64,000 bases of DNA from Candidatus Marinacidobacterales bacterium (GTDB lineage Bacteria; Acidobacteriota; Vicinamibacteria; Marinacidobacterales; SMYC01). The position numbers were made by a program, and so were the translations under genes. Below are positions 1 to 64,000 of this stretch, in pieces. A model generated the notes under the pieces. It ran no database searches. It was not told the origin of the DNA and was given only the letters and a program-made list of their open reading frames with translations. The DNA lies in NCBI GenBank assembly GCA_965224085.1, contig CBDCYI010000009.1:544001-608000 (forward strand), in the 5' to 3' direction. Within the stretch, counting starts at the first letter, position 1. Each line of letters begins with the position of its first letter.

Positions 1-660
1 GAGATTGCCGTATAGAAAAGCTGATTAAAGCCAATTAAAATTCCGGCTCGAACGACCACCCGTCGATGATGCGTGCGGGGACCAGCACGTGACAGCGGCC
101 GTTAAATCACTGTAGAAAAATAGGATAGAACGAAATGGGCACCAAGGTTGAAACCCGAGAGCACGTAAAACAGCCTTCTCCCAGAACCAGGATCGAGGCC
201 GAGGCTACCGCGGCGTAGCTGCCCTAGCACGTTCTGGTCCAGGTGCGCGTGAGCGTCCTTCATGTCTTTACTTGTCTCGGATTGGACCTTAACCAGGGTC
301 CGGACCTCATGTGCTTCTTCCCCGGCGCACAGCCCGCTTCACCTCCTGCTCCTTCGGCACGAAGCCGCGCCATCCATTCGGCGCACGTCGGTGCTTGCGC
401 TGTTTACTGTTGGTGATGTGTACGCATCCCTTGGCAAAAAAGGCGCTTACGCTCCATTTGGCGCGCAGCGAAGGTGTAGCATGTTTTCTTCAAGAAAAGG
501 TAGGGATAGGTCAAAATCCCATGAAGATGATTTTTCAGACCGCTTTATGAAGGATAGCTGACAGATGGTCTGGAATATTTTAATCAGATGAGAGAGTTTT
601 ACGTTCTTCATAATAGGTTTAGTTTTCGCTGAGTGTACAGTGACGGTAATAACCTGACAG

Positions 661-1065
661 CCCGTATGGTGCAAATAGTACGTCGAGTTCGATGTCGGCC
701 CGTGGAGGGTCGATAACCGGATCTGCGCGAACGCGAGAATTCAATGGGCCGTCAGCCAAGGTCAATGCCACTCACGCAGATAATGGAGACGATATTGGCG
801 GAGAGCGCGTTCCAACGCATTCCGTCCAAACAAGACCATCCTGTTCAGGCACTCCTGTTTGACCGAGCGCACGAAACGCTCCGCGTGAGGATTGCAGTTC
901 GGAGATTTGGTCGGAATCGGGACGATGTCCACGTCGTTTTCCTTCAGGAACTTCTCGAAACTCCGTTGTGTATTTCGAATCTCGGTCGATGGTGAGGTGC
1001 GAGTAGCCTCGGAGAAAGCTGTCGTCGAACGCGGCAAGGTCGAGCGCTACTTGTTTCATGAAGAC
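661..1065 (-). pseudogene. rve/IS481-like (integrase core) transposase 3' fragment with CCCGT-type right end
   Basis: DRDSKY and SPNCNPHAERFVRSVKQECLNRM motifs split over two frames; terminal CCCGTATGGTGCAAATAG at 661. Confidence 0.8.
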
Positions 1066-1436
1066 TTGCCGGGGTTTCTTTCGACGTACACACTTTGTTG
1101 TACCCGTCGCACCGTTATTGCATCTCCGTGAGGGCCTCTGGGTATGGCTCGGATACCATGAGGAATGGTACGAAGAACGTCGAACGCGGTGGCGCTCGTC
1201 CTGTGCCAAAACTCGGCCCTCTTGAAATAGGCCATAAATCAGCAGCTTAGTGTCTATACTACCTTCGAGAGGAGATTCGGTCGTCTTGATCTATAGGAAC
1301 CTCAGAACGAGCCTTGAAGGCAGAGATGAGAGCGCGAACAAACGACGAAATCATGCCGGTATGGTGCCGGCAGACCGGAGAGATTAATCAAGTTCGGTGT
1401 GCGCGGATGAATAAATAGAAGGCACAGGAAAAGAAA

Positions 1437-2288
1437 ATGCCTTGGACTGCGGCATCTGGAAAAACGTACAAGCTTTGTCTACTCGACACGAACGCGCTAA
1501 GCGAGATCGTCAAACGTCCCCGCCGGGAAGGTCGACACTTTCTGGAGCACTTCGGTCCTGAGCGGCATGTGCCGTGCTTCACCGTGTACAATCTCGTAGA
1601 ATTGCGTCGCAGGCGTGACATTTACAGACGTTTCGTCGAAACGTTCTCAAAATACCCATTCTTTCTTCTCAAACTATGGCAAGATATCCTTGCGGAAGAG
1701 CGCGATACGTATTCGACCGCGACGTCGGCGAGCCCACTGCTTCAGCCTTTCACGCCTTTAGCTTCGAATCGCACGTACAGTTTCGGCGAGTTCGTAGATC
1801 GCCTTGTTGTTCAGGAGTGGTTTGTTGACCTCGAACTCAAATGGCGTAAGGAGGAAGTGCAAATTCTCAACTCGTGGCTCGCGAATCGGAAGAACTTCCA
1901 GCCTCGACGATAAGTTCCCAACGCGCAAGATGCTGAGCGTTACGTCAATGAGGCAGCCATTCAGACGCTAATATCGTTTTTCCCTGACTGGACTCGGTCG
2001 CTTGTCGAACGGCACGAAGCTCCCGACGTCTCGAGGTTCCCCGCATTACAGGTGATGCTTTATTCGCAATACTACAGACTGTGGGATCCGAATTGGAATC
2101 CTCGATCGCAAGAAGTTACAGATGTTCGGATTATGGCAGCTGCCCCCTACGTCGATGTTGTGATAACCGAAGGTTTCCAGAACGAAATTTTCAAGAAAAT
2201 TCGCACTCGAGTGCCCAAGCTCAGAGAAGTCGAAAGCGTACCGGTTCGACAACTCGCCGATAGTTCAAGTCGGTCTCCGTCCATCTAG
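1437..2288 (+). pseudogene. PIN-like domain protein with one in-frame TAA (1911-1913)
   Basis: LLDTNALSEI N-terminal motif and DVRIMAAAPYVDVVITE C-terminal motif; ORFs 1437-1913 and 2052-2288 share a frame with no other stop between them. Confidence 0.6.
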
Positions 2289-2540
2289 CGTGACAACGAT
2301 AAAACTGAACTCTGCCGTCCACGTCGTTCATTTCCTTGCGATGAACCCACGGTGCCATCGGAGAACCGTATCCGGGGTGACCAGAGTTGCCACTTCCGCG
2401 AGGAATTTCCGTCCAAACTCTTTCCCGTCCTGTGCCAAAACTCGGCCCTTTTGGAATAGACAAGAAATGGTGGCAGTTAAACTAATTCTTTACAGCACGC
2501 GAGAGCGACACAATGGTAAGTTGATCGTTGGCGTTTACGA

Positions 2541-3056
2541 ATGAAAGCAAGCGTACATAGCACAAAGTCGTCGTACCGCGCGATGCTTATCGAGCATCTC
2601 TTCGTCGGTGAATTGCTCCGCTGTGCGTGGCGCCAAGGTGCGTTTATCGAAGTCTTGAAGCCACAGGTCGACGACGCGGGTTACGACCTTCTGCTTGAGT
2701 CCAATGGAATTGCTAGACATCTCCAGCTGAAGGCGTCGTTTCACGGTTCAAAGACGGCAAGGCAGAATATCCACCTTGAACTCGGGGCAAAGCCAAGCGG
2801 CTGCATCGTGTGGATATTGGTTGATGCAAAAATGCTGGCGTTGGGGCCTTTTCTATGGTTTGGTGGGACACCCGGCGAAAAACTGCCGAGCCTGTCGATG
2901 TTCAAGGTTGCGAAGCATTCCAAAGCGGATATGACGGGGAGGAAAGCAGAACGATCCATGGTCCGTGTTGTACCAAAATTGAAGTTCGAGGAACTTTCTG
3001 GCATCGAGGAGCTATTGGCTCGTTTGTTCGGCCGAGCAGACCTTGCCATTCGATGA
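2541..3056 (+). CDS. PD-(D/E)XK nuclease-like hypothetical protein
   Basis: 171 aa; E...DDAGYDLLL...HLQLKAS pattern. Confidence 0.55.
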   Translation: MKASVHSTKSSYRAMLIEHLFVGELLRCAWRQGAFIEVLKPQVDDAGYDLLLESNGIARHLQLKASFHGSKTARQNIHLELGAKPSGCIVWILVDAKMLALGPFLWFGGTPGEKLPSLSMFKVAKHSKADMTGRKAERSMVRVVPKLKFEELSGIEELLARLFGRADLAIR

Positions 3057-3323
3057 GTGTGAACGGCCGTATAGTGCAAATAGTAAGTCGAGTCTCGACG
3101 TCGCGTCTGGTGACGAAATAGCCGTTCTTGCCTTTTTCCCACGCGCGATCCAGGCCCTGTTTTTTGGGTTTCCAACCGAGACCGGATAGCTCCAAACTGC
3201 CCCATCCGCCACTCAGTCCGGCCAATTATGGCACTGCAGAGACGGTTGAGATTTTCCGCGCGGTTTGCGGGGTTTTGCAGGGGTAGGTGTCACCAGAGAC
3301 GCGCTAGAAGGGCTGAACGGGCC

Positions 3324-4295
3324 TCATTTTCGGTATTGGTCTAGCAAGACGTCCTGCGGCGTTGGCTTGCGCCCGAGCCGCTCACCGAGTTGCTTTACGC
3401 TTAGAGGGTACGGCTCCTTCCATCTCAGGAAGAACCGCTCCGGCGTGCCGACCGTTCCGTAGACGGCCCGTTCGCCACAGGTTCCGACGAGAATCTGCGC
3501 CGCCTCGAAGAGCCTCGGTGCCCCCTGGTCCTTCCACTGCGTGCCAGCCTCCTGGTACCGGTGGAGCTGCTGGATCGCCTTCGCCTTCCAGGCATCGCCG
3601 ATGGTCGGGCTCTTGCATTCGATGACGGCGAGCGGGAGGCCGTTGACGAACACCACGACATCCGGGACGATGTGCTTCTTCGACCCGAGCACCTTGTACT
3701 GACGGGTAACAATCCATTCGTTGCGGTCAGGCCCGATCGAAGTCGAAGAACCGGACTGTATGGCTTTTCCGTCCGTCGCCCCGGTCCTGACCTGGTCGAT
3801 GACCGCCTGGGTCTTCTCGATGGCATCGTCCACCGAGGAGAGGATGGCGGCAATCTCGCGCTGCTCGGTCGAAGGGGGAAACGGAATTTCCAACCCACAA
3901 AGATCAGCCTTGTTCACAGCAGCGAAGGTGCTGCCCTGGGAAACGCGGACAAGGTCAGATACCTTCCACCGAAGCGCATGCCACAAGAACGGAACTTCGA
4001 CGCCGGTCGCCGTTATTGCGGAGAGCCCTCTCCCAATGCATAGTGGTTTGTCCGCCAAGTTCAAAGCTCCAACCGGTGCTCGAACACTCAGGAGGATGTC
4101 ACTCGGCTGAGCTTGCTTTTGGGGCTTGGTACAGAACTTCACGGGCAGTGGGTTTCGAAGCCCGAACTCAGCGTTTCCCTGAATAAACGGAAGTCCATTT
4201 CCGTCTTCGTTTACAGTGCGCGACGGAGGCGATTGTCCCATTTTGATAGTGGCAACAGTTCCCAGGCTCGCTGTAGCCCATTCGACGCTACTCAT
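3324..4295 (-). pseudogene. hsdS: Half-length type I HsdS (one TRD) fused to an internal HsdR fragment
   Basis: MGQSPPS...GRGL...PPSTEQREIAAILSSVDDAIE (HsdS), then PDVVVFVNGLPLAVIECKSP...QLHRYQ (HsdR nuclease domain). Confidence 0.85.
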
Positions 4296-6117
4296 ATCCG
4301 CACTCTGCCAGATACCGATTCATCCTCGTTTCGGCCACTGTGCGCTCCTTTTCCAGTTCCCTCAGCTTCCGCACCGCCTGCGCCACGTCGATCCGCTCCT
4401 CTTCTTCTGACGTGTCCACGTAGCGGCTGATGTTAAGGTTCCTTTCGTTCTTCTCGATCTCGGCAAGCGGAACGATTTGTGCATACTTCTCCACGTCGGC
4501 GTAAGCGTGGAATGTGCCAGAGATGTGCTCGATATCCTGGTCGCGCAGGCGGTTCTGGTTGCTCCCCTCTTCGAACTCGCCGGACGCGTCGATGAACAGC
4601 ACTTTGCCCTTCCTTGCCGCCAGCTTGTTCCGATTCAACACCAGGATGGACGCCGGGATGCCAGTGCCGTAGAAGAGGTTCGGAGCCAGACCGATGACCG
4701 CCTCGAAGAGATCCTCCTCCAGCAAGCCCTGGCGGATCTTCCCCTCCGCATTGCCGCGGAACAGAGCGCCGTGCGGCATCACGACGCCGAGTCGGCCCAA
4801 AGTGTTCAGCACCGCCACCATGTGCTGGACGAACGCCAGATCGCCCTTCGTCTTCGGCGGCACGCCGAACCGGAACCGCCCGTAGCCATCGTTCTCGGCC
4901 ACGTCGCGGCCCCACTCGTCGAGGCTGAACGGCGGATTGGCGATCACCCGGTCATACAGCAGAAGCTCTCCTTCATCCACGAGCTTCGGGTCCCGAATCG
5001 TGTCGCCCTTCTCGATTCGGGCGTCCGGCAGCCCGTGTAGCAGCATGTTCATCTTGCAAATGGCCCAGGTGCTCAGATTCTTCTCCTGGCCGTGCAGCGT
5101 TAGGTTGCGCGGGTTGCCACCTTTGCGCTCAATGTAATGGGCGCACTCGATCAACATGCCGCCGGAACCGGCCGTCGGGTCGCAGATACGCATCCGTTCG
5201 GTGGGGGCCAGCAGCTCGACGATGAGTTTAACCACCATCCGCGGCGTGTAGAACTCGCCGCCTTTCTTGCCCGCGTCGTCGGCGAACTTCTCGATCAGAT
5301 ACTCGTAGGCGCGACCAAGAAGATCGGGCTCGGCCATGCGGTCGTTGCGGAGGGAAACCTGGGAGAAGTGCTGCACCAGGCGCGCCAGCACGGTGTCGCG
5401 GTTTCGGGCGTCGCCGAGCTTGTGCTCATCGTTGTAGTCGATACCGGCAAGCACCCCTTCCAGTGCACTGTTTTGTTCCTCTAGCGCGACATACGCCTTG
5501 TTCAGCGTCTCCCCGATGTTGGTCGCCCGTTTTTGGATCGTGCCCCACCGCGCCCGGTCCGGTACGAAGAACTCGTGCTCGTCCGGGTCTCTCCATGCCA
5601 CCGTCTCGGAGAAACCCTTAGCGATGAGCTTTTCCGCTTCCTCCTCGAAGCGGTCCGATAGCCGTTTCAGAAAGAGCAGACCGAAGATGTAGGTCTTGTA
5701 GTCGCTGCTGTCGATGGAGCCGCGCAGGATGTCTGCGGCGGACCAGAGATACTGCTCGAGCTGCGCGACGCTCAGCTCTTCACTCCGCGGTTCTGGCGCC
5801 TCTGCCACGAAACGGGTTGGCGCGGGCACGTTCCCGGTGTTGTTCTTCGACGCAGCGGCCGGTCGGATAAGACGGGCTACGAGATCCTCCTTTTTCCTGC
5901 CGGAATCATCGAGGTCGAACGTTCGACACAGCTCCTTCAGGCGCTCTCTAGAGAGGTCTTGCAGAATCTCATAGAGCCGCGCCTTCCGCGAGCGGGCAAG
6001 CGTATCAACGAGTTGCGGCTTGACGCGGCGATCCGCAACCGCCAGCTCATAGAAGTCGATGCTGGCGCGCAGCTCGTTCGCTGTCAGCTCGGCGAGAATT
6101 GCGTGTTTTGTTGGCAT
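4288..6117 (-). CDS. hsdM: Type I restriction-modification methyltransferase subunit M with N-terminal extension
   Basis: LWSAADILRG, GEFYTP, DPTAGSGG and NPPF motifs; likely ATG at 6117; overlaps hsdS start. Confidence 0.95.
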   Translation of the reverse strand: MPTKHAILAELTANELRASIDFYELAVADRRVKPQLVDTLARSRKARLYEILQDLSRERLKELCRTFDLDDSGRKKEDLVARLIRPAAASKNNTGNVPAPTRFVAEAPEPRSEELSVAQLEQYLWSAADILRGSIDSSDYKTYIFGLLFLKRLSDRFEEEAEKLIAKGFSETVAWRDPDEHEFFVPDRARWGTIQKRATNIGETLNKAYVALEEQNSALEGVLAGIDYNDEHKLGDARNRDTVLARLVQHFSQVSLRNDRMAEPDLLGRAYEYLIEKFADDAGKKGGEFYTPRMVVKLIVELLAPTERMRICDPTAGSGGMLIECAHYIERKGGNPRNLTLHGQEKNLSTWAICKMNMLLHGLPDARIEKGDTIRDPKLVDEGELLLYDRVIANPPFSLDEWGRDVAENDGYGRFRFGVPPKTKGDLAFVQHMVAVLNTLGRLGVVMPHGALFRGNAEGKIRQGLLEEDLFEAVIGLAPNLFYGTGIPASILVLNRNKLAARKGKVLFIDASGEFEEGSNQNRLRDQDIEHISGTFHAYADVEKYAQIVPLAEIEKNERNLNISRYVDTSEEEERIDVAQAVRKLRELEKERTVAETRMNRYLAECGYE

Positions 6118-7561
6118 CTCCGTATCACTCGTGGATCCACTTGCCGTGGTGGCAGCCGGAGTGGCCTTAGCCAGCGTGATCCTCGTCAGTGCTCGTGGGA
6201 GGCTACCACGAGGGCGCGCTGTGGTTTTCGGAAATTCTAGCCACCTGAGTTTTTGTCTCAGAATCGAGGACTTCGTCAAGTCTGCACTGGTAATTGTGAT
6301 GAGTAGCCGCCGCCACACTCGTCTGCCCGGCCCCCCGTGACGACGAGATCGGCTACGGCAAACCTCTGGTCTGCCATAGTTCTCTGAACAGAGCGCGGCA
6401 CATTCTCAACCGAAGCCCGTCGTGTCCGAAAATGCGAACGGAGTCGAAATTTCGAATCCTGGAGGCGTTGTGAAGCAGGATCGTGTGCATGCCACCAACG
6501 CTATCGGGCATCACCCTGAAAGACCAGGTTTTCTGCACCGGACGGAATTTATAGGAGGGACAGCGCTGCGCGAGCGGCATAGGTTGCGAGCGAACGCGAT
6601 GGCGTCCAGAACAATAGACCGGATATTCGAAAACAGTCGCACGAGCGAGCCTCTCCACGTTCCTAAGACGCCGGTGGCGTCGTCGGGTCGACCGGCACGA
6701 AGCAGCCGAGCATGGCAGGTCTAAACCGCGCAGTCAACGCCGGATCGACTTTTTGCGGAGCACAGGCATCGTCGGGTCGACCGGTACAGAGAAACCGATC
6801 GTGGCAGGTCTAAACCGCGTAATCAACGCTGGATCGACTTTTTGCGGAGCACAACACCGACGACCACGGCGGCTACGTCGGGCTACCGAACCACGAGACG
6901 GTCCGCCTGTGCCTTCTATTTATTCATCCGCGCGCACCAAACTTGATTAATCTCGGGTCTGCCAGCACCATGCCGGCATGATTTCGTCGTTGGTGTGCTG
7001 GTGGCTTTTGCCGCCATTTCTGGCAGCTGCGTTACGAGTAAGCTAGTCCCGGCCTCCGAGGAACAGACGCGGCACGTACCAGAACATCAGCGCGATGGAG
7101 GCAAAGAGCTGCATCGCCGCGCCAACGTACCGGTTGTCCCTTCTATAAATTCCGTCCGGTGCAGAAATCCTGGTCTTTCAGGGTGATGCCCGATAGCGTT
7201 GGTGGCATGCACACGATCCTGCTTCACGGCGTTGTTTCGGCGAGCCAGTTGCGTCTGTCCGCGCCCGCCTCTCTCGTCGGCGCAAACGCTCCCCGTCGTG
7301 TCAAAAAATACAAACGAACTCAAGAGCGGCACGCCGGGACGTTTGGTGCTTGCGCTGCTTACTGTTGGTGATATGTACGCATCCCTTTGCAAAAGAGACG
7401 CTTACGCTCCATTTAGCGCGCAGCGAAGGTCACGAGCGCTATTTTGGCTGTAACTTAATGCACCGTAAAGTCTTAGCGTCATCTCACCAACACTTAATGG
7501 CGGAAGCACCGGACACGACGAGTTTGCCAATCTCGTACAGATCAAGTTTATGGAAGGGACA

Positions 7562-8145
7562 GGCGGTGAGCGAAGCCTCGACGCATTGGGGCTCCGTGCT
7601 GGAGGGACTCCAGGCTCGAGGACTCCGGGCTCCCAAGCTAGTGATCAGCGACGGCCACAAGGGGCTGACGAAAGCGCTGGAGAAGTGGCCGGGGTGCCGG
7701 TTGCAGCGATGTACCGAGCACAAGCGCGCCAACTTGCTCGAACATTGCCCGGCGCACGCACGCCGTGAGCTCCGGCGTGACTACAACCGGATCGTCTACG
7801 CCAAGAACGGGATCGATGCTCGCAAAGCCTATGACGAGCTCGTCGCCAAGTGGACGCCTCTCGCGCCGGCCGTCGTCCGAAGCCTAGAGGAGGCCGGTAA
7901 TCAGCTGCTGACCTTCTACGAATTCCCTCGTGCCATGTGGAAATCGATTCGAACGACCAATGCTCTGGAGAATCTCAACCGCGAGTTTCGAACGCCGGAC
8001 GAAAACCCAAGCGTCGTTCTCCAGCGAGGAGTCTGCGGTCGCTTTGCTGTTTGGGCTTATCGCCTCTGGCCAGATTCAACTACGACGCATCGACGGCTAC
8101 CAACGTCTGAGCGAGGTTCTCGAACACGCGGAGGTTGCCGCCTGA
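7562..8145 (+). pseudogene. IS256-family transposase 3' fragment (frameshift near 7995)
   Basis: ISDGHKGL, QRCTEHK, IRTTNALENLNREFR motifs; putative right end at about 8180-8208. Confidence 0.85.
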
Positions 8146-8409
8146 TATGATACTCTGATGACGGAGTGGAGGGCGCCGTTCTTTTTCCACGGACCTCGGG
8201 ACACATCCTCATAGCGTTTGGGATCTGAGACTAAGCACCTTGGGGACGAACTCTCTCTTGGCAGTTCCGGGCTACCCAGGTCTGTCGAGTCTTCAGGAGG
8301 AAGCTGTCTTGGGAGCCGAGTTGAATCGAGTATTTCAACAACGGTCATCGCCTTAGATTTTTCACATTCAAACCGGTTAACGGGTCGTTCACATGCTCTG
8401 GAGGGAATT

Positions 8410-9069
8410 ATGACGCTCAGAATCAATGACGAAGCGCCGAACTTTAACGCAGAAACGACAGAAGGGACGGTCAACTTTCATGATTGGATTGGCGAAGGTT
8501 GGGCCATCTTGTTCTCGCATCCAAAGGACTTCACGCCGGTCTGCACGACGGAACTCGGCTATATGGCGGGGCTCAAGCCTGAGTTCGAAAAGCGCAACTG
8601 CAAGGTTCTCGGCATCAGCGTCGATGGGGTCAGCGACCACAAGAGGTGGTCGAAGGAAATCGAGGCATCCCAGGGACACGCGATCAACTATCCGCTGATC
8701 GGGGATCCAGAACTGAAGGTCGTCAAGCTCTACGACATGCTGCCGGCGGACGAGGGCGACACCTCCACCGGAAGGACGGCGGCGGACAACGCGACGGCCC
8801 GGTCCGTGTTTATCATCGGTCCCGATAAGAAGATCAAGGCGACCTTGACTTACCCGATGAGCACGGGCCGCAACTTCGATGAGATCCTCCGCCTCCTAGA
8901 CTCCTGCCAACTCACAGCGACCCACAAGGTGGCAACACCGGTCAACTGGAAACAGGGCAACGACGTGATCATTGTTCCAGCCGTGTCCGACGACGAGGCC
9001 AAGAAGAAGTATCCTGCCGGTTGGCAGTCGCCGCTACCCTACATCCGGATCGTTCCCCAACCGAAGTAG
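8410..9069 (+). CDS. 1-Cys peroxiredoxin (Prx6 type)
   Basis: FSHPKDFTPVCTTE, YPMSTGRNFDEILR, VATPVNW; GGAGG RBS before ATG 8410. Confidence 0.95.
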   Translation: MTLRINDEAPNFNAETTEGTVNFHDWIGEGWAILFSHPKDFTPVCTTELGYMAGLKPEFEKRNCKVLGISVDGVSDHKRWSKEIEASQGHAINYPLIGDPELKVVKLYDMLPADEGDTSTGRTAADNATARSVFIIGPDKKIKATLTYPMSTGRNFDEILRLLDSCQLTATHKVATPVNWKQGNDVIIVPAVSDDEAKKKYPAGWQSPLPYIRIVPQPK

Positions 9070-9368
9070 CGGAAGCATTGTATTCGTCCCGTTCCGGGGT
9101 TGTCCCAGTGGACGCCCCCGGGTAGGGGTGGAGCCGCGGCCCGGGGCTTTCCCAGACCACTGAGTAATGCGGGTTGTGCCTTCTATTTATTCATCCGCGC
9201 GCACCGAACTTGATTAGTCTCCGGTCTGCCGGCCGAGGCCATTTACTCGACGATCGCCTTTGCACTCGTTTCCTTAGGCCTGGGCGCGGAAGGTCCACCG
9301 CTCGCGGGGACACAACAAAGCCGCGATTGCTGTCGCCAACAAACTCGCCCGGATAGTCTGGGCCGTCT

Positions 9369-9506
9369 CCCGTCCTGTGCCAAAACTCGGTTCTTTTGAA
9401 ATAGGCTGCAAATCAGCAACTTAGTGTCTGTGTTTGCGACATCCCCAAGGGCCGTAGGCCGGCGCTTGGCCATGTCGTGGCTGTCCGAGTTTTGGCACAG
9501 GACGGG
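9369..9506. mobile_element. 138-bp miniature element with perfect 22-bp terminal inverted repeats
   Basis: CCCGTCCTGTGCCAAAACTCGG ... CCGAGTTTTGGCACAGGACGGG; no target duplication visible. Confidence 0.8.
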
Positions 9507-9510
9507 GTCG

Positions 9511-10338
9511 GTCAACCCGATTCTGCTTAACTAGTACCTGTCCAGAAACACCATAACTTGTGGTGTACGAGAGGCCTATCGAAGATGTGGGTATTATACG
9601 TTTTCAGTCGGCACCTCGTAGGCTCGGAAGCGAATGAAAATCTTGGACGAAACGAGAGGCGAATCGTCAGCAATCCATGGCTATAAACGCAGTAAGAGCA
9701 ATCATTATTATCGTAATAGGTGCCTTGACAGGTTGCAGGTGATGATGGAACTCCATACGTAGGATTTGAAAGAAGGCAATGAGCGCCATGTGCATCGGTC
9801 GAGACCAAAGACTCGTTTCAAGAACGAAATGACGCCTTCGATTCCGCAGCGAAATCGCCGTAGGCGTTGATAGACCCAGGAACTCTTGACCATATGGGCG
9901 CCGGAAGGTCCACCGCTCGCCGGGCCATCGAGGCACAACAAATGGCCGCGAGTTTGCTGTCGCCAACAAACTCGCCCGGATAGTCTGTTCTTCGGATCGA
10001 AACGACCTTTTCCTCCGCAGGCACACGCTCTTCATCAATCACTCTACGCCGAGTTTGGTTGTGACTTTTTCGGTGAGGACGAGAAAGTGCTTAAAATCCG
10101 TGGCGATCTTCTCCGCACTCGCTCGCTTCACCGGCTCGGTGTCGTCCAAAACGTTGAGCGGAGCGATAGGTTTCTTCCGACACCTTGTAAATAGACGCGA
10201 GGCTTCGCGTTTAGAACTCCCAGCAACTTAGTGTCAGTTGTGTTTGCGACATCCCCAAGGGCCGTAGGCCGGCGCTTGGCCATGTCGTGGCTGTCCGAGT
10301 TTTGGCACAGGACGGGGTCGATAGGTGAACTGATTCAG
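9511..10338. repeat. Scrambled, deletion-riddled copy of the ISNCY 3' end interleaved with pieces of 9280-9510 (probable consensus artefact)
   Basis: Short blocks matching 10339-11300 and 9282-9510 alternate; 10321-10338 is an 18-bp block from about 11662. Confidence 0.7.
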
Positions 10339-10361
10339 GTCAACCCGATTCTGCTTAACTA

Positions 10362-12046
10362 GTACCTGTCCAGAAACACCATAACTTGTTGGTGTACGAG
10401 AGGCCTATCGAAGATGTGGGTATTATACGTTTTCAGTCGGCACCTCGTAGGCTCGGAAGCGAATGAAAATCTTGGACGAAACGAGAGGCGAATCGTCAGC
10501 AATCCATGGCTATAAACGCAGTAAGAGCAATCATTATTATCGTAATAGGTGCCTTGCCATTACCAACAGGTTGCAGGTGATGATGGAACTCCATACGTAG
10601 GATTTGAAAGAAGGCAATGAGCGCCATGTGCATCGGTCGAGACCAAAGACTCGTTTCAAGAACGAAATGACGCCTTCGATTCCGCAGCGAAATCGCCGTA
10701 GGCGTTGATAGACCCAGGAACTCTTGACCATATCGGTCACCGCGAAGTGAGCCTTGGTAAAGGCAACATCTTCAACTCCCTTGCCTTTGATGGCTTCCAA
10801 GTTTGCCTTTGAAGAAAACGCGCCATCGTAGGCAACCTGGCGCGGGGCCCGTTCGTAGAGTTCGACTTGACGGTCGATCATGGTTTCCGCGAGAGTTGAA
10901 TCGGACGGATTCCCATCCAAGATCACGCAATCCAAAATCATCGAGGACGAGCCACCAGTCAAACACACCTTGTGACCGTAGAGAGTCTCGCGCCGGTCTT
11001 TGCGAATAATGTCGGTGTGTTCTTCGAAGATCGAAACGACCTTTTCCTCCGCAGGCACACGCTCTTCATCAATCACTCTACGCCGAGTTTGGTTGATGAC
11101 TTTTTCGGTGAGGACGAGAAAGTGCTTAAAATCCGTGGCGATCTTCTCCGCACTCGCTCGCTTCACCGGCTCGGTCAAGCCGGACTCGTCCAACTGGTCT
11201 GCAACGCGTTGAGCGGAGCGATAGGTTTCTTCCGACACCTTCAGTAGATCTCGATAGACGCGACGCCTTTGTTCCTTATCCTTCGCGTTTAGAACTCCCA
11301 GTCGACGTCTCTTCGCTCGACGCGTTCGATTGCCGAAGACCACTACTGTACCCAGCAGTTCGCGAGTTCGGCACATGAGGCGAGTGAGAACTCGGACGCA
11401 GTCATAAAGAAGCTCGGAGTCCGTAGGAGAATGAATATTCGACTCCACTACCGTGCAGTCCACTCGTACTTTTCTTCCTTTTTCGATCGCGGTCTTCTCG
11501 GCAACACTCACCAACTCTCGGTTGATTTTCTCCAGCGTTTCGAACTTCACGGCTTTGATGTTTGCTGCTAGGGTCGACTTCGACGGGCTCGGCTCTATGA
11601 TGCCGAGCTGGCAAAACGTCCGATAGCTTCGAGAGTCTGCCAAGTGAAACGCCAGCTCCCGATAGGTGAACTGATTCAGCTGCTTGACCAACAACGCCCG
11701 GAGAACCTGCTCCGCGCTCATTCCCCCACGACCAACATCGCTCCCTGCCGATGGGGTGACCGACCTCAGGTCTTGCAGTACCAGCTCATTGAGCTTAGGA
11801 TGGGCATCGAGCAGCGATGATATCGTTTCGAGTTCGCGTGCGTGCTCCAGCTCCAGCCAGGGCTCGCGAAGGCTTGGTTGTGGGTTGATCGTTTTTCGCA
11901 TTTAGGGCTGGTCTCCTTTGGAGTTAAGTCGTTTAGAATCTGCGTTTTTGTCGACTCGATACTAAACGACACTCCCTCAGAAGGCTAGCCCTAAATTTGC
12001 GATTACCCCTTTTTTCTCAACCTCTTACACCTGTCAGGACGGGTAC
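10362..12046 (-). mobile_element. ISNCY/IS5-like insertion sequence, copy 1
   Basis: Ends GTACC(C/T)GTCC; 6-bp duplication TAACTA at 10356-10361 and 12047-12052. Confidence 0.9.
10537..11901 (-). CDS. ISNCY-type DDE transposase
   Basis: 454 aa; VRVDCTVVESNIHSPTDSELL, AYDGAF, RCGIEGVISFLKR; near-identical to 26777-28141. Confidence 0.9.
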   Translation of the reverse strand: MRKTINPQPSLREPWLELEHARELETISSLLDAHPKLNELVLQDLRSVTPSAGSDVGRGGMSAEQVLRALLVKQLNQFTYRELAFHLADSRSYRTFCQLGIIEPSPSKSTLAANIKAVKFETLEKINRELVSVAEKTAIEKGRKVRVDCTVVESNIHSPTDSELLYDCVRVLTRLMCRTRELLGTVVVFGNRTRRAKRRRLGVLNAKDKEQRRRVYRDLLKVSEETYRSAQRVADQLDESGLTEPVKRASAEKIATDFKHFLVLTEKVINQTRRRVIDEERVPAEEKVVSIFEEHTDIIRKDRRETLYGHKVCLTGGSSSMILDCVILDGNPSDSTLAETMIDRQVELYERAPRQVAYDGAFSSKANLEAIKGKGVEDVAFTKAHFAVTDMVKSSWVYQRLRRFRCGIEGVISFLKRVFGLDRCTWRSLPSFKSYVWSSIITCNLLVMARHLLR

Positions 12047-12061
12047 TAACTAATAAGAAAC

Positions 12062-13300
12062 TCAGGGTGTAGCGTTGGCAAGAGGTGTGAGAGTGACGTC
12101 AAAACCGAGCTCCCTTAGGCGTCGTGTCATTCGTATTGTGAGCTGTTCCTTGTCGCGTTGATGGAAGTAATCGGCACCCAGTTCCCGGTATGGAATCTCA
12201 TTGTGGAGCATGTAGTAGACGGCGGTGATGATGGAGGCGGCGACGGCGACGACAGCTTTCTTGGGGCCCCGACGAGATTTGAGCCGGAAGAACTGGGCAC
12301 GCAGATAGCTGTCGCGCTTGCGGCTTGCCGCCCAAGCGGCTTGGACAAGAGCGGTCTTGAGCCATGGAGCCCCTTTGCGGGTTTTCTGAGAAAAGCGTTT
12401 ACCGGCACTCTCATGAAGCCGTGGGCATAGACCGGCCCAAGAGCGAAGGTGTCCGGCCGTTGGGAATGCCGAGACATCGGGTCCGATCTCGGCGACGAGA
12501 ATGGCCGCCGTGGTTTCACTGATGCCCGGGATCGTCACCAGAAGCTCGACGGCCGATCGAAAAGGGCGCAGGCTCTCTGTGATACGGGATTCGAGCGCGC
12601 TCACTGAGGCTTCAAGCTGCTCGATATGATTGAGATGAAAACCCAACAGGAAACGATGATGGTCGGTAACGTAGCCCTCGAGCGCTGCGCTCAATTCCTG
12701 TTCAGTGGCTTTGAGTCGGCTTGAGCCCAGCTCACTCAGCTTGTGAGGGTCGCTTTCTCCCGCAATGATCGCTCGGAGAATCGCCCGCCCGCTTACTCCC
12801 AAAATCGTGCTAATCACGCTCGTCAATTTGATGTTCGCGTCTTCCAACGTCTTTTGAATTCGCTGGGTCTCCCGAGCGATTTCTCGAACGAACTGCTTTC
12901 GCGTTCGGGTCAGCTCTCGCAGTTCCTGGATCGGCGTTGGCGGAACGAAGCTAGCTCGAATGAGACCATGGGCAAGCAAATCCGCTATCCACAAGGCATC
13001 ACTGATATCGCTCTTACGACCCGGCATGTTCTTGACGTGGGCCGGTTGTGCCAACACCAACTCAAAATGACCTTCGAGCACATGCCACACCGGCTTCCAA
13101 TACACTCCGGTCGCTTCCATCGCTACAATCGTGCAACCGCACTGCCCCAGCCAATCCAACATTTCCAGCAATTCGCTCGTGGCCGTGCCGAACACACGCG
13201 TCTCGCGCACCACCTTCCGCTTCGTCGCTACCCGCACGCAAGCCGTAATCGATTTCTGGTGGACGTCCAATCCGGCGCATCGCTTATGAACCACTCTCAT
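12062..13300 (-). CDS. IS110-family DEDD recombinase/transposase
   Basis: GLDVH, MEATGVYW, KSDISDA and C-terminal HESAG serine motif; GGAGG RBS before ATG 13300. Confidence 0.95.
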   Translation of the reverse strand: MRVVHKRCAGLDVHQKSITACVRVATKRKVVRETRVFGTATSELLEMLDWLGQCGCTIVAMEATGVYWKPVWHVLEGHFELVLAQPAHVKNMPGRKSDISDALWIADLLAHGLIRASFVPPTPIQELRELTRTRKQFVREIARETQRIQKTLEDANIKLTSVISTILGVSGRAILRAIIAGESDPHKLSELGSSRLKATEQELSAALEGYVTDHHRFLLGFHLNHIEQLEASVSALESRITESLRPFRSAVELLVTIPGISETTAAILVAEIGPDVSAFPTAGHLRSWAGLCPRLHESAGKRFSQKTRKGAPWLKTALVQAAWAASRKRDSYLRAQFFRLKSRRGPKKAVVAVAASIITAVYYMLHNEIPYRELGADYFHQRDKEQLTIRMTRRLRELGFDVTLTPLANATP

Positions 13301-13315
13301 CGCAGCCTCCTTCAC

Positions 13316-13529
13316 GTCGCACCGGCGTGGAGCCCACGAACTTGTAATCTAATAGACGCGCTCAACTATCCCAGCTGGAATAGAAAACGCAATTTGGGGT
13401 ACGCGCAGGACTCCCAGCCAAACTTGACAACGGGCTCAGTCGCACCAACGTTAAGCCGACCTCTGAGCCGGTGCCACCTTCACAGACTACCGCGTTTCAT
13501 TCATTCGGGGTGGCCGTCAGGCCGTGGAA
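13316..13529 (-). ncRNA. Candidate IS110 bridge RNA region
   Basis: Non-coding end containing GCTTAAC (13456-13450) and TTGTCAAGTT (13430-13421), which match the two halves of the reconstructed target; boundaries approximate. Confidence 0.65.
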
Positions 13530-13696
13530 AACTTGACAATACTCCACCCTTTGTCATCCTCTACTCAAAACGCCATGCCAACTCCTCGGCCGTGATGATC
13601 GGCATTTTGCCAACAGCGCCCAATTTTTTCGCCAGATCAAGGATCTTCTTGGTGACGTCTTCTTCAAGCTCTTTCTCTTTGTAGAAATTAACGTAG

Positions 13697-16171
13697 GATC
13701 TGTTCTACAAGCTGACTCAACGAGAAAAATCTCACGAATACCTGCGCGGGCCCCAGCAGGACGTTCTTAGGGCGTATGCTGATCTCGCTGTGGAAACACC
13801 CGACGTAGCTCTTGAGCTACCAACGGGAACAGGGAAGACTACAGTCGGTCTGCTTATTGCGGAATGGCACCGTAGGCGGACCGGAAATCGGGTCGCGTAC
13901 TTGACGCTCACGAACCAACTCGCTCGTCAAGTCCTCGTTGAAGCGGGCCGAGTGGCGGTGCCCTTCTCGGACCTGATCGGAACGAAGCGAGATCGCGATG
14001 CGGCCCAAGAAGGACATTATCTCGCTGGAGAGGCCGTCGGTGTTACTAGTTATTCAAATCTGTTCAACGTGAATCCGGTGATTCGTGAGTCACAAGTTCT
14101 CGTTTTGGATGACGCTCACGGTGGTGAACAGTACGTCGCCGCCCACTGGACCCTGATAATTTCCAAGCGGGATGATACCGAGCTTTACTCGTCGGCCATC
14201 GCGGCTTTGCGTCCAGCACTAACTGACAGTCAGCTGCGAACCATTTTGAGCCCGCAGGGAATCTCAGTCGTCGAAATTGCCGACGTTTTCAATCACCCTG
14301 CATGCATCGTGACGATGACAGACTTGATCGATCAGGCGGACTCCCAAAAAATCAAATTTAGATGGCAACAAATTAGAGAGCATATCGACGCATGCCTGTT
14401 TCTGCTTTCGTCTGACGCTATCGCGATTCGACCACTGATCCCACCCACGCACACACATGATCCATTCAGCGGTAGCTCACAGCGAGTTCTGATGTCGGCG
14501 ACGCTCGGTGGGAAGGGTGACTTACTGCGCGGTTATGGACTCCAGGACGTGGAAATCCTCCGGGCCGAGCGCCCTCAATGGGGACGTCGATACGTCTTTG
14601 TTCCCGGAATGTACTTGGACGCTGACAAGACCCATGAAGTCGTCTCTGGTGTGTGGGACAAAACAGAACCTAGGCGTGCCGTAGTTCTCGCTCCATCGAA
14701 CCGGATCGCGGACGCCACGTACGAGAAGATAAAGGAGCATGTAAGTTCGGAGCTGACAAGGATGTCAGCGACAGAGATTTCTGACGGTCTCGACTCGTTT
14801 ACGGTGGCTCAAGATACGATCCTGGTCCTCTCGGGCCGCTACGATGGTCTGGATCTTCCCGGTGACGATTGTCGATTGCTCATCATGTCCGAGAGCCCAG
14901 CGGCCGTGAACGAACTTGAGAGACATCTGCGCGATAAATGGAAGCTTGGACCTGCACTTCGACGACGAGAGAGAACGCGCTTGATTCAAGGAATGGGGCG
15001 ATGTACCAGGAGCGCGACTGATTTCTCGGTCATTCTTTGGTTAGGTCAATCGCTCGTTAACGCGGCGTCGTCAGAGTTGATGGACTCGCTCCCGGCCGAA
15101 CTTCACGGAGAGCTCAAGTGGGGCCACGAACAATCGAAGGCTACGCCCGACGAACTAGTCGAAATGATTCACGGCCTATTGGACGACAAAGATTATCGTG
15201 AGGAGGCCGACGCCTCAATCGATCAGCTTCGGTCGCAGCTGGAAGCCCAGCAACAAGAAGAAAGCGATCTCACCGCTAGCGATGAGGTGAAATTTGCGCG
15301 ATCGTTGTGGTCTGAGAATTACTCACTGGCGTACACGTTGGCGCGATCTATCGCAGATGTCCTTTCAGAGCCTGGATTCGCAGGGTGGCGAGCTTGGTGG
15401 TGGTTCCTGGCAAACATGGTTGCCGTTAAGCTGGGAAACAACGAAAGTGAACGAGACTGCCTCCGGCGGGCAAAAGCGTGTGGCATCAACTCAGGTTGGC
15501 TCGATGCCGTGATTCTAAAGCGAGCATCCGAACTATTAAACGATTCCGCCGAAGATGACGTTCCCTCCAATCTTGAACATCTCTGGGACACCCTGGAGGA
15601 ACTTGGCTGGGCTGGCCCAAAGTTTGAAAGCCAAGTAGCCGAGATGCGGTCGAACCTGGCGGACACCGATCACACTGCGTTTCACATGGGTTTGGAGAAA
15701 CTCGGTCGTTGTTTGGGGCTCGACCCAATTCGCTCAACAGAAGATGGTGCGCCTGATGTTATTTGGTCTCGTGACCCTCGGATATACGTGGCGTTCGAGG
15801 CGAAGACAGAGAAGGACTCTGAGCACGCCCTTTCGAAAAATGACCTCCGAGAAGCGAAAGGCCATGCGGATTGGATCTCGGCAAAGCTATGCGGAGGTGC
15901 TCAGGATGTGGACACATCTATCGTAGTCGTTTCACCGACGTCGAAACTTCATTTTGCCGCGGAGCCTCATGCGGAGAGCGTTTTCTATTTGTCGCCAGAA
16001 ACTGTACTGGATCTTATGGCCCAGGTTATAGATTCATTGCGCGAGATTCGCATAAAATTTGCTGGGCGCGATTTTGCGGCAGCCCGTAACGAGTTGGCTG
16101 TGGAAGTAAATAACGCTGAACTAGATGCGGAACACATCTGGGAACAGCTTACCTCTCATCCACTTAAATGA
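13697..16171 (+). CDS. SF2 (DinG-like) helicase with C-terminal PD-(D/E)XK nuclease, Hna-like; probably 5'-truncated
   Basis: LPTGTGKT, LDDAH, MSAT, DGLDLPGDDCR, QGMGRCTR, then PDVIW...FEAKTE; frame open from 13697, first GTG at 13790. Confidence 0.75.
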   Translation, partial: DLFYKLTQREKSHEYLRGPQQDVLRAYADLAVETPDVALELPTGTGKTTVGLLIAEWHRRRTGNRVAYLTLTNQLARQVLVEAGRVAVPFSDLIGTKRDRDAAQEGHYLAGEAVGVTSYSNLFNVNPVIRESQVLVLDDAHGGEQYVAAHWTLIISKRDDTELYSSAIAALRPALTDSQLRTILSPQGISVVEIADVFNHPACIVTMTDLIDQADSQKIKFRWQQIREHIDACLFLLSSDAIAIRPLIPPTHTHDPFSGSSQRVLMSATLGGKGDLLRGYGLQDVEILRAERPQWGRRYVFVPGMYLDADKTHEVVSGVWDKTEPRRAVVLAPSNRIADATYEKIKEHVSSELTRMSATEISDGLDSFTVAQDTILVLSGRYDGLDLPGDDCRLLIMSESPAAVNELERHLRDKWKLGPALRRRERTRLIQGMGRCTRSATDFSVILWLGQSLVNAASSELMDSLPAELHGELKWGHEQSKATPDELVEMIHGLLDDKDYREEADASIDQLRSQLEAQQQEESDLTASDEVKFARSLWSENYSLAYTLARSIADVLSEPGFAGWRAWWWFLANMVAVKLGNNESERDCLRRAKACGINSGWLDAVILKRASELLNDSAEDDVPSNLEHLWDTLEELGWAGPKFESQVAEMRSNLADTDHTAFHMGLEKLGRCLGLDPIRSTEDGAPDVIWSRDPRIYVAFEAKTEKDSEHALSKNDLREAKGHADWISAKLCGGAQDVDTSIVVVSPTSKLHFAAEPHAESVFYLSPETVLDLMAQVIDSLREIRIKFAGRDFAAARNELAVEVNNAELDAEHIWEQLTSHPLK

Positions 16172-16374
16172 CGGCTGCGCGCTGTGCCTTCTATTTATTC
16201 ATCCGCGCGCCCCGAACTTGATTAGTCTCCCGCGCGACCCAATTGTCGAGTGTCTTCATTCTGGCAGAAAACGGTCGCAGGTTCCGACCTGTGTTTCGGG
16301 GTATCCCGTCCTGTGCCAAAACTCGGCCCTTTTGAAATAGACCATCAGTGTCATGAATTGACGGACACGAGCTA

Positions 16375-16555
16375 CCCGTCTGGTCAAAATATTCGAACGC
16401 CCTAGCGGGTCAGCAGTTTGCACCTTTCCAAAGGCCGCTTGAATCCGCCATCGCGGTCGGATAAGTATTCCAGTTCAGCGGAAGGAGTCGCGATGGATTG
16501 GAAGACCATGCTGACCTACATCTCAGGATTCGTGGATGAGGAGTTGCTCTTGAGG
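16375..16555 (+). mobile_element. Left end and first codons (MDWKTML...) of an rve-type element
   Basis: Homologous to about 25090-25313 (inverted) and 39442-39660. Confidence 0.7.
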
Positions 16556-16774
16556 CGAGCATCCTCTACGCCCGCGAAATTACCGAGGAAGACGCGGAAG
16601 CGCTCGACCACGTGATCGAAGATTCCGACTTGTAAGAGCTCACGCCAAAGGGCCCTGCCAACTATTGCGGTTTTTCCGACGGTTCCTCGTTAGTACTTGG
16701 CGACGCCCGCGCGAGGCTGTCGAGAAAATGCGATCGAATTTGCTACGATGGAAGCTTCGACGCGGAGGACCCGA

Positions 16775-17248
16775 ATGATTTCGATCACCGTCAATGGAAA
16801 GCGTCATGAGGTGGAGGTACCACCTTCGACACCCCTTCTCTGGGTCCTGCGGGACACGCTGGCCCTCACCGGCACGAAATATGGCTGCGGCATCGCGCAA
16901 TGCGGCGCCTGTACCGTGCATATTGGCGGCGTGGCGACGCGAACCTGCATCACACCCGTCTCCACCGTGGAAGGCTCGGAGATCACGACGATCGAGGGCC
17001 TCGCGACCGACGGACTCCACCCGATTCAGCAGGTATGGCTCGACGAAGACGTCGTGCAATGCGGCTACTGCCAGTCCGGGCAGATCATGTCCGCCGCGAG
17101 CCTTCTGGCCGAGAACAAGAACCCGACTGATGACGACATCGACGACGCGATGAGCGGCAACCTATGCCGCTGCGGCACCTATGGCCGCATTCGTTGCGCG
17201 ATCAAGAACGCAGGTGCTCTGATGCGCGGTGAGGAGGTGTCCAAATGA
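16775..17248 (+). CDS. iorA: (2Fe-2S)-binding subunit of isoquinoline/aldehyde oxidoreductase (IorA-like)
   Basis: [34 protein letters not shown]. Confidence 0.9.
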
Positions 17249-17372
17249 GCCTAACGAGACGGCGCTTCCTGAAAACCTCCGGTGCTGTGGCCTCCGGGCT
17301 TCTGCTCGGCTTCTACGTGCCACCGAAAGGACCTCGCGGCTACTTGCAGGCCGCCGAGCCTTTCGCCCCCCA
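17245..17372 (+). pseudogene. IorB-like molybdoprotein subunit, N-terminal fragment only
   Basis: ATGA overlap with iorA; TRRRFLK Tat motif, GLLLGFYVP...FAP, then unrelated sequence. Confidence 0.7.
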
Positions 17373-17932
17373 ATGGTCGGGTCAGCACGCGGCCAAGCAC
17401 TCCGCCTCCCGGAACCGAGACCCGTGGGACGGCGACGTTCGGCTTTCGTTACAAGAAGGGCGCCATCCGATTCGACGTCGGCTTCTATCGCGCTCTGACT
17501 AGAGATGACAATCGAACCGGACTCACTGGCGGACTCACCTGGACGTTCAAGAGCTTTCTACATCCGTCGGAACTTAAGAACTAGCGAGCACGAATCGAGA
17601 GCGAGTACGACATGGAGCTCTAACCTCGCGGCACTCGAACGCCATGAGCGCTTAGCCCCGTGTGCTCTGCAAGAAGTCGATCCAGCGTTGATTGTGCGGT
17701 TTAGACCTGCCATGCTCGGCTGCTTCGTGTCGGTTGACCCGACGACACCACCGGCGTCTTAGGAACGTGGAGAGAGTTGGCCATCGTCGACATGCCAGAG
17801 GGCTCGGCGGGCGGGCTCATCGTAGAGCCGAGGGTTGTGCCTTCTATTTATTCATCCGGGCGCACCGAACGGTGCTTCCGCCATTAAGTGTTGGTGAAAT
17901 GACGCTAAGACTTTACGCTGCATTAAATTGCT

Positions 17933-18600
17933 GCCTTGGTGCACAACTCCGATAGAGGCCGATAGCTCGCTTGGCCCCGACTCCCATCATCCGATCATCT
18001 CGCTATCAGGCATCCCGAGCGCCGTCATGGTGTTGAGAATCTTGCACCCGATCCTTGCCTCGACTCTCTGTGCCGCCAACCCTCTCGCTCGCATTGCTGA
18101 GCCCACGATAGCCTTGTAGCGATGGAACGTTGTCTCGACTTTGCTCCGTTTGCTGTAGCCCGATTCTGTGTGCCACTTTCGTTTGCCGAGCCGAGCTTGT
18201 GCTGCAATGTTGCGATTGCGCTGTCGGCTGCTCGCCGGCCCCGATGCGAGCTGGGCGCCCTTGCGCGGCGGTATCAGCACCCTCGGCGAGCGATGAGCGC
18301 TGTGATTCTCGATTGCCTCATAGACGCCGCCGGCGTCGTATGCGGTGCCAGCTCTGGCCGATGAGATGGGACTGTCGATCTGTCCGACAAGCGATGCAAC
18401 CCGCGATGAATCGCGGGCTCTTTTGCTCGTCAGCTCGCCGGCAACGACTTCGCCAGTCTGCTCGTCGACACACAGATGGAGCTTGCGATAGTCCCTGCTA
18501 TTTGGTGCTCTGCGCAGCTGGCCGGCGTGGACAGCGAGACCGCTGCTGTCGATCAAGATGTGCAACGGCGTCTTCTGCTTGTCTTGGTAGAAGGGGACCT
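17933..18600 (-). pseudogene. IS5-family (IS903-like) transposase 3' half with right end
   Basis: LIDSSGL, YRKLHLCVD, GYSKRSKVETTFHRYK; end GCCTTGGTGCACAACTC at 17933. Confidence 0.85.
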
Positions 18601-18720
18601 TACCCCGTCCTGTGCCAAAACTCGGCCCTTTTGAAATAGACCATAAATCAGCAGCTTCGTGTCTGTGTTTGCGACCGAGCCAAGGGCCGTAGGCTTTACA
18701 ATCGTCTGGCCCGAGGGTGC

Positions 18721-18996
18721 GGAAGCGAGTTTCGAGCAGGAGTTCAACTCCCTCGATGCGCAGCGAGAGGCCTGCGCCGCGTATGTCGCGAGCCACAAGG
18801 CAGAAGGCTGAGTGCTGCTGCCAACCGTCTACGAGGACGGAGGGATCTCGGGAGGAACCCTGGAGCGCCCGGGCCTGCAGCGCTTGCTCGCCGACATCGA
18901 TGCTGGTCTCGCCGAGCAGGTGGTGATCTACAAGGTCGACCGGCTGACCCGCTGTCTTGCCGACTTTGCGAAGCTCGTCGAACGGCTCGAGATGCT
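18721..18996 (+). pseudogene. Serine recombinase N-terminal fragment
   Basis: EQEFNSLDAQREAC, YEDGGISGGTLERPGLQRLL, YKVDRLTR; internal TGA. Confidence 0.85.
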
Positions 18997-19129
18997 CGGC
19001 CCAACCGCGCAGATCTGCTCGCAAAATTCTCAAGATCCGTGATTTCTAAGAAGGATCGGTCAATTGACCCCATATATTTTCGTGGGCTTACGGCTCGGGC
19101 GAATCGATCCTGGCACAAAAGGCACAAAA

Positions 19130-19560
19130 CCCCCGTATGGGGCAGGACGCGGGTTCCGACCTGTGTTTCGAGGTTTCCAGCCGAGACCGGATAGCACCAG
19201 ACTGCGCCATCCGCCATCCAGTCCGGCCAATTGTGGCACTGCAGAGACGGATGAGATTTTCCGCGCGGTTGGTGGGGTTTTGCAGGGGTAGGTGGCACCA
19301 GAGACGCGCTAGAAGGGCTGAAGAGGCCTCATTTTCGGCATTCGTCTCTAATCGCGATTTTCGAGTGCCACGTTTGCGCCAAATAGGGGGGCGGGCGCTG
19401 AACGGGCCGTGCGGCAGCGGAAAAGAGGCCACCCGAGAGGCCCAGAATCGAGGCCGGGACTACCGCAGCGTAGCTGCCCTAGCACGTTCTGGTCCAGGTG
19501 CGGCCCGGGCCTCCTTTATGTCCATCTTTGCCCAGGACCTGGATCCAGGTCTTCGCCCAG
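19130..19560. repeat. Dispersed non-coding repeat (partial copies at about 160-300, 3135-3335 and 16270-16303)
   Basis: Shared GGCACTGCAGAGACGG...CACCAGAGACGCGCTAGAAGGGCTGAA and CGTAGCTGCCCTAGCACGTTCTGGTCCAGGTGCG blocks. Confidence 0.7.
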
Positions 19561-19734
19561 GCAGCGTGACATCCCGTTTCTGGACGGTGTTTCCCTGCGC
19601 ATACGGGGAACCCGAATCGCCGGCCGTAACGTCACCCTCCCAGGCACGTGATCTGAAAAAATCGGCCAGAAGCAACCGATCATGGCAGGTCCAAAACACG
19701 CAATCAACGCTGGATCGACTTTTTGCGGAGCACA

Positions 19735-20095
19735 GCGCGGCGTGCTGCCACGGCTGGCGAGAATCGCCTGTGCATGCGCTACCGCCGCGCACTCGCCATT
19801 CCTACTGTACGGCGCGTCGCTACCGAGAACGACAAGGCGCCCGTTCGGGTCGTCAGGAATGTCGGCGCTGGAGCGAGGCAGTGCATGGACGGCAGCGAAA
19901 TCGCCCGGGGACGACACGTTCGCCAACAGACGTCGCTCTAGTTCCTGCGCAACCTGATCCGTCTCGCGCTTTAGCTGCTCCGCGCGGTCCTCGGCCAAGA
20001 TGTCCCGGAACGTCAAGCATCGCATGGTCAGCCCAGCCTGTATCGCCGAAAGAACTGCGTCTCTCGAAATCAGGCTCAAACTTCAGCGCGCGGGC
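19735..20095 (-). pseudogene. DUF499-like ATPase internal fragment
   Basis: LAEDRAEQLKR...GDFAAVHALPRSSADIPDD...RLVVLG...ILASRGSTPR. Confidence 0.6.
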
Positions 20096-20147
20096 GGGTT
20101 ACGCGGCAGCCACTAACTAACTCTTGATTGCGGAACCACGTCACCCT

Positions 20148-20369
20148 TCAGAACCATCGTTTCACGAGATTCGCGATAAGCGTCAAGACGACCGACGCAA
20201 GGACCATCGACGTGATAGGGATGAACACGCGCGTGCTTTCTCCATGGTAGCGAATATCGCCCGGAAGTCGGCCGAACCAAGAAAACCCGCCGTAGTAGAG
20301 GGCGACACCGACGGCGGCGAGCAGCACGCCAGCGCCAATGATCAGAAGGCCGAGTGATCGTGGCTCCAT
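20148..20369 (-). CDS. DUF2905 small membrane protein
   Basis: GRLPGDI...FIPITSMVLASVVLT. Confidence 0.85.
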   Translation of the reverse strand: MEPRSLGLLIIGAGVLLAAVGVALYYGGFSWFGRLPGDIRYHGESTRVFIPITSMVLASVVLTLIANLVKRWF

Positions 20370-20372
20370 CGT

Positions 20373-20613
20373 CTACCCGAACTCGGAGAGTCTCTCTGTC
20401 AGCAAATCGTAGAATCCGTCCGCCTCAGCAGTGTGAATCCATTCCACGTTCGGCGCGCGCGCGGTCACGCCCCAGAAGTCGACGACGGGTTCGCCTATCG
20501 TGAACTCGGATTCCGTCTCCACTTCGACATTCACTCGCTTTCCTTGAAACAACGACGGTTTCAGTAGGTACGCGATCGTGCACGGGTCGTGGAGCGATCC
20601 GCCTCCGACGCCG
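20373..20613 (-). pseudogene. Nucleoside hydrolase C-terminal fragment
   Basis: LHDPCTIAYLLKPSLF...VEVET...G.PVVD...ADGFYDLL; cut by an element end at 20616. Confidence 0.8.
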
Positions 20614-20822
20614 GCTGTGCCTTCTATTTATTCATCCGCGCGCACGAACTCGATTAATCTCCGGTCTGCCGGCACCATGTCGGCATGATTTCGTCGTTGG
20701 TTCGCGCCTTCATCTTTGCCTTCAAGGCTCGTCGTGAGCTGGCTCTCAATAAAGTCGCTCTTCGGCAGCAACTCGCCGTCCTCCGCCGTTCTGTGAAACG
20801 GCCGCGGCTCTCGAAGGTCAAC

Positions 20823-21056
20823 TCAGTTCAGTGAGCAAGAGCCCGGGCCTCGAGGGTCACCGCAAGATCCGCAGGCCCCGGGAGCCTCAGTTGCAGAAGC
20901 AGCTCCGTTTCCACTACTGACTGCAAAGACTGAAAGCTGCTTTTCCAGCTTGTCGCTCTCGCAGGAAGGACAGCGCGGCGCGTCCTCGCTTGAACTCAGG
21001 ACAAGCCACTCAAAACGCTTGTCGCATTCCGAGCAGGCGTATTCGAAGATCGGCAT
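20823..21056 (-). CDS. FmdB-family zinc-ribbon protein
   Basis: MPIFEYACSEC...CPSCES...LEKQLSVF. Confidence 0.9.
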   Translation of the reverse strand: MPIFEYACSECDKRFEWLVLSSSEDAPRCPSCESDKLEKQLSVFAVSSGNGAASATEAPGACGSCGDPRGPGSCSLN

Positions 21057-21360
21057 ATCGAGATTATAGCTCGATTGGACCGTCCAGTTAATCGGAGCAC
21101 CACAGGCTTCCGCGATTCACCGGACCCGCTGTCGAAGCGCGTCCATGGTGGTTAGCCCGGTCTACGTCTGGATGTCGGCATCACGCCGCGCCCAAAGTTC
21201 GAACTGACCTAACCCGTCCTGTGCCAAACTCGAACCTTTTGAAATAGACCACAAATCAGCAGCTTAGACGCCCTTGGAATCCGCGCAGAATCCAGGGTAT
21301 TTCGTGCCGCAGGGCTGACTTCCGACCCATGGGCTGGCGGATGAATAAATAGAAGGCACA

Positions 21361-21604
21361 CCGGCTCGGAGCACACGGTTCTCCTCTTGCAGGTAGTCGA
21401 TCACATCCTGCTGCTGGCGGTTGACCCAGCCAGCTAGAACGAGCAGTAGGAATTGCACGTGGTACGTTATCATGGACCTGAAGATAACACCCTCGGGCCA
21501 GACGATTGTAAAGCCTACGGCCCTTGGCCCCGGCGCAAACACAGACACTAAGCTGCTGATTTATGGCCTATTTCAAAAAGGGCCGAGTTTTGGCACAGGA
21601 CGCG
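21361..21604 (-). mobile_element. Left end and N-terminal codons of an rve-type element
   Basis: CGTCCTGTGCCAAAACTC end leads into MITYHVQFLLLVLAGWVNRQQQDVIDYLQEENRVLR. Confidence 0.75.
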
Positions 21605-21710
21605 GTCATGGGCAAAATAACATCGCGATATTTGCCTCGGACGTAGAGGTCGCGCAGCACGTCATCCGCGATATCCCAGATGAAGTTGGCGATCCAGTTG
21701 AGTCGGCTTC
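21605..21710 (-). pseudogene. Second type I HsdM N-terminal fragment
   Basis: NWIANFIWDIADDVLRDLYVRGKYRDVILPMT. Confidence 0.75.
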
Positions 21711-21794
21711 CCTCCAAGCTCAGACCCTCCCGATATGCTTGGCCTTCAACATAGGGCCTCCTCGCTTCCACTCCCGTCCTGTGCCAAAACTCGG

Positions 21795-21929
21795 CCCCGT
21801 CCTGTCCAAAAACACAAACGAACTCAAGACTGGCGCGCCGGGCCGTCGCCGAGTTTCATCTATCATTATGATGGAGAGCGCAACCATCAAGGGCTTGGCA
21901 ACGCGTTTGTGTTTTTGGACACGACGGGG
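21795..21929. mobile_element. 135-bp miniature element with 26-bp inverted repeats (1 mismatch)
   Basis: CCCCGTCCTGTCCAAAAACACAAACG ... CGTTTGTGTTTTTGGACACGACGGGG; interior encodes [14 protein letters not shown] from an rve transposase. Confidence 0.75.
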
Positions 21930-22176
21930 TTCACTTGTGTTACGGCCCGGTGACTCGCTCACCATCCTCAAGATGGCTTTGTCAGTCAGCTTCATCCGTC
22001 TCGTTTCCTCCACGAACGTGACTCAAGCTACGGGGCGCTAACTTTTTCCCCGGTGGGACTCTCTCCCACTGAACATGCCAGCCTTCGCTGGACGCACTCC
22101 TGTCCCAAAATACAAACGAACCCTCGAAGACTCTATCCACCAAGGGCAGAGTTTTGGCACAGGACGCGTGGCAGGG

Positions 22177-23748
22177 TTAACTGGCCCTGCCCACTGTGCT
22201 TGCGCGCAGCCCCTTCCAGGTGCTGTAGCACATGGCGACCAGCACCAGCGCGAAGGGGAGGCCGGTGGCGAGGGTGGCTGCCTGTGCAGCCACGAGGCCG
22301 CCGCCGAGCAGCAGCGCGATGGCGATGATCCCCTCGAGAACGCACCAGAACACTCGCTGGGCGACTGGCGCATCCAGCTTGCCGCCGGCGGTGATGGTGT
22401 CGATGACCAGGGATCCAGAGTCGGAGGATGTGACGAAGAACACCACAATCAGCACGATGCCGAGGAACGACGTGATGTTCGCAAGCGGCAGCGTCTCCAG
22501 CATCGTAAACAGGGCTATCTCCGGCTGCTGCGCCTGCACCGCCGCGATCACCTCGGGATGACCGTGGTCAACGTACTGCGATACCGCAGTCCCGCCGAAG
22601 GCGTTCATCCAGATCGCGGCAACCAGCGTCGGGATGATCAGCATGCATGCAGTCAGCTCGCGCACCGTCCGGCCGCGCGAGACCCGCGCGATAAACAAAC
22701 CGACGAACGGGGACCATGAAATCCACCAGGCCCAGAAAAAGACAGTCCAGCCGTGCATGAAGTCGAGATCCTCTCGGCCCACCCAGTTGCTGAGGGGGCC
22801 GATCGCCGCGAGATACTGGCCGAGGCTGGTCACGGTGCCGGTGACAATGTCGAGCGTCGGTCCGACCGTCAGCATGAACGCCAGCAGTAGCAGGGCGAGC
22901 AGCAGGTTGGCCTCGCTCAGCCGCTTGACCCCCTTCTCCATCCCGCTAACAACCGACGCCAGCGCCATGCTGGTAATGCCGACGATCAGCAGCACCTGGG
23001 TGGTGGTGGTGTTGGTCGCCGGCGCGCCAAACAGGTGGGCCAGCCCCGCCGCCGCCTGTTGGGCACCCAGGCCGAGCGACGTGGCCAGCCCAAAGAGCGT
23101 GGCGAAGACGGCGAGGGTGTCGATGCCGTGGCCGAACCGGCCCCACACCGCATCCCCCATGAGCGGATAGAACGCCGACCGTAGTGTCATCGGCAGGCCG
23201 AGGTTGTACGATGCGAAGGCAATCCCCAGCGCCACCACTGCGTACATGGCCCACCCATGGATTCCCCAGTGGTAGATGGCGCTGGCCAAGCCGAGGTGGG
23301 CTGCCGCCGTGTCGGTCGCCTTGAGACCGAGCGGCGGTTGCAGGAAGTGCTCCACCGGCTCCGACACCCCGAAGAACATCAGGCCGATGCCTATCCCGGC
23401 AGCGAACAGCATGGCGAACCAAGCAGAGCGGGAGTAGTCCGGCCGGGCATCCGCGCCGCCCAGGCGCACGCGGCCGAGCGGCGTTACCACCAACATCAGG
23501 CAGAAGAGCACGAAGAGGTTGCCCGCGCTCATGAACACCCAGTCGAAGGTCGACATGAGCCATGCGCGCAGCGCCCCGAAGGCGGCCGCCGCACCGGCCT
23601 GGAACACTAGCACGCCTGAAACGAACGCGATGATGGTCAGACTGGAGACGACGAAGACCGGATTGTGGATGTCGAGGCCGAGGAGTTGGACGTTGTCCTG
23701 ACCCAGCTTGTAGTCGATCTTCGAGACCTCAGCCATATGGTGTTGCAA
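22177..23748 (-). CDS. BCCT-family (betaine/choline/carnitine) transporter
   Basis: WFAMLFAAGIGIGLMFFG, HWGIHGW, WTVFFWAWWISWSPFVG, FFVTSSDSG. Confidence 0.95.
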   Translation of the reverse strand: MQHHMAEVSKIDYKLGQDNVQLLGLDIHNPVFVVSSLTIIAFVSGVLVFQAGAAAAFGALRAWLMSTFDWVFMSAGNLFVLFCLMLVVTPLGRVRLGGADARPDYSRSAWFAMLFAAGIGIGLMFFGVSEPVEHFLQPPLGLKATDTAAAHLGLASAIYHWGIHGWAMYAVVALGIAFASYNLGLPMTLRSAFYPLMGDAVWGRFGHGIDTLAVFATLFGLATSLGLGAQQAAAGLAHLFGAPATNTTTTQVLLIVGITSMALASVVSGMEKGVKRLSEANLLLALLLLAFMLTVGPTLDIVTGTVTSLGQYLAAIGPLSNWVGREDLDFMHGWTVFFWAWWISWSPFVGLFIARVSRGRTVRELTACMLIIPTLVAAIWMNAFGGTAVSQYVDHGHPEVIAAVQAQQPEIALFTMLETLPLANITSFLGIVLIVVFFVTSSDSGSLVIDTITAGGKLDAPVAQRVFWCVLEGIIAIALLLGGGLVAAQAATLATGLPFALVLVAMCYSTWKGLRASTVGRAS

Positions 23749-25413
23749 TAGCGTTTTACCATGCGGAGGCTTTTGTTTCTACCCTCGACCGGGCCTTTCG
23801 TGAATAGTCCGGGCTAGCCGGCGCGGAACCGCAGGTGCTTGCTCCGTTTACTGTTGCCGGCTCGTCCACGTCGTCGTGCGAGGACAGCTGTGCTCCGCAA
23901 TAAGTCTATCCAGTGTCGATTGCTCGGTTTAGACCTGCCAAGTTCGGACGCTTCTGGCCGGTTTTCTTTTTTGCGGATCACAACCCCGGTGGTGCGGACA
24001 TCGAGCCACATTTCCGCAGTCGGATGAGAGCGCGAACAAATGACGAAATCATGCGGGCATGGTGCCGGCAGACCGGAGACTAATCAAGTTCGCGCGCGCG
24101 GATGAATAAATAGAAGGCACAACATCCGTGATGAGCTCATTGTACGCGTGGCGCGAGAGAACCCGACGTGGGGATATACGCGCCTGCGGGGCGCACCCAA
24201 GAACCTCAAACACAGACACTAAGCTGCTGATTTATGGGGCTATTTCAAAAGGGCCGAGTTTTGGCACAGGACGGGAACGATTTCGTCCCACGCCGCCGCC
24301 CGGGCTTCCCTCGACCGCACCGCCATCAGCACCATGAACTCGAAGGCCAGCTTTGTCCCGTTCTACGCCTGCGGGGCACGCACGGCTGCGAGTGCGCCAG
24401 CTACTTCGCCAGCGGGAGAACTCGCATGTGTCAAACCAGAACGGGGCGTTTCGGTAGCGCGGCGGTGCTGGCCTCGCCGGCCGGGTTGTCAACGCGACAG
24501 CTCTGCATCGACACCACTGGACTCAAGCCCGCCGGCCAAAGATCTTGCGGTACAGGTATCGGTTTGTCAGTTGGCAGGTATGCGGACGGCCAGCGACCTG
24601 GTGGTACAATCGTTATTGGTTCCTGTCGTCGGGAAGAGGAAGCTGGCTAGCACGGATTGATGATAGGTGTGATGAAGAACGCTCGGTATCGGATGCCAGT
24701 CATTTCACCGCTGCACGATGTCGAGGTTCCCAAGCATCTGGATCTCTACAAGGAGCACGGAGTGGGCGTTATTACCATTACGCGCGCAAACAGCAGGGTG
24801 CTATATATGGCCAAGCTGAAGGCCAAGTCTCCACCAACCGCTGCTCAACTGCGCAAGCGGCGTGATCTCATGGAGCCCTTTGCGGCAGAGCAAGAATGCC
24901 CTGACTGCCAGGTACAAGTTATTTTGAACAAAGATGACGAACCTAGTTGCACCAACTGCCAGACGATCTTCTACCCGCCGCCGAGTGCGTATCTAACACA
25001 CCTTGCCGGCAGTTATTTAGATGCCAAGCGCGATGTCCGGCACAGGTCCGTTTGGTCGTACAATGTCGCTCTTTGGCAGCAGCTCTCTGGACCCGATTTC
25101 GAAGAACTCGATTCTCGGCCACAAGATACTCGTTGTGCAGGAGCAACTCCTCATCCACAGATCCTGAGATCTAGCTCAGCATGGTCTTCCAGTCCATCGC
25201 GGCTCCTTCCGCTGAACTGGAATACGTATCCGACCGCGATGGCGGATTCAAGTGGTCCTTGGAAAGGTGCAAACTGCTGACCTGCTGAGCCTTCGAGTAT
25301 TTTGACCGGACGGGCATCAGATCGCCGACCAGTTCGTCATCCCGGCGGTGCCGCTCCGCCGGCAACCGGACGACGAGGAGAGTACAAGCGCGCTCAGCGA
25401 CGCTACAGCGGTG

Positions 25414-26328
25414 CTACCGCAGCCGGTCGAAGAACGCGAGGCACCTGCGCGCGAGCGGCTTACGGCGGCCCTTCTCGGTGAGCACGCCGACATAGTGGTT
25501 GTCGAACTCGACAAACCCGTCGCCGAGTGCGACCAGTGCGCCGCTCTCCAGCGACCGCTCGATCAAGTACCGCCAGCCCAGCGCGATGCCCTGCCCGGCG
25601 GCGGCAGCTTCCAGCACGTAGGTATAGCAGTCGAAGCCGACGCGGCGCGGCACCCGCTCCGGGCGTCCGGCGCGCGCGAACCAGTCCTCCCATGTCGCCC
25701 AGCCCTCATTGGGCCGCAGCAGGTCGAGAAACGTCAGCCCGCTCCAGCCGGCGACAGGTCCGGCGAGGGTTTGCGCGTGGGCGGCGGCGTACGCGGGCGA
25801 GCAGACAGGCCGGACCGCCTCCCTGTGGACCAACACCCGGTCTTCCGGGGCGACATCCGGCAGATTCCACGCCATCAGGAGGTCGGCTGACGGGTGGGGC
25901 GGCAGGTCCTGGATGTAGTGGTGGTAGGTAAGGATGCGGATCCTGACGCCGTCGCCGAGCACCTTCCGAAGGGCGTCGTAGCACGGCATGATGAGGAAGT
26001 GAGACGCCTCGTGGGAGCAGGCGATGACGACCTGCTCGGCTTGGGACAGCTCGGCGGCCTCGGCGGCGCCGCGGTGAATGGCCGCGAGCCCGGCCGCGAC
26101 GCCGTCGCGCAAGCGTCTGCCGGCCTCGGTCAAGGTCACGCCGGTGCGGGAGCGTTCGAACAGGCGCGCCGACAGCCACGTCTCGAGCTTGGCGATCTGG
26201 CGGCTTACGGCCGCCTGCGAGGTACGCAGCTCGCGCGCCGCCCGGGTGAAGTTAGCGTGGCGTGCTGCGCTCTCGAAGGTGATCAGGGCGTTGGCGGGAG
26301 GAATCCGGTAGGGGTTACGGGCAGACAT
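25414..26328 (-). CDS. LysR-family transcriptional regulator (GcvA-like)
   Basis: FESAARHANFTRAARELRTSQAAVSRQI HTH; AAAGQGIALGW. Confidence 0.92.
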   Translation of the reverse strand: MSARNPYRIPPANALITFESAARHANFTRAARELRTSQAAVSRQIAKLETWLSARLFERSRTGVTLTEAGRRLRDGVAAGLAAIHRGAAEAAELSQAEQVVIACSHEASHFLIMPCYDALRKVLGDGVRIRILTYHHYIQDLPPHPSADLLMAWNLPDVAPEDRVLVHREAVRPVCSPAYAAAHAQTLAGPVAGWSGLTFLDLLRPNEGWATWEDWFARAGRPERVPRRVGFDCYTYVLEAAAAGQGIALGWRYLIERSLESGALVALGDGFVEFDNHYVGVLTEKGRRKPLARRCLAFFDRLR

Positions 26329-26342
26329 TACTAATTAGGCAT

Positions 26343-26359
26343 CATACCATATCTTTATG
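26343..26359. promoter_or_regulatory. Putative LysR box (T-N11-A)
   Basis: CATA-N9-TATG palindrome 15-31 bp upstream of the LysR start. Confidence 0.5.
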
Positions 26360-26631
26360 AAATGTAAAACGCGCGGGAGGTACGGCGCAACCGCCCCGAA
26401 TAATCGGGGACTTATAACGATTGATTGACAAATGGACACAAGAGGTTGAGGACTATGATAAATGGCCTGCGCTGAAAATGTGGGAAGCTCCTGTGAGGGA
26501 TATACTCATCGGAGAGGCGGAAGGCCTTGAATTTTATAAAGTGTTGGCGCGACTGGCGGTAACACCCCTATCTGGCCCTACAGGGCGAGGCGAAGAGGTT
26601 TCAACTGTTGCAGATGTTGAGAAGCTAATTA

Positions 26632-28315
26632 GTACCCGTCCTGGCGGACGTAAGAGGTTGAGAAAAAGGGAGTAATCGCAAATTTAGGGCTAGTCTTCTG
26701 AGGGGTTGTCGCTTAGAATCGAAGTCGTCAAAAACAAGAGTCTAAACGACTTAACTCCAAAGGAGACCAGCCCTAAATGCGAAAAACAATCATTCCACAA
26801 CCAAGCCTATGCGAGCCCTGGCTGGAGGTGGAGCACGCGCGCGAGCTCGAAGCGATCTCGTCGGTGCTCGATGCCCATCCTAAGCTCAATGAGTTGGTAC
26901 TGCAAGACCTGAGGTCGGTCACCCCATCGGCAGGGAGCGATGTTGGTCGTGGGGGAATGAGCGCGGAGCAGGTTCTCCGGGCGTTGTTGGTCAAGCAGCT
27001 GAATCAGTTCACCTATCGGGAGCTGGCGTTTCACTTGGCAGACTCTCGAAGCTATCGGACGTTTTGCCAGCTCGGCATCATAGAGCCGAGCCCGTCGAAG
27101 TCGACCCTAGCAGCAAACATCAAAGCCGTGAAGTTCGAAACGCTGGAGAAAATCAACCGAGAGTTGGTGAGTGTTGCCGAGAAGACCGCGATCGAAAAAG
27201 GAAGAAAAGTACGAGTGGACTGCACGGTAGTGGAGTCGAATATTCATTCTCCTACGGACTCCGAGCTTCTTTATGACTGCGTCCGAGTTCTCACTCGCCT
27301 CATGTGCCGAACTCGCGAACTGCTGGGTACAGTAGTGGTCTTCGGCAATCGAACGCGTCGAGCGAAGAGACGTCGACTGGGAGTTCTAAACGCGAAGGAT
27401 AAGGAACAAAGGCGTCGCGTCTATCGAGATCTACTGAAGGTGTCGGAAGAAACCTATCGCTCCGCTCAACGCGTTGCAGACCAGTTGGACGAGTCCGGCT
27501 TGACCGAGCCGGTGAAGCGAGCGAGTGCGGAGAAGATCGCCGCGGATTTTAAGCACTTTCTCGTCCTCACCGAAAAAGTCATCAACCAAACTCGGCGTAG
27601 AGTGATTGATGAAGAGCGTGTGCCTGCGGAGGAAAAGGTCGTTTCGATCTTCGAAGAACACACCGACATTATTCGCAAAGACCGGCGCGAGACTCTCTAC
27701 GGTCACAAGGTGTGTTTGACTGGTGGCTCGTCCTCGATGATTTTGGATTGCGTGATCTTGGATGGGAATCCGTCCGATTCAACTCTCGCGGAAACCATGA
27801 TCGACCGTCAAGTCGAACTCTACGAACGGGCCCCGCGCCAGGTTGCCTACGATGGCGCGTTTTCTTCAAAGGCAAACTTGGAAGCCATCAAAGGCAAGGG
27901 AGTTGAAGATGTTGCCTTTACCAAGGCTCACTTCGCGGTGACCGATATGGTCAAGAGTTCCTGGGTCTATCAACGCCTACGGCGATTTCGCTGCGGAATC
28001 GAAGGCGTCATTTCGTTCTTGAAACGAGTCTTTGGTCTCGACCGATGCACATGGCGCTCATTGCCTTCTTTCAAATCCTACGTATGGAGTTCCATCATCA
28101 CCTGCAACCTGTTGGTAATGGCAAGGCACCTATTACGATAATAATGATTGCTCTTACTGCGTTTATAGCCATGGATTGCTGACGATTCGCCTCTCGTTTC
28201 GTCCAAGATTTTCATTCGCTTCCGAGCCTACGAGGTGCCGACTGAAAACGTATAATACCCACACCTTCGATAGGCCTCTCGTACACCACAAGTTATGGTG
28301 TTTCTGGACAGGAAC
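26632..28315 (+). mobile_element. ISNCY/IS5-like insertion sequence, copy 2
   Basis: Ends GTACCCGTCC / GGACAGGAAC; 6-bp duplication TAATTA at 26626-26631 and 28316-28321. Confidence 0.9.
26777..28141 (+). CDS. ISNCY-type DDE transposase
   Basis: 454 aa, near-identical to 10537-11901. Confidence 0.9.
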   Translation: MRKTIIPQPSLCEPWLEVEHARELEAISSVLDAHPKLNELVLQDLRSVTPSAGSDVGRGGMSAEQVLRALLVKQLNQFTYRELAFHLADSRSYRTFCQLGIIEPSPSKSTLAANIKAVKFETLEKINRELVSVAEKTAIEKGRKVRVDCTVVESNIHSPTDSELLYDCVRVLTRLMCRTRELLGTVVVFGNRTRRAKRRRLGVLNAKDKEQRRRVYRDLLKVSEETYRSAQRVADQLDESGLTEPVKRASAEKIAADFKHFLVLTEKVINQTRRRVIDEERVPAEEKVVSIFEEHTDIIRKDRRETLYGHKVCLTGGSSSMILDCVILDGNPSDSTLAETMIDRQVELYERAPRQVAYDGAFSSKANLEAIKGKGVEDVAFTKAHFAVTDMVKSSWVYQRLRRFRCGIEGVISFLKRVFGLDRCTWRSLPSFKSYVWSSIITCNLLVMARHLLR

Positions 28316-28502
28316 TAATTAAGAAAGGCAATGTCCTTTTCGATCTGCTTCCAGACCCTTCATTTGTCAATCAATCGTTATAAGTCCCAATAATCGCCGC
28401 TATAAGAGGCTGTTTGCGTGCGCTTTCTTGGTTACGGGTGCTGCAGATAATCCCAGTATATGCCATTTGACTTTGATATGATGATATGACCGCTTAGAGG
28501 TA

Positions 28503-28530
28503 TTCATACCTACCCGGCCATTGCTATAAT
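28503..28530 (+). promoter_or_regulatory. Putative sigma70 extended -10 promoter for the TonB-dependent receptor
   Basis: TGc-TATAAT at 28522-28530; TTCATA 16 bp upstream of the -10. Confidence 0.4.
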
Positions 28531-28802
28531 GATTTCTCCGAGCGTCCCGGTACTTCCTCCGCGCGGTCGGACTGCACCCCCGGATCTCACACGACGCAGT
28601 GTTGGCGAAGGATCGATGCGGACTGGAAAGGCGGAATTCGATGCTGAGAAACGCGAGAACGAAGATCATGATCGGATGCAAGCGCGCACGGAGACGAGAC
28701 CACAGCACCACGCGCGGAACTGGCTGTTCATCGCGCGTAGCGGTCGCTCCGTCCACCGCTTGCAGCGAACACACTCGGGCGGCCTTACCCCAATGCGCTC
28801 GC

Positions 28803-31421
28803 ATGAAGGCAATGACACCGAACGCATGCCATCCTGTTCGAGTCGTCATCGCTGCCGCGCTGTTGTCGTTGTCGGCCACGGCGACGCCAGCCGCCCAAGC
28901 GACTGGAGCAATCGAAGGCGCCGTCGTCGACGCGAACGGAAATCCGCTGCCCGGCGTGATGGTGACGGTGACCGGTCCCGGCGTGCGCGCGCAAATTGTG
29001 ACGGAAGCCGACGGCGCCTACGCGGCCGCCGACCTGGCGACTGGCGACTACGTTGTCACGGCGGTATTGCCGGGGTTCGAGACCGCGGAGATCCCGGTCT
29101 TCGTCCGGGCGCGCGCCACCGAGACGGTCCCGGTCGTTCTGCAGATCACCCGGCTGCTTGAATCGGTCACCGTCGTGGCGGAGGAACCGCGCATCTTCGC
29201 CACCAACGTCGTGGCCGAGCCGATGATGCTGCAGCAGTCGAACATCACCGCCGTGACGTCGGTGGTAGACAACCTCCCCGGCGTGTCGGTCCAGGAGGGC
29301 GACGCGTACGGCTTCGACGACTGGTCCAGCAACGTCGCCATGCGCGGCTTCCAGGTGACCATCAACGAGGCGCAGATCGGCACCACCATCGACGGCTTTC
29401 CCAACGGCACCTCCGACTACTGGAGCGGTTCGAAGGCGAACCGGTTCATCGACCCGATGAACCTCGGCGGCGTCGAGGTGTCGCAGGGAACGGCCGACAT
29501 TGCCTCGCGGTCGGTCGAGGCGCTGGGCGGCACGTTCAACTACCTCACCGACGATCCGGCCGCGGAGCGGACCTACACCGCGTCTGCCACGATTGGCGAG
29601 AACGAAGGTGAGCGGTTCTCCATGCGGTTTGATACCGGACCGATGTTCGGCCCCGAGACGCGCGCGTGGATCGCCGCGGTCCGCCAGGAGGCGACCGACT
29701 GGGTCGAGGGCTCCGCGCGGAACGAGCGGGAGCATGTCGCCGCCAAGCTCGTCTCGTCGCACGGGCGCCTTGACCTCACCAGCTACTTCTCGTACGACAG
29801 CATCCACGAGGACGTTTACCAGCGGCTTTACAGCGCGGGCGACTTCGAGGCCAACCCGCGCTGGGACCGCTTGCTCGGCGAATGGCCCGGCGTGCCATAC
29901 CTGAACCAGTTCTACCGCCCCGGCTGGCAGACCCGCCGCAATAACACGTTCGCCTACCTCAAGGCGGACTGGTCTTTCAGCGATGCCACCTCGCTGAGCC
30001 TGGGAACGTACTACCATGGCCTTAGAGGCCGCGGCGACTGGTTGCCCCCCTACATCGTCGACATTACCGACGACGGCGGCGGACCGGAATCGGAGCTGAT
30101 GGGCGGGATGCCGGTACGGGGCGGGTCGCAGCCCGGGCTGATCCGCTTCGTCGACCGGGACGGGGTCGCCGTCGGACCGGCGCCGGGGTGCACGTCGTCC
30201 TACATCTTCAATTACTACGGCTCGGGCGGCCCGGCGGTCGACCCGGCCTGCCACCCGGGCGCCACCGCTGTGCAGTCGTACCGCCACAGCCACTACGGCA
30301 AGGACCGCTTCGGCGTGACGCTCGACGAGGAGTGGTTCACCACCATCGGCGCGGCCGGCAGCGCGCTGCGCGCCGGTATCTGGTACGAGGACTCGCGCCG
30401 CGACCTGGGCCGCGACTGGCATCAAATACTGGATCCGACGATCAGTTTCAACTGGAACGAGCAGGCCTACTGGCACCAGTACGAGTGGGACTTTCCGCAA
30501 CAAGTCTTCAAGTGGTACGTGGAGGAGACAATCTTCGCCGGCCCGTTCGCCCTCAGCGGCGGTGTCAAGCAGTACTTGGTCGGCGTCTCGCGCGAGGACC
30601 TGTTCAACGTCGATCCGGAACTGTCGGTCAATTCCGATTCGAATCTGCTCTTCTCCGGCGGCATCACGTACAAGACGCCGCTCGAAGGCCTCGACCTCTT
30701 TGCGGGCTATTCTCAGAACTTCAAGGCGATCAGCAGCTTGCTGCTCGAGGTGCCGGGCCGGAGCCTGGACCTGCTCGAGCCCGAGACCGCCTCGAACGTC
30801 GACGTCGGGCTGCAGTACGCGGGGGAACGGCTGGCGCTGAGCGCCACCTGGTACACCATCGACTTTCAGAACCGGATCTTCTACCTCGGCGCGCAGACGC
30901 CCACCGGTCCCAATTACCTCATCCCGGGCGGCGGCGCCTACTTCAACGCGGGCGGCATCGACACGAGCGGCATCGAGCTCTCCGCGACGGTGGAGCTGCC
31001 GCGCCAGGCGTCGTTCTACACCGCTTTCACGTTCAACGACTCGGAGTACCTGGGGACCGGCGATCCGCTGGTCGACGCGAGCCAGGGCATCATGGCGGGG
31101 ACCGACGTCACCGGCGTACCGGAGCGGCTCTGGGTCGTCTCGCTCGACCGCAGCGGTCCCATCGGCGGGGGGCTGACCGCCAAGTACACATCGTCGCGGC
31201 GCGTAAGCCTGACGTCGGACTGGTACGCGGACGCCTACTGGCTGGTGGACGCCTATGTCAGCTTTTCCGGCGAGGCGCTGAGCGATCTGCTGCGCTCGAC
31301 GGAGTTCTCGATCGTGGCCAACAACCTGCTCGACAAGGCGTATCTCTCCGCCATCACCGAGAACGCCGCTTGGCTCGGGGCGCCGCGGACGGTCTCGATG
31401 ACCGCAACCGTCTCGTTCTGA
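28803..31421 (+). CDS. TonB-dependent receptor with carboxypeptidase-regulatory-like N domain
   Basis: Signal peptide, GAIEGAVVDANGNPLPGV, plug (NLPGVSV), LEPET, NNLLDKAY and terminal F; start 28803 or 28812. Confidence 0.93.
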   Translation: MKAMTPNACHPVRVVIAAALLSLSATATPAAQATGAIEGAVVDANGNPLPGVMVTVTGPGVRAQIVTEADGAYAAADLATGDYVVTAVLPGFETAEIPVFVRARATETVPVVLQITRLLESVTVVAEEPRIFATNVVAEPMMLQQSNITAVTSVVDNLPGVSVQEGDAYGFDDWSSNVAMRGFQVTINEAQIGTTIDGFPNGTSDYWSGSKANRFIDPMNLGGVEVSQGTADIASRSVEALGGTFNYLTDDPAAERTYTASATIGENEGERFSMRFDTGPMFGPETRAWIAAVRQEATDWVEGSARNEREHVAAKLVSSHGRLDLTSYFSYDSIHEDVYQRLYSAGDFEANPRWDRLLGEWPGVPYLNQFYRPGWQTRRNNTFAYLKADWSFSDATSLSLGTYYHGLRGRGDWLPPYIVDITDDGGGPESELMGGMPVRGGSQPGLIRFVDRDGVAVGPAPGCTSSYIFNYYGSGGPAVDPACHPGATAVQSYRHSHYGKDRFGVTLDEEWFTTIGAAGSALRAGIWYEDSRRDLGRDWHQILDPTISFNWNEQAYWHQYEWDFPQQVFKWYVEETIFAGPFALSGGVKQYLVGVSREDLFNVDPELSVNSDSNLLFSGGITYKTPLEGLDLFAGYSQNFKAISSLLLEVPGRSLDLLEPETASNVDVGLQYAGERLALSATWYTIDFQNRIFYLGAQTPTGPNYLIPGGGAYFNAGGIDTSGIELSATVELPRQASFYTAFTFNDSEYLGTGDPLVDASQGIMAGTDVTGVPERLWVVSLDRSGPIGGGLTAKYTSSRRVSLTSDWYADAYWLVDAYVSFSGEALSDLLRSTEFSIVANNLLDKAYLSAITENAAWLGAPRTVSMTATVSF

Positions 31422-31713
31422 CTTGGCGGCTCTGGAGTGGCTCGCTAAGACGGTAAACGATCCGGTCCAGGCACGGCCTTGATAGTCCCGTAGATTCCCG
31501 TTGAAAAAGTGGGAATCGACGAGGGAACCACGACTGGAGGACTCAAGACAAGCCATTTATTTTTAAAGGTTTACGGAAACTCAGCAACTCACGCTGCCAG
31601 AGCACCGAGTGCAGACCAATGCCGAGTGAGAACACCGGCGAACAGCAATGCCTGTGCTCCGCAAAAAGTCTATCCAGCGTTGATTGCGCGTTTTAGACTT
31701 GCCATGGTCCGCT

Positions 31714-32124
31714 TGTCCCTTCCATAAACTCGAGCTTGCATGAAATTGGCGAACTGCCCGCAACCAGGATGCTTTGGTCGTCTTCATGTAGGACGTTTTG
31801 AGAGCCGGCATCGGCTCTACTCAGGGGTAGAGGTGTAAGCTGGTGCGAAGCTCCGCAGCCGTCCCGAGCAGATCGGACTCAAGCAGCGCGTCGAGTGTAA
31901 TAATGATGGAGACCACCGACCTTTGGAATGGCACTCACTTTGCCCATTGCTGGCGACTCTACGCGGCGAGGCTCGGGCGCGTCTTTCTCAAGCGACAAAT
32001 GAGTCCGGCACGAATGATAGTAGTCGACGTATTTGCGTAGGATTCGCTTCAGGTGCCGCTCGTCGAGGACGATCACATGGTCGAGACACTCACGTCGAAT
32101 CGAGCCGATCACCCTTTCGACCAA
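31714..32124 (-). pseudogene. rve-type transposase C-terminus with TGT-type right end
   Basis: [14 protein letters not shown]...GGLHHYYTRRAA, followed by ...TTTATGGAAGGGACA; end repeated at 39305-39440. Confidence 0.85.
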
Positions 32125-32453
32125 TGGATTCTGCCACGGGGAGCGCGGGGCGGTAAGGACCTGCTCTATCCCGAGACCGTCGACGCGAGTATCGAAGTAT
32201 GCTCCGTAGGTCTGGTCTCGATCCCGTCCTGTGCCAAAACTCGGCCCTTTTGAAATAGGCCATAAATTAGCAACTTAGTGTCTGTGTTTGCGACCGGGCC
32301 AAGGGCCGTGGGCTTTACAATCGTCTTGGGCGGGCGGGTCGTCACCATGCAGATGACCACCTAGTCGAGAGCGAATATCGAAGCGTGTGCCTGAAGCTGT
32401 TTTCACGCTACGCCGAGCGGGCCCACCAAGGGGCTACCGTCGCCGGCGACCAT

Positions 32454-32850
32454 CTACGCGGCACGGCAGTAGTAGTTGAGAATGCCCCCAAGTCGCTCTC
32501 GCGACACGATGGGGCCAGCGTCATTCGCGCTTGCCGGCAGAGGTGTGAGGAGCTCGTTGCCGAGACCTTGGTGGTTCCGTTCTGTGTGATAGTGCACTAC
32601 GTATTCGGTTATCGCTGTCCGCAGGTGTCGCTCACTGAGAGGTACGAAGCGGTCGAGACACTCTCGACGTATGGAGAGAACGAATCTTTCCGCGTATGCG
32701 TTCAGATTCGGACTATTAGCGGGAAGGCGGAGGGGCTTCACGCCTGAATCTCTCAACAGCCCACGTACTGCCTCGGTGAATAGCGGGTCCCGGTCGTGGA
32801 TGAGGTATCGCTTGCCAAGGAGGAAACCATCCCACATGTCAGTGAGGTTT
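32454..32850 (-). pseudogene. rve-type transposase C-terminal fragment
   Basis: [48 protein letters not shown]. Confidence 0.85.
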
Positions 32851-32856
32851 CTTGCC

Positions 32857-32975
32857 GGTATTGTCAAGTTGAGGTCTCAAGCTCGAAGCGGGCCGCTAGA
32901 TGATGGGGCTTGAGCACACAGCGTTGCCAACATCTTGGGGTCGGATCGGCCCTGAATGCCTCAACTTGACAGCAA
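32857..32975. mobile_element. About 120-bp IS6-like miniature element
   Basis: TGTCAAGTTGAGG / CCTCAACTTGACA inverted repeat; same core as the IS6 end at 35269-35284. Confidence 0.6.
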
Positions 32976-33001
32976 TGGCATCGCCCGGGCGGGCGAAGGT
33001 A

Positions 33002-33210
33002 ATCGGAGACTGACCCTTTGAGATCTGTGGGAGGAAGTAGACTCCGATCGAGTGCAGCCGGGAGTCAAGGCCGAAGGTACGATGGTGCTCAGTGCCCGTT
33101 TGACAGCAAGGTCTGGAGGGTTAGCGGGAGTATCCGTGGTGGCATGTCGCGAGGCATGACCCCGTTCGAAAGAATGTTTTGAATCGCCCCTCTCTCCTGG
33201 TTGCGCCGAA
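33002..33210 (+). ncRNA. Candidate IS110 bridge RNA region
   Basis: Contains CGAAGGTAC (33072-33080), matching the reconstructed target; short inverted repeats; boundaries approximate. Confidence 0.55.
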
Positions 33211-33221
33211 AGGAGCGAGAA

Positions 33222-34610
33222 ATGGCACGTCGCGTCAGGACAAAAAGCAGTCGTCAAGCAAGACGGAAAAAATTGGAGCACGAGCTCGACACGGTAAATC
33301 TAGATGCTGCAGGGATTGATATTGGAGCGGAGTCAATCGTGGCGGCAGTCCCGAAGGGGCGCACTCCTGAGGGCGAACATGTCCGCACGTTTCAGAGCTT
33401 TGTATGCTCGCTGCGAGAGCTGGCCAATTGGCTGAAGGCGTGCGGCGTGTGCACGGTGGCGATGGAGTCGACCGGAGTTTATTGGATTCCACTGTACGAG
33501 TTGTTGGAAGACGAGGGATTTGAAGTCTATCTGGTCGATGCTCGCAAAGTGAAAAACGTATCTGGGCGCAAGTCAGACGTGTCGGATGCGGAGTGGCTGC
33601 AACAGCTGCATACATTCGGGCTACTCCCAAAAACCTTTCGGCCGGAATCGGCGATTTGCGAGCTAAGGGCATACACCCGCCAACGAAGCTCGCTGGTGGA
33701 GTCAGCGGCTCGCCACATTCAGCATATGCACAAAGCGCTCAACCAAATGGGGCTCCAGCTACAACACGTCCTGCGCGACGTGACCGGAGTCACCGGCCTT
33801 GCGATCATCCGAGCGATCTTGAGAGGAGAGCGAGATCCTCGTGACCTAGCAAAACTGAGGCATGAACGTTGCCACAACGATGAGGCCACGATCGCGAAAG
33901 CCTTAGAAGGTAACTATCGGAGCGAGCATGTTTTCGCTCTTCAACAGTCGGTGGAGTTGTACGATTTCTATCAAGAGAAAATGGAAGACTGTGACAAGCG
34001 GATCGAGAGATGCCTGTCCAAATTGGAGACCCGGCCTCAGGACGCTCGGCCTAAGCCGAAACCACGGACACGGCGAGCGCGTAGCGGCAACGGGCCGCGC
34101 TTTCCGCTCGCTGAGTCTCTATTGGGACTCACGGGGGTGGACCTAACCAGGGTTCCCGGCTTAGGTAGCTATGCCGTTCTGCAGCTCGTAGGAGAAACCG
34201 GTTGCGACATGAGCCCGTGGAAAAGTGACAAGCACTTCACCTCATGGCTAGCTCTCGCACCGAATAATAAGGAGTCCGCTGGTCGAATCTTTCGCCGGGC
34301 CACCCCAATGAGCTCCAGTCGTGCTGCAAAACTCTTTCGCCTCGCCGCGTGCGCTGTCCGCAATACCCAAACCGCGCTCGGCGCTTTCTATCGACGAATC
34401 CGATCGCGACGAGGTGCTCCAAAGGCCATCACAGCTACCGCCCGTAAAATAGCGACCATCTACTTCCGCATGCTTGCGACTGGAGAGGAGTTCATTGAGC
34501 TCGGTCAGGACGCCTATGAAAGGCAATACCAGCAACGCCTCCTGAGTAATCTCCGACGCAAAGCTACCCGACTCGGCTTCAGCCTCGTTCCCGATCAATC
34601 CATATCATGA
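33222..34610 (+). CDS. IS110-family DEDD recombinase/transposase
   Basis: AGIDIG, MESTGVYW, KSDVSDA, NNKESAG; AAGGAG RBS. Confidence 0.95.
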   Translation: MARRVRTKSSRQARRKKLEHELDTVNLDAAGIDIGAESIVAAVPKGRTPEGEHVRTFQSFVCSLRELANWLKACGVCTVAMESTGVYWIPLYELLEDEGFEVYLVDARKVKNVSGRKSDVSDAEWLQQLHTFGLLPKTFRPESAICELRAYTRQRSSLVESAARHIQHMHKALNQMGLQLQHVLRDVTGVTGLAIIRAILRGERDPRDLAKLRHERCHNDEATIAKALEGNYRSEHVFALQQSVELYDFYQEKMEDCDKRIERCLSKLETRPQDARPKPKPRTRRARSGNGPRFPLAESLLGLTGVDLTRVPGLGSYAVLQLVGETGCDMSPWKSDKHFTSWLALAPNNKESAGRIFRRATPMSSSRAAKLFRLAACAVRNTQTALGAFYRRIRSRRGAPKAITATARKIATIYFRMLATGEEFIELGQDAYERQYQQRLLSNLRRKATRLGFSLVPDQSIS

Positions 34611-34645
34611 AAAATGCCTTCGGCCGGGAGTGTCAGTCGAAAGTA

Positions 34646-35284
34646 CCATCACGGTTTCCTACGAAGCGATCCGACTTTGGTGCATCAAGTTCGGGCCGGA
34701 ATACGCTCGGCGACTGAAGCGTCGGCAGGGTCGTCTCGGTGACACGTGGCACCTAGACGAGGTCTTCATAAAGATACAAGGTGAACGCCAATACCTCTGG
34801 CGTGCGGTAGACCAAGATGGTGATGTAATTGATATCCTCGTCCAGCCTCGTCGTGATCGGAAAGCCGCGAAACGATTCTTCCGCAAGCTGTTGAAGGGGC
34901 AAGGCCGTCCGCCCTGGCAGCTGGTCACCGACAAACTGAGAAGCTACAGTGCCGCTCACCGCGAGGTCATGCCGTCCGTCGTCCACGACACTGACCAGTA
35001 CAGAAACAACCTAGCCGAAGTCTCGCACGAACCGACGCGACAACGGGAACGACAGATGCGGAAGTTTAAAACTCCTGGGCAGGCGCAACGATTCTTGACC
35101 GTGCACGGACTCGTGCAAAACCTCTTTCGCGTCGGACGGCATTTGTTGCAAGCGCATCATCATCGGGAGCTACGAGACCGCGCTTTCATCGTCTGGCAGG
35201 AGGTAACCTGTGCCGTCCGATGAGAGCAAAGGAAGTCAGCTCGACGCGATAGGTTCGCTCGCTCAACGTCAACTTGACAATATT
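34646..35284 (+). pseudogene. IS6-family transposase lacking its N-terminus, with right inverted repeat
   Basis: VSYEAIRLW, WHLDEVF, YLWRAVDQ, TDKLRSY, NNLAEVSHEPTR; end TCAACTTGACAATATT. Confidence 0.88.
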
Positions 35285-35790
35285 CTTCCATGCAATATGA
35301 AAGGCGATGAACGTCTTGCCCGTGCCCGTCGCCAGCGTGAGCAGGATGCGATCTTTCTCGGCGGCGATTGCCTCCATCGCCCGTTCGATTGCCAGGTCCT
35401 GATAATAGCGTGCCTGGAAAAATCCTCCCCTGTCCTCAAAAGGGACAGTGGCAAAGCGGTCCCGCCAGGCGTTTGCTTCGGCGAAGGTCAGGTTCCACAG
35501 TTCTTTGGGGGAAGGAAATTGAAGGACTTCGCCCTCCGTCCCCTCCTTCATGTCGATGCCGTAGATGCCCTGGCCGTTGGTGGAGTAGGTATAGCGGATG
35601 GCGAGCTTCCCGGCGTAGCTCTTCGCCTGCCCGACCCCTTCGGTCAAAGGCTTGTCCCAAGCCTTGGCCTCCACCACTGCCAGTTTGTGGTTGCGATACA
35701 CCAGGACGTAGTCGGCTATGTCCGGCTTGGCCCGCTTCCCGTGGCCTTCGATTCGGCCCAGCGTGATGTGATACTCGCGCAGGATGCGGC
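35285..35790 (-). pseudogene. Type I HsdR (EcoEI-like) N-terminal fragment
   Basis: ADYVLVYRNHKLAVVEAK, RYYQDLAI, LATGTGKT; cut by the IS6 end. Confidence 0.85.
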
Positions 35791-35804
35791 TGCCTCATCC
35801 ACGT

Positions 35805-37255
35805 GTCAAGGAGTCGACGATCATCCTCACTTGCCAGCATGCCCACACCAGTAGCCGATGGCCGCGGCGACGGCGACGCGAGCATCCTTGGAACAGAACA
35901 TCTTCTGGAGAGTGGCCGGGGGCACCTCTCCTCGAAGACACCACGCGTCGACATGCTGGCGAAAATCTCCCGCCGCATTGAGAGCAGCCGATAGGAGTTT
36001 CCGGGGCGGTGCGGCGTGCGTGACGACAGCGTGTATTCCGAGTGCCCCGGTAATCGTCGGTATCGAGACAGCGATCAACGAGCACGGGCCAGCGTGGGCG
36101 ATTCGTGCTGGCTGCCTGGAGAACAAACGGCCCGACGAGATCGAACGGGAGCCTGTGGTCCATGAAGTTCTCGGCCACGGCGACTGGGTCGGGAACACGC
36201 TTGGCAAGTTCCGCACACAGGTAAGGCGACCAGCGAGGGTAGCGGATACCCGCGAGACCCGCCTCTGACTCGATCCGTGCGAGTGTTCGCGTCATTTCCT
36301 TGAGAGGCTGGCGCTCCCATGCCTCCACAACACTGTCCAGTGGACCAGCTTTCATCATCTTGACCGTTTCGTCCGGACCGAGCTTCTGATGCAGTGCCTC
36401 GAACTCCGGGTCCAGAGTCACGGCGATGTTCAAGCCAGCCCGTTCCCCGGTCACCTTCAGCTCATGCTGGACACCAGGATGCCCACGGGAGACATCGGCC
36501 AAGTCCCGGAGCATGCGGTCGGCGAATGAACGCATTGCGGTTCGTATTTCGTCGGGAACGTGCCCGTGCGGTGGAGCCCAGGGGGCCAACCAGCCGAACG
36601 CGAGTCCCACCAAGTCCGTCCATGGCGCACGGTCCGTCTCGCGCACTGCCTGAGACACCATAGGCCATAGCTTCTTCAGAGATTCGATGTGATGTTGCAA
36701 GAGGAGGTCGTAATGGAGGGTGATCGTCCGCCCGGCTCCTGGGTCGGCGGTGGCGTAGTCGGATCTCGGAGCGAGCGCGATGCACATCGCGCGAATCGCG
36801 GCACTTGGGTCGCCGCCCTGGCGTCGCCAACGGTCCGCGCCACGCAGCAAGGATGACCGCCGGTAGAGCAGGTCTTGTCCTCTACGCGGCGGGCCGGTGG
36901 CCCATCTAGTCAAGATGCCTAACGGCTTCTCAGACAGTGAATCTGCTGCCCGTAGTTCTTCCCCCGCACACACCCGGTCGAGCAGCAACGGAATCACTCG
37001 TTCCGGATCTTGCTCCAGCGCCTCGCGGCCGACTGCCAAGAGCAGATCGGGATGGCGCTCCATCACGTAGCGCGCCTCCGACGGCCCAAGCGACGCGTAC
37101 TTCGACCAGAGGCTTGTGGACCTGTGGTTTGGCAGCCGTCTCGCCACCAGTTCTAGACGAGGTTCAAGGTCGGGAATCGAGGCGCCGCGCGCGCGCGCCC
37201 ATCAACGTATCGAGCGTATCTTCGGCGCTTTCCACGTTCTCCAGAAACGCATCAA
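35805..37255 (-). pseudogene. C-terminal part of a large hypothetical protein, truncated and frameshifted
   Basis: About 450 codons of plausible protein that changes frame near 36045; 5' end cut at the element end near 37268. Confidence 0.45.
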
Positions 37256-37349
37256 CGGCGATGCGACCCCGTCCTGTGCCAAAACTCGGCCCTTTTGAAA
37301 TAGCCAATAAATCAGCAGCTTAGTGTCTGTGTTTGAGGTTCTTGAGGGT

Positions 37350-38010
37350 TGTGCCTTCTATTTATTCATCCGCACGCACCAAACTTGATTAATCTTCGGT
37401 CTGCCAGCACCATGCCGGCATGATTTCGTCGTTGGTTCCCGCTCTCATCTCTGCCTTCAAGGCTCGTCGCAAGCTGGCTCTCGAGAATGTCGCTCTTCGG
37501 CAGCAGCTCGCCGTGCTCCGCCGTTCGGTGAAACGGACGCGGCTCTCGAAGGTCGACCGCGGGTTTTGGGTGCTGTTGCACAGAATTTTGGACTGACTGG
37601 GAGAGCGTCCTCGTCATCGTGAAACCTGAGACGGTCGTCCGCTGGCACCGTTGTGGGTTCAGACGATATTGGACTTGGAAGAGCCGGCGGCGTAGGCCCG
37701 GACGACCAAGCGTCGCTCCCGAAATACGTGAGCTGATACGGAACATGAGCAGGGCCAACCCTCTCTGGGGAACTCCCCGCGTGCATGGCGAGCTGGCGAA
37801 GCTAGGCATCTCCATTTCCCAGGCCGCCGTCTCCAAGTATATGGTTTGCCATCGCATGCCACCGTCCCATACTTGGCGGAGCTTTCTCGATAATCATGCA
37901 AACGACTTGGTGTCGCTCGACTTTTTCACTTTGCCGACCGCAACCTTCAGAGTTCTGTTCGTCTTCATTGTTCTTCGCCACGACCGTCGCCGTATCGTTC
38001 ATTTCAATGT
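37350..38010 (+). pseudogene. TGT-type left end plus frameshifted rve transposase 5' half
   Basis: TGTGCCTTCTATTTATTC end; MISSLV...LALENVALRQQL, KPETVVRWHR, NPLWGTPRVHGEL, DFFTLPT. Confidence 0.85.
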
Positions 38011-38448
38011 GTGCGAGGGAACTCGTAGAAAGTGAGCAGCTGTTTGCCGGCCTCCTCGATGCTTCGAACGACGGCCGGGGCGAGCGCTTCCCATTTGGTA
38101 ACGAACGGTGCTTGCGCCGTTTGCTGTTGGTGATGTGTAGGCATCCCTTCGCAAAAAAGGCGCTTACGCTCCATTTAGCACGCAGCGAAGGTCGTGAGCG
38201 CTATTTTGGCTGTAATTTAGTGCACCGTGTGTGCGAGGGAACTCGTAGAAAGTGAGCAGCTGTTCGCCGGCCTCCTCGATGCTTCGAACGACGGCCGGGG
38301 CGAGCGCTTCCCATTTGGTAACGAACGGTGCTTGCGCCGTTTGCTGTTGGTGATGTGTAGGCATCCCTTCGCAAAAAAGGCGCTTACGCTCCATTTAGCA
38401 CGCAGCGAAGGTCGTGAGCGCTATTTTGGCTGTAATTTAGTGCACCGT
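38008..38448 (+). repeat. 220-bp tandem duplication (1 mismatch seen)
   Basis: 38008-38227 repeated at 38228-38447; the unit is an IS256 fragment plus a dispersed repeat also seen at about 388-475 and 7345-7478. Confidence 0.9.
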
Positions 38449-38460
38449 AAAGTCTTAGTG

Positions 38461-38605
38461 TGCAGGCGTTGCCATTTGAGGCTGTCTTTCCAACGAGTGA
38501 AAAAGGCGCGAGCGCCGCGTTCGGTGCGGTAATCCCAGAGTTGCCCGAAGGCCTCCTTGAAAATATAGGCGGTGTTCAGGCGCCGGTTGGCCTGGAGCAA
38601 TTTTT
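38461..38605 (-). pseudogene. ISL3-family transposase fragment
   Basis: LLQANRRLNTAYIFKEAFGQLWDY...FFTRWKDSLKWQRL. Confidence 0.75.
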
Positions 38606-38646
38606 GGGATTTACAAAGCTAGCTTGACAACTCGCATAAGCATTCA

Positions 38647-38913
38647 TCACGGGAGTCGTTTGTCGAACGCCCGAATTACTTCTTTTCCTACTATTTCCCC
38701 TATATCTTTGCGAATTCGAGTTTCGGATTTCTTGATTTCGCTTTTGATCTCATTAGATACCGTTTTGCGTGTTTTCATCAAGACGGTATCCATTCGCTTA
38801 TTCATCCGCTTTTCCATTGGGATCAAACCACGTTTGACTGAATCCTCGAAAGCGACTCGCATTGCCCGGGCAAGTAAATCATAGCTATCCGCTCTGCCAT
38901 TAGCTTTTTTCAT
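38647..38913 (-). CDS. Low-GC hypothetical coiled-coil protein
   Basis: 88 aa; AAGGA RBS; ATGA overlap with the upstream ORF. Confidence 0.55.
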   Translation of the reverse strand: MKKANGRADSYDLLARAMRVAFEDSVKRGLIPMEKRMNKRMDTVLMKTRKTVSNEIKSEIKKSETRIRKDIGEIVGKEVIRAFDKRLP

Positions 38914-39441
38914 TTTTTATTCCTTAAATCTATCTGATTTAGATGCTCTTGACTTATGGTGCTCTCATAGATTTCGGCTATCTTTATCCAAGGATTATCA
39001 TAAAAGCTAGCTTTTATGTTTGAGTCCGTGTTAGGGTTGGGCCCTGACTGCAACTTCACGTCCGGCGGAAATTCTACGTCGTCCCGATCCGGCAATAAGA
39101 TCCGCAACTCAGGATCCCATTTGTCGTAGTCCGTCACCGCGTCGATCGGGAAGTACTTGTCCTCGCGCGGCACAGGCCGGTATCCCGCCATGTTTCGGTA
39201 CTTCTCTTCGAACGAGGCCTGGGATTTCGGCGGGACCTCCGCATGGAACTCTCCGCGCCGAGCTAGGAACCCGAGTGTCCTGAAATACGCCGCCGACTGG
39301 TGGGTGTCCCTTCCATAAACTCGAGCTGCGTGAAATTAGCGAGCTGCCTGCAACCAGGATGCTTGGGTCGTCTTCATGTAGGACGTTTCGAGGATCGGCG
39401 TCGGCTCTACTCAGGGGTATAGGTGTAAGCTGGCGCGAAGT

Positions 39442-40636
39442 CCCCATCTGGTCAATAAACTCAAACGCGCTCCCGTAGGCCAGTTTGAGAGGGCTTGGCC
39501 TCGGCCTGTTAGACCGGTTGAATCACAGGTCGTGGTCAGGTACTTACTCTAGTTCTCCGGGGAGACACAATGGACTGGAAGACCATGCTGGCGTACATCA
39601 CGGGATCGGTCGACCGAGAACTGCTCCTGCGCAACGAGTACTCGTTACCGAGAATCGTATTCTTCGAGATCAGCTGCAAGGCCGTTTGCGCCTGACCGAT
39701 GGTGAGCGGAGAACCTTGGCGGAGATAGGAAAACAGCTCGGCAAGCGCGCGCTCGAAGAGGTGGCGAGTATCGTCAGGCCCGATACGATTCTCGGGTGGC
39801 ACCGCAAGCTCATCGCCAGGAAGTTCGACGGTTCCAAGAACCGGACGTATCCGGGGCGACCACGAATCGACGAAAAGATCGAACAGCTGATTATCCGCTT
39901 CGCGAGAGAGAACCGATCGTGGGGCTATGATCGCATTGCCGGGGCCATGGCGAACCTCGGGTATCGAGCGAGCGACCAAACCGTCGGCAACATACTGAAG
40001 CGCCACAGTATACCGCCCGCGCCGGAGCGAGAAAAGACAACGACGTGGAACGATTTCATCCGCTCGCACATGGACGTCCTTGCGGCAACGGATTTCTTCA
40101 CCGCGGAGGTGTGGACGAAGTCCGGGCTGGTCACCTACTACATTTTATTCTTCATACACCTAGCTACGCGACGCGTTCATATTGCCGGTATCACACCCTA
40201 TCCAGACGAAAGGTGGATGACCCAAGTGGCCCGGAATGTGACCATGGCGGATGTCGGCTTTCTTTGCTCGACCCGCTACTTGATCCACGATCGCGACTCG
40301 AAATTCTGCGCGTCGTTTCAGCGGACACTCGAAGAGGTGGGTATCAAGACCGTCAAACTGCCTGCGAGAAGCCCGAATTTGAACTCCTTCGCGGAGCGCT
40401 GGGTGAAGTCTGTGAAGGAAGAATGTCTATCGAAGCTGATCTTGTTCGGCGAGCCAGCATTCAGACGGTGTCTGGCTTCCTATCTCGCTCATTATCATGG
40501 AGAGAGGAACCATCAAGGCAAGGAAAACGTCGTTCTCTTTCCGTCTGTAGAAAGCAGCGGCCCCCGCGAAGGGCCAATCCTTTGTCGGGAAAGGCTCGGT
40601 GGGCTGCTGAGATACTACCACCGAGAGGCGGCATGA
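39442..40636 (+). pseudogene. Near-complete rve/IS481-like element, frameshift near 39643
   Basis: MDWKTMLAYITGSVDRELLLRNEY start at about 39570; PDTILGWHR, ATDFFT, HDRDSKF, AERWVKSVKEECL, YYHREAA. Confidence 0.88.
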
Positions 40637-41095
40637 AAACTGGAGCCACGGCCGGCGAGAAGGAAATTCAGACCACCGGGTTCTTTGTCTTCGGCGCCCT
40701 CACTTTGATCGTGGCACTCCTTAAGCTGGCCGTTTTCAGCGACTGGTCGTGGTGGCGAGTATCACTACCCATCTTGATCTTTGTCGGCTTCAATATCGCT
40801 TACATAGTCACGGGCTTTGGCTATCTGTCCTTTGCTGAGGCCAGGGAAAGACCCTCCCAGGGACGAAGTCAACCCACTCGGTCAGCATCACGGCCCGCTC
40901 TACTGGAGCTCGATGCTCTTCTTCGCGGCGTTTGCCGATAATCTGGTCCGATACCTAGAAGGCACCGAGGACTCATTCTGGTTTTGGGGTCTGTCTGGGC
41001 GCCTTGAAGCGGTGTTCATTTTCGGCAGTCTCAGTATCGTCGGCCTATTCCTGTATTGGTCGGCGATCACACGTAGCCTTGTTGAGCCGGAGTAA
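40633..41095 (+). pseudogene. Small membrane protein, frameshifted near 40860
   Basis: ATGA overlap with the transposase; hydrophobic helices in two frames. Confidence 0.5.
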
Positions 41096-41114
41096 TTCGT
41101 GTAACACGGCCGTG

Positions 41115-41765
41115 TCAACCCGTATTCGGGTCGTGCCACGCGATCGAAGTGACGGACGAATTTCTTGACCAAACGGGCATCGGCATCATGATATGCATCG
41201 ACGCACGGTTGACGTCCCAGTCGACCTCTTCGTGCGTAACGTTTCTTATATAGATGTTGTGGCGCTCCCATAGCATGTCATTGAGGTCCTTCGTGGCGAC
41301 GCCGTTCACCGTGAACGACACCAGGGCGCAACTCATACGCGGATCATCGGAAACGTAGACGTCGGTGCCGTCGATCGCACGGAGTCCATCGCGGAGCTTC
41401 TTCGCGAGGTAACGATCGCGGGCCTCGATGGCGGCTGGAGTCAAGTGGAGAGCTTCGACCTGACGCTCATGAACGTAGCGAGGAGATGGCCCGCGCGTTC
41501 CGGTGTTCATGTACATGAGACCGTCGCGAAGGAGACACTGCGACGCCACCGCCTCCCAGGCCCGCTCGTCATCGGGTGCGGGCGCTTTCGCGAACGCACT
41601 CAAACCGGGGGTGGCAACTGCCGCTTGGGATGCGCTCGTGTCCAAAAGCGGGGCGAAGGGGGCCGATGCCGCCGCCCCGCCCACGACGCCGAGGAATACT
41701 CGACGAGACAGTGTTTTCAATTTTCTCGGGTCTTCTACCAACGAATCGAAATTGAGCTCGCCCAT
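41115..41765 (-). pseudogene. Tat-exported class V aminotransferase-like protein with large internal deletion
   Basis: SRRVFLG; YMNTGTRGPSP joined directly to ALVSFTV...LWERHNIYIR...RASMHIM. Confidence 0.7.
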
Positions 41766-41769
41766 GGTC

Positions 41770-41901
41770 GACCTCACGTGCTTTATATCCTTGATAGCCC
41801 AGATCATCGCTTATTTTAACTACGCGAACCGTGTTCTCAATGGTCTCGGTGTGACGACGATGGGCGACGTGCTTGGAACATCGCCGCGTACGGAGAGATA
41901 G
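41770..41901 (+). pseudogene. AhpD/peroxidase-related C-terminal fragment
   Basis: IAQIIAYFNYANRVLNGLGV. Confidence 0.55.
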
Positions 41902-41927
41902 GACACGCTCCCTCACAACGCATCGCG

Positions 41928-43418
41928 TCACGACCTCCGCGTGCCATAGACGAATCGCTCCATCTCGCCGTGGATACGCCACACCGTCTCCGCGGAGGGC
42001 GGTTTCGTGAAACGCGACACCGCGGTGGCAACCATCCAGTTGAGCGCAAGGGACCAGACGGCACCGTGGACGCCAAACGGATGCGGTTTTATGACGAGCG
42101 TCCAGAACAGGCAGGCGAGTCCAGCCCCGAGCCCGGCCAAGACGCCGCCTCGGGTCAAAAGAAGCTTCGAGGGAAAGCAGACGTTTACCACACCGGGGGC
42201 GAGTTGCAGTGCGCCCGAGCCCGAAAGTGACACGAGCACGACGAGAGCCTCGAACGTATTGATCGCGAGCACATAACCGATGACGAGAAGCGCTAGGACC
42301 AGGATACGACCGACCCGCACGTAGTGCGCCGGGCTCGCTTCGGGGCGCACGTAGCGTTGATAGATGTCGCGCGTCAGCACGGTCATGTTCGCGTGCAAGA
42401 TCGAATCGAGCGTGGACATGGCGGCGGCGACCGCGCCAGCGAGGATGACTCCCGTCAGCCACGGGGGCGCGTAGCGAAACAAGAGCTCCGGGAATACCTG
42501 GTCGGGGATGGCGAGATCGGGTAGCACGAGCGCGCCCCCGAGACCAATGAGGGCCGCCGGGATATAGAGCGTCATCAAGTATATCGGCGTCGTCGCGCCG
42601 AGCCAGCGGATCGTGCGATCGGAAGCGGCCGTGTAATAGCGGAGCATCATCTGCGGCATGAAGAGAACGCCGCAGAGCGAGATCATCATGCCGAACCACA
42701 TGCCGGGCGTGAAGAAGCCTTTTGGACCCGGCAGCGTCAGCAGATCTGGCCGCTCGACGGCGACGCGGCGCCATAGCTCGAATGGTCCACCAAAAAGCTC
42801 GAAGGCGAGTACGAGCGCGCCGACCCAAATGGCCACGTACATCCATACGCCTTGGACGACATCGGTCCAATAGACCGCGCGCAAGCCTCCGGCCGCGAGA
42901 TAGATCGCGGCCACTACGAGAAGGATGAACGTCCCGACTTCGTAAGGAATGCGCTCGCCCGAGGCGACTGAGATGATATAGCCGAGCCCTTGAGCCTGGA
43001 CCTGAATATAAAGGATAGTGAAGAGCACCGAGACGAGCGCTACAACAACCCTGACGGCCTCGCTTTCGTAGAAGTCCGCGAGCAAGTCGGCCGGCGTCAC
43101 GTAGCCGAATTTCTTGCCGAGCGCCCAAATTCGGGTGCCGAGCACATAGCTGAAGGCGCCGACGAGGATCGTCCAAGTGCCCGCGTCCCAAAAACCGATC
43201 CCGTGGGTATAGAAAAAGCCGCCCGAGCCCAAAAAGGCGAACGCGGAGTGATAGGTTGCCACGACCGTCAGATAAAGAACGCCGAAGCCAGCTTTGCGGC
43301 CATAGAGAAAGAAATCGTCGAGATCGATCGCGAGACGGCGGTTGGCGACGAATCCGAGCACGAAGGTGACGAGGATGTAGAGAAAGATGAGCCCAGTCGC
43401 GATGACCCACGGCTCCAC
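41928..43418 (-). CDS. Sodium:solute symporter family protein
   Basis: ATYHSAFAFLG, GGLRAVYWTDVVQG, AAAMSTLDS. Confidence 0.93.
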   Translation of the reverse strand: MEPWVIATGLIFLYILVTFVLGFVANRRLAIDLDDFFLYGRKAGFGVLYLTVVATYHSAFAFLGSGGFFYTHGIGFWDAGTWTILVGAFSYVLGTRIWALGKKFGYVTPADLLADFYESEAVRVVVALVSVLFTILYIQVQAQGLGYIISVASGERIPYEVGTFILLVVAAIYLAAGGLRAVYWTDVVQGVWMYVAIWVGALVLAFELFGGPFELWRRVAVERPDLLTLPGPKGFFTPGMWFGMMISLCGVLFMPQMMLRYYTAASDRTIRWLGATTPIYLMTLYIPAALIGLGGALVLPDLAIPDQVFPELLFRYAPPWLTGVILAGAVAAAMSTLDSILHANMTVLTRDIYQRYVRPEASPAHYVRVGRILVLALLVIGYVLAINTFEALVVLVSLSGSGALQLAPGVVNVCFPSKLLLTRGGVLAGLGAGLACLFWTLVIKPHPFGVHGAVWSLALNWMVATAVSRFTKPPSAETVWRIHGEMERFVYGTRRS

Positions 43419-43655
43419 CTAGACGTCCCGACGATGCATCCAGAGAAGCACCGCGATGAGCGCGGCGTAGACGGCGAGGAGGTACGTGTAGAGAAACGGC
43501 ATCCCGAGCACGAAGGGCTCGACGCGGTTCGCGAGGAGCAGAATGGGCGGCTCTGCGAGCGCGAAAAGTATCACGAAGAGCAACAGACCGCGTCGCCCTG
43601 CGGTGGTTCTGGGAACGAAGTGCGACGCGAAGCGCGGGTAGTCTCGGCGATCCAC
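43419..43655 (-). CDS. Small two-helix membrane partner of the symporter (DUF3311-like)
   Basis: ANRVEPFVLGMPF; abuts the symporter start. Confidence 0.75.
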   Translation of the reverse strand: MDRRDYPRFASHFVPRTTAGRRGLLLFVILFALAEPPILLLANRVEPFVLGMPFLYTYLLAVYAALIAVLLWMHRRDV

Positions 43656-43848
43656 GATGCCCGTATTCTAAACGAAGACGCGCTCGCTTAGTTACGCCAG
43701 CGTCGCGTCCGAATCATGACGTGGCGTTCGGAGCCAGCGAGAGAATGAGGCACAAGCAGAATCGAGGCCACATAACGTCTACCTCCTCGCTTGCAAATAA
43801 AAGATATGACGCTTAATGGGACCGTCGACGCAAGCGGAACGGCGTTCC

Positions 43849-44913
43849 TCACGCGATCCAGTGGATCGAGTGCGTCTTGATGATGAGGTGCACGGGTTGG
43901 CCACGCTCGAGCTCGAGCTGCGCGACCGCCCGATGCGTTAGCCGGACGTAAATCGGGTCGCCTGCATCCACGCGCACCATCGCGACGCCTTCACGTTCTT
44001 CAATGGCGCCAATGGTCCCGGGAACGAGGTTTCTCGCCGAAAGCCCTTCGGGCGCCGTCCGCGCGAGCAAGATGTCCTCCGCGAGAATGCCGACAAGCGC
44101 GCGTTCACCGACAGGCGCTTCCCGGTGCGGCGCGAAGAGCTCGAGGCGAGCCTCCGTCGTGACCCGCGTGAGCCCCTCTTCTGGTGATTGCTCCGCGACG
44201 CGTGCATCGAAGACGTTCTCGAAGCGTCCGCGAAAGAAGGCGCCGCCGGGGCCGGGCTGGGTGAGCACTTCTTTGGGTGCGCCTTTGGCCTGTATCCGTC
44301 CCCGATCGATCAGCACGACTTCGTCGCACAAAGTGAGAACGTCGAAGACGTCGTGGCTCACGACGATGGCCGGGATGGCGTAGAGCTCGCGCACGCGGCG
44401 TAGGTAAGGAAGGATGCGTTCTTTGAGCTCGACGTCGAGAGCCGCGAGCGGTTCGTCGAGAAGCAGAAGACGCGGTCGGGTGAGGAGCGCGCGCGCGAGG
44501 GCGACGCGTTGTCGCTCACCCCCTGACAAACGGCCGGTGTCGCGCTTCAAGAGATGTCCGATCTCGAGCGCTTCCACGACGGAGTCGACCGTAATCTTGG
44601 GGTCTTCACCGTGAGCACCGTAGCGAATGTTGCGAAGGACGTTCAGGTGCGGAAACAGTAGAGCCTCTTGCGGGACGAAGCCGACGCGGCGGCGCTCGGG
44701 TGGCACGAAGACATTGGCGCTCGACGAGAACATCACTTCGCCGCCGAAGCGGATCTCACCCTCGGAAGGTTGCCGTATGCCCGCCAAGATCTCGAGAAGT
44801 GTCGTCTTACCAACGCCCGACGGACCGAAGATTGCGGTCACGCGGCCGTCTAGCTCCGCGGTCACATCGAGATCGAACGACGAGAGAGGAACCCGGACAG
44901 AAACGTGGATCAT
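43849..44913 (-). CDS. modC: Molybdate ABC transporter ATPase
   Basis: GPSGVGKT, LSGGERQR, LLLDEP; C-terminal TOBE (LSARN). Confidence 0.92.
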   Translation of the reverse strand: MIHVSVRVPLSSFDLDVTAELDGRVTAIFGPSGVGKTTLLEILAGIRQPSEGEIRFGGEVMFSSSANVFVPPERRRVGFVPQEALLFPHLNVLRNIRYGAHGEDPKITVDSVVEALEIGHLLKRDTGRLSGGERQRVALARALLTRPRLLLLDEPLAALDVELKERILPYLRRVRELYAIPAIVVSHDVFDVLTLCDEVVLIDRGRIQAKGAPKEVLTQPGPGGAFFRGRFENVFDARVAEQSPEEGLTRVTTEARLELFAPHREAPVGERALVGILAEDILLARTAPEGLSARNLVPGTIGAIEEREGVAMVRVDAGDPIYVRLTHRAVAQLELERGQPVHLIIKTHSIHWIA

Positions 44914-45575
44914 GCCCTGGTCCTGGTGAGCCGCTCCGAGACAAAGATCGCCGTGAACGCAATAAGCACTGTCACGACGGCGAGGCGGTAGGCTTCTGGG
45001 TCGCTACCGAGCTGGACGAGCTGGAAGATCGCGAGCGAGAGGGTTTGCGTTTCGCCCGGGATGTTACCGGCGACCATGATGGTGGCGCCGAACTCGCCGA
45101 GAGCTCTCGAAAAGCCGAGGATGACGCCGGCGAGGATACCGCGCGCAGCGAGAGGTAGCGTGATCGTGAAGAACACGTAGAGTGGCGGTCGCCCGAGCGT
45201 GCGCGCGATGGCTTCGAGCCGGGGATCCACGGCCTCGAAGGCGGCCCGGACCGTGCGCACGAGGAGCGGGAAGGCGACGACCGCCGAAGCAATCACGACC
45301 GCGCGCCATGTGAACGCGACGCTCACGCCAAAGCTCTCGTAGAGAAAGCGGCCGATGGGGCGGTTGCGGCCAAACAGCTCGAGGAGCACGAGGCCGACGA
45401 CCGTAGGCGGCAAGACGAGCGGCAAAGTCGCGAGCGTCTCAATGACGGATCGACCGCGGCGATGGGTCCGCGCGAGCCAGAACCCGAGTGCTACCCCGAA
45501 CGGGAGCGTGATGAGGACGCCGGCAGCGGCTATTTGAACAGTGAAGCGAATGAGCCAGGCGAGATCGATCGTCAT
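44910..45575 (-). CDS. modB: Molybdate ABC transporter permease
   Basis: LPLVLPPTVVG, FSRALGEFGATIMVAGNIPG; ATG at 45575. Confidence 0.93.
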   Translation of the reverse strand: MTIDLAWLIRFTVQIAAAGVLITLPFGVALGFWLARTHRRGRSVIETLATLPLVLPPTVVGLVLLELFGRNRPIGRFLYESFGVSVAFTWRAVVIASAVVAFPLLVRTVRAAFEAVDPRLEAIARTLGRPPLYVFFTITLPLAARGILAGVILGFSRALGEFGATIMVAGNIPGETQTLSLAIFQLVQLGSDPEAYRLAVVTVLIAFTAIFVSERLTRTRA

Positions 45576-45630
45576 TTCGTTTCCGTTCCGCGCGGGACGA
45601 TCCAAGCCGAGGCCCGAAGCATAACGCGAC

Positions 45631-46689
45631 TCAAGCGACGCTGTGTTCTCCACCCATGTGGCGGACGTCATAGCCCGGGAGATCTTGGAATAGGCGCTTG
45701 AGCGTCGCCTGCTGCATCGTTTTTCGCAGTGACGTGAGGGCCAGACCGCCGCGAAGCTCTTCGGAATAGCAGAGCTCGTAATCCTCTCGTTGGATAGCAA
45801 CGAAGTCGAGGCCTGCTTGTTCAGCGGCAATCCGCACCGCAACGCCCGCTTGCGCAAAACCGCTCCGGATGGCGATCGCGACTTCTCTGTGATTCGACAC
45901 GACGTAGCGAAAACGTTTGCGCGACTTCGAGCCTAGAAGCCGGTCGAGGCAGTGCCGTGCGCCCGAGCCTTCTTCTCGCGCCACCCATCGCAACCGCGCT
46001 TTGGTGATCGAGCTCGCGGTACGCGCCCGCACCGAGGTGGCGAGAGCGACGCCTTCTTGCCATCGCGCGAGATGGAGCAGGCCGTAGCCGGCGCCTAGCC
46101 GCTCTCGCACCATCTTGGCGTTCGCGTCCTTCGTAGCACCTTCTCCCCAGTGGACGCCAGCGGCGTGAACGAGTCCATGTCGCAGGAGCTCGAGCGCTTC
46201 GCTGCTTCCTCGAGTGAGTGCTACGAGCCGCACGCCTTCGCGCCGCGCGAGCTCGGCCGCGAGGAGCCCCACCGCAGGGTCACATCCTGCCACGACGAGC
46301 GTCCTATCCGGCTCACCCCAGACGGCGCTTTCGACCCGGCCGCCACGAAAGGTACCGTCGTGAGGGAGCTCGCCCACGGCCGTGGGCTCGACCGGATAGC
46401 GCAAGACGCGAGCCCCCACCTTCGCTTCCCAAAATCGGCCCGTATCGGCTTTGGGCTTCCAGGCCCACCCGGCTTCGCGATCCACTTCCGCGAGGGTGAA
46501 GAGCTGTTCCACGCTCATCCCGAGCGCTTTTGCGAGCCGTAGCGCGGTCGCGGTCGAGGGCGCGAGTCGCCCGGTCTCGATGGCACTCACTTCGGCCCGC
46601 GAGATGCGGCTTGCGTCCGCGAGGTCGTGCTGCGACCAACTGCGCGCGCGACGGGAGGATGCGAGAGTGTTTCGGATCGATAGAATCAT
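45631..46689 (-). CDS. XRE HTH plus molybdate-type periplasmic-binding-fold regulator
   Basis: WSQHDLA...ISRAEVSAIETG; AGCDPAV, REEGSGAR. Confidence 0.8.
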   Translation of the reverse strand: MILSIRNTLASSRRARSWSQHDLADASRISRAEVSAIETGRLAPSTATALRLAKALGMSVEQLFTLAEVDREAGWAWKPKADTGRFWEAKVGARVLRYPVEPTAVGELPHDGTFRGGRVESAVWGEPDRTLVVAGCDPAVGLLAAELARREGVRLVALTRGSSEALELLRHGLVHAAGVHWGEGATKDANAKMVRERLGAGYGLLHLARWQEGVALATSVRARTASSITKARLRWVAREEGSGARHCLDRLLGSKSRKRFRYVVSNHREVAIAIRSGFAQAGVAVRIAAEQAGLDFVAIQREDYELCYSEELRGGLALTSLRKTMQQATLKRLFQDLPGYDVRHMGGEHSVA

Positions 46690-46907
46690 GTCACCAACAC
46701 GATAGGATCATATCATCAAGGAAAAGGTACTTCAGGCCGTAGGCGCGATTCAAAAATTGAGCTTGAAGTTCGGAATACAAGCAGCGTTCTCACAAGCGAC
46801 TCCCCGGGCTGTGTTTCGCTGGGCCTCAAATTCTTCCCGCGAGAAAAAGGAGCGCCCGTGTAAGCTAAAGCAGCTAAGGTTGGACACCCAGGCGGGCGAG
46901 TCGCCGT

Positions 46908-47732
46908 ATGATAGGGGCGATGTGGCGTCGCAATCCGCTCTTACAGTTCACCGCCATCGGCGCGTTGTTGTTCTTCGCCTATGGCTTTCTCCATGACACG
47001 CGGACGGGCGATGCAAACCGTATCGAGCTGACCGCGGCCGACATCGAGCGTATGCGCGAGCTCTGGGCAATGCAGTGGAAGCGCCCTCCGACCGAAACCG
47101 AGCTTCAAGGGCTCGTGGACGCGCATATCCGCGAGGAAGTTCTGTACCGGGAAGCGCTCGCGATGGGCCTCGACGAGGGGGATACCGTTATCCGGCGTCG
47201 CTTGGCGCAAAGGGTCACGTTCATGGCCGAGGATCTGGCCTCGCGCGTCGAGCCCACTCCCGATCAACTGCAGCGGCACTTCGAGGCGCATCTCGATCGA
47301 TATATGCTCCCGGCGCGGGCCAGCTTCTCACACATCTATTTCAGCGTCGATCGTCGCGGGGACAAGGCCGAATCGGACGCGCGTGCGGCGCTCGCCCATC
47401 CGCAGGCTGCTCGAGGAGACCCGTTCATGCTCCAGAGCGACTTCCCTTCGCGCACGGCGCAAGAGGTGCGCGAGCTCTTTGGCGACGATTTCGCAAGGGC
47501 CCTGTTCGCGATCGAGCCTGCCGATTGGCGCGGGCCGATCCCCTCGAGCTACGGGATGCATCTCGTCCGCGTCCGCGAACGTACCGAAGGGCGGAAGCCG
47601 GAGCTCTCCGAGGTTCGGGACCGCGTGCGCAACGATCTTCTGGACCAGCGCCGTCGCGAGGCGGACGCAGCGCTCGTCGACTCCCTCAAGCAGCGCTACG
47701 AGATCGTCGTCGAACGTCGCTCTGAACAATGA
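46908..47732 (+). CDS. PpiC/SurA-like peptidylprolyl isomerase domain protein
   Basis: IREEVLYREALAMGLD, FSHIYF, WRGPIPSSYGMHLV. Confidence 0.85.
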   Translation: MIGAMWRRNPLLQFTAIGALLFFAYGFLHDTRTGDANRIELTAADIERMRELWAMQWKRPPTETELQGLVDAHIREEVLYREALAMGLDEGDTVIRRRLAQRVTFMAEDLASRVEPTPDQLQRHFEAHLDRYMLPARASFSHIYFSVDRRGDKAESDARAALAHPQAARGDPFMLQSDFPSRTAQEVRELFGDDFARALFAIEPADWRGPIPSSYGMHLVRVRERTEGRKPELSEVRDRVRNDLLDQRRREADAALVDSLKQRYEIVVERRSEQ

Positions 47733-48060
47733 GCCGCAACCGGCACGGCATGGTGCGCTGGCACAACCCGGTGCAGCTGCTGCGTACCGGCATCGAAATC
47801 TTTGTGTCCCAAGAGCTCAACGCTCGCGCCGACCTGAGGCTTCTCGAAGTGCAAACCGGTTCCGACCCGGATTTCACGGAGGGCAGCGACCCCGTCGGCG
47901 ACGTCTATCCGGTTGCAAGTCGCGAAGCTTATGAAGAGCGTCTCACAGCGCCTTTCGACGCGGCTTCTGCGGACGCTAATCCGGAACTTCCGCCCCATGT
48001 CTACGCCATACCGGGAATCATGATTGGTATGACGGTCTCATCAGCTTTCTGCGTCTTTTC
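47729..48060 (+). pseudogene. Metallophosphoesterase remnant (deleted, frameshifted)
   Basis: GDVYPVASREAYEERL...YAIP, then GNHDWYDGL in a shifted frame. Confidence 0.65.
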
Positions 48061-48228
48061 ACCGGTGGCTCACGCGGAAAGGAAGGAAGGCATCTCGGGA
48101 TCTGGCGGACGTGTCAGACCCGCAGCTATTTCTCCATCCACCTCCCCGGCGGTTGGTGGCTCTGGGGGACCGACATCCATTTGGAAGGAGATGTCGACGA
48201 GCTCGTTCTGAAAGGTAATTGATCGCTG

Positions 48229-49617
48229 ATGCTGGACGTTGCCGTCATCGGAGGAGGGCCGGCGGGCGCGAGCTGTGCCATGCGGCTCCAACAATTTGGG
48301 CTCGCGGTGGCGCTCTTTGAAAAAGGCGAGGGCCGACGCCAGCACGTCGGTGAGAGCTTGCCTTCGAGTATCCGCGTTGTGCTCGAGAGCCTCGAGCTCA
48401 CCCTGCCCGACGAGGTCGTCGAGCCGCGTCCACAGGAGCACCTCGTCTATTGGGGTCCGATGTCCGGCGGCGGCACTCGAGCGCGTAAGCATCAAGAGAC
48501 TTCGCTTCTCGTGTGGCGCGGGCCCTTCGACGCTTTCTTGCGTGCCACGGCGTCCGAGCGCGGCGTTCACATCGTCGAAGCGCCGGTAGTTCGAGTGCGG
48601 CCTATCGAGGAAGGCCACGCGCTCGACTGCGGCGGGGGCGAAACGCGCGCATGCCGCTTCGTCGTCGATGCCTCCGGCCGGTCCGGAATCGTGGCAAAGG
48701 CCTACCGTCAACGTGTCGAAGGACTGCGCACCCTTGCGCTGACAGGACATTTCGAGGCCGGGGAAGCTTCACCGACAACGCTCGTCGAGACCTTCGCCGA
48801 TGGGTGGGTGTGGTCCGCTCCTCTTCAGAACAGGCTTCGCGACGTCACGGTGATGGTCGACGGGGATGCGGTGCGCGATGGAGACGCCGACGCCGCTTAC
48901 CAGGGCGCCATCGACAGAGCACCTCACATCCGGTCCATGGTCGAGAGCGTCAAGCGTGTAGATCCCGTGCGCGGGACCGACGCGACGCCTTATGGCGCTA
49001 GCCCTTTCTGCGCGCGCGACTTCCTGCTCGTCGGCGATGCCGCGTCCTTTCTCGACCCGCTCTCGGCGCACGGCGTCCACAAAGCGATGGACGGAGCGAT
49101 CGTGGCAGCGGCGGTGGTACGGACCATTCTCGAAAAACCCTGGATGGCGGAGGAAGCCGCGCGCTTTTATGACAGCCGCGAGCAGGACATCTTTGACATG
49201 ACGCGCTCTCGGCTCGCGCGGCTCTACCGTCAGGAGACGCGCTTCGCCGATCGTCCGTTTTGGATGAAGCGCGCCCTTTCGGACGAGCCGCCGCCCGAGC
49301 CCGCGGCTCCCCGCGCGCCCCTGACCCCGACTACACCGCTTCGTGCGGGAGACGGTGTCGAGGTCGTCGAAGCGCCCGTCCTCGACAACGACACGATCAC
49401 GCGACGCGAGGTGCTTGTGGGGCCGGGCCTCGCAGGAATAAAGCGGCCAGTCCGCTATCTGGGCACCATCTTGCTCCCTGATCTGTTCCGCGTCGCTACC
49501 GCCGCGGGAACCGCGGCGGAGGCGGCCCGCGCGGCCGAGGGGGCCTACGAGCCCACCTATGCAGCCATCGACTGGCTCTACCGGCATGGGTACTTGGACG
49601 CGGCGCACCCACACTGA
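48229..49617 (+). CDS. qhpG: FAD-dependent monooxygenase for CTQ biogenesis
   Basis: GGGPAG, VGESL, VDASGR, GDAASFLDPLSAHGV; first gene of the qhp cluster. Confidence 0.8.
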   Translation: MLDVAVIGGGPAGASCAMRLQQFGLAVALFEKGEGRRQHVGESLPSSIRVVLESLELTLPDEVVEPRPQEHLVYWGPMSGGGTRARKHQETSLLVWRGPFDAFLRATASERGVHIVEAPVVRVRPIEEGHALDCGGGETRACRFVVDASGRSGIVAKAYRQRVEGLRTLALTGHFEAGEASPTTLVETFADGWVWSAPLQNRLRDVTVMVDGDAVRDGDADAAYQGAIDRAPHIRSMVESVKRVDPVRGTDATPYGASPFCARDFLLVGDAASFLDPLSAHGVHKAMDGAIVAAAVVRTILEKPWMAEEAARFYDSREQDIFDMTRSRLARLYRQETRFADRPFWMKRALSDEPPPEPAAPRAPLTPTTPLRAGDGVEVVEAPVLDNDTITRREVLVGPGLAGIKRPVRYLGTILLPDLFRVATAAGTAAEAARAAEGAYEPTYAAIDWLYRHGYLDAAHPH

Positions 49618-49655
49618 TACGATGCCTTCTCGATTTTCTTCGGGAGGTTCGTGCT

Positions 49656-51284
49656 TTGAGACTCCGTTATCTACTCCTCCTCATCCTGATGCCGGCGTCT
49701 GCTAGCGCCGCGGATGAAGGCATCCCCGTTCAGAGCGAGCTCGTCCGCAACGCTTGTGGCTCTTGCCACGCGAGCGACGACGCCGGTCGTATGACGCGTA
49801 TCTCCTACGAGCGCAAGGCCCCCGAGGGCTGGCAGCTGACGCTCAAGCGGATGATCCGTACGAACGGCTTGAATCTGACGCCGGACCAAGCGCGCGAGAT
49901 CGTCCGCTATCTCTCGGACCATCACGGCTTGGCGCCTGACGAAGCGCGTCCTTATTTCTATCGCGCCGAGAAGCGGCCGCAGCTCGAGAACATCGAGGAC
50001 AAAGAGCTCAAAGACACATGCGTGCGGTGCCACATGGGCGTTCGGTTTTTTACCCAGCGCCGTACGGCCGAGGAATGGGATCTCTTGAAGGGGATGCATA
50101 TCGGCTACTTCCCGGTCATCGAGTTCCAAACGTTCCGCGGCGCATCGCCTCTCGGGGGCGATGCGCCGGCCGAAGACGCGGGCTCGGAGTGGCGGGCGGA
50201 CCGGGTTTTGGAGACACTGAAAGCGGACTACCCGCTCGAGACACCGGAGTGGAAGCGCTACAAGGCCAAGGGCACGGGCCGCGGCATCGCAGGCAGATGG
50301 CTTTTGAAAACGCATCAGCCGGGAGAAGGCCCGGCTTCGGGCGTCGTCACTTTCGCGAAAGCAGGTGACGACTACGCCTATAGCGCGGAGATCCTCCTCG
50401 CCGATGGAAGCCGTCACCAGCGCGAAGGCAAGGGGGTTCTCTACGGAGGCTACTCGTGGAGGGGCAGCTCGAACGGCGACGGTTTGGGCGAGCTACGCGA
50501 AGTGCTCATGCTGTCGGATGACGGGTCGAAGCTCGAAGGACGGATTTTCAGCGGCACTTATGGCGAGCTCGGACTCGATGCCACGCTCGCTCGCCTCGGG
50601 GCGGATCCGCGAATTGCGGCCGTCTGGCCTCGCTCGGCGAAGGTGGGCGGGGGAACGGCATCGGTCACCATCACGGGCGCGAACTTCACAGACGACATCC
50701 TCACAGACGATCTCGATTTCGGCCAAGGCGTGTCCGTGATGGGCATTTCCTCTCGCACGGCAACGACGCTCACGGTGGCACTCGAAGTGAGTGACGAAGC
50801 TCTTTCGGGCTATCGCGACGTCGCGCTTGGTCCTACGCAAGCCGTCGATGCTTTCGCGGTCTATGATCGCGTCGACTATATAAAAGTTTTGCCCGACGAA
50901 GCGCTCGCGCGCGTCGGCGGTGGCGCGGTCGCGAAACAGTTCGCGAAGTTCGAGGCGGCTGCCTTTCACCGCGGGCCCGACGATGAGCCGCTCACCGAGG
51001 ACGACGTCGACCTCGGCACGGTCCAGCCCGAATGGAGCGTCGAGGAGTACTACATCCGCCACGAAGATGACGACATCGATTACGTAGGTGCTATCGATCA
51101 GAAGGGCTTCTTCACGCCGGCTATCGATGGTCCGAACATGGATCGCGAGCTGAACGCCGACAATTTCGGAGACGTCTGGGTGGTCGCGAGCTATCGACCC
51201 GACGGCGCAGCGGACGCCCTCCGCGGGCGCTCGCGCCTCGTCGTCACGATCCCCGTCTATGTATTTTGGGAGCTTTTTCCATGA
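49656..51284 (+). CDS. qhpA: Quinohemoprotein amine dehydrogenase alpha subunit (diheme)
   Basis: Signal peptide; CGSCH and CVRCH; RISYERKAPEGW; ALARVGGG; GFFTPAIDGPN. Confidence 0.95.
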   Translation: MRLRYLLLLILMPASASAADEGIPVQSELVRNACGSCHASDDAGRMTRISYERKAPEGWQLTLKRMIRTNGLNLTPDQAREIVRYLSDHHGLAPDEARPYFYRAEKRPQLENIEDKELKDTCVRCHMGVRFFTQRRTAEEWDLLKGMHIGYFPVIEFQTFRGASPLGGDAPAEDAGSEWRADRVLETLKADYPLETPEWKRYKAKGTGRGIAGRWLLKTHQPGEGPASGVVTFAKAGDDYAYSAEILLADGSRHQREGKGVLYGGYSWRGSSNGDGLGELREVLMLSDDGSKLEGRIFSGTYGELGLDATLARLGADPRIAAVWPRSAKVGGGTASVTITGANFTDDILTDDLDFGQGVSVMGISSRTATTLTVALEVSDEALSGYRDVALGPTQAVDAFAVYDRVDYIKVLPDEALARVGGGAVAKQFAKFEAAAFHRGPDDEPLTEDDVDLGTVQPEWSVEEYYIRHEDDDIDYVGAIDQKGFFTPAIDGPNMDRELNADNFGDVWVVASYRPDGAADALRGRSRLVVTIPVYVFWELFP

Positions 51285-52696
51285 CACTCGTTTACCCCTC
51301 AGAACTCAAACGTTTCTCCTCGCCGGAGCGCGAATACGCGTTTCTCATCCCGTCATCGATGGTGCTCGAGCTCGACGATGAAGTCCGCTCCATCCTGGAC
51401 GCTCTCGAGGAAGGTCCGAAGCCCATCGAGGCGCTCGCCACCTCGCCGGGCGCAGAAGGCGCTCTAAGGGAGCTCGCCCGAGTCGGTGCCGTGCATCGCG
51501 ACGGCGCGCCCGATGTGCCGATGACCCAGCTCGCAACACCGCCCGAGCCCCCCCCCCTCAGCACGATCGTGCTCAACGTCACCAATAGCTGCAATTTGAG
51601 CTGCCGTTATTGCTACGAGTATGGCGAGGACCGTCTCGAGAAGTCCGCGCCGGCGGAAGTTATGAGCGAGGAGACGGCGCGGCAATCCGTCGATACGCTT
51701 TTCGCTGAGTCGGGCCGTAATGACAAGCTGCAGATTACGTTTTTCGGCGGCGAGACGCTGTTGAACTTCAAGATCATTCGTCCGACCGTGGATTACGCGC
51801 GCCAGCGCGCGAGAGAAGAAGGGAAGTTCGTCGATTTCAGCTTGACGACGAACGCGACGCTGCTCACCCGGAACATTAGCCAGTGGCTCGCGGATAACCG
51901 CATCGGCGTGACGGTGTCTATCGACGGTCCGAAAGAGATTCAGGACTCGATGCGCGTGTACGGGAAAACGGGCATGGGGAGCTACGACGTCGTCGCCCCG
52001 CGCATCAAAGAGCTCTTGTCGCTCTACAAGACCCGTCCCATCGGTGCGCGCGTCACGCTCACGTCGAAAGTCATCGATGTGACCAAGATCTTCCATCACT
52101 TGACCGAAGAGATGGGCTTTTACGAAGTCGGCTTCGCCCCGGTGACGTCGTCGACGGGTCTCGACTACGCCATCGACGGCGACGGGTTCGACGAGCTTCT
52201 CGAGCAGTTCCGCGCCCTCGGGGAACGCTACGTGGAAGCCGCGCTCGCCGGCAAATATCTCGGCTTTTCGAACTTGAGCGACATGCTCGGTGAGGTCCAC
52301 AAAGGGGTGTCGAAAGCCTATCCCTGCGGCGCGGGCCTCGGCCTGCTCGGCGTCGCCCCCGGCGGCGAAATCGGCCTCTGCCACCGCTTCGCCGGCTCGG
52401 GAGACCACGACTTCGGCCACGTCGAGACGGGCGTCGACGCGAGCAAGCGCGCCGAGCACCTCGAGCGCGGGCATATCGACAAGCGGATCGATTGCAGCAC
52501 CTGCTGGGTCCGGAGCCTTTGCTCGGGCGGGTGTTATCATGAAGCCCAGGTGCGCTACGGTGACCGTTTTCGTCCCAACCTCCACTATTGCGACTGGATT
52601 CGCGAGTGGACGGCGATGGGGCTCGAAGTCTACGCAAAGTTACTGGACGGAAATCCCGAGTTTTTGGACCGCTTCGACGAAAGGAAAGTCGCATGA
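51281..52696 (+). CDS. qhpD: Radical SAM/SPASM thioether-forming maturase
   Basis: CNLSCRYC, FFGGETLL, CGAG...CHRF...CSTCWVRSLCSGGCY; ATGA overlaps on both sides. Confidence 0.95.
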   Translation: MTLVYPSELKRFSSPEREYAFLIPSSMVLELDDEVRSILDALEEGPKPIEALATSPGAEGALRELARVGAVHRDGAPDVPMTQLATPPEPPPLSTIVLNVTNSCNLSCRYCYEYGEDRLEKSAPAEVMSEETARQSVDTLFAESGRNDKLQITFFGGETLLNFKIIRPTVDYARQRAREEGKFVDFSLTTNATLLTRNISQWLADNRIGVTVSIDGPKEIQDSMRVYGKTGMGSYDVVAPRIKELLSLYKTRPIGARVTLTSKVIDVTKIFHHLTEEMGFYEVGFAPVTSSTGLDYAIDGDGFDELLEQFRALGERYVEAALAGKYLGFSNLSDMLGEVHKGVSKAYPCGAGLGLLGVAPGGEIGLCHRFAGSGDHDFGHVETGVDASKRAEHLERGHIDKRIDCSTCWVRSLCSGGCYHEAQVRYGDRFRPNLHYCDWIREWTAMGLEVYAKLLDGNPEFLDRFDERKVA

Positions 52697-53022
52697 AGCA
52701 TTTGAAGGCGAAAAACCGCAAAGCTGAAGCCGTCATGGAGTTCTTGGAAGCGGAAGATGGCGGCGTCAAAGCGTTGCAGGACGACGCTACGCCTCACGTC
52801 CCCCCGGGCTGCACGACGATCTTCTCACCCGGTTGGGAAGTCGACAGCACGGGCGGAACGGCGAACCTCTGCCAGCCGATGGAGCGCGATCTTTATGACT
52901 GCTACAAGACGTGCTTCTGGCCGGCGCAAGTCCCGGACTATCTGAACAACAACCCCGACTGGCACTCCGGCTGCGCCAGCGCGACGCAAGACTGGCGGAA
53001 GATCGATCTGATTTTCCCGTAG
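52693..53022 (+). CDS. qhpC: Quinohemoprotein amine dehydrogenase gamma subunit (CTQ precursor with leader)
   Basis: MKHLKAKNRKA leader; GCTTIFSPGWEVD...LCQPMERDLYDCYKTCFWPAQVPD. Confidence 0.97.
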   Translation: MKHLKAKNRKAEAVMEFLEAEDGGVKALQDDATPHVPPGCTTIFSPGWEVDSTGGTANLCQPMERDLYDCYKTCFWPAQVPDYLNNNPDWHSGCASATQDWRKIDLIFP

Positions 53023-53027
53023 AGACC

Positions 53028-54113
53028 ATGCGAAAAAAAGCCCTCGTCGTGCTGTTGGGGATGTTGGGCGCGGCCACTCCCTCCTTCGCTCAAAAAGAGC
53101 CCAACGTGTTCATCGCGGGCATCTGGCCCGATCGGATCATCTTTTTCGACCAGACGACCGACGCGTTCACGGACGGGCTCAGACTCCGCCACGGTGTAGC
53201 GACCGGCTCCGCGAACTATACGCCCGACAAACGACGCTTCTATGTGGTCACCGATCGCATGGAGTCGATCGAAGTGATCGACGCTGTGCGGCAAGAGGTG
53301 ATCGACGAGATCAAGCTCTCGACCCCAGAAAAACGCGTCCGTTTTTTCAGCGCCTATCCGAATCACGACGGTTCGAGAGTCTATTTGATCGTCAACGTCG
53401 TCGCGCTCGAGACGGATCGCTTCGTCCAAGACAACGACGTCGACGTCATGGTCTATGACTTCGGCGCACGGAGCGTCGTGGACAGCTTCAAGTTCCCCGA
53501 AGAGATCGTCGGCGCCCGGCGCCCGGCGTTCCACGTCTCTCCGGACGGAACCTCCCTTTATGTCATCGGCCGCGACCTCTACGAGTTCGATGCCGCGACC
53601 CGGGAGATCAAGAGAAAGAAAGTGCTCTCGAAACCGCTGCTGGCGGGCTATGGCGAGTTTCGCGGCTTGAGCTTGACGGAAACGGAGCCCGGCACCTTCT
53701 ACGGCATTTACCGCACCGTCGATCCCGTTCTGAAAAAGCGTATCTTCGGCGTCACCAAGCTCGACCTCTATGATATGAACGTGTCGACTTTCGAGCTCGG
53801 ACCTCAGCTGAAGCTCAACCGCTTTGCCCTCTCCCCTGACGGCAAACGCGGCTATGCCGGCCTCAATGACCTGGTCGTTGTCGACATGGAGAAGCAGAGG
53901 GTCATCCTCAAGAAGGAGAAGTTCGAGCGCGGGCGGACGAACAACTCGATGATCGTCGGCCATGACGGAACGAAGCTATATGTATCGGGCGTGGGCGACA
54001 CCGTATGGATCTACGACAGCGCGACCCTCGAGCTCATCAAGACCGTTTATGCCGGCGGTGATTTCATGATGACTCCCGTCGAGATCCCGAACCCCACCAC
54101 ATCGCAAAAGTAG
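53028..54113 (+). CDS. qhpB: Quinohemoprotein amine dehydrogenase beta subunit (beta-propeller)
   Basis: Signal peptide; repeated SPDG blades; ends YAGGDFM; position after qhpC. Confidence 0.85.
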   Translation: MRKKALVVLLGMLGAATPSFAQKEPNVFIAGIWPDRIIFFDQTTDAFTDGLRLRHGVATGSANYTPDKRRFYVVTDRMESIEVIDAVRQEVIDEIKLSTPEKRVRFFSAYPNHDGSRVYLIVNVVALETDRFVQDNDVDVMVYDFGARSVVDSFKFPEEIVGARRPAFHVSPDGTSLYVIGRDLYEFDAATREIKRKKVLSKPLLAGYGEFRGLSLTETEPGTFYGIYRTVDPVLKKRIFGVTKLDLYDMNVSTFELGPQLKLNRFALSPDGKRGYAGLNDLVVVDMEKQRVILKKEKFERGRTNNSMIVGHDGTKLYVSGVGDTVWIYDSATLELIKTVYAGGDFMMTPVEIPNPTTSQK

Positions 54114-54117
54114 TGCC

Positions 54118-55872
54118 GTGGGCCACTACCGGCGAGCCTTAGGCTTCGCCCTTCCCTACTGGAAGCGTCTCGGCTTCGTTCTTTTTGTCTCGATGTTTGC
54201 GACGCTGCTCGGGCTCGCGCAGCCTTACTTTCTCAAGGTCCTCATCGACGACGCTTTCTTGGCTGAGAACTTCTCACTACTCGTTCGCGTCTCCTTGCTC
54301 TTGTTCGCCGTCTCGGTCGCGAGCGTCGTGCTGAACGCCATCTCTGGCTACCGCTACATTCAAGTTTCGACGGAGGCGCTCTTCGACATCCGCCTCCGCG
54401 TCTTTCGCCATCTTCAAACACTGTCGCCGCGTTTTTACGCGAAGACACCGATGGGCGACATCCTCTCGAGACTGAACGGAGACGTGTCTGAGATTCAGAG
54501 GATCGCCTCCGATACGCTTTTGTCGTTCTTGACCAACATCGTTTTTCTCTGTGGGACGGTAACGCTTCTGATTTATCTGGAGCCGCGGCTGTTCCTCTTG
54601 AGTATCGCGCTCGTTCCTCCTTCGATCTGGGTTTTGAGGCGATACCGGAAGCAGGTGACGGGCAAGAATCTCAAGCTGCGCGAGCGAAGCGCCGACATTG
54701 GAAGCTTTTTGGTGGAGTCGTTTCTCGGAATGCGCCAGACGGTCGCGTCGCGTCAGGAAGCGCGCGAAGCGGCGCGCTTCCGGGAGAAGAACGATCGCTT
54801 CGTCCGTGCGCTCCTCGACCGACAAATCACGAACTACCTCGCTTCGGGAATCCCGGGCGTTCTGCTTTCGGTCTCGACGCTCGCGGTCTTTCTCGCGGGC
54901 GGCTACCTGGTGCTGCAAGGCAGCTTCAGCATGGGGAGCTTCGTCGCGTTCACAGCCTATCAAGCACGCCTGCTCGGACCGTTGTCGGGATTGATGGGTC
55001 TTTATTTGAGCTTGCGTGCGGCGGGTGCGTCGCTCGACAGGGTCTTCGAGCTCCTCGACGAACCTGCCGAAGTGGAAGAGCGCCCGGACGCAACCGGACT
55101 CACGGGCATGCGCGGCGAGATCGAGCTCCGGCATGTCGGCCTCGACCACGAGCGCGAGACCGTGCTGGACGATGTGAGCTTCAGAGTGACTCCGGCCACG
55201 ATAACAGCCATCGTTGGGCCGAGCGGTGTCGGCAAATCGACCATCGTGGATCTGATCTTGAGACGCCTCGACGTCGCTCGCGGGGAGCTCTTGGTTGACG
55301 GCATCGACGTGAAAGCGCTGCGCCTGGACGATTTGAGGCGCCACGTCGCCGTCGTCGAGCAGGAGACGTTTCTCTGGAACGCTTCTGTTCTGGAGAACAT
55401 CCGCTACGGCCGTCCCGAGGCGAGCGCGCGCGACGTCGAGAACAGCGCCCGACTTGCAGGGATCCATGAGGTCATTCTCAAAATGCCGCAAGGCTATCTC
55501 ACCCAAGTCGGAGAGCGAGGTCTTCAGCTCTCCGCGGGACAGAGGCAACGGATCGCGATCGCGCGCGCGATCTTGCAGGACGCGACGGTGCTGGTTTTAG
55601 ACGAAGCCACGTCGGCGCTCGACGGCGAGACCGAAGCTGGCATCGCGGAGGCGCTCCTGCCGCTCGTCCGCCACCGAACCACCCTCGTGTTCTCCCATCG
55701 CCTGCCGCTCGTCGCCAAAGCTGACCGTGTTCTCGTGCTCGAAGACGGCCGCATCGTCCAGGACGGCACGGTCGCCACGCTCTCACGCGAAGAGGGTACT
55801 TTCCAGAGGATATTCGGAAACGAGGAGAGCCTTTCTCCAGCAGGCAAGAGTCCTAGTGCCCGGACCCGCTGA
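54118..55872 (+). CDS. qhpF: ABC exporter (fused permease-ATPase)
   Basis: Transmembrane domain plus GPSGVGKS, LSAGQRQR, LDEAT; position in cluster. Confidence 0.85.
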   Translation: MGHYRRALGFALPYWKRLGFVLFVSMFATLLGLAQPYFLKVLIDDAFLAENFSLLVRVSLLLFAVSVASVVLNAISGYRYIQVSTEALFDIRLRVFRHLQTLSPRFYAKTPMGDILSRLNGDVSEIQRIASDTLLSFLTNIVFLCGTVTLLIYLEPRLFLLSIALVPPSIWVLRRYRKQVTGKNLKLRERSADIGSFLVESFLGMRQTVASRQEAREAARFREKNDRFVRALLDRQITNYLASGIPGVLLSVSTLAVFLAGGYLVLQGSFSMGSFVAFTAYQARLLGPLSGLMGLYLSLRAAGASLDRVFELLDEPAEVEERPDATGLTGMRGEIELRHVGLDHERETVLDDVSFRVTPATITAIVGPSGVGKSTIVDLILRRLDVARGELLVDGIDVKALRLDDLRRHVAVVEQETFLWNASVLENIRYGRPEASARDVENSARLAGIHEVILKMPQGYLTQVGERGLQLSAGQRQRIAIARAILQDATVLVLDEATSALDGETEAGIAEALLPLVRHRTTLVFSHRLPLVAKADRVLVLEDGRIVQDGTVATLSREEGTFQRIFGNEESLSPAGKSPSARTR

Positions 55873-55879
55873 TCCTGTC

Positions 55880-56578
55880 GTGAATGCCAGGCCCTTTTCG
55901 GCGCTGACTCCGATATCCAAAGTTCGCGTCGGCGTCGCCGATAGCGGGATCAACCCGCATCACAGACATGTCGGTGGCGTGGCTGGCGGTGTGGGGCTGC
56001 GCTTCAGCGACGGTGTCGTCCAAGTCGATGACGCTTGGGAAGACATGCTCGGACATGGTACGGCGGCGGCCGCGACCATCCGCGCCCACGCGCCGAGCGC
56101 CGAGCTCTTCTCGATTCGTATCTTCCGACGGCGGCTCGAGACCCATGTCGACACGCTGCTGGGCGCGATCGAGTGGGCCATTTCAGGTTGTCCGAAGACT
56201 TTGGATCTTCTCAACTTGAGCCTCGGTTGCACGGAAGAGGCGCGCGCGCCGGAATTCGCCGCGGCTTGCGAGCGAGCGCACGAAGCGGGTCTCGTCATCG
56301 TCGCCGCCCATGAGGTATCGGGAGAGCCTTCGCTCCCGGGCCGCCTCGACGGCGTCGTCGCCGTGCGGGAGGATCGCGAGCTGGACGCGGACACGATCCG
56401 CTACGAGGACGGCGTTTTCGTGGCGTCGACATGGGCGCGTGAGCTTCCCGGCCTTCCCAAGGAGCGCAACTTTCATGGAGTCAGCTTGGCGGTCGCGCAC
56501 GTCACGGGCATGGCCGCCGCGCTTCTGGCCGCAGGCGTCGCCAAATCAGAGCTCGCCGAGAGGCTTATGCGCGGCTAA
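55880..56578 (+). CDS. qhpE: Small subtilisin-like leader peptidase
   Basis: VADSGIN (Asp), GHGT (His), GVSLAVAHVTG (Ser); start uncertain. Confidence 0.88.
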   Translation: MNARPFSALTPISKVRVGVADSGINPHHRHVGGVAGGVGLRFSDGVVQVDDAWEDMLGHGTAAAATIRAHAPSAELFSIRIFRRRLETHVDTLLGAIEWAISGCPKTLDLLNLSLGCTEEARAPEFAAACERAHEAGLVIVAAHEVSGEPSLPGRLDGVVAVREDRELDADTIRYEDGVFVASTWARELPGLPKERNFHGVSLAVAHVTGMAAALLAAGVAKSELAERLMRG

Positions 56579-56587
56579 GCGCCCCCC

Positions 56588-56800
56588 GTTAGGGTCGAAG
56601 GCTGGCGCGGTCCTCCGTAGGTGTGGCCTATCTGTTTCTCCCCGTTTCCTCTGGGAGTGCCTCACTAGCCACACCGAAAGTCCGTTTCCAACCCCCCCAC
56701 CTCGCGCAGCGTGCGGATTTCCCGCACTGCGCGCTCCTGCACACTTCACGCGAAGGGTTACGGGACCTAGCGGGCTGGATCGACTTTCGGCGGGGGTACC
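56588..56800 (-). ncRNA. Group II intron 3' remnant (domains V-VI)
   Basis: Minus strand GGAGCGCGCAGTGCGGGAAATCCGCACGCTGCG (DV) ... ACCGCGCCAGCCTTCGACCCTAAC (DVI end). Confidence 0.8.
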
Positions 56801-56859
56801 ATTCGCGGCGTTGAGAATGCGGAGACGGCTTGTCAGGAAACGAGGCGAGCTCTGATAGG

Positions 56860-57302
56860 GTGCCAGCCGTCGGCAGTTTTTTGTACCAGCGCAACAAGGT
56901 ATCGGGCGTCACGAGATCCGCAATTTCCTTCAGGCCAGCGCTACCCAACGTCCTCGCCTTCGCCACGAGCCGCGGCCGCTGCGCATCGGTAAAACGTAGT
57001 CGGCGTCCACCCAGTTGTTCCCGAACAGCGCGATTCTATTCTTTCAGGTAATCGATCGCGTCCTGTTGGAACCGGTTGACCCCGTAGGGCCAAAAAACTC
57101 ATGCTTCGTCCCGATGATAGAAACGCAGAAGCCCACCGAGCTTTGCCCGGCAACGAAGCGGGTCATTGGTCCGACGTGTATACCCGCTGACGGGGAACAA
57201 CAGTAAGTTGCCCGTCCCTTGTTGTTTCCTCTCGTGATGAAAATGCGTGATGTAGTGCTTCAGCGCGAGCCGAAGTTAGCTCTCCCCGAACAGAATCAAC
57301 GC
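56860..57302 (-). pseudogene. Two rve transposase fragments with a CCCGT-type right end near 57080
   Basis: [20 protein letters not shown] and LILFGE...KLGGLLRFYHRDEA. Confidence 0.75.
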
Positions 57303-57347
57303 CACCCAACGCAAAACCCTTCGCTGACGATGGGCCAACTTGATCCG

Positions 57348-57452
57348 CTTTCATGGAGTCAGCCTGGCAGTCGCGCACCTCACTGGCATGGCCGCCGCGC
57401 TTCTGGCTACAGGCGTCGCTAAATGAGAGCTCGCCGAGCGGCTTGTGCGCGG
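57348..57452 (+). repeat. Diverged direct repeat of the qhpE 3' end (56470-56574)
   Basis: 105 bp with 10 mismatches, including TCA to TGA. Confidence 0.9.
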
Positions 57453-57495
57453 TTCGGGGTAGACATCACGCGGTCCATGGGCGTAGGCTCCGGGC

Positions 57496-58125
57496 GTGCG
57501 TTTATTCGCAGCAGCGTCTCTTGCGCTCGTGCTCGGCGCGCCGTCGGCGAGCCAGAAAGTGGCTCCCACGAAGGGCGTATTTCTGGTCGCGAAACCCAGC
57601 ATCGCCAGCGGCCCATTTTACAAGAGCGTGGTTTTACTGTTGTCGCATGGCGACGAAGGCACCCTTGGCCTCATCGTGAACCGTGCGACCGGGATACCGC
57701 TCTCGGAGGCGCTACCCGATCTCGATGACAGCGCCGCAACGCATGCGCTTCATTTCGGTGGGCCCGTGGCTCTCGAAGGACTCATCTTTTTATTCCGCAG
57801 CGATGAGCCGCCCGAGGGCGTCGACGGCGTTATGGGAAACGTGTATTTCAGCAGAAACACCAAAGTGCTCGAAGCGCTCATCGAAGAGCAACGCGGTCCG
57901 GAAGAGCTGCGGCTTTACCTGGGCCATTCCGGTTGGGCGCCGGGGCAGCTCGACAACGAGCTTCTTCGCGGCGATTGGGACGTCGTGCCCGCGGACGCTT
58001 TCACCGTGTTTCGAAAGAAGACCGAGACGATGTGGGATGAGCTAGCGAAGAGTCAGAAGGTCATCGCGCGTTCTTCCACACCTTCCCGTCCGTCACAACG
58101 AAGCGCACCCGCCGAAGAGAACTGA
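57496..58125 (+). CDS. YqgE/AlgH (DUF179) family protein with signal peptide
   Basis: FLVAKP, SVVLL, GLIVNR, FGGPV, GHSGWAPGQLDNEL. Confidence 0.9.
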   Translation: MRLFAAASLALVLGAPSASQKVAPTKGVFLVAKPSIASGPFYKSVVLLLSHGDEGTLGLIVNRATGIPLSEALPDLDDSAATHALHFGGPVALEGLIFLFRSDEPPEGVDGVMGNVYFSRNTKVLEALIEEQRGPEELRLYLGHSGWAPGQLDNELLRGDWDVVPADAFTVFRKKTETMWDELAKSQKVIARSSTPSRPSQRSAPAEEN

Positions 58126-58270
58126 TGTCCTCGAGGGGGTTCCCCTCGACACCGATGAGGTCGGCCGCCATTCCCGCCTGAAGCGTTCCGACCGTTCGGT
58201 CGAGTCCGAGCGACTTCGCGGCGGCTGAATCCGAGGTTGTCGGGCAAACACGCAGTCCCAACCGCGTCGT
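58061..58270 (-). pseudogene. Amidohydrolase C-terminal fragment
   Basis: AAKSLGLD...GTLQAGMAADLIGVEGNPLEDI...FVVTDGKV. Confidence 0.7.
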
Positions 58271-58276
58271 TGAGAA

Positions 58277-59872
58277 TTAGTCCGTTGTCCGTGCGGGAAG
58301 CGTCTTCGCGAGCGCTGCCGCGGAGCGCAGCGAGAGCGCCGCAAAAGTCAATGTCCCGTTGTTGCATCCGGACGAGACGATCGTCGGCGCCCCTACGACC
58401 CACAAGTTCTCGTGGTCGTGCGATCGGCCGACGGGGTCGACGACGCTCGACGCCGGCTCTCGGCCCATGCGACACCCTCCGCCCGGATGGTCGTGCAAGG
58501 AGTCGACGCGCGTCGACAAGGTCTTTCCGCCGCCGGCACGAACGATCTGATCGAAGACGCCGCGAATGCTGTCTTCCGTGTGCTGACGGAGCTCGGCCGA
58601 CCACTCGCTGTCGGCGAAGTCGATCCGAGGCAACGGATCCCCCCAAGAGTTTTTGCGATCAGAGTCGAGCGTGAGCGTGCTCTCTTTCGCGGGGATGACG
58701 TCGTAATAAGCACGCATGCGCGCGACGCCGGTCGCGGTACGCTTCCTCCAGTCGTCCAAGAGCGCATCGCCGAAAAGCCGCTTACCCCCATCGTCCGTGA
58801 GCCGCGGCCGGCGCCCGGCGTCCGACTCCCAGATACGAAGGTCGTGGCGCACATAACGCTCTGGTCTCTCGCGCTGAAACTTCTTGGAAAGCAAGCTGTC
58901 AGAGCGGTAGACGCCCGGATAGAGCTTCATCGGCACTTCAACATAGGTATTCAGGGAACGGTGCCCGGTGACGAACTTCCCGACCATCCCCGAGCGGTTG
59001 GCGACCCCGTTTGGGAAGCGATCGCTTCTAGAGAGCAGCAGGAGATGCGTACTCCAGCAGTAGCCGGACGCGAGCACGAAAGTGTTGGCGCGAAAATGGA
59101 TAGGCTCGTCCGGCGCGTCGCGGTCGAGTGCGACAGCGTGGTCGATGGCGTCCGATCCCTCCACTAGCTCGAGCTGGCGAACGAGGGTGCGGTCGTAGAA
59201 CTCGATGCGGCCTTCGTTCAATAGTCTTTGAAACGTAAAATCGGGCGTGTACTTCGCGCCTGTCGGGCAGATGCTGCAGGTATCGCAACGCGTGCACACG
59301 TTTCTTCCCTGATAAGGGACAGAGTTCTTCGCGACCGGATTGCGCCAGAACGGAATGCCCGACTTCTCACCCCATTCCTCGAGCTTCGCGAGGTTGTAGG
59401 AGACGGGAAGCGGCGGCAGCGGGTAGTCTTTCGAGCGCGGATCGAGCTCGGTAGGGCCAGGCGATCCCGCCACACCGAGTCGTTCCTCAGCCTGCTGATA
59501 GAACGGGTCGAGATCGTCATAGGTCAGTGGCCAGTCATAGCCGACGCCGTAGATCGAGCGAACTTGAAAATCCTCCGGCGAGTAGCGCGGGGTCGTCCCG
59601 CCCCAATGAAGCGCGAGCCCGCCGACCGCCATCGAACGTGATTGGATCCCCGTGCCGGTCTGGCCGCGGATGTGATCACCGGGCCACGGGTTCTCACGAT
59701 AAGCGAGAAAACGGGCGCGCCTGTCGAACCGTTCCTCGAGGTTGAAAATCTTGTCGCCAGCTTCGATGACGACGATCTTGGCGTCGGTCTCTTCAGTCAG
59801 CTTCTCGGCCACCATGGCGGCGCTGATGCCCGCGCCGATGATGACGACATCGCTCTCGATCGTCGTGGCCAT
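58277..59872 (-). CDS. GMC-family FAD oxidoreductase
   Basis: IIGAGISA, VGGLALHWGG, CTRCDTCSICPTGAKY, HPGGGCRMG; ATG at 59872. Confidence 0.92.
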   Translation of the reverse strand: MATTIESDVVIIGAGISAAMVAEKLTEETDAKIVVIEAGDKIFNLEERFDRRARFLAYRENPWPGDHIRGQTGTGIQSRSMAVGGLALHWGGTTPRYSPEDFQVRSIYGVGYDWPLTYDDLDPFYQQAEERLGVAGSPGPTELDPRSKDYPLPPLPVSYNLAKLEEWGEKSGIPFWRNPVAKNSVPYQGRNVCTRCDTCSICPTGAKYTPDFTFQRLLNEGRIEFYDRTLVRQLELVEGSDAIDHAVALDRDAPDEPIHFRANTFVLASGYCWSTHLLLLSRSDRFPNGVANRSGMVGKFVTGHRSLNTYVEVPMKLYPGVYRSDSLLSKKFQRERPERYVRHDLRIWESDAGRRPRLTDDGGKRLFGDALLDDWRKRTATGVARMRAYYDVIPAKESTLTLDSDRKNSWGDPLPRIDFADSEWSAELRQHTEDSIRGVFDQIVRAGGGKTLSTRVDSLHDHPGGGCRMGREPASSVVDPVGRSHDHENLWVVGAPTIVSSGCNNGTLTFAALSLRSAAALAKTLPARTTD

Positions 59873-59876
59873 GGCG

Positions 59877-60476
59877 TTAGCTCTCGAGGGGCTCGGGCTC
59901 GTCGGGACCGGTATCGAGTCCGCGGCAGGTTTGCTTCTCGATCGCGGCACCGTAGCCGAGATCGTTCGCTTCGGAGGTTCGGTAGAAATAGGCGAGAAGC
60001 CCGATAGCAACATGAGGTGCGTCGCCCGCATAAGGAAGATCTTGCGGTATCTCGCGCGGGAGCTGCCGGTGAAGGATGGCTTGTTGGAGCGGCTCGTCGA
60101 CGGCGCTGAAAGAGCTCCCGTGACGTTTCCGGGCTTCGAGCTCGAGGGCTTCGAGCTGTGAGCACCAGTTTGGGCTCGGGTCGGGGGGCCCGTAGGCTAT
60201 CTCGTCGTTCCAGAGATAGTGATGATCCAGCTCGGCCACGGGCTCGAACGCGTTGAGCCATTTTACGAAGTCGTCGAGGATACGCGCCACGCCTTCGTCG
60301 CCGAGAGCCCCTTGGGGCAGAACGATACGACCCAGTGCGTCCAACGTCGCTCGATCAAGCGTCGTCGCCGCACCGACGGTTGCGGTCTCTCGCGACGGCG
60401 CGCAGCTCGCCGCCGCCAACCCGGACACGATGGTCGCGGACTTCTTTAGAAAATGGCGTCTATGTTCATGACTCAT
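59877..60476 (-). CDS. Tat-signal small subunit (gluconate 2-dehydrogenase subunit 3-like)
   Basis: HRRHFLK Tat motif; directly upstream of the GMC gene. Confidence 0.7.
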   Translation of the reverse strand: MSHEHRRHFLKKSATIVSGLAAASCAPSRETATVGAATTLDRATLDALGRIVLPQGALGDEGVARILDDFVKWLNAFEPVAELDHHYLWNDEIAYGPPDPSPNWCSQLEALELEARKRHGSSFSAVDEPLQQAILHRQLPREIPQDLPYAGDAPHVAIGLLAYFYRTSEANDLGYGAAIEKQTCRGLDTGPDEPEPLES

Positions 60477-60734
60477 GGGCCCACTCCTTTGACGAGACGC
60501 TCGAAATATCCCACCGGCTTCTTGAATGCAAATGGCGACCCGGGGTGCGGGAGCGCGTTTTTGTCCGGTTGCAAGTGCCTTTCAGGACGACGATGTTACG
60601 CCGATGGTGGATGGTGGGCAACCCGTGGTCTGGGCTTTGTCAAAACTCCGTGAATACGACCGAGACCCGCAATTTGCCTGGCGAGCCAGAAATCTCTATC
60701 CTGCCAACTTCCTCTTGAAGGAGACGGACTGCAA

Positions 60735-61862
60735 GTGGAAAACGCCAAGCCAACGTCCATCGTATCGCCGGAGCAGCGGGTTACGTTCGTGGAGCTGTTC
60801 TTCGATCTCGTCTTCGTCTTTTCGGTCACCCAAGTCGTCGGGCTGCTCCACCACCACCTGGACTGGACGGGGGTGGGACAGACGGTGCTCATGTTCTGGC
60901 TTGTATGGTGGGCGTGGTCGCAGTTCACGTGGGCCCTCAACGCTGCAGACACGACACATCCCCGGGTCGCGCTCGGAACCCTTGTGGCAACAGCCGTCGC
61001 GTTCTTCATGGCCGTCTCGCTTCCCAGAGCGTTTTCGGGCGGCGCAGCATGGTTCGCGATTCCGTACGTGCTCGTTCGGCTAATCGGTTTGGGCCTCTAC
61101 ATCCAAGTAGCCTGGGTCTCGAGTCCGGCGCACCACATTGCGGTCCGCAAATTCGCCCTGCTCTCCATTGGCGGGCTCGTCGCCGTTCTGATCGGCGGAT
61201 TCGCCGGAGGCGGCGCGACGTATTGGCTGTGGGGGCTTGCGATCGTGCTCGACGTCGTCGCCGCTCTAATAGCTGCTGGGGCCGGAGAATGGGACGTGCA
61301 CCCGGAACATTTCGCTGAGCGACACGGGCTGTTTGTGATCATCGCACTCGGTGAGTCGCTCATCGTGGCCGCCGGCGGCTTTTCGGGCGCCGAGCTCACG
61401 CCGAGCCTAATCGCGGTAGGCACTCTGACGGTCGCTTCCACCTGTTCGCTTTGGTGGAGCTATTTCGGGCGCGCCAAGCCCGCACTCGACGCGGCGCTTC
61501 AAGCGGCGAAGGGGACGGCTCGAGCAACCATGAGTCGCGACGCGTTCACCTTGCTACATTTCACGATGATCCTGGGGATCATTGCGTTCGCCGTGGCGGT
61601 CGAGCAGGCGGTCCTCCACCCGGCGGACGCGCTGTCGTTCGAGATTCGACTGGCGTTCGCGGCAGGCATCGCGCTTTTCACAGGAGGCATGGCGCTGTCC
61701 CTTTGGCGCGCAACGAGCAAGCTCCCCGTGTCAAGATTGCTCCTCTCGCTCGCTACGGCGCTCGGCGCGCTCGCGGCAGGCACCACGCCCATACTGGCTC
61801 TATCCATTGCGTTCGTCGGCGTCACGACGATTGCCGTGGCCGAGCACAAATCTCCAGGCTAG
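60735..61862 (+). CDS. ltrA: Low temperature requirement protein A family
   Basis: VTFVELFFDLVFVF, HFAERHGLFVIIALGE. Confidence 0.92.
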   Translation: MENAKPTSIVSPEQRVTFVELFFDLVFVFSVTQVVGLLHHHLDWTGVGQTVLMFWLVWWAWSQFTWALNAADTTHPRVALGTLVATAVAFFMAVSLPRAFSGGAAWFAIPYVLVRLIGLGLYIQVAWVSSPAHHIAVRKFALLSIGGLVAVLIGGFAGGGATYWLWGLAIVLDVVAALIAAGAGEWDVHPEHFAERHGLFVIIALGESLIVAAGGFSGAELTPSLIAVGTLTVASTCSLWWSYFGRAKPALDAALQAAKGTARATMSRDAFTLLHFTMILGIIAFAVAVEQAVLHPADALSFEIRLAFAAGIALFTGGMALSLWRATSKLPVSRLLLSLATALGALAAGTTPILALSIAFVGVTTIAVAEHKSPG

Positions 61863-61908
61863 TCGTTTCGCCTCCCGAGTCTACATGCCTATCCGAATAG
61901 GCTCTCGA

Positions 61909-64000
61909 TCAGGGACCCACCCCTTTGAGGTAACGGTCTAAATACTCCACGAGCTTCTTGAACGCAAATCGCGTCTGGTACAGATTCTCGCGATCCCACG
62001 CGTGGCGCGACGAGGGGAGCGTGACGAGGTCCACGTTCTTCCCGAGCTCCATTAGACGCTCGACGAGCGCGAGCGAGTCTTTGTAGAGCACGATGCGATC
62101 GCGCATACCGTGAATGATGAGCAGCGGATCGCTGAGCCCCGCGGCATGAGAGAAAGCCGACGCGTTCTCGTAGGCGGCGGGCTCGTCCCAAGGCGACATC
62201 ATCACGCGCATCTCACCGGTCAGGGCGTGAAAGACGTTCGTCGCGGGCGCTCCTGCAACACCCGCTTTGTAGATCCCGGGCTTCTTGAAGAGCGACATGC
62301 AAGTCAGAAGCCCGCCATAGCTCGAGCCCCAGATACCCACGCGAGACGTGTCGGCATAGTCGAGCGTCTCGAGATATTTCACGCCGCTATGGAGGTCTTC
62401 GACGTCGATGCCGCCGTAATCCAAGCGGATCCCGCGGCGGAGCTCGCGCCCGTGTCCCCAGCTTCCGCGGATGTCGACGACGAAGAGGATGTAGCCTTGC
62501 TGCAAGAGATATTGCTCGAGGCCCCAGAGCGGGTGGGCGTTGCGCCCGCCCCATTGATTGCGCACGGTGTTGGAATAGACCGAGCCGACAATCACCGGAT
62601 ATTTTCGGCGCTCGGAAAGCTCTGGGGGCAGCAACATCCGCCCGTGAAGCGTGATGCCGTCCACGTGAGACGGGAACGAGACGTATTGCGCAGGCACCCA
62701 AGCGTGCTCGTAGAACTCCGGCCGGGGCGATTGGGTCAAACGGTGCTCGCCCGCGTCGGAGACTAGAAAGAGCTCGGGTGGCATTCGATCGCTCGAGAAC
62801 ATGTCCGCGGCGAAGCGCCCATCCGGAGAGATGACGAGGTCGTGCGTCCCGGCGCGCTCGGTAAGCTGCTCGGGCTCGCCGCCTTCGAGACCGATGCGAA
62901 AGAGCTGGCGGTCTTCCGGTCTCGGAACGTTGGCGACGTAATGGATCGCATCCTTATTGACGGTGAAGTGGGCGACGGCGAAATCGCCGCTCGTGATGCG
63001 TCGCGGCTCGCCGCCGCCATCCGACACCGCCAGGTAGTAGATGTGATAGTCGTCGTCGCGATCCGAAAGAAAGTAGATCCCGCGGCCGTCGGGGCCCCAC
63101 TCGGCTTGCCAATAGGCGGTCACGTTGAGCGCGTCATTCTCGCGATAGAGCTCGCTCACGCTACCGCCGCCCCCGTCGACCAACAGGATGCGACGGGACT
63201 TGACGTAGAGGTCGGATCGATCGACGAGCAAGCGTCTTCCATCCGGCGACCACCGATAGCTAAAGATGGACTCCGTCGGTTTGGCTTCGAGATCGATCCA
63301 TGCGACGGAAGCGTCCGCGACGGTGATGACACCGAGCCGCAAACTTCGCGGCTCTTCGCCGGGAAAGGGCCGCCGCACCGACGCCATCTCGACATTCGTC
63401 GACAGGTAGTTCGGAATGCCGCGAAGCGGTACACGGCGCTCGTCGCTCTCGAGAACAGCGATGTGGCGACCATCGGGCGACCATCGATAGCTGACGACGC
63501 GCAATTCGGCGCGCGCGTCGCCGAGGAGGCGCCTAGGCTCGCCAGGGGGCTGAAGCACCCAGAGATCGCCATCGCGCAGAAAAGCCAGATCTCCGGACGA
63601 CGCGTACGACGCGGCTGTCGCGCCGCCATCGGCGAGGACCTCGGGGGCATCTCCCACACGGAGAGAGTCGAGCGTAGCTTCGAGCTCGAAGACGATCCGC
63701 TCGCCATCGGGGTGCCAGACGACGTCGACGACGCCGCGATCTCCTTCTGCTTCGGAAGCGTAGTTGGTGACGCGCACAGGCGCGACAGGCTCTAGCGCGA
63801 GATCGACGATCCAGACGTCGCGCGCCGGATAGCCCCGGTCGTTCCAGAGAAAGGCGAGCTTGCCGCTGTCTCCGGACCAAGCCGGGCGCGTGGGCGCGGT
63901 GCCGATGAGCGACGGTAGCGAGTAGAGTCCGTCGAGGCTCAGCTGAGCTTCCGAGAGGCAGGGAAGCAGAAAGGAAATGGCGAGCAGGTAGCGTAGTATC
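61909..64000 (-). CDS. S9 (DPP IV-like) peptidase; start lies at or beyond the window edge
   Basis: GSSYGG, HGMRD, H triad; WSPDG propeller; frame open to the edge with a signal-like segment. Confidence 0.92.
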   Translation of the reverse strand, partial: ILRYLLAISFLLPCLSEAQLSLDGLYSLPSLIGTAPTRPAWSGDSGKLAFLWNDRGYPARDVWIVDLALEPVAPVRVTNYASEAEGDRGVVDVVWHPDGERIVFELEATLDSLRVGDAPEVLADGGATAASYASSGDLAFLRDGDLWVLQPPGEPRRLLGDARAELRVVSYRWSPDGRHIAVLESDERRVPLRGIPNYLSTNVEMASVRRPFPGEEPRSLRLGVITVADASVAWIDLEAKPTESIFSYRWSPDGRRLLVDRSDLYVKSRRILLVDGGGGSVSELYRENDALNVTAYWQAEWGPDGRGIYFLSDRDDDYHIYYLAVSDGGGEPRRITSGDFAVAHFTVNKDAIHYVANVPRPEDRQLFRIGLEGGEPEQLTERAGTHDLVISPDGRFAADMFSSDRMPPELFLVSDAGEHRLTQSPRPEFYEHAWVPAQYVSFPSHVDGITLHGRMLLPPELSERRKYPVIVGSVYSNTVRNQWGGRNAHPLWGLEQYLLQQGYILFVVDIRGSWGHGRELRRGIRLDYGGIDVEDLHSGVKYLETLDYADTSRVGIWGSSYGGLLTCMSLFKKPGIYKAGVAGAPATNVFHALTGEMRVMMSPWDEPAAYENASAFSHAAGLSDPLLIIHGMRDRIVLYKDSLALVERLMELGKNVDLVTLPSSRHAWDRENLYQTRFAFKKLVEYLDRYLKGVGP

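Follow-up and report, generated by a model that had tools for sequence, protein, structure and literature searches.

Elements of the IS110 family reportedly use the terminal inverted repeats of other mobile elements as insertion sites: IS1383 is said to insert into the inverted repeats of IS1384, and IS4321 and IS5075 into the terminal repeats of the Tn21 family. For IS621, the portions of the published accounts compared here assign the 5' strand of each RNA loop to the left guides and the 3' strand to the right guides (PMC11208160, PMC11208158). In IS1111-type elements the match to the top strand lies 5' of the match to the bottom strand, the RNA is encoded downstream of the transposase gene, and subterminal inverted repeats of 7–17 bp are present; ISEc21, the sole IS110-type element tested in the same work, has the guide order opposite to theirs (Siddiquee et al. 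2024, PMC11187229, in the parts compared). ISPpu9 of Pseudomonas putida is described, in the compared part of the report, as an IS110-family element with a repeated target and separately moving modules (PMC12288879).

The window, a 64,000-nt stretch of the genome of a Candidatus Marinacidobacterales bacterium, contains transposases which are assigned by Pfam and NCBIfam to the IS110, IS6 and ISNCY families. Its segment 12052–13531 is very probably an IS110-family insertion sequence (type A; the copy in the window is copy A) that chooses its site via a bridge (seek) RNA encoded in its left end. The mechanism as such is already known; the locus is a clean natural example of it with an unusual guide order. 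The element, its recombinase and its junctions are located as follows.

12052–13531, minus strand: IS110-family element type A, 1480 bp excluding the core copies; ends defined by the genome copies.
12062–13300, minus strand: IS110 recombinase gene, 412 aa from ATG (417 aa from GTG at 13315); PF01548 and PF02371.
13532–13533, minus strand: left-end junction with the core dinucleotide AG (plus-strand CT); AG is invariant at both junctions in 28/28 aligned relatives.
12050–12051, minus strand: core dinucleotide AG at the right-end junction; the end TATTAG is followed by variable flanks at 20 junctions.
13534–13546, minus strand: left target flank (GAGTATTGTCA), like an IS6-type terminal repeat; from the copies' junctions and foreign contigs.
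10339–10358, minus strand: right target flank (TTAAGCAG... on the minus strand); second copy at 9511–9530.
10362–12046, minus strand: ISNCY element, inserted later across the right-end junction of the IS110 element; NF033593 at 438 bits.

The recombinase consists of an N-terminal DEDD (RuvC-like) domain (PF01548, E 4e-28) and a C-terminal Tnp domain (PF02371, E 8e-24), and scores 293 bits against NF033542, 'IS110 family RNA-guided transposase' (cut-off 140). Together with the non-coding end, the RNA fold and the covarying guides, these domains assign the element to the IS110 RNA-guided family on sequence grounds. As far as IS621 is described in the compared portions, type A resembles it in possessing a DEDD/Tnp recombinase and, encoded in its left end, a structured RNA, in having target and donor loops (each built as stem-guide-hairpin-guide-stem), in one guide that repeats the left flank plus core and another complementary to the core plus right flank, in a 2-nt core common to donor and target, and in two extra bases after a guide, at the handshake guide position. 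It differs in the size of the recombinase, which has about 412 aa in type A and 315–330 aa in the IS621/IS492 branch (Siddiquee et al., PMC11187229, in the parts compared).

Both ends of type A are fixed by its copies in the genome: eight full (98–100% identity), two or three partial and 15 miniature. The two ends measure 216–231 nt (left) and about 10 nt (right); the longest inverted match they share is 5 nt, and there are no terminal inverted repeats. The miniature copies keep 66 nt of the left end and 67–75 nt of the right end. Type A resembles ISPpu9, within the described part, in belonging to the IS110 family, in having a repeated target and in possessing modules that move separately; in contrast to ISPpu9, its miniatures retain just these two terminal segments, without guide loops.

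In copy A the right-end junction is interrupted by the ISNCY element, which is flanked by TAACTA on either side (10356–10361 and 12047–12052). A direct repeat of at least 6 bp is found at the junctions of 28 of the 31 full-length genome copies of this ISNCY, which justifies its removal together with one TAACTA. Subsequent removal of the IS110 element rebuilds the site with the sequence and coordinates that had been claimed in the earlier note. The 24-nt flank to the left of the ISNCY (10338–10361) has a second copy at 9510–9533, adjoining a degenerate ISNCY copy (9534–10223), so that the secure original right-target sequence is only about 20 nt long. AACT, previously taken for the core, is indeed present on the plus strand at both IS110 junctions (12049–12052 and 13530–13533), but relatives share AG alone. 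The obligatory core is thus AG (CT on the plus strand) and not AACT. Comparison with relatives identifies the TT following it as the first two bases of the element itself; target duplication beyond the core is absent, AG alone being common to the junctions.

The guide motifs GCTTAAC (13456–13450) and TTGTCAAGTT (13430–13421) are separated by 19 nt on the minus strand. Both are found where they had been reported, and both match the insertion site obtained after removal of the ISNCY and one TAACTA. They belong to the following set of guides and RNA segments.

13450–13456, minus strand: right target guide GCTTAAC, 5' strand of the target loop; complementary to core G + TTAAGC of copy A.
13421–13430, minus strand: left target guide TTGTCAAG + UU, 3' strand of the target loop; equal to left flank + core + first two element bases.
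13349–13356, minus strand: left donor guide box TCTATTAG; its TATTAG (13354–13349) matches the right end of the element.
13318–13475, minus strand: predicted bridge RNA core, closed by the long-range helix P1 (13475–13467 with 13326–13318); RNAalifold consensus of 28 sequences.
13416–13419, minus strand: 3' arm of helix P2, closing the target loop; pairs with 13461–13458.
13431–13447, minus strand: invariant hairpin P3, separating the two target guides; five pairs kept in 28/28, no covariation, one invariant U:G.
13329–13414, minus strand: donor loop region, closed by helix P4 (13414–13404 with 13338–13329); 8 pairs with double changes.

Type A is site-specific: all 24 left junctions across the genome end with GTCAAG (23 of them with TGTCAAG), and among the 15 informative right junctions 13 begin with TT and 10 with TTG. 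The word TGTCAAGTT occurs five times in the window against 0.30 expected, a number reached by none of 100 shuffles, and the TTGTCAAG box is the left flank in all nine full or near-full type A copies as well as in the miniature copies. As the word is found at every left junction, copies within one genome cannot separate flank from element, and TGTCAAGTT could be thought to belong to the element, with its ends misplaced and the internal copy serving as a protein-bound subterminal direct repeat instead of an RNA guide. This is extremely improbable. Where copies are arranged in tandem, another copy's right end (CTTATTAG) takes the place of TGTCAAG before the left end; the word is present without any insertion at 31 uninterrupted IS6 ends; and in relatives the flank words differ and the internal box changes along with them. 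The tandem copies also contain the natural right-end/left-end junction. Recombination would proceed through a circle, as in IS621. No sigma-70-like promoter was detected by scanning this junction and the left end.

The relatives used for testing the guides have proteins 56–66% identical to that of type A, and the motif was found by the search pattern at 60 of 85 loci. At 56 of these 60 the box aligned to TTGTCAAG is identical to the element's own left flank, with 26 distinct guides; in these 56 the last 5–8 nt of the box plus TT recur 95–132 nt upstream (at least 7 nt in 49). The right flanks of the relatives are complementary to the box that aligns with GCTTAAC, with a score reached by none of 5000 permutations. 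The mean longest complementary run between this box and its cognate flank is 3.62, the permuted value being 3.04 (sd 0.12; 0/5000); the same measure per box gives 4.38 vs 3.26 (0/5000). The best examples have nine contiguous pairs (L065) and six each (L063 and L043). In many relatives the right guide matches weakly: 26 of 42 box/flank pairs have no run longer than 3. Among the type A sites, the match is best in copy A (7/7), most others pairing at 5–6 positions, with G:U wobble. CTTAAC, found in the window and in L032, is changed to CTCAAC in a 96%-identical copy from another genome (L043), where it perfectly matches its own flank G-TTGAG (flank TTGAGG). It is a natural single-base reprogramming of the right guide.

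A 7-nt match like GCTTAAC is not rare in about 200 nt and the folding of the single sequence is unremarkable; the two motifs might on these grounds be chance matches, the protein alone choosing the site. Set against three boxes that covary with three DNA partners in relatives, and against the conserved helices, such a coincidence is scarcely credible. The alignment of flanks across copies and homologues, where the guides of relatives track their own flanks, supports the proposal of the earlier note that both motifs would act as bridge-RNA guides, one in the same sense as the site and one complementary to it.

The third box is the left donor guide. In 51 of 54 relatives it reproduces the sequence of the element's right end, and 21 distinct boxes occur. 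The donor loop, which had not been resolved by eye, is thus resolved by covariation as to its left guide; no diagonal for the right donor guide emerged when the alignment columns were paired one by one with the element's first 13 bases, a comparison of low power because these bases are too highly conserved. A right guide of the canonical order was also sought 3' of TTGTCAAGTT. The candidate AGTTGAG (~13369–13363) was rejected as being of the wrong sense; it consists of the end of a variable hairpin and the conserved GAGCGCG.

In the consensus of 28 sequences the left end has a conserved two-loop structure. Double changes are found in 16 of the 33 consensus pairs, five of them in helix P1; P2 (GGUC/GACC) shows compensatory changes (GAUC/GAUC in two sequences) plus wobbles. 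Paired cells amount to 96.2% vs 88.7% in shuffles (0/500 reach this value) and double-change cells to 81 vs 20.5, and pairing falls to 34–43% when the 3' partners are slid. Only the alignment fold is useful here, since single-sequence folds of the left end gave misleading structures and did not surpass shuffles (z = −0.63 and −1.31); Rfam gives no match in 9000–15000 even at E up to 1. The spacer common to types A and B was at first read as a conserved sequence and is actually hairpin P3.

The order of the guides on the sense strand is the reverse of that in IS621, as the latter is described in the compared portions, and a functional RNA antisense to the transposase would restore the usual order. 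The conserved helices argue against such an RNA. One P3 pair is U:G in 28/28 sequences and another is G:U in 10/28, with further G:U pairs in P1, P2 and P5; these would turn into A-C mismatches on the other strand, and therefore the helices fit only the transposase-sense strand. Moreover, the first guide of the antisense RNA would have the same sense as the right half of the site, an arrangement that is likewise unusual. An antisense RNA is accordingly very improbable.

In the transposase-sense RNA core (13475–13318, minus strand) the two loops would be enclosed by a long closing helix. The 3' strand of the target loop would carry UUGUCAAG, identical in sequence to the left flank followed by the core AG, and in this way would pair with the bottom strand; the following two U correspond to the first bases of the element and would occupy the handshake-guide position. 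The 3' strand of the donor loop would carry UAUUAG, i.e. the right end of the element plus core. The RNA is presumably transcribed and bound by the recombinase. RNA-library contigs from two metatranscriptome runs cover 13179–13439 at a depth of ~3, which is a weak hint and no proof of transcription; they come from Logan contigs of 24 listed public runs, which give no starts, ends, strand or circle junctions, and in which uncovered parts of the element are uninformative.

The layout of type A coincides with neither of the described ones, as far as the compared parts of the sources go. In the IS621/ISEc21-type architecture the left guide is 5', the right guide is 3' and the core is CT, whereas type A has its right target guide 5' and both left guides (target and donor) 3', with an AG core when read in transposase sense (CT on the opposite strand). 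The IS621 model therefore does not hold for the guide order. With the IS1111-type architecture type A shares the guide order, but its RNA region is upstream of the gene and its longest inverted match of 5 nt stands in place of the subterminal repeats. The literature searched contains no reversed order with upstream RNA, although it may be shown in Fig. 6d or the supplementary data of PMC11208160, or in Supplementary Fig. 2 of PMC11187229. The 35% identical element in genome G010, considered as a positive control for the usual order, was dropped since it has the same reversed order.

It is possible, though short of an even chance, that the long-recombinase branch of IS110 (types A and B, the 56–66% identical relatives and the G010 element) uses a third layout, with the RNA upstream, both loops inverted and an AG core, that types A and B split the ends of IS6 between them, and that each of the two has given rise to miniatures without guides, which would have to borrow the RNA in trans. 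In such a layout the right guides would lie on the 5' strand and the left guides on the 3' strand of both loops, and the recombination frame would be flipped relative to transcription. The guide order and the AG core mean that the strand-reading rules of IS621 are not transferable unchanged to this branch. These loop-strand rules matter for predicting or designing the guides of new orthologues.

The elements which bear on the nature of the target are as follows.

35267–35284, minus strand: right inverted repeat of an IS6 copy (transposase 34630–35223); from comparison of IS6 ends.
32857–32874, plus strand: tip of an IS6-type miniature (GGTATTGTCAAGTTGAGG); copies in genome G033 have this miniature family as their target.
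32973–34641, plus strand: second IS110-family element, type B (recombinase 33201–34610); from its guides and protein family.
33076–33080, 33099–33106 and 33165–33172, plus strand: type B guides GGTAC, TTTGACAG and TTCGAAAG.

The IS6 element is ~810 bp long, with a DDE transposase recognized by NF033587 (162 bits) and PF13610. Its ends GGTACTGTCAAATTGAGC and GGTATTGTCAAGTTGACG are short terminal inverted repeats starting with GG and identical at 14 of 18 positions. Both sequences formerly named as IS6 ends (at 32857 and 35269–35284) are IS6-type, but the one at 32857 is the tip of a miniature element and not of an IS6 copy. The preferred site of type A, TTGTCA-AG-TTG(A/G), forms the tip of terminal inverted repeats of the IS6 type. 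Such tips are those of the right end of the resident IS6 and of the IS6-type miniatures, so that many insertions land in mobile DNA. The resemblance of the target to IS6 ends, pointed out earlier, was confirmed in part, and the link is real but partial. In 11 of the 24 left junctions the guide-matched bases come after the IS6-type tip GGTA(T/C) (six exact, five with one change). The site of copy A is IS6-like for ~15 nt only. Contigs of other organisms match its left flank to 13542/13543 (as far as GTATTGTCAAGTT) and then diverge; beyond ~20 nt its right flank has no IS6-type similarity above chance in comparison with all 16 distinct interiors, 298 and 48 of 300 shuffles scoring at least as well.

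The match to IS6 may be incidental: the guides specify ~12 nt and the tips are where the word is commonest, with no adaptation of the element to IS6. Only one of the 32 bona fide IS6 right ends is occupied (C4:169782-171258), 31 being empty despite a perfect left-guide match; 8 of the 24 left flanks lack the IS6-type tip, and four are situated where another IS110 ends; of the genome's 99 TGTCAAGTT words, about three quarters lie in mobile elements, where any element with this guide would land. On the other hand, copies in genomes G033 and G016, one of them from a different family, are also located within IS6-type terminal repeats, the guide variant CUCAAC perfectly matches the tip of a miniature element, and a second IS110 with unrelated guides in the same genome is abundant at the other IS6 end. 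An incidental match is, in view of this, rather unlikely, with an appreciable residual chance. The IS6 tips may have been selected as a safe harbour instead of being a side effect of where the motif is common, and the locus fits the idea of other mobile DNA as a harmless landing pad for IS110 elements.

No IS110-family element targeting IS6 ends was found in the literature searched. Type A shares with IS1383 and IS4321/IS5075 the IS110 family and a site in the terminal inverted repeat of another mobile element, the difference being that its target is IS6 and miniature derivatives. The insertion of IS1383 into IS1384, as reported, is an older and closer precedent than the analogy with IS4321 and Tn21 drawn in the earlier note. 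With ~40 type A insertion events (element plus miniature derivatives), one natural reprogramming and a second element for comparison, the locus is a well-documented natural case of bridge-RNA targeting. That second element, type B, aims at the end of the same IS6 opposite to that used by type A, and 18 of the 32 IS6 left ends hold type B or its 75-bp derivative.

The region 9500–13550 is a nest of insertion sequences in a host genome (6.87 Mb, 12 contigs) crowded with such elements. Re-reading of the sequence bore out all coordinates and motifs that the earlier note gave for 10351–13545. The nest includes:

12052–13531, minus strand: type A IS110-family element (copy A), with recombinase gene 12062–13300 (PF01548, PF02371, NF033542)
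10362–12046: ISNCY element, TAACTA duplicated on landing

The IS110 element arrived first and ISNCY later, across the right-end junction of the IS110. In the whole genome, 28 of the 31 full-length ISNCY copies are flanked by a duplication of at least 6 bp, the 6-bp duplications being mostly TANNTA (e.g. TAGCTA, TAACTA); an internal ISNCY 20-mer has ~66 matches. The 24 nt at 10338–10361 are repeated at 9510–9533 beside a degenerate ISNCY copy, so that the original right flank of copy A is secure for only ~20 nt. The interval 9481–10361 contains a local duplication, in which a stretch ending in GGTCAACCCGATTCTGCTTAACTA is present twice, each time with ISNCY sequence following it. The first duplicate is followed by the degenerate ISNCY (9534–9898 at 97% identity and 9983–10223 at 83%), and the end of yet another element lies directly left of each duplicate.

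The observation that the guides of type A match its own insertion site is confirmed. The relatives comprise 80 loci from the related-locus search, whose recombinases are 56–66% identical; several occur in more than one copy per genome. The element ends were set by comparing copies within one genome, and the left ends align well. The left target guide box (8 nt, aligned to TTGTCAAG) always ends with AG in the relatives. The left-guide motif pattern matched 60 of 85 loci, and in 56 of these 60 the last 5–8 nt of the box plus TT are repeated 95–132 nt further upstream, precisely on the left junction (match of at least 7 nt in 49 of those loci; 26 distinct boxes). The left donor guide box (aligned to TCTATTAG, 13356–13349) exists in 21 distinct versions, and in 51 of 54 loci it is identical to the element's right end. 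Through this box one half of the donor loop, which could not be made out by eye in the earlier note, is now resolved.

In the relatives, the right target guide box (the one aligned to GCTTAAC) shows complementarity to the right flank. The longest complementary run is 9 at locus L065, 7 in the window copy, 6 at loci L063 and L043 and 5 at locus L126. Its mean is 3.62 for cognate pairs vs 3.04 (sd 0.12) for permuted ones, and 4.38 vs 3.26 with one value per distinct box; in both cases none of 5000 permutations reaches the cognate value. The signal is uneven, the run being 3 or less in 26 of 42 box/flank pairs. A 96%-identical copy in another genome (G033) has CTCAAC in place of CTTAAC and matches its own flank TTGAGG perfectly.

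The consensus fold of the RNA was predicted by RNAalifold from 28 sequences and consists of the following helices:

P1, 13475–13467 with 13326–13318: long closing helix
P2, 13461–13458 with 13419–13416: closes the target loop
P3, inside the target loop between the two target guides: invariant hairpin
P4, 13414–13404 with 13338–13329: closes the donor region

Support for this consensus structure is good. Pairing is found in 96.2% of cells vs 88.7% in shuffles (0 of 500 shuffles reach it), and 81 cells are changed on both sides vs 20.5 in shuffles; sliding the 3' partners by 1–3 columns lowers the pairing to 34–43%. G:U pairs are numerous in the consensus helices, including one U:G in 28 of 28 sequences, which fits an RNA on the transposase-sense strand only. 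Contigs from two metatranscriptome runs cover 13179–13439 at a depth of ~3, as well as one miniature copy; these contig-level data are a weak hint of expression. No sigma-70-type promoter was found at the natural tandem right-end/left-end junction or in the left end. Upstream of P1, towards the 5' side of the left end (columns 34–41 of the left-end alignment, window 13500–13493), is a near-invariant AUGAAAC that the miniature copies retain. It is complementary to GTTTC, which is just as conserved and in all relatives lies 8–12 nt from the right end. This pair could serve as an additional donor contact or as a protein site.

Type A is a well-supported new member of the bridge/seek-RNA-guided IS110 family, and the bridge-RNA reading proposed earlier stands with corrections to the core and the guide order. 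As described in the relevant passages of PMC11208160 and PMC11208158, IS621 has a CT core, and each of its loops carries the left guide, which pairs with the bottom strand, on the 5' strand and the right guide on the 3' strand. In type A, by contrast, the 5' strand carries the right target guide and the 3' strands carry the left target and left donor guides; the core, without exception, is AG in transposase sense. On the opposite strand, the layout becomes the usual IS621-like one with a CT core, and the two U after UUGUCAAG then occupy the position of the handshake guide, as in IS621. These two U match the TT with which all aligned elements start; the corresponding bases of type B, the second IS110-family element of the window, are CA, and that element starts with CA. 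The core had previously been taken as AACT. Its AG part is obligatory, whereas TT simply happens to come next in the donor as well as in the target that type A prefers, which explains the four-base reading.

In the sections of Siddiquee et al. (PMC11187229) that deal with guide order, IS1111-type elements have the top-strand match first, and the single IS110-type element tested there has the opposite order. The present elements share their guide order with the IS1111 type but differ from it in two respects: their RNA region precedes the gene, and they lack subterminal inverted repeats (longest 5 nt). The same guide order is found in a 35%-identical element of another genome (G010). This inverted guide layout, which may already have been described elsewhere, is the main side result of the analysis.

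The genome holds 8 full copies of type A (98–100% identity), 2–3 partial ones and 15 miniature copies of ~133–141 bp (e.g. G000:C9:26874-27006 and C9:751923-752063; none of the 15 inside the window). The miniatures retain left-end nt 1–66 and the last 67–75 nt and have no guide loops; since they occupy the same TGTCA-AG sites, they have to be mobilised in trans. A contig joint of 12127 to 13464 in X7, a public run from another organism, shows this deleted form as well. All 24 left junctions end with GTCAAG, and 23 of them with TGTCAAG. At tandem junctions CTTATTAG precedes the left end instead, so TGTCAAG is part of the target and not of the element. Of 20 right junctions, an unrelated 545-bp repeat interrupts 3 and tandem copies account for 2; the 15 informative ones start with TT in 13 cases and with TTG in 10. 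The ~545-bp repeat occurs from G000:C9:27009 onward and at ~30 further places, is preceded by TTA in all 30 flanks inspected, and has cut right ends of type A or its miniatures at TTATTA at least 4 times, including those of three miniatures.

Type A inserts preferentially at the tips of IS6-type inverted repeats. The resident IS6 (~810 bp, roughly 35 copies) has the ends GGTACTGTCAAATTGAGC (left) and GGTATTGTCAAGTTGACG (right), and miniature elements with an IS6-type tip are also present, e.g. at window 32857. The left flanks of type A (24 in all) are as follows:

GGTA(T/C) directly before the guide-matched bases: 6
GGTA(T/C) tip with one change, window copy included: 5
end of a type B element: 4
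tandem copy: 1
no IS6-type tip: 8

One true IS6 right end is occupied by type A and 31 are empty. Both type A copies of G033 lie at tips of the miniature family that is also seen at window 32857, and in a further genome (G016) the flank of the type A copy resembles the IS6 right end. The resemblance of the copy A site to an IS6 end, pointed out before, holds over ~15 nt and not beyond; no IS6-like interior was seen on comparison in the right flank of copy A. Contigs of other organisms agree with the window left flank up to and including GTATTGTCAAGTT and differ from there on.

The IS6-targeting point is made better by type B:

32973–34641, plus strand: type B element, 469-aa recombinase, RNA layout as in type A with different guides
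guide GGTAC: complementary to G-TACC
guide TTTGACAG: equals flank + AG
guide TTCGAAAG: equals the type B right end

Combined, these guides give the initial 12 nt of the IS6 left end, with the cut at GGTA-CT-GTCAAA. Of 32 IS6 left ends, 18 carry type B or its 75-bp derivative (13 miniature, 5 full or rearranged), and type A is in turn inserted 4 times at a junction made by type B. Targeting the tips of another element's repeats is a known habit, reportedly with precedents in IS1383/IS1384 and IS4321/Tn21. In the window, the right end of type B abuts IS6 ~170 bp inside it, and for this reason the IS6 copy at 34647–35284 has no left part. One IS6 left end elsewhere (G000:C4:1694570-1695205) reads GGTACT-TTCGAA-TTGAG instead of GGTACT-GTCAAA-TTGAG, and the changed bases are those of the type B right-end tip; this may be an excision footprint or a product of half-site recombination.
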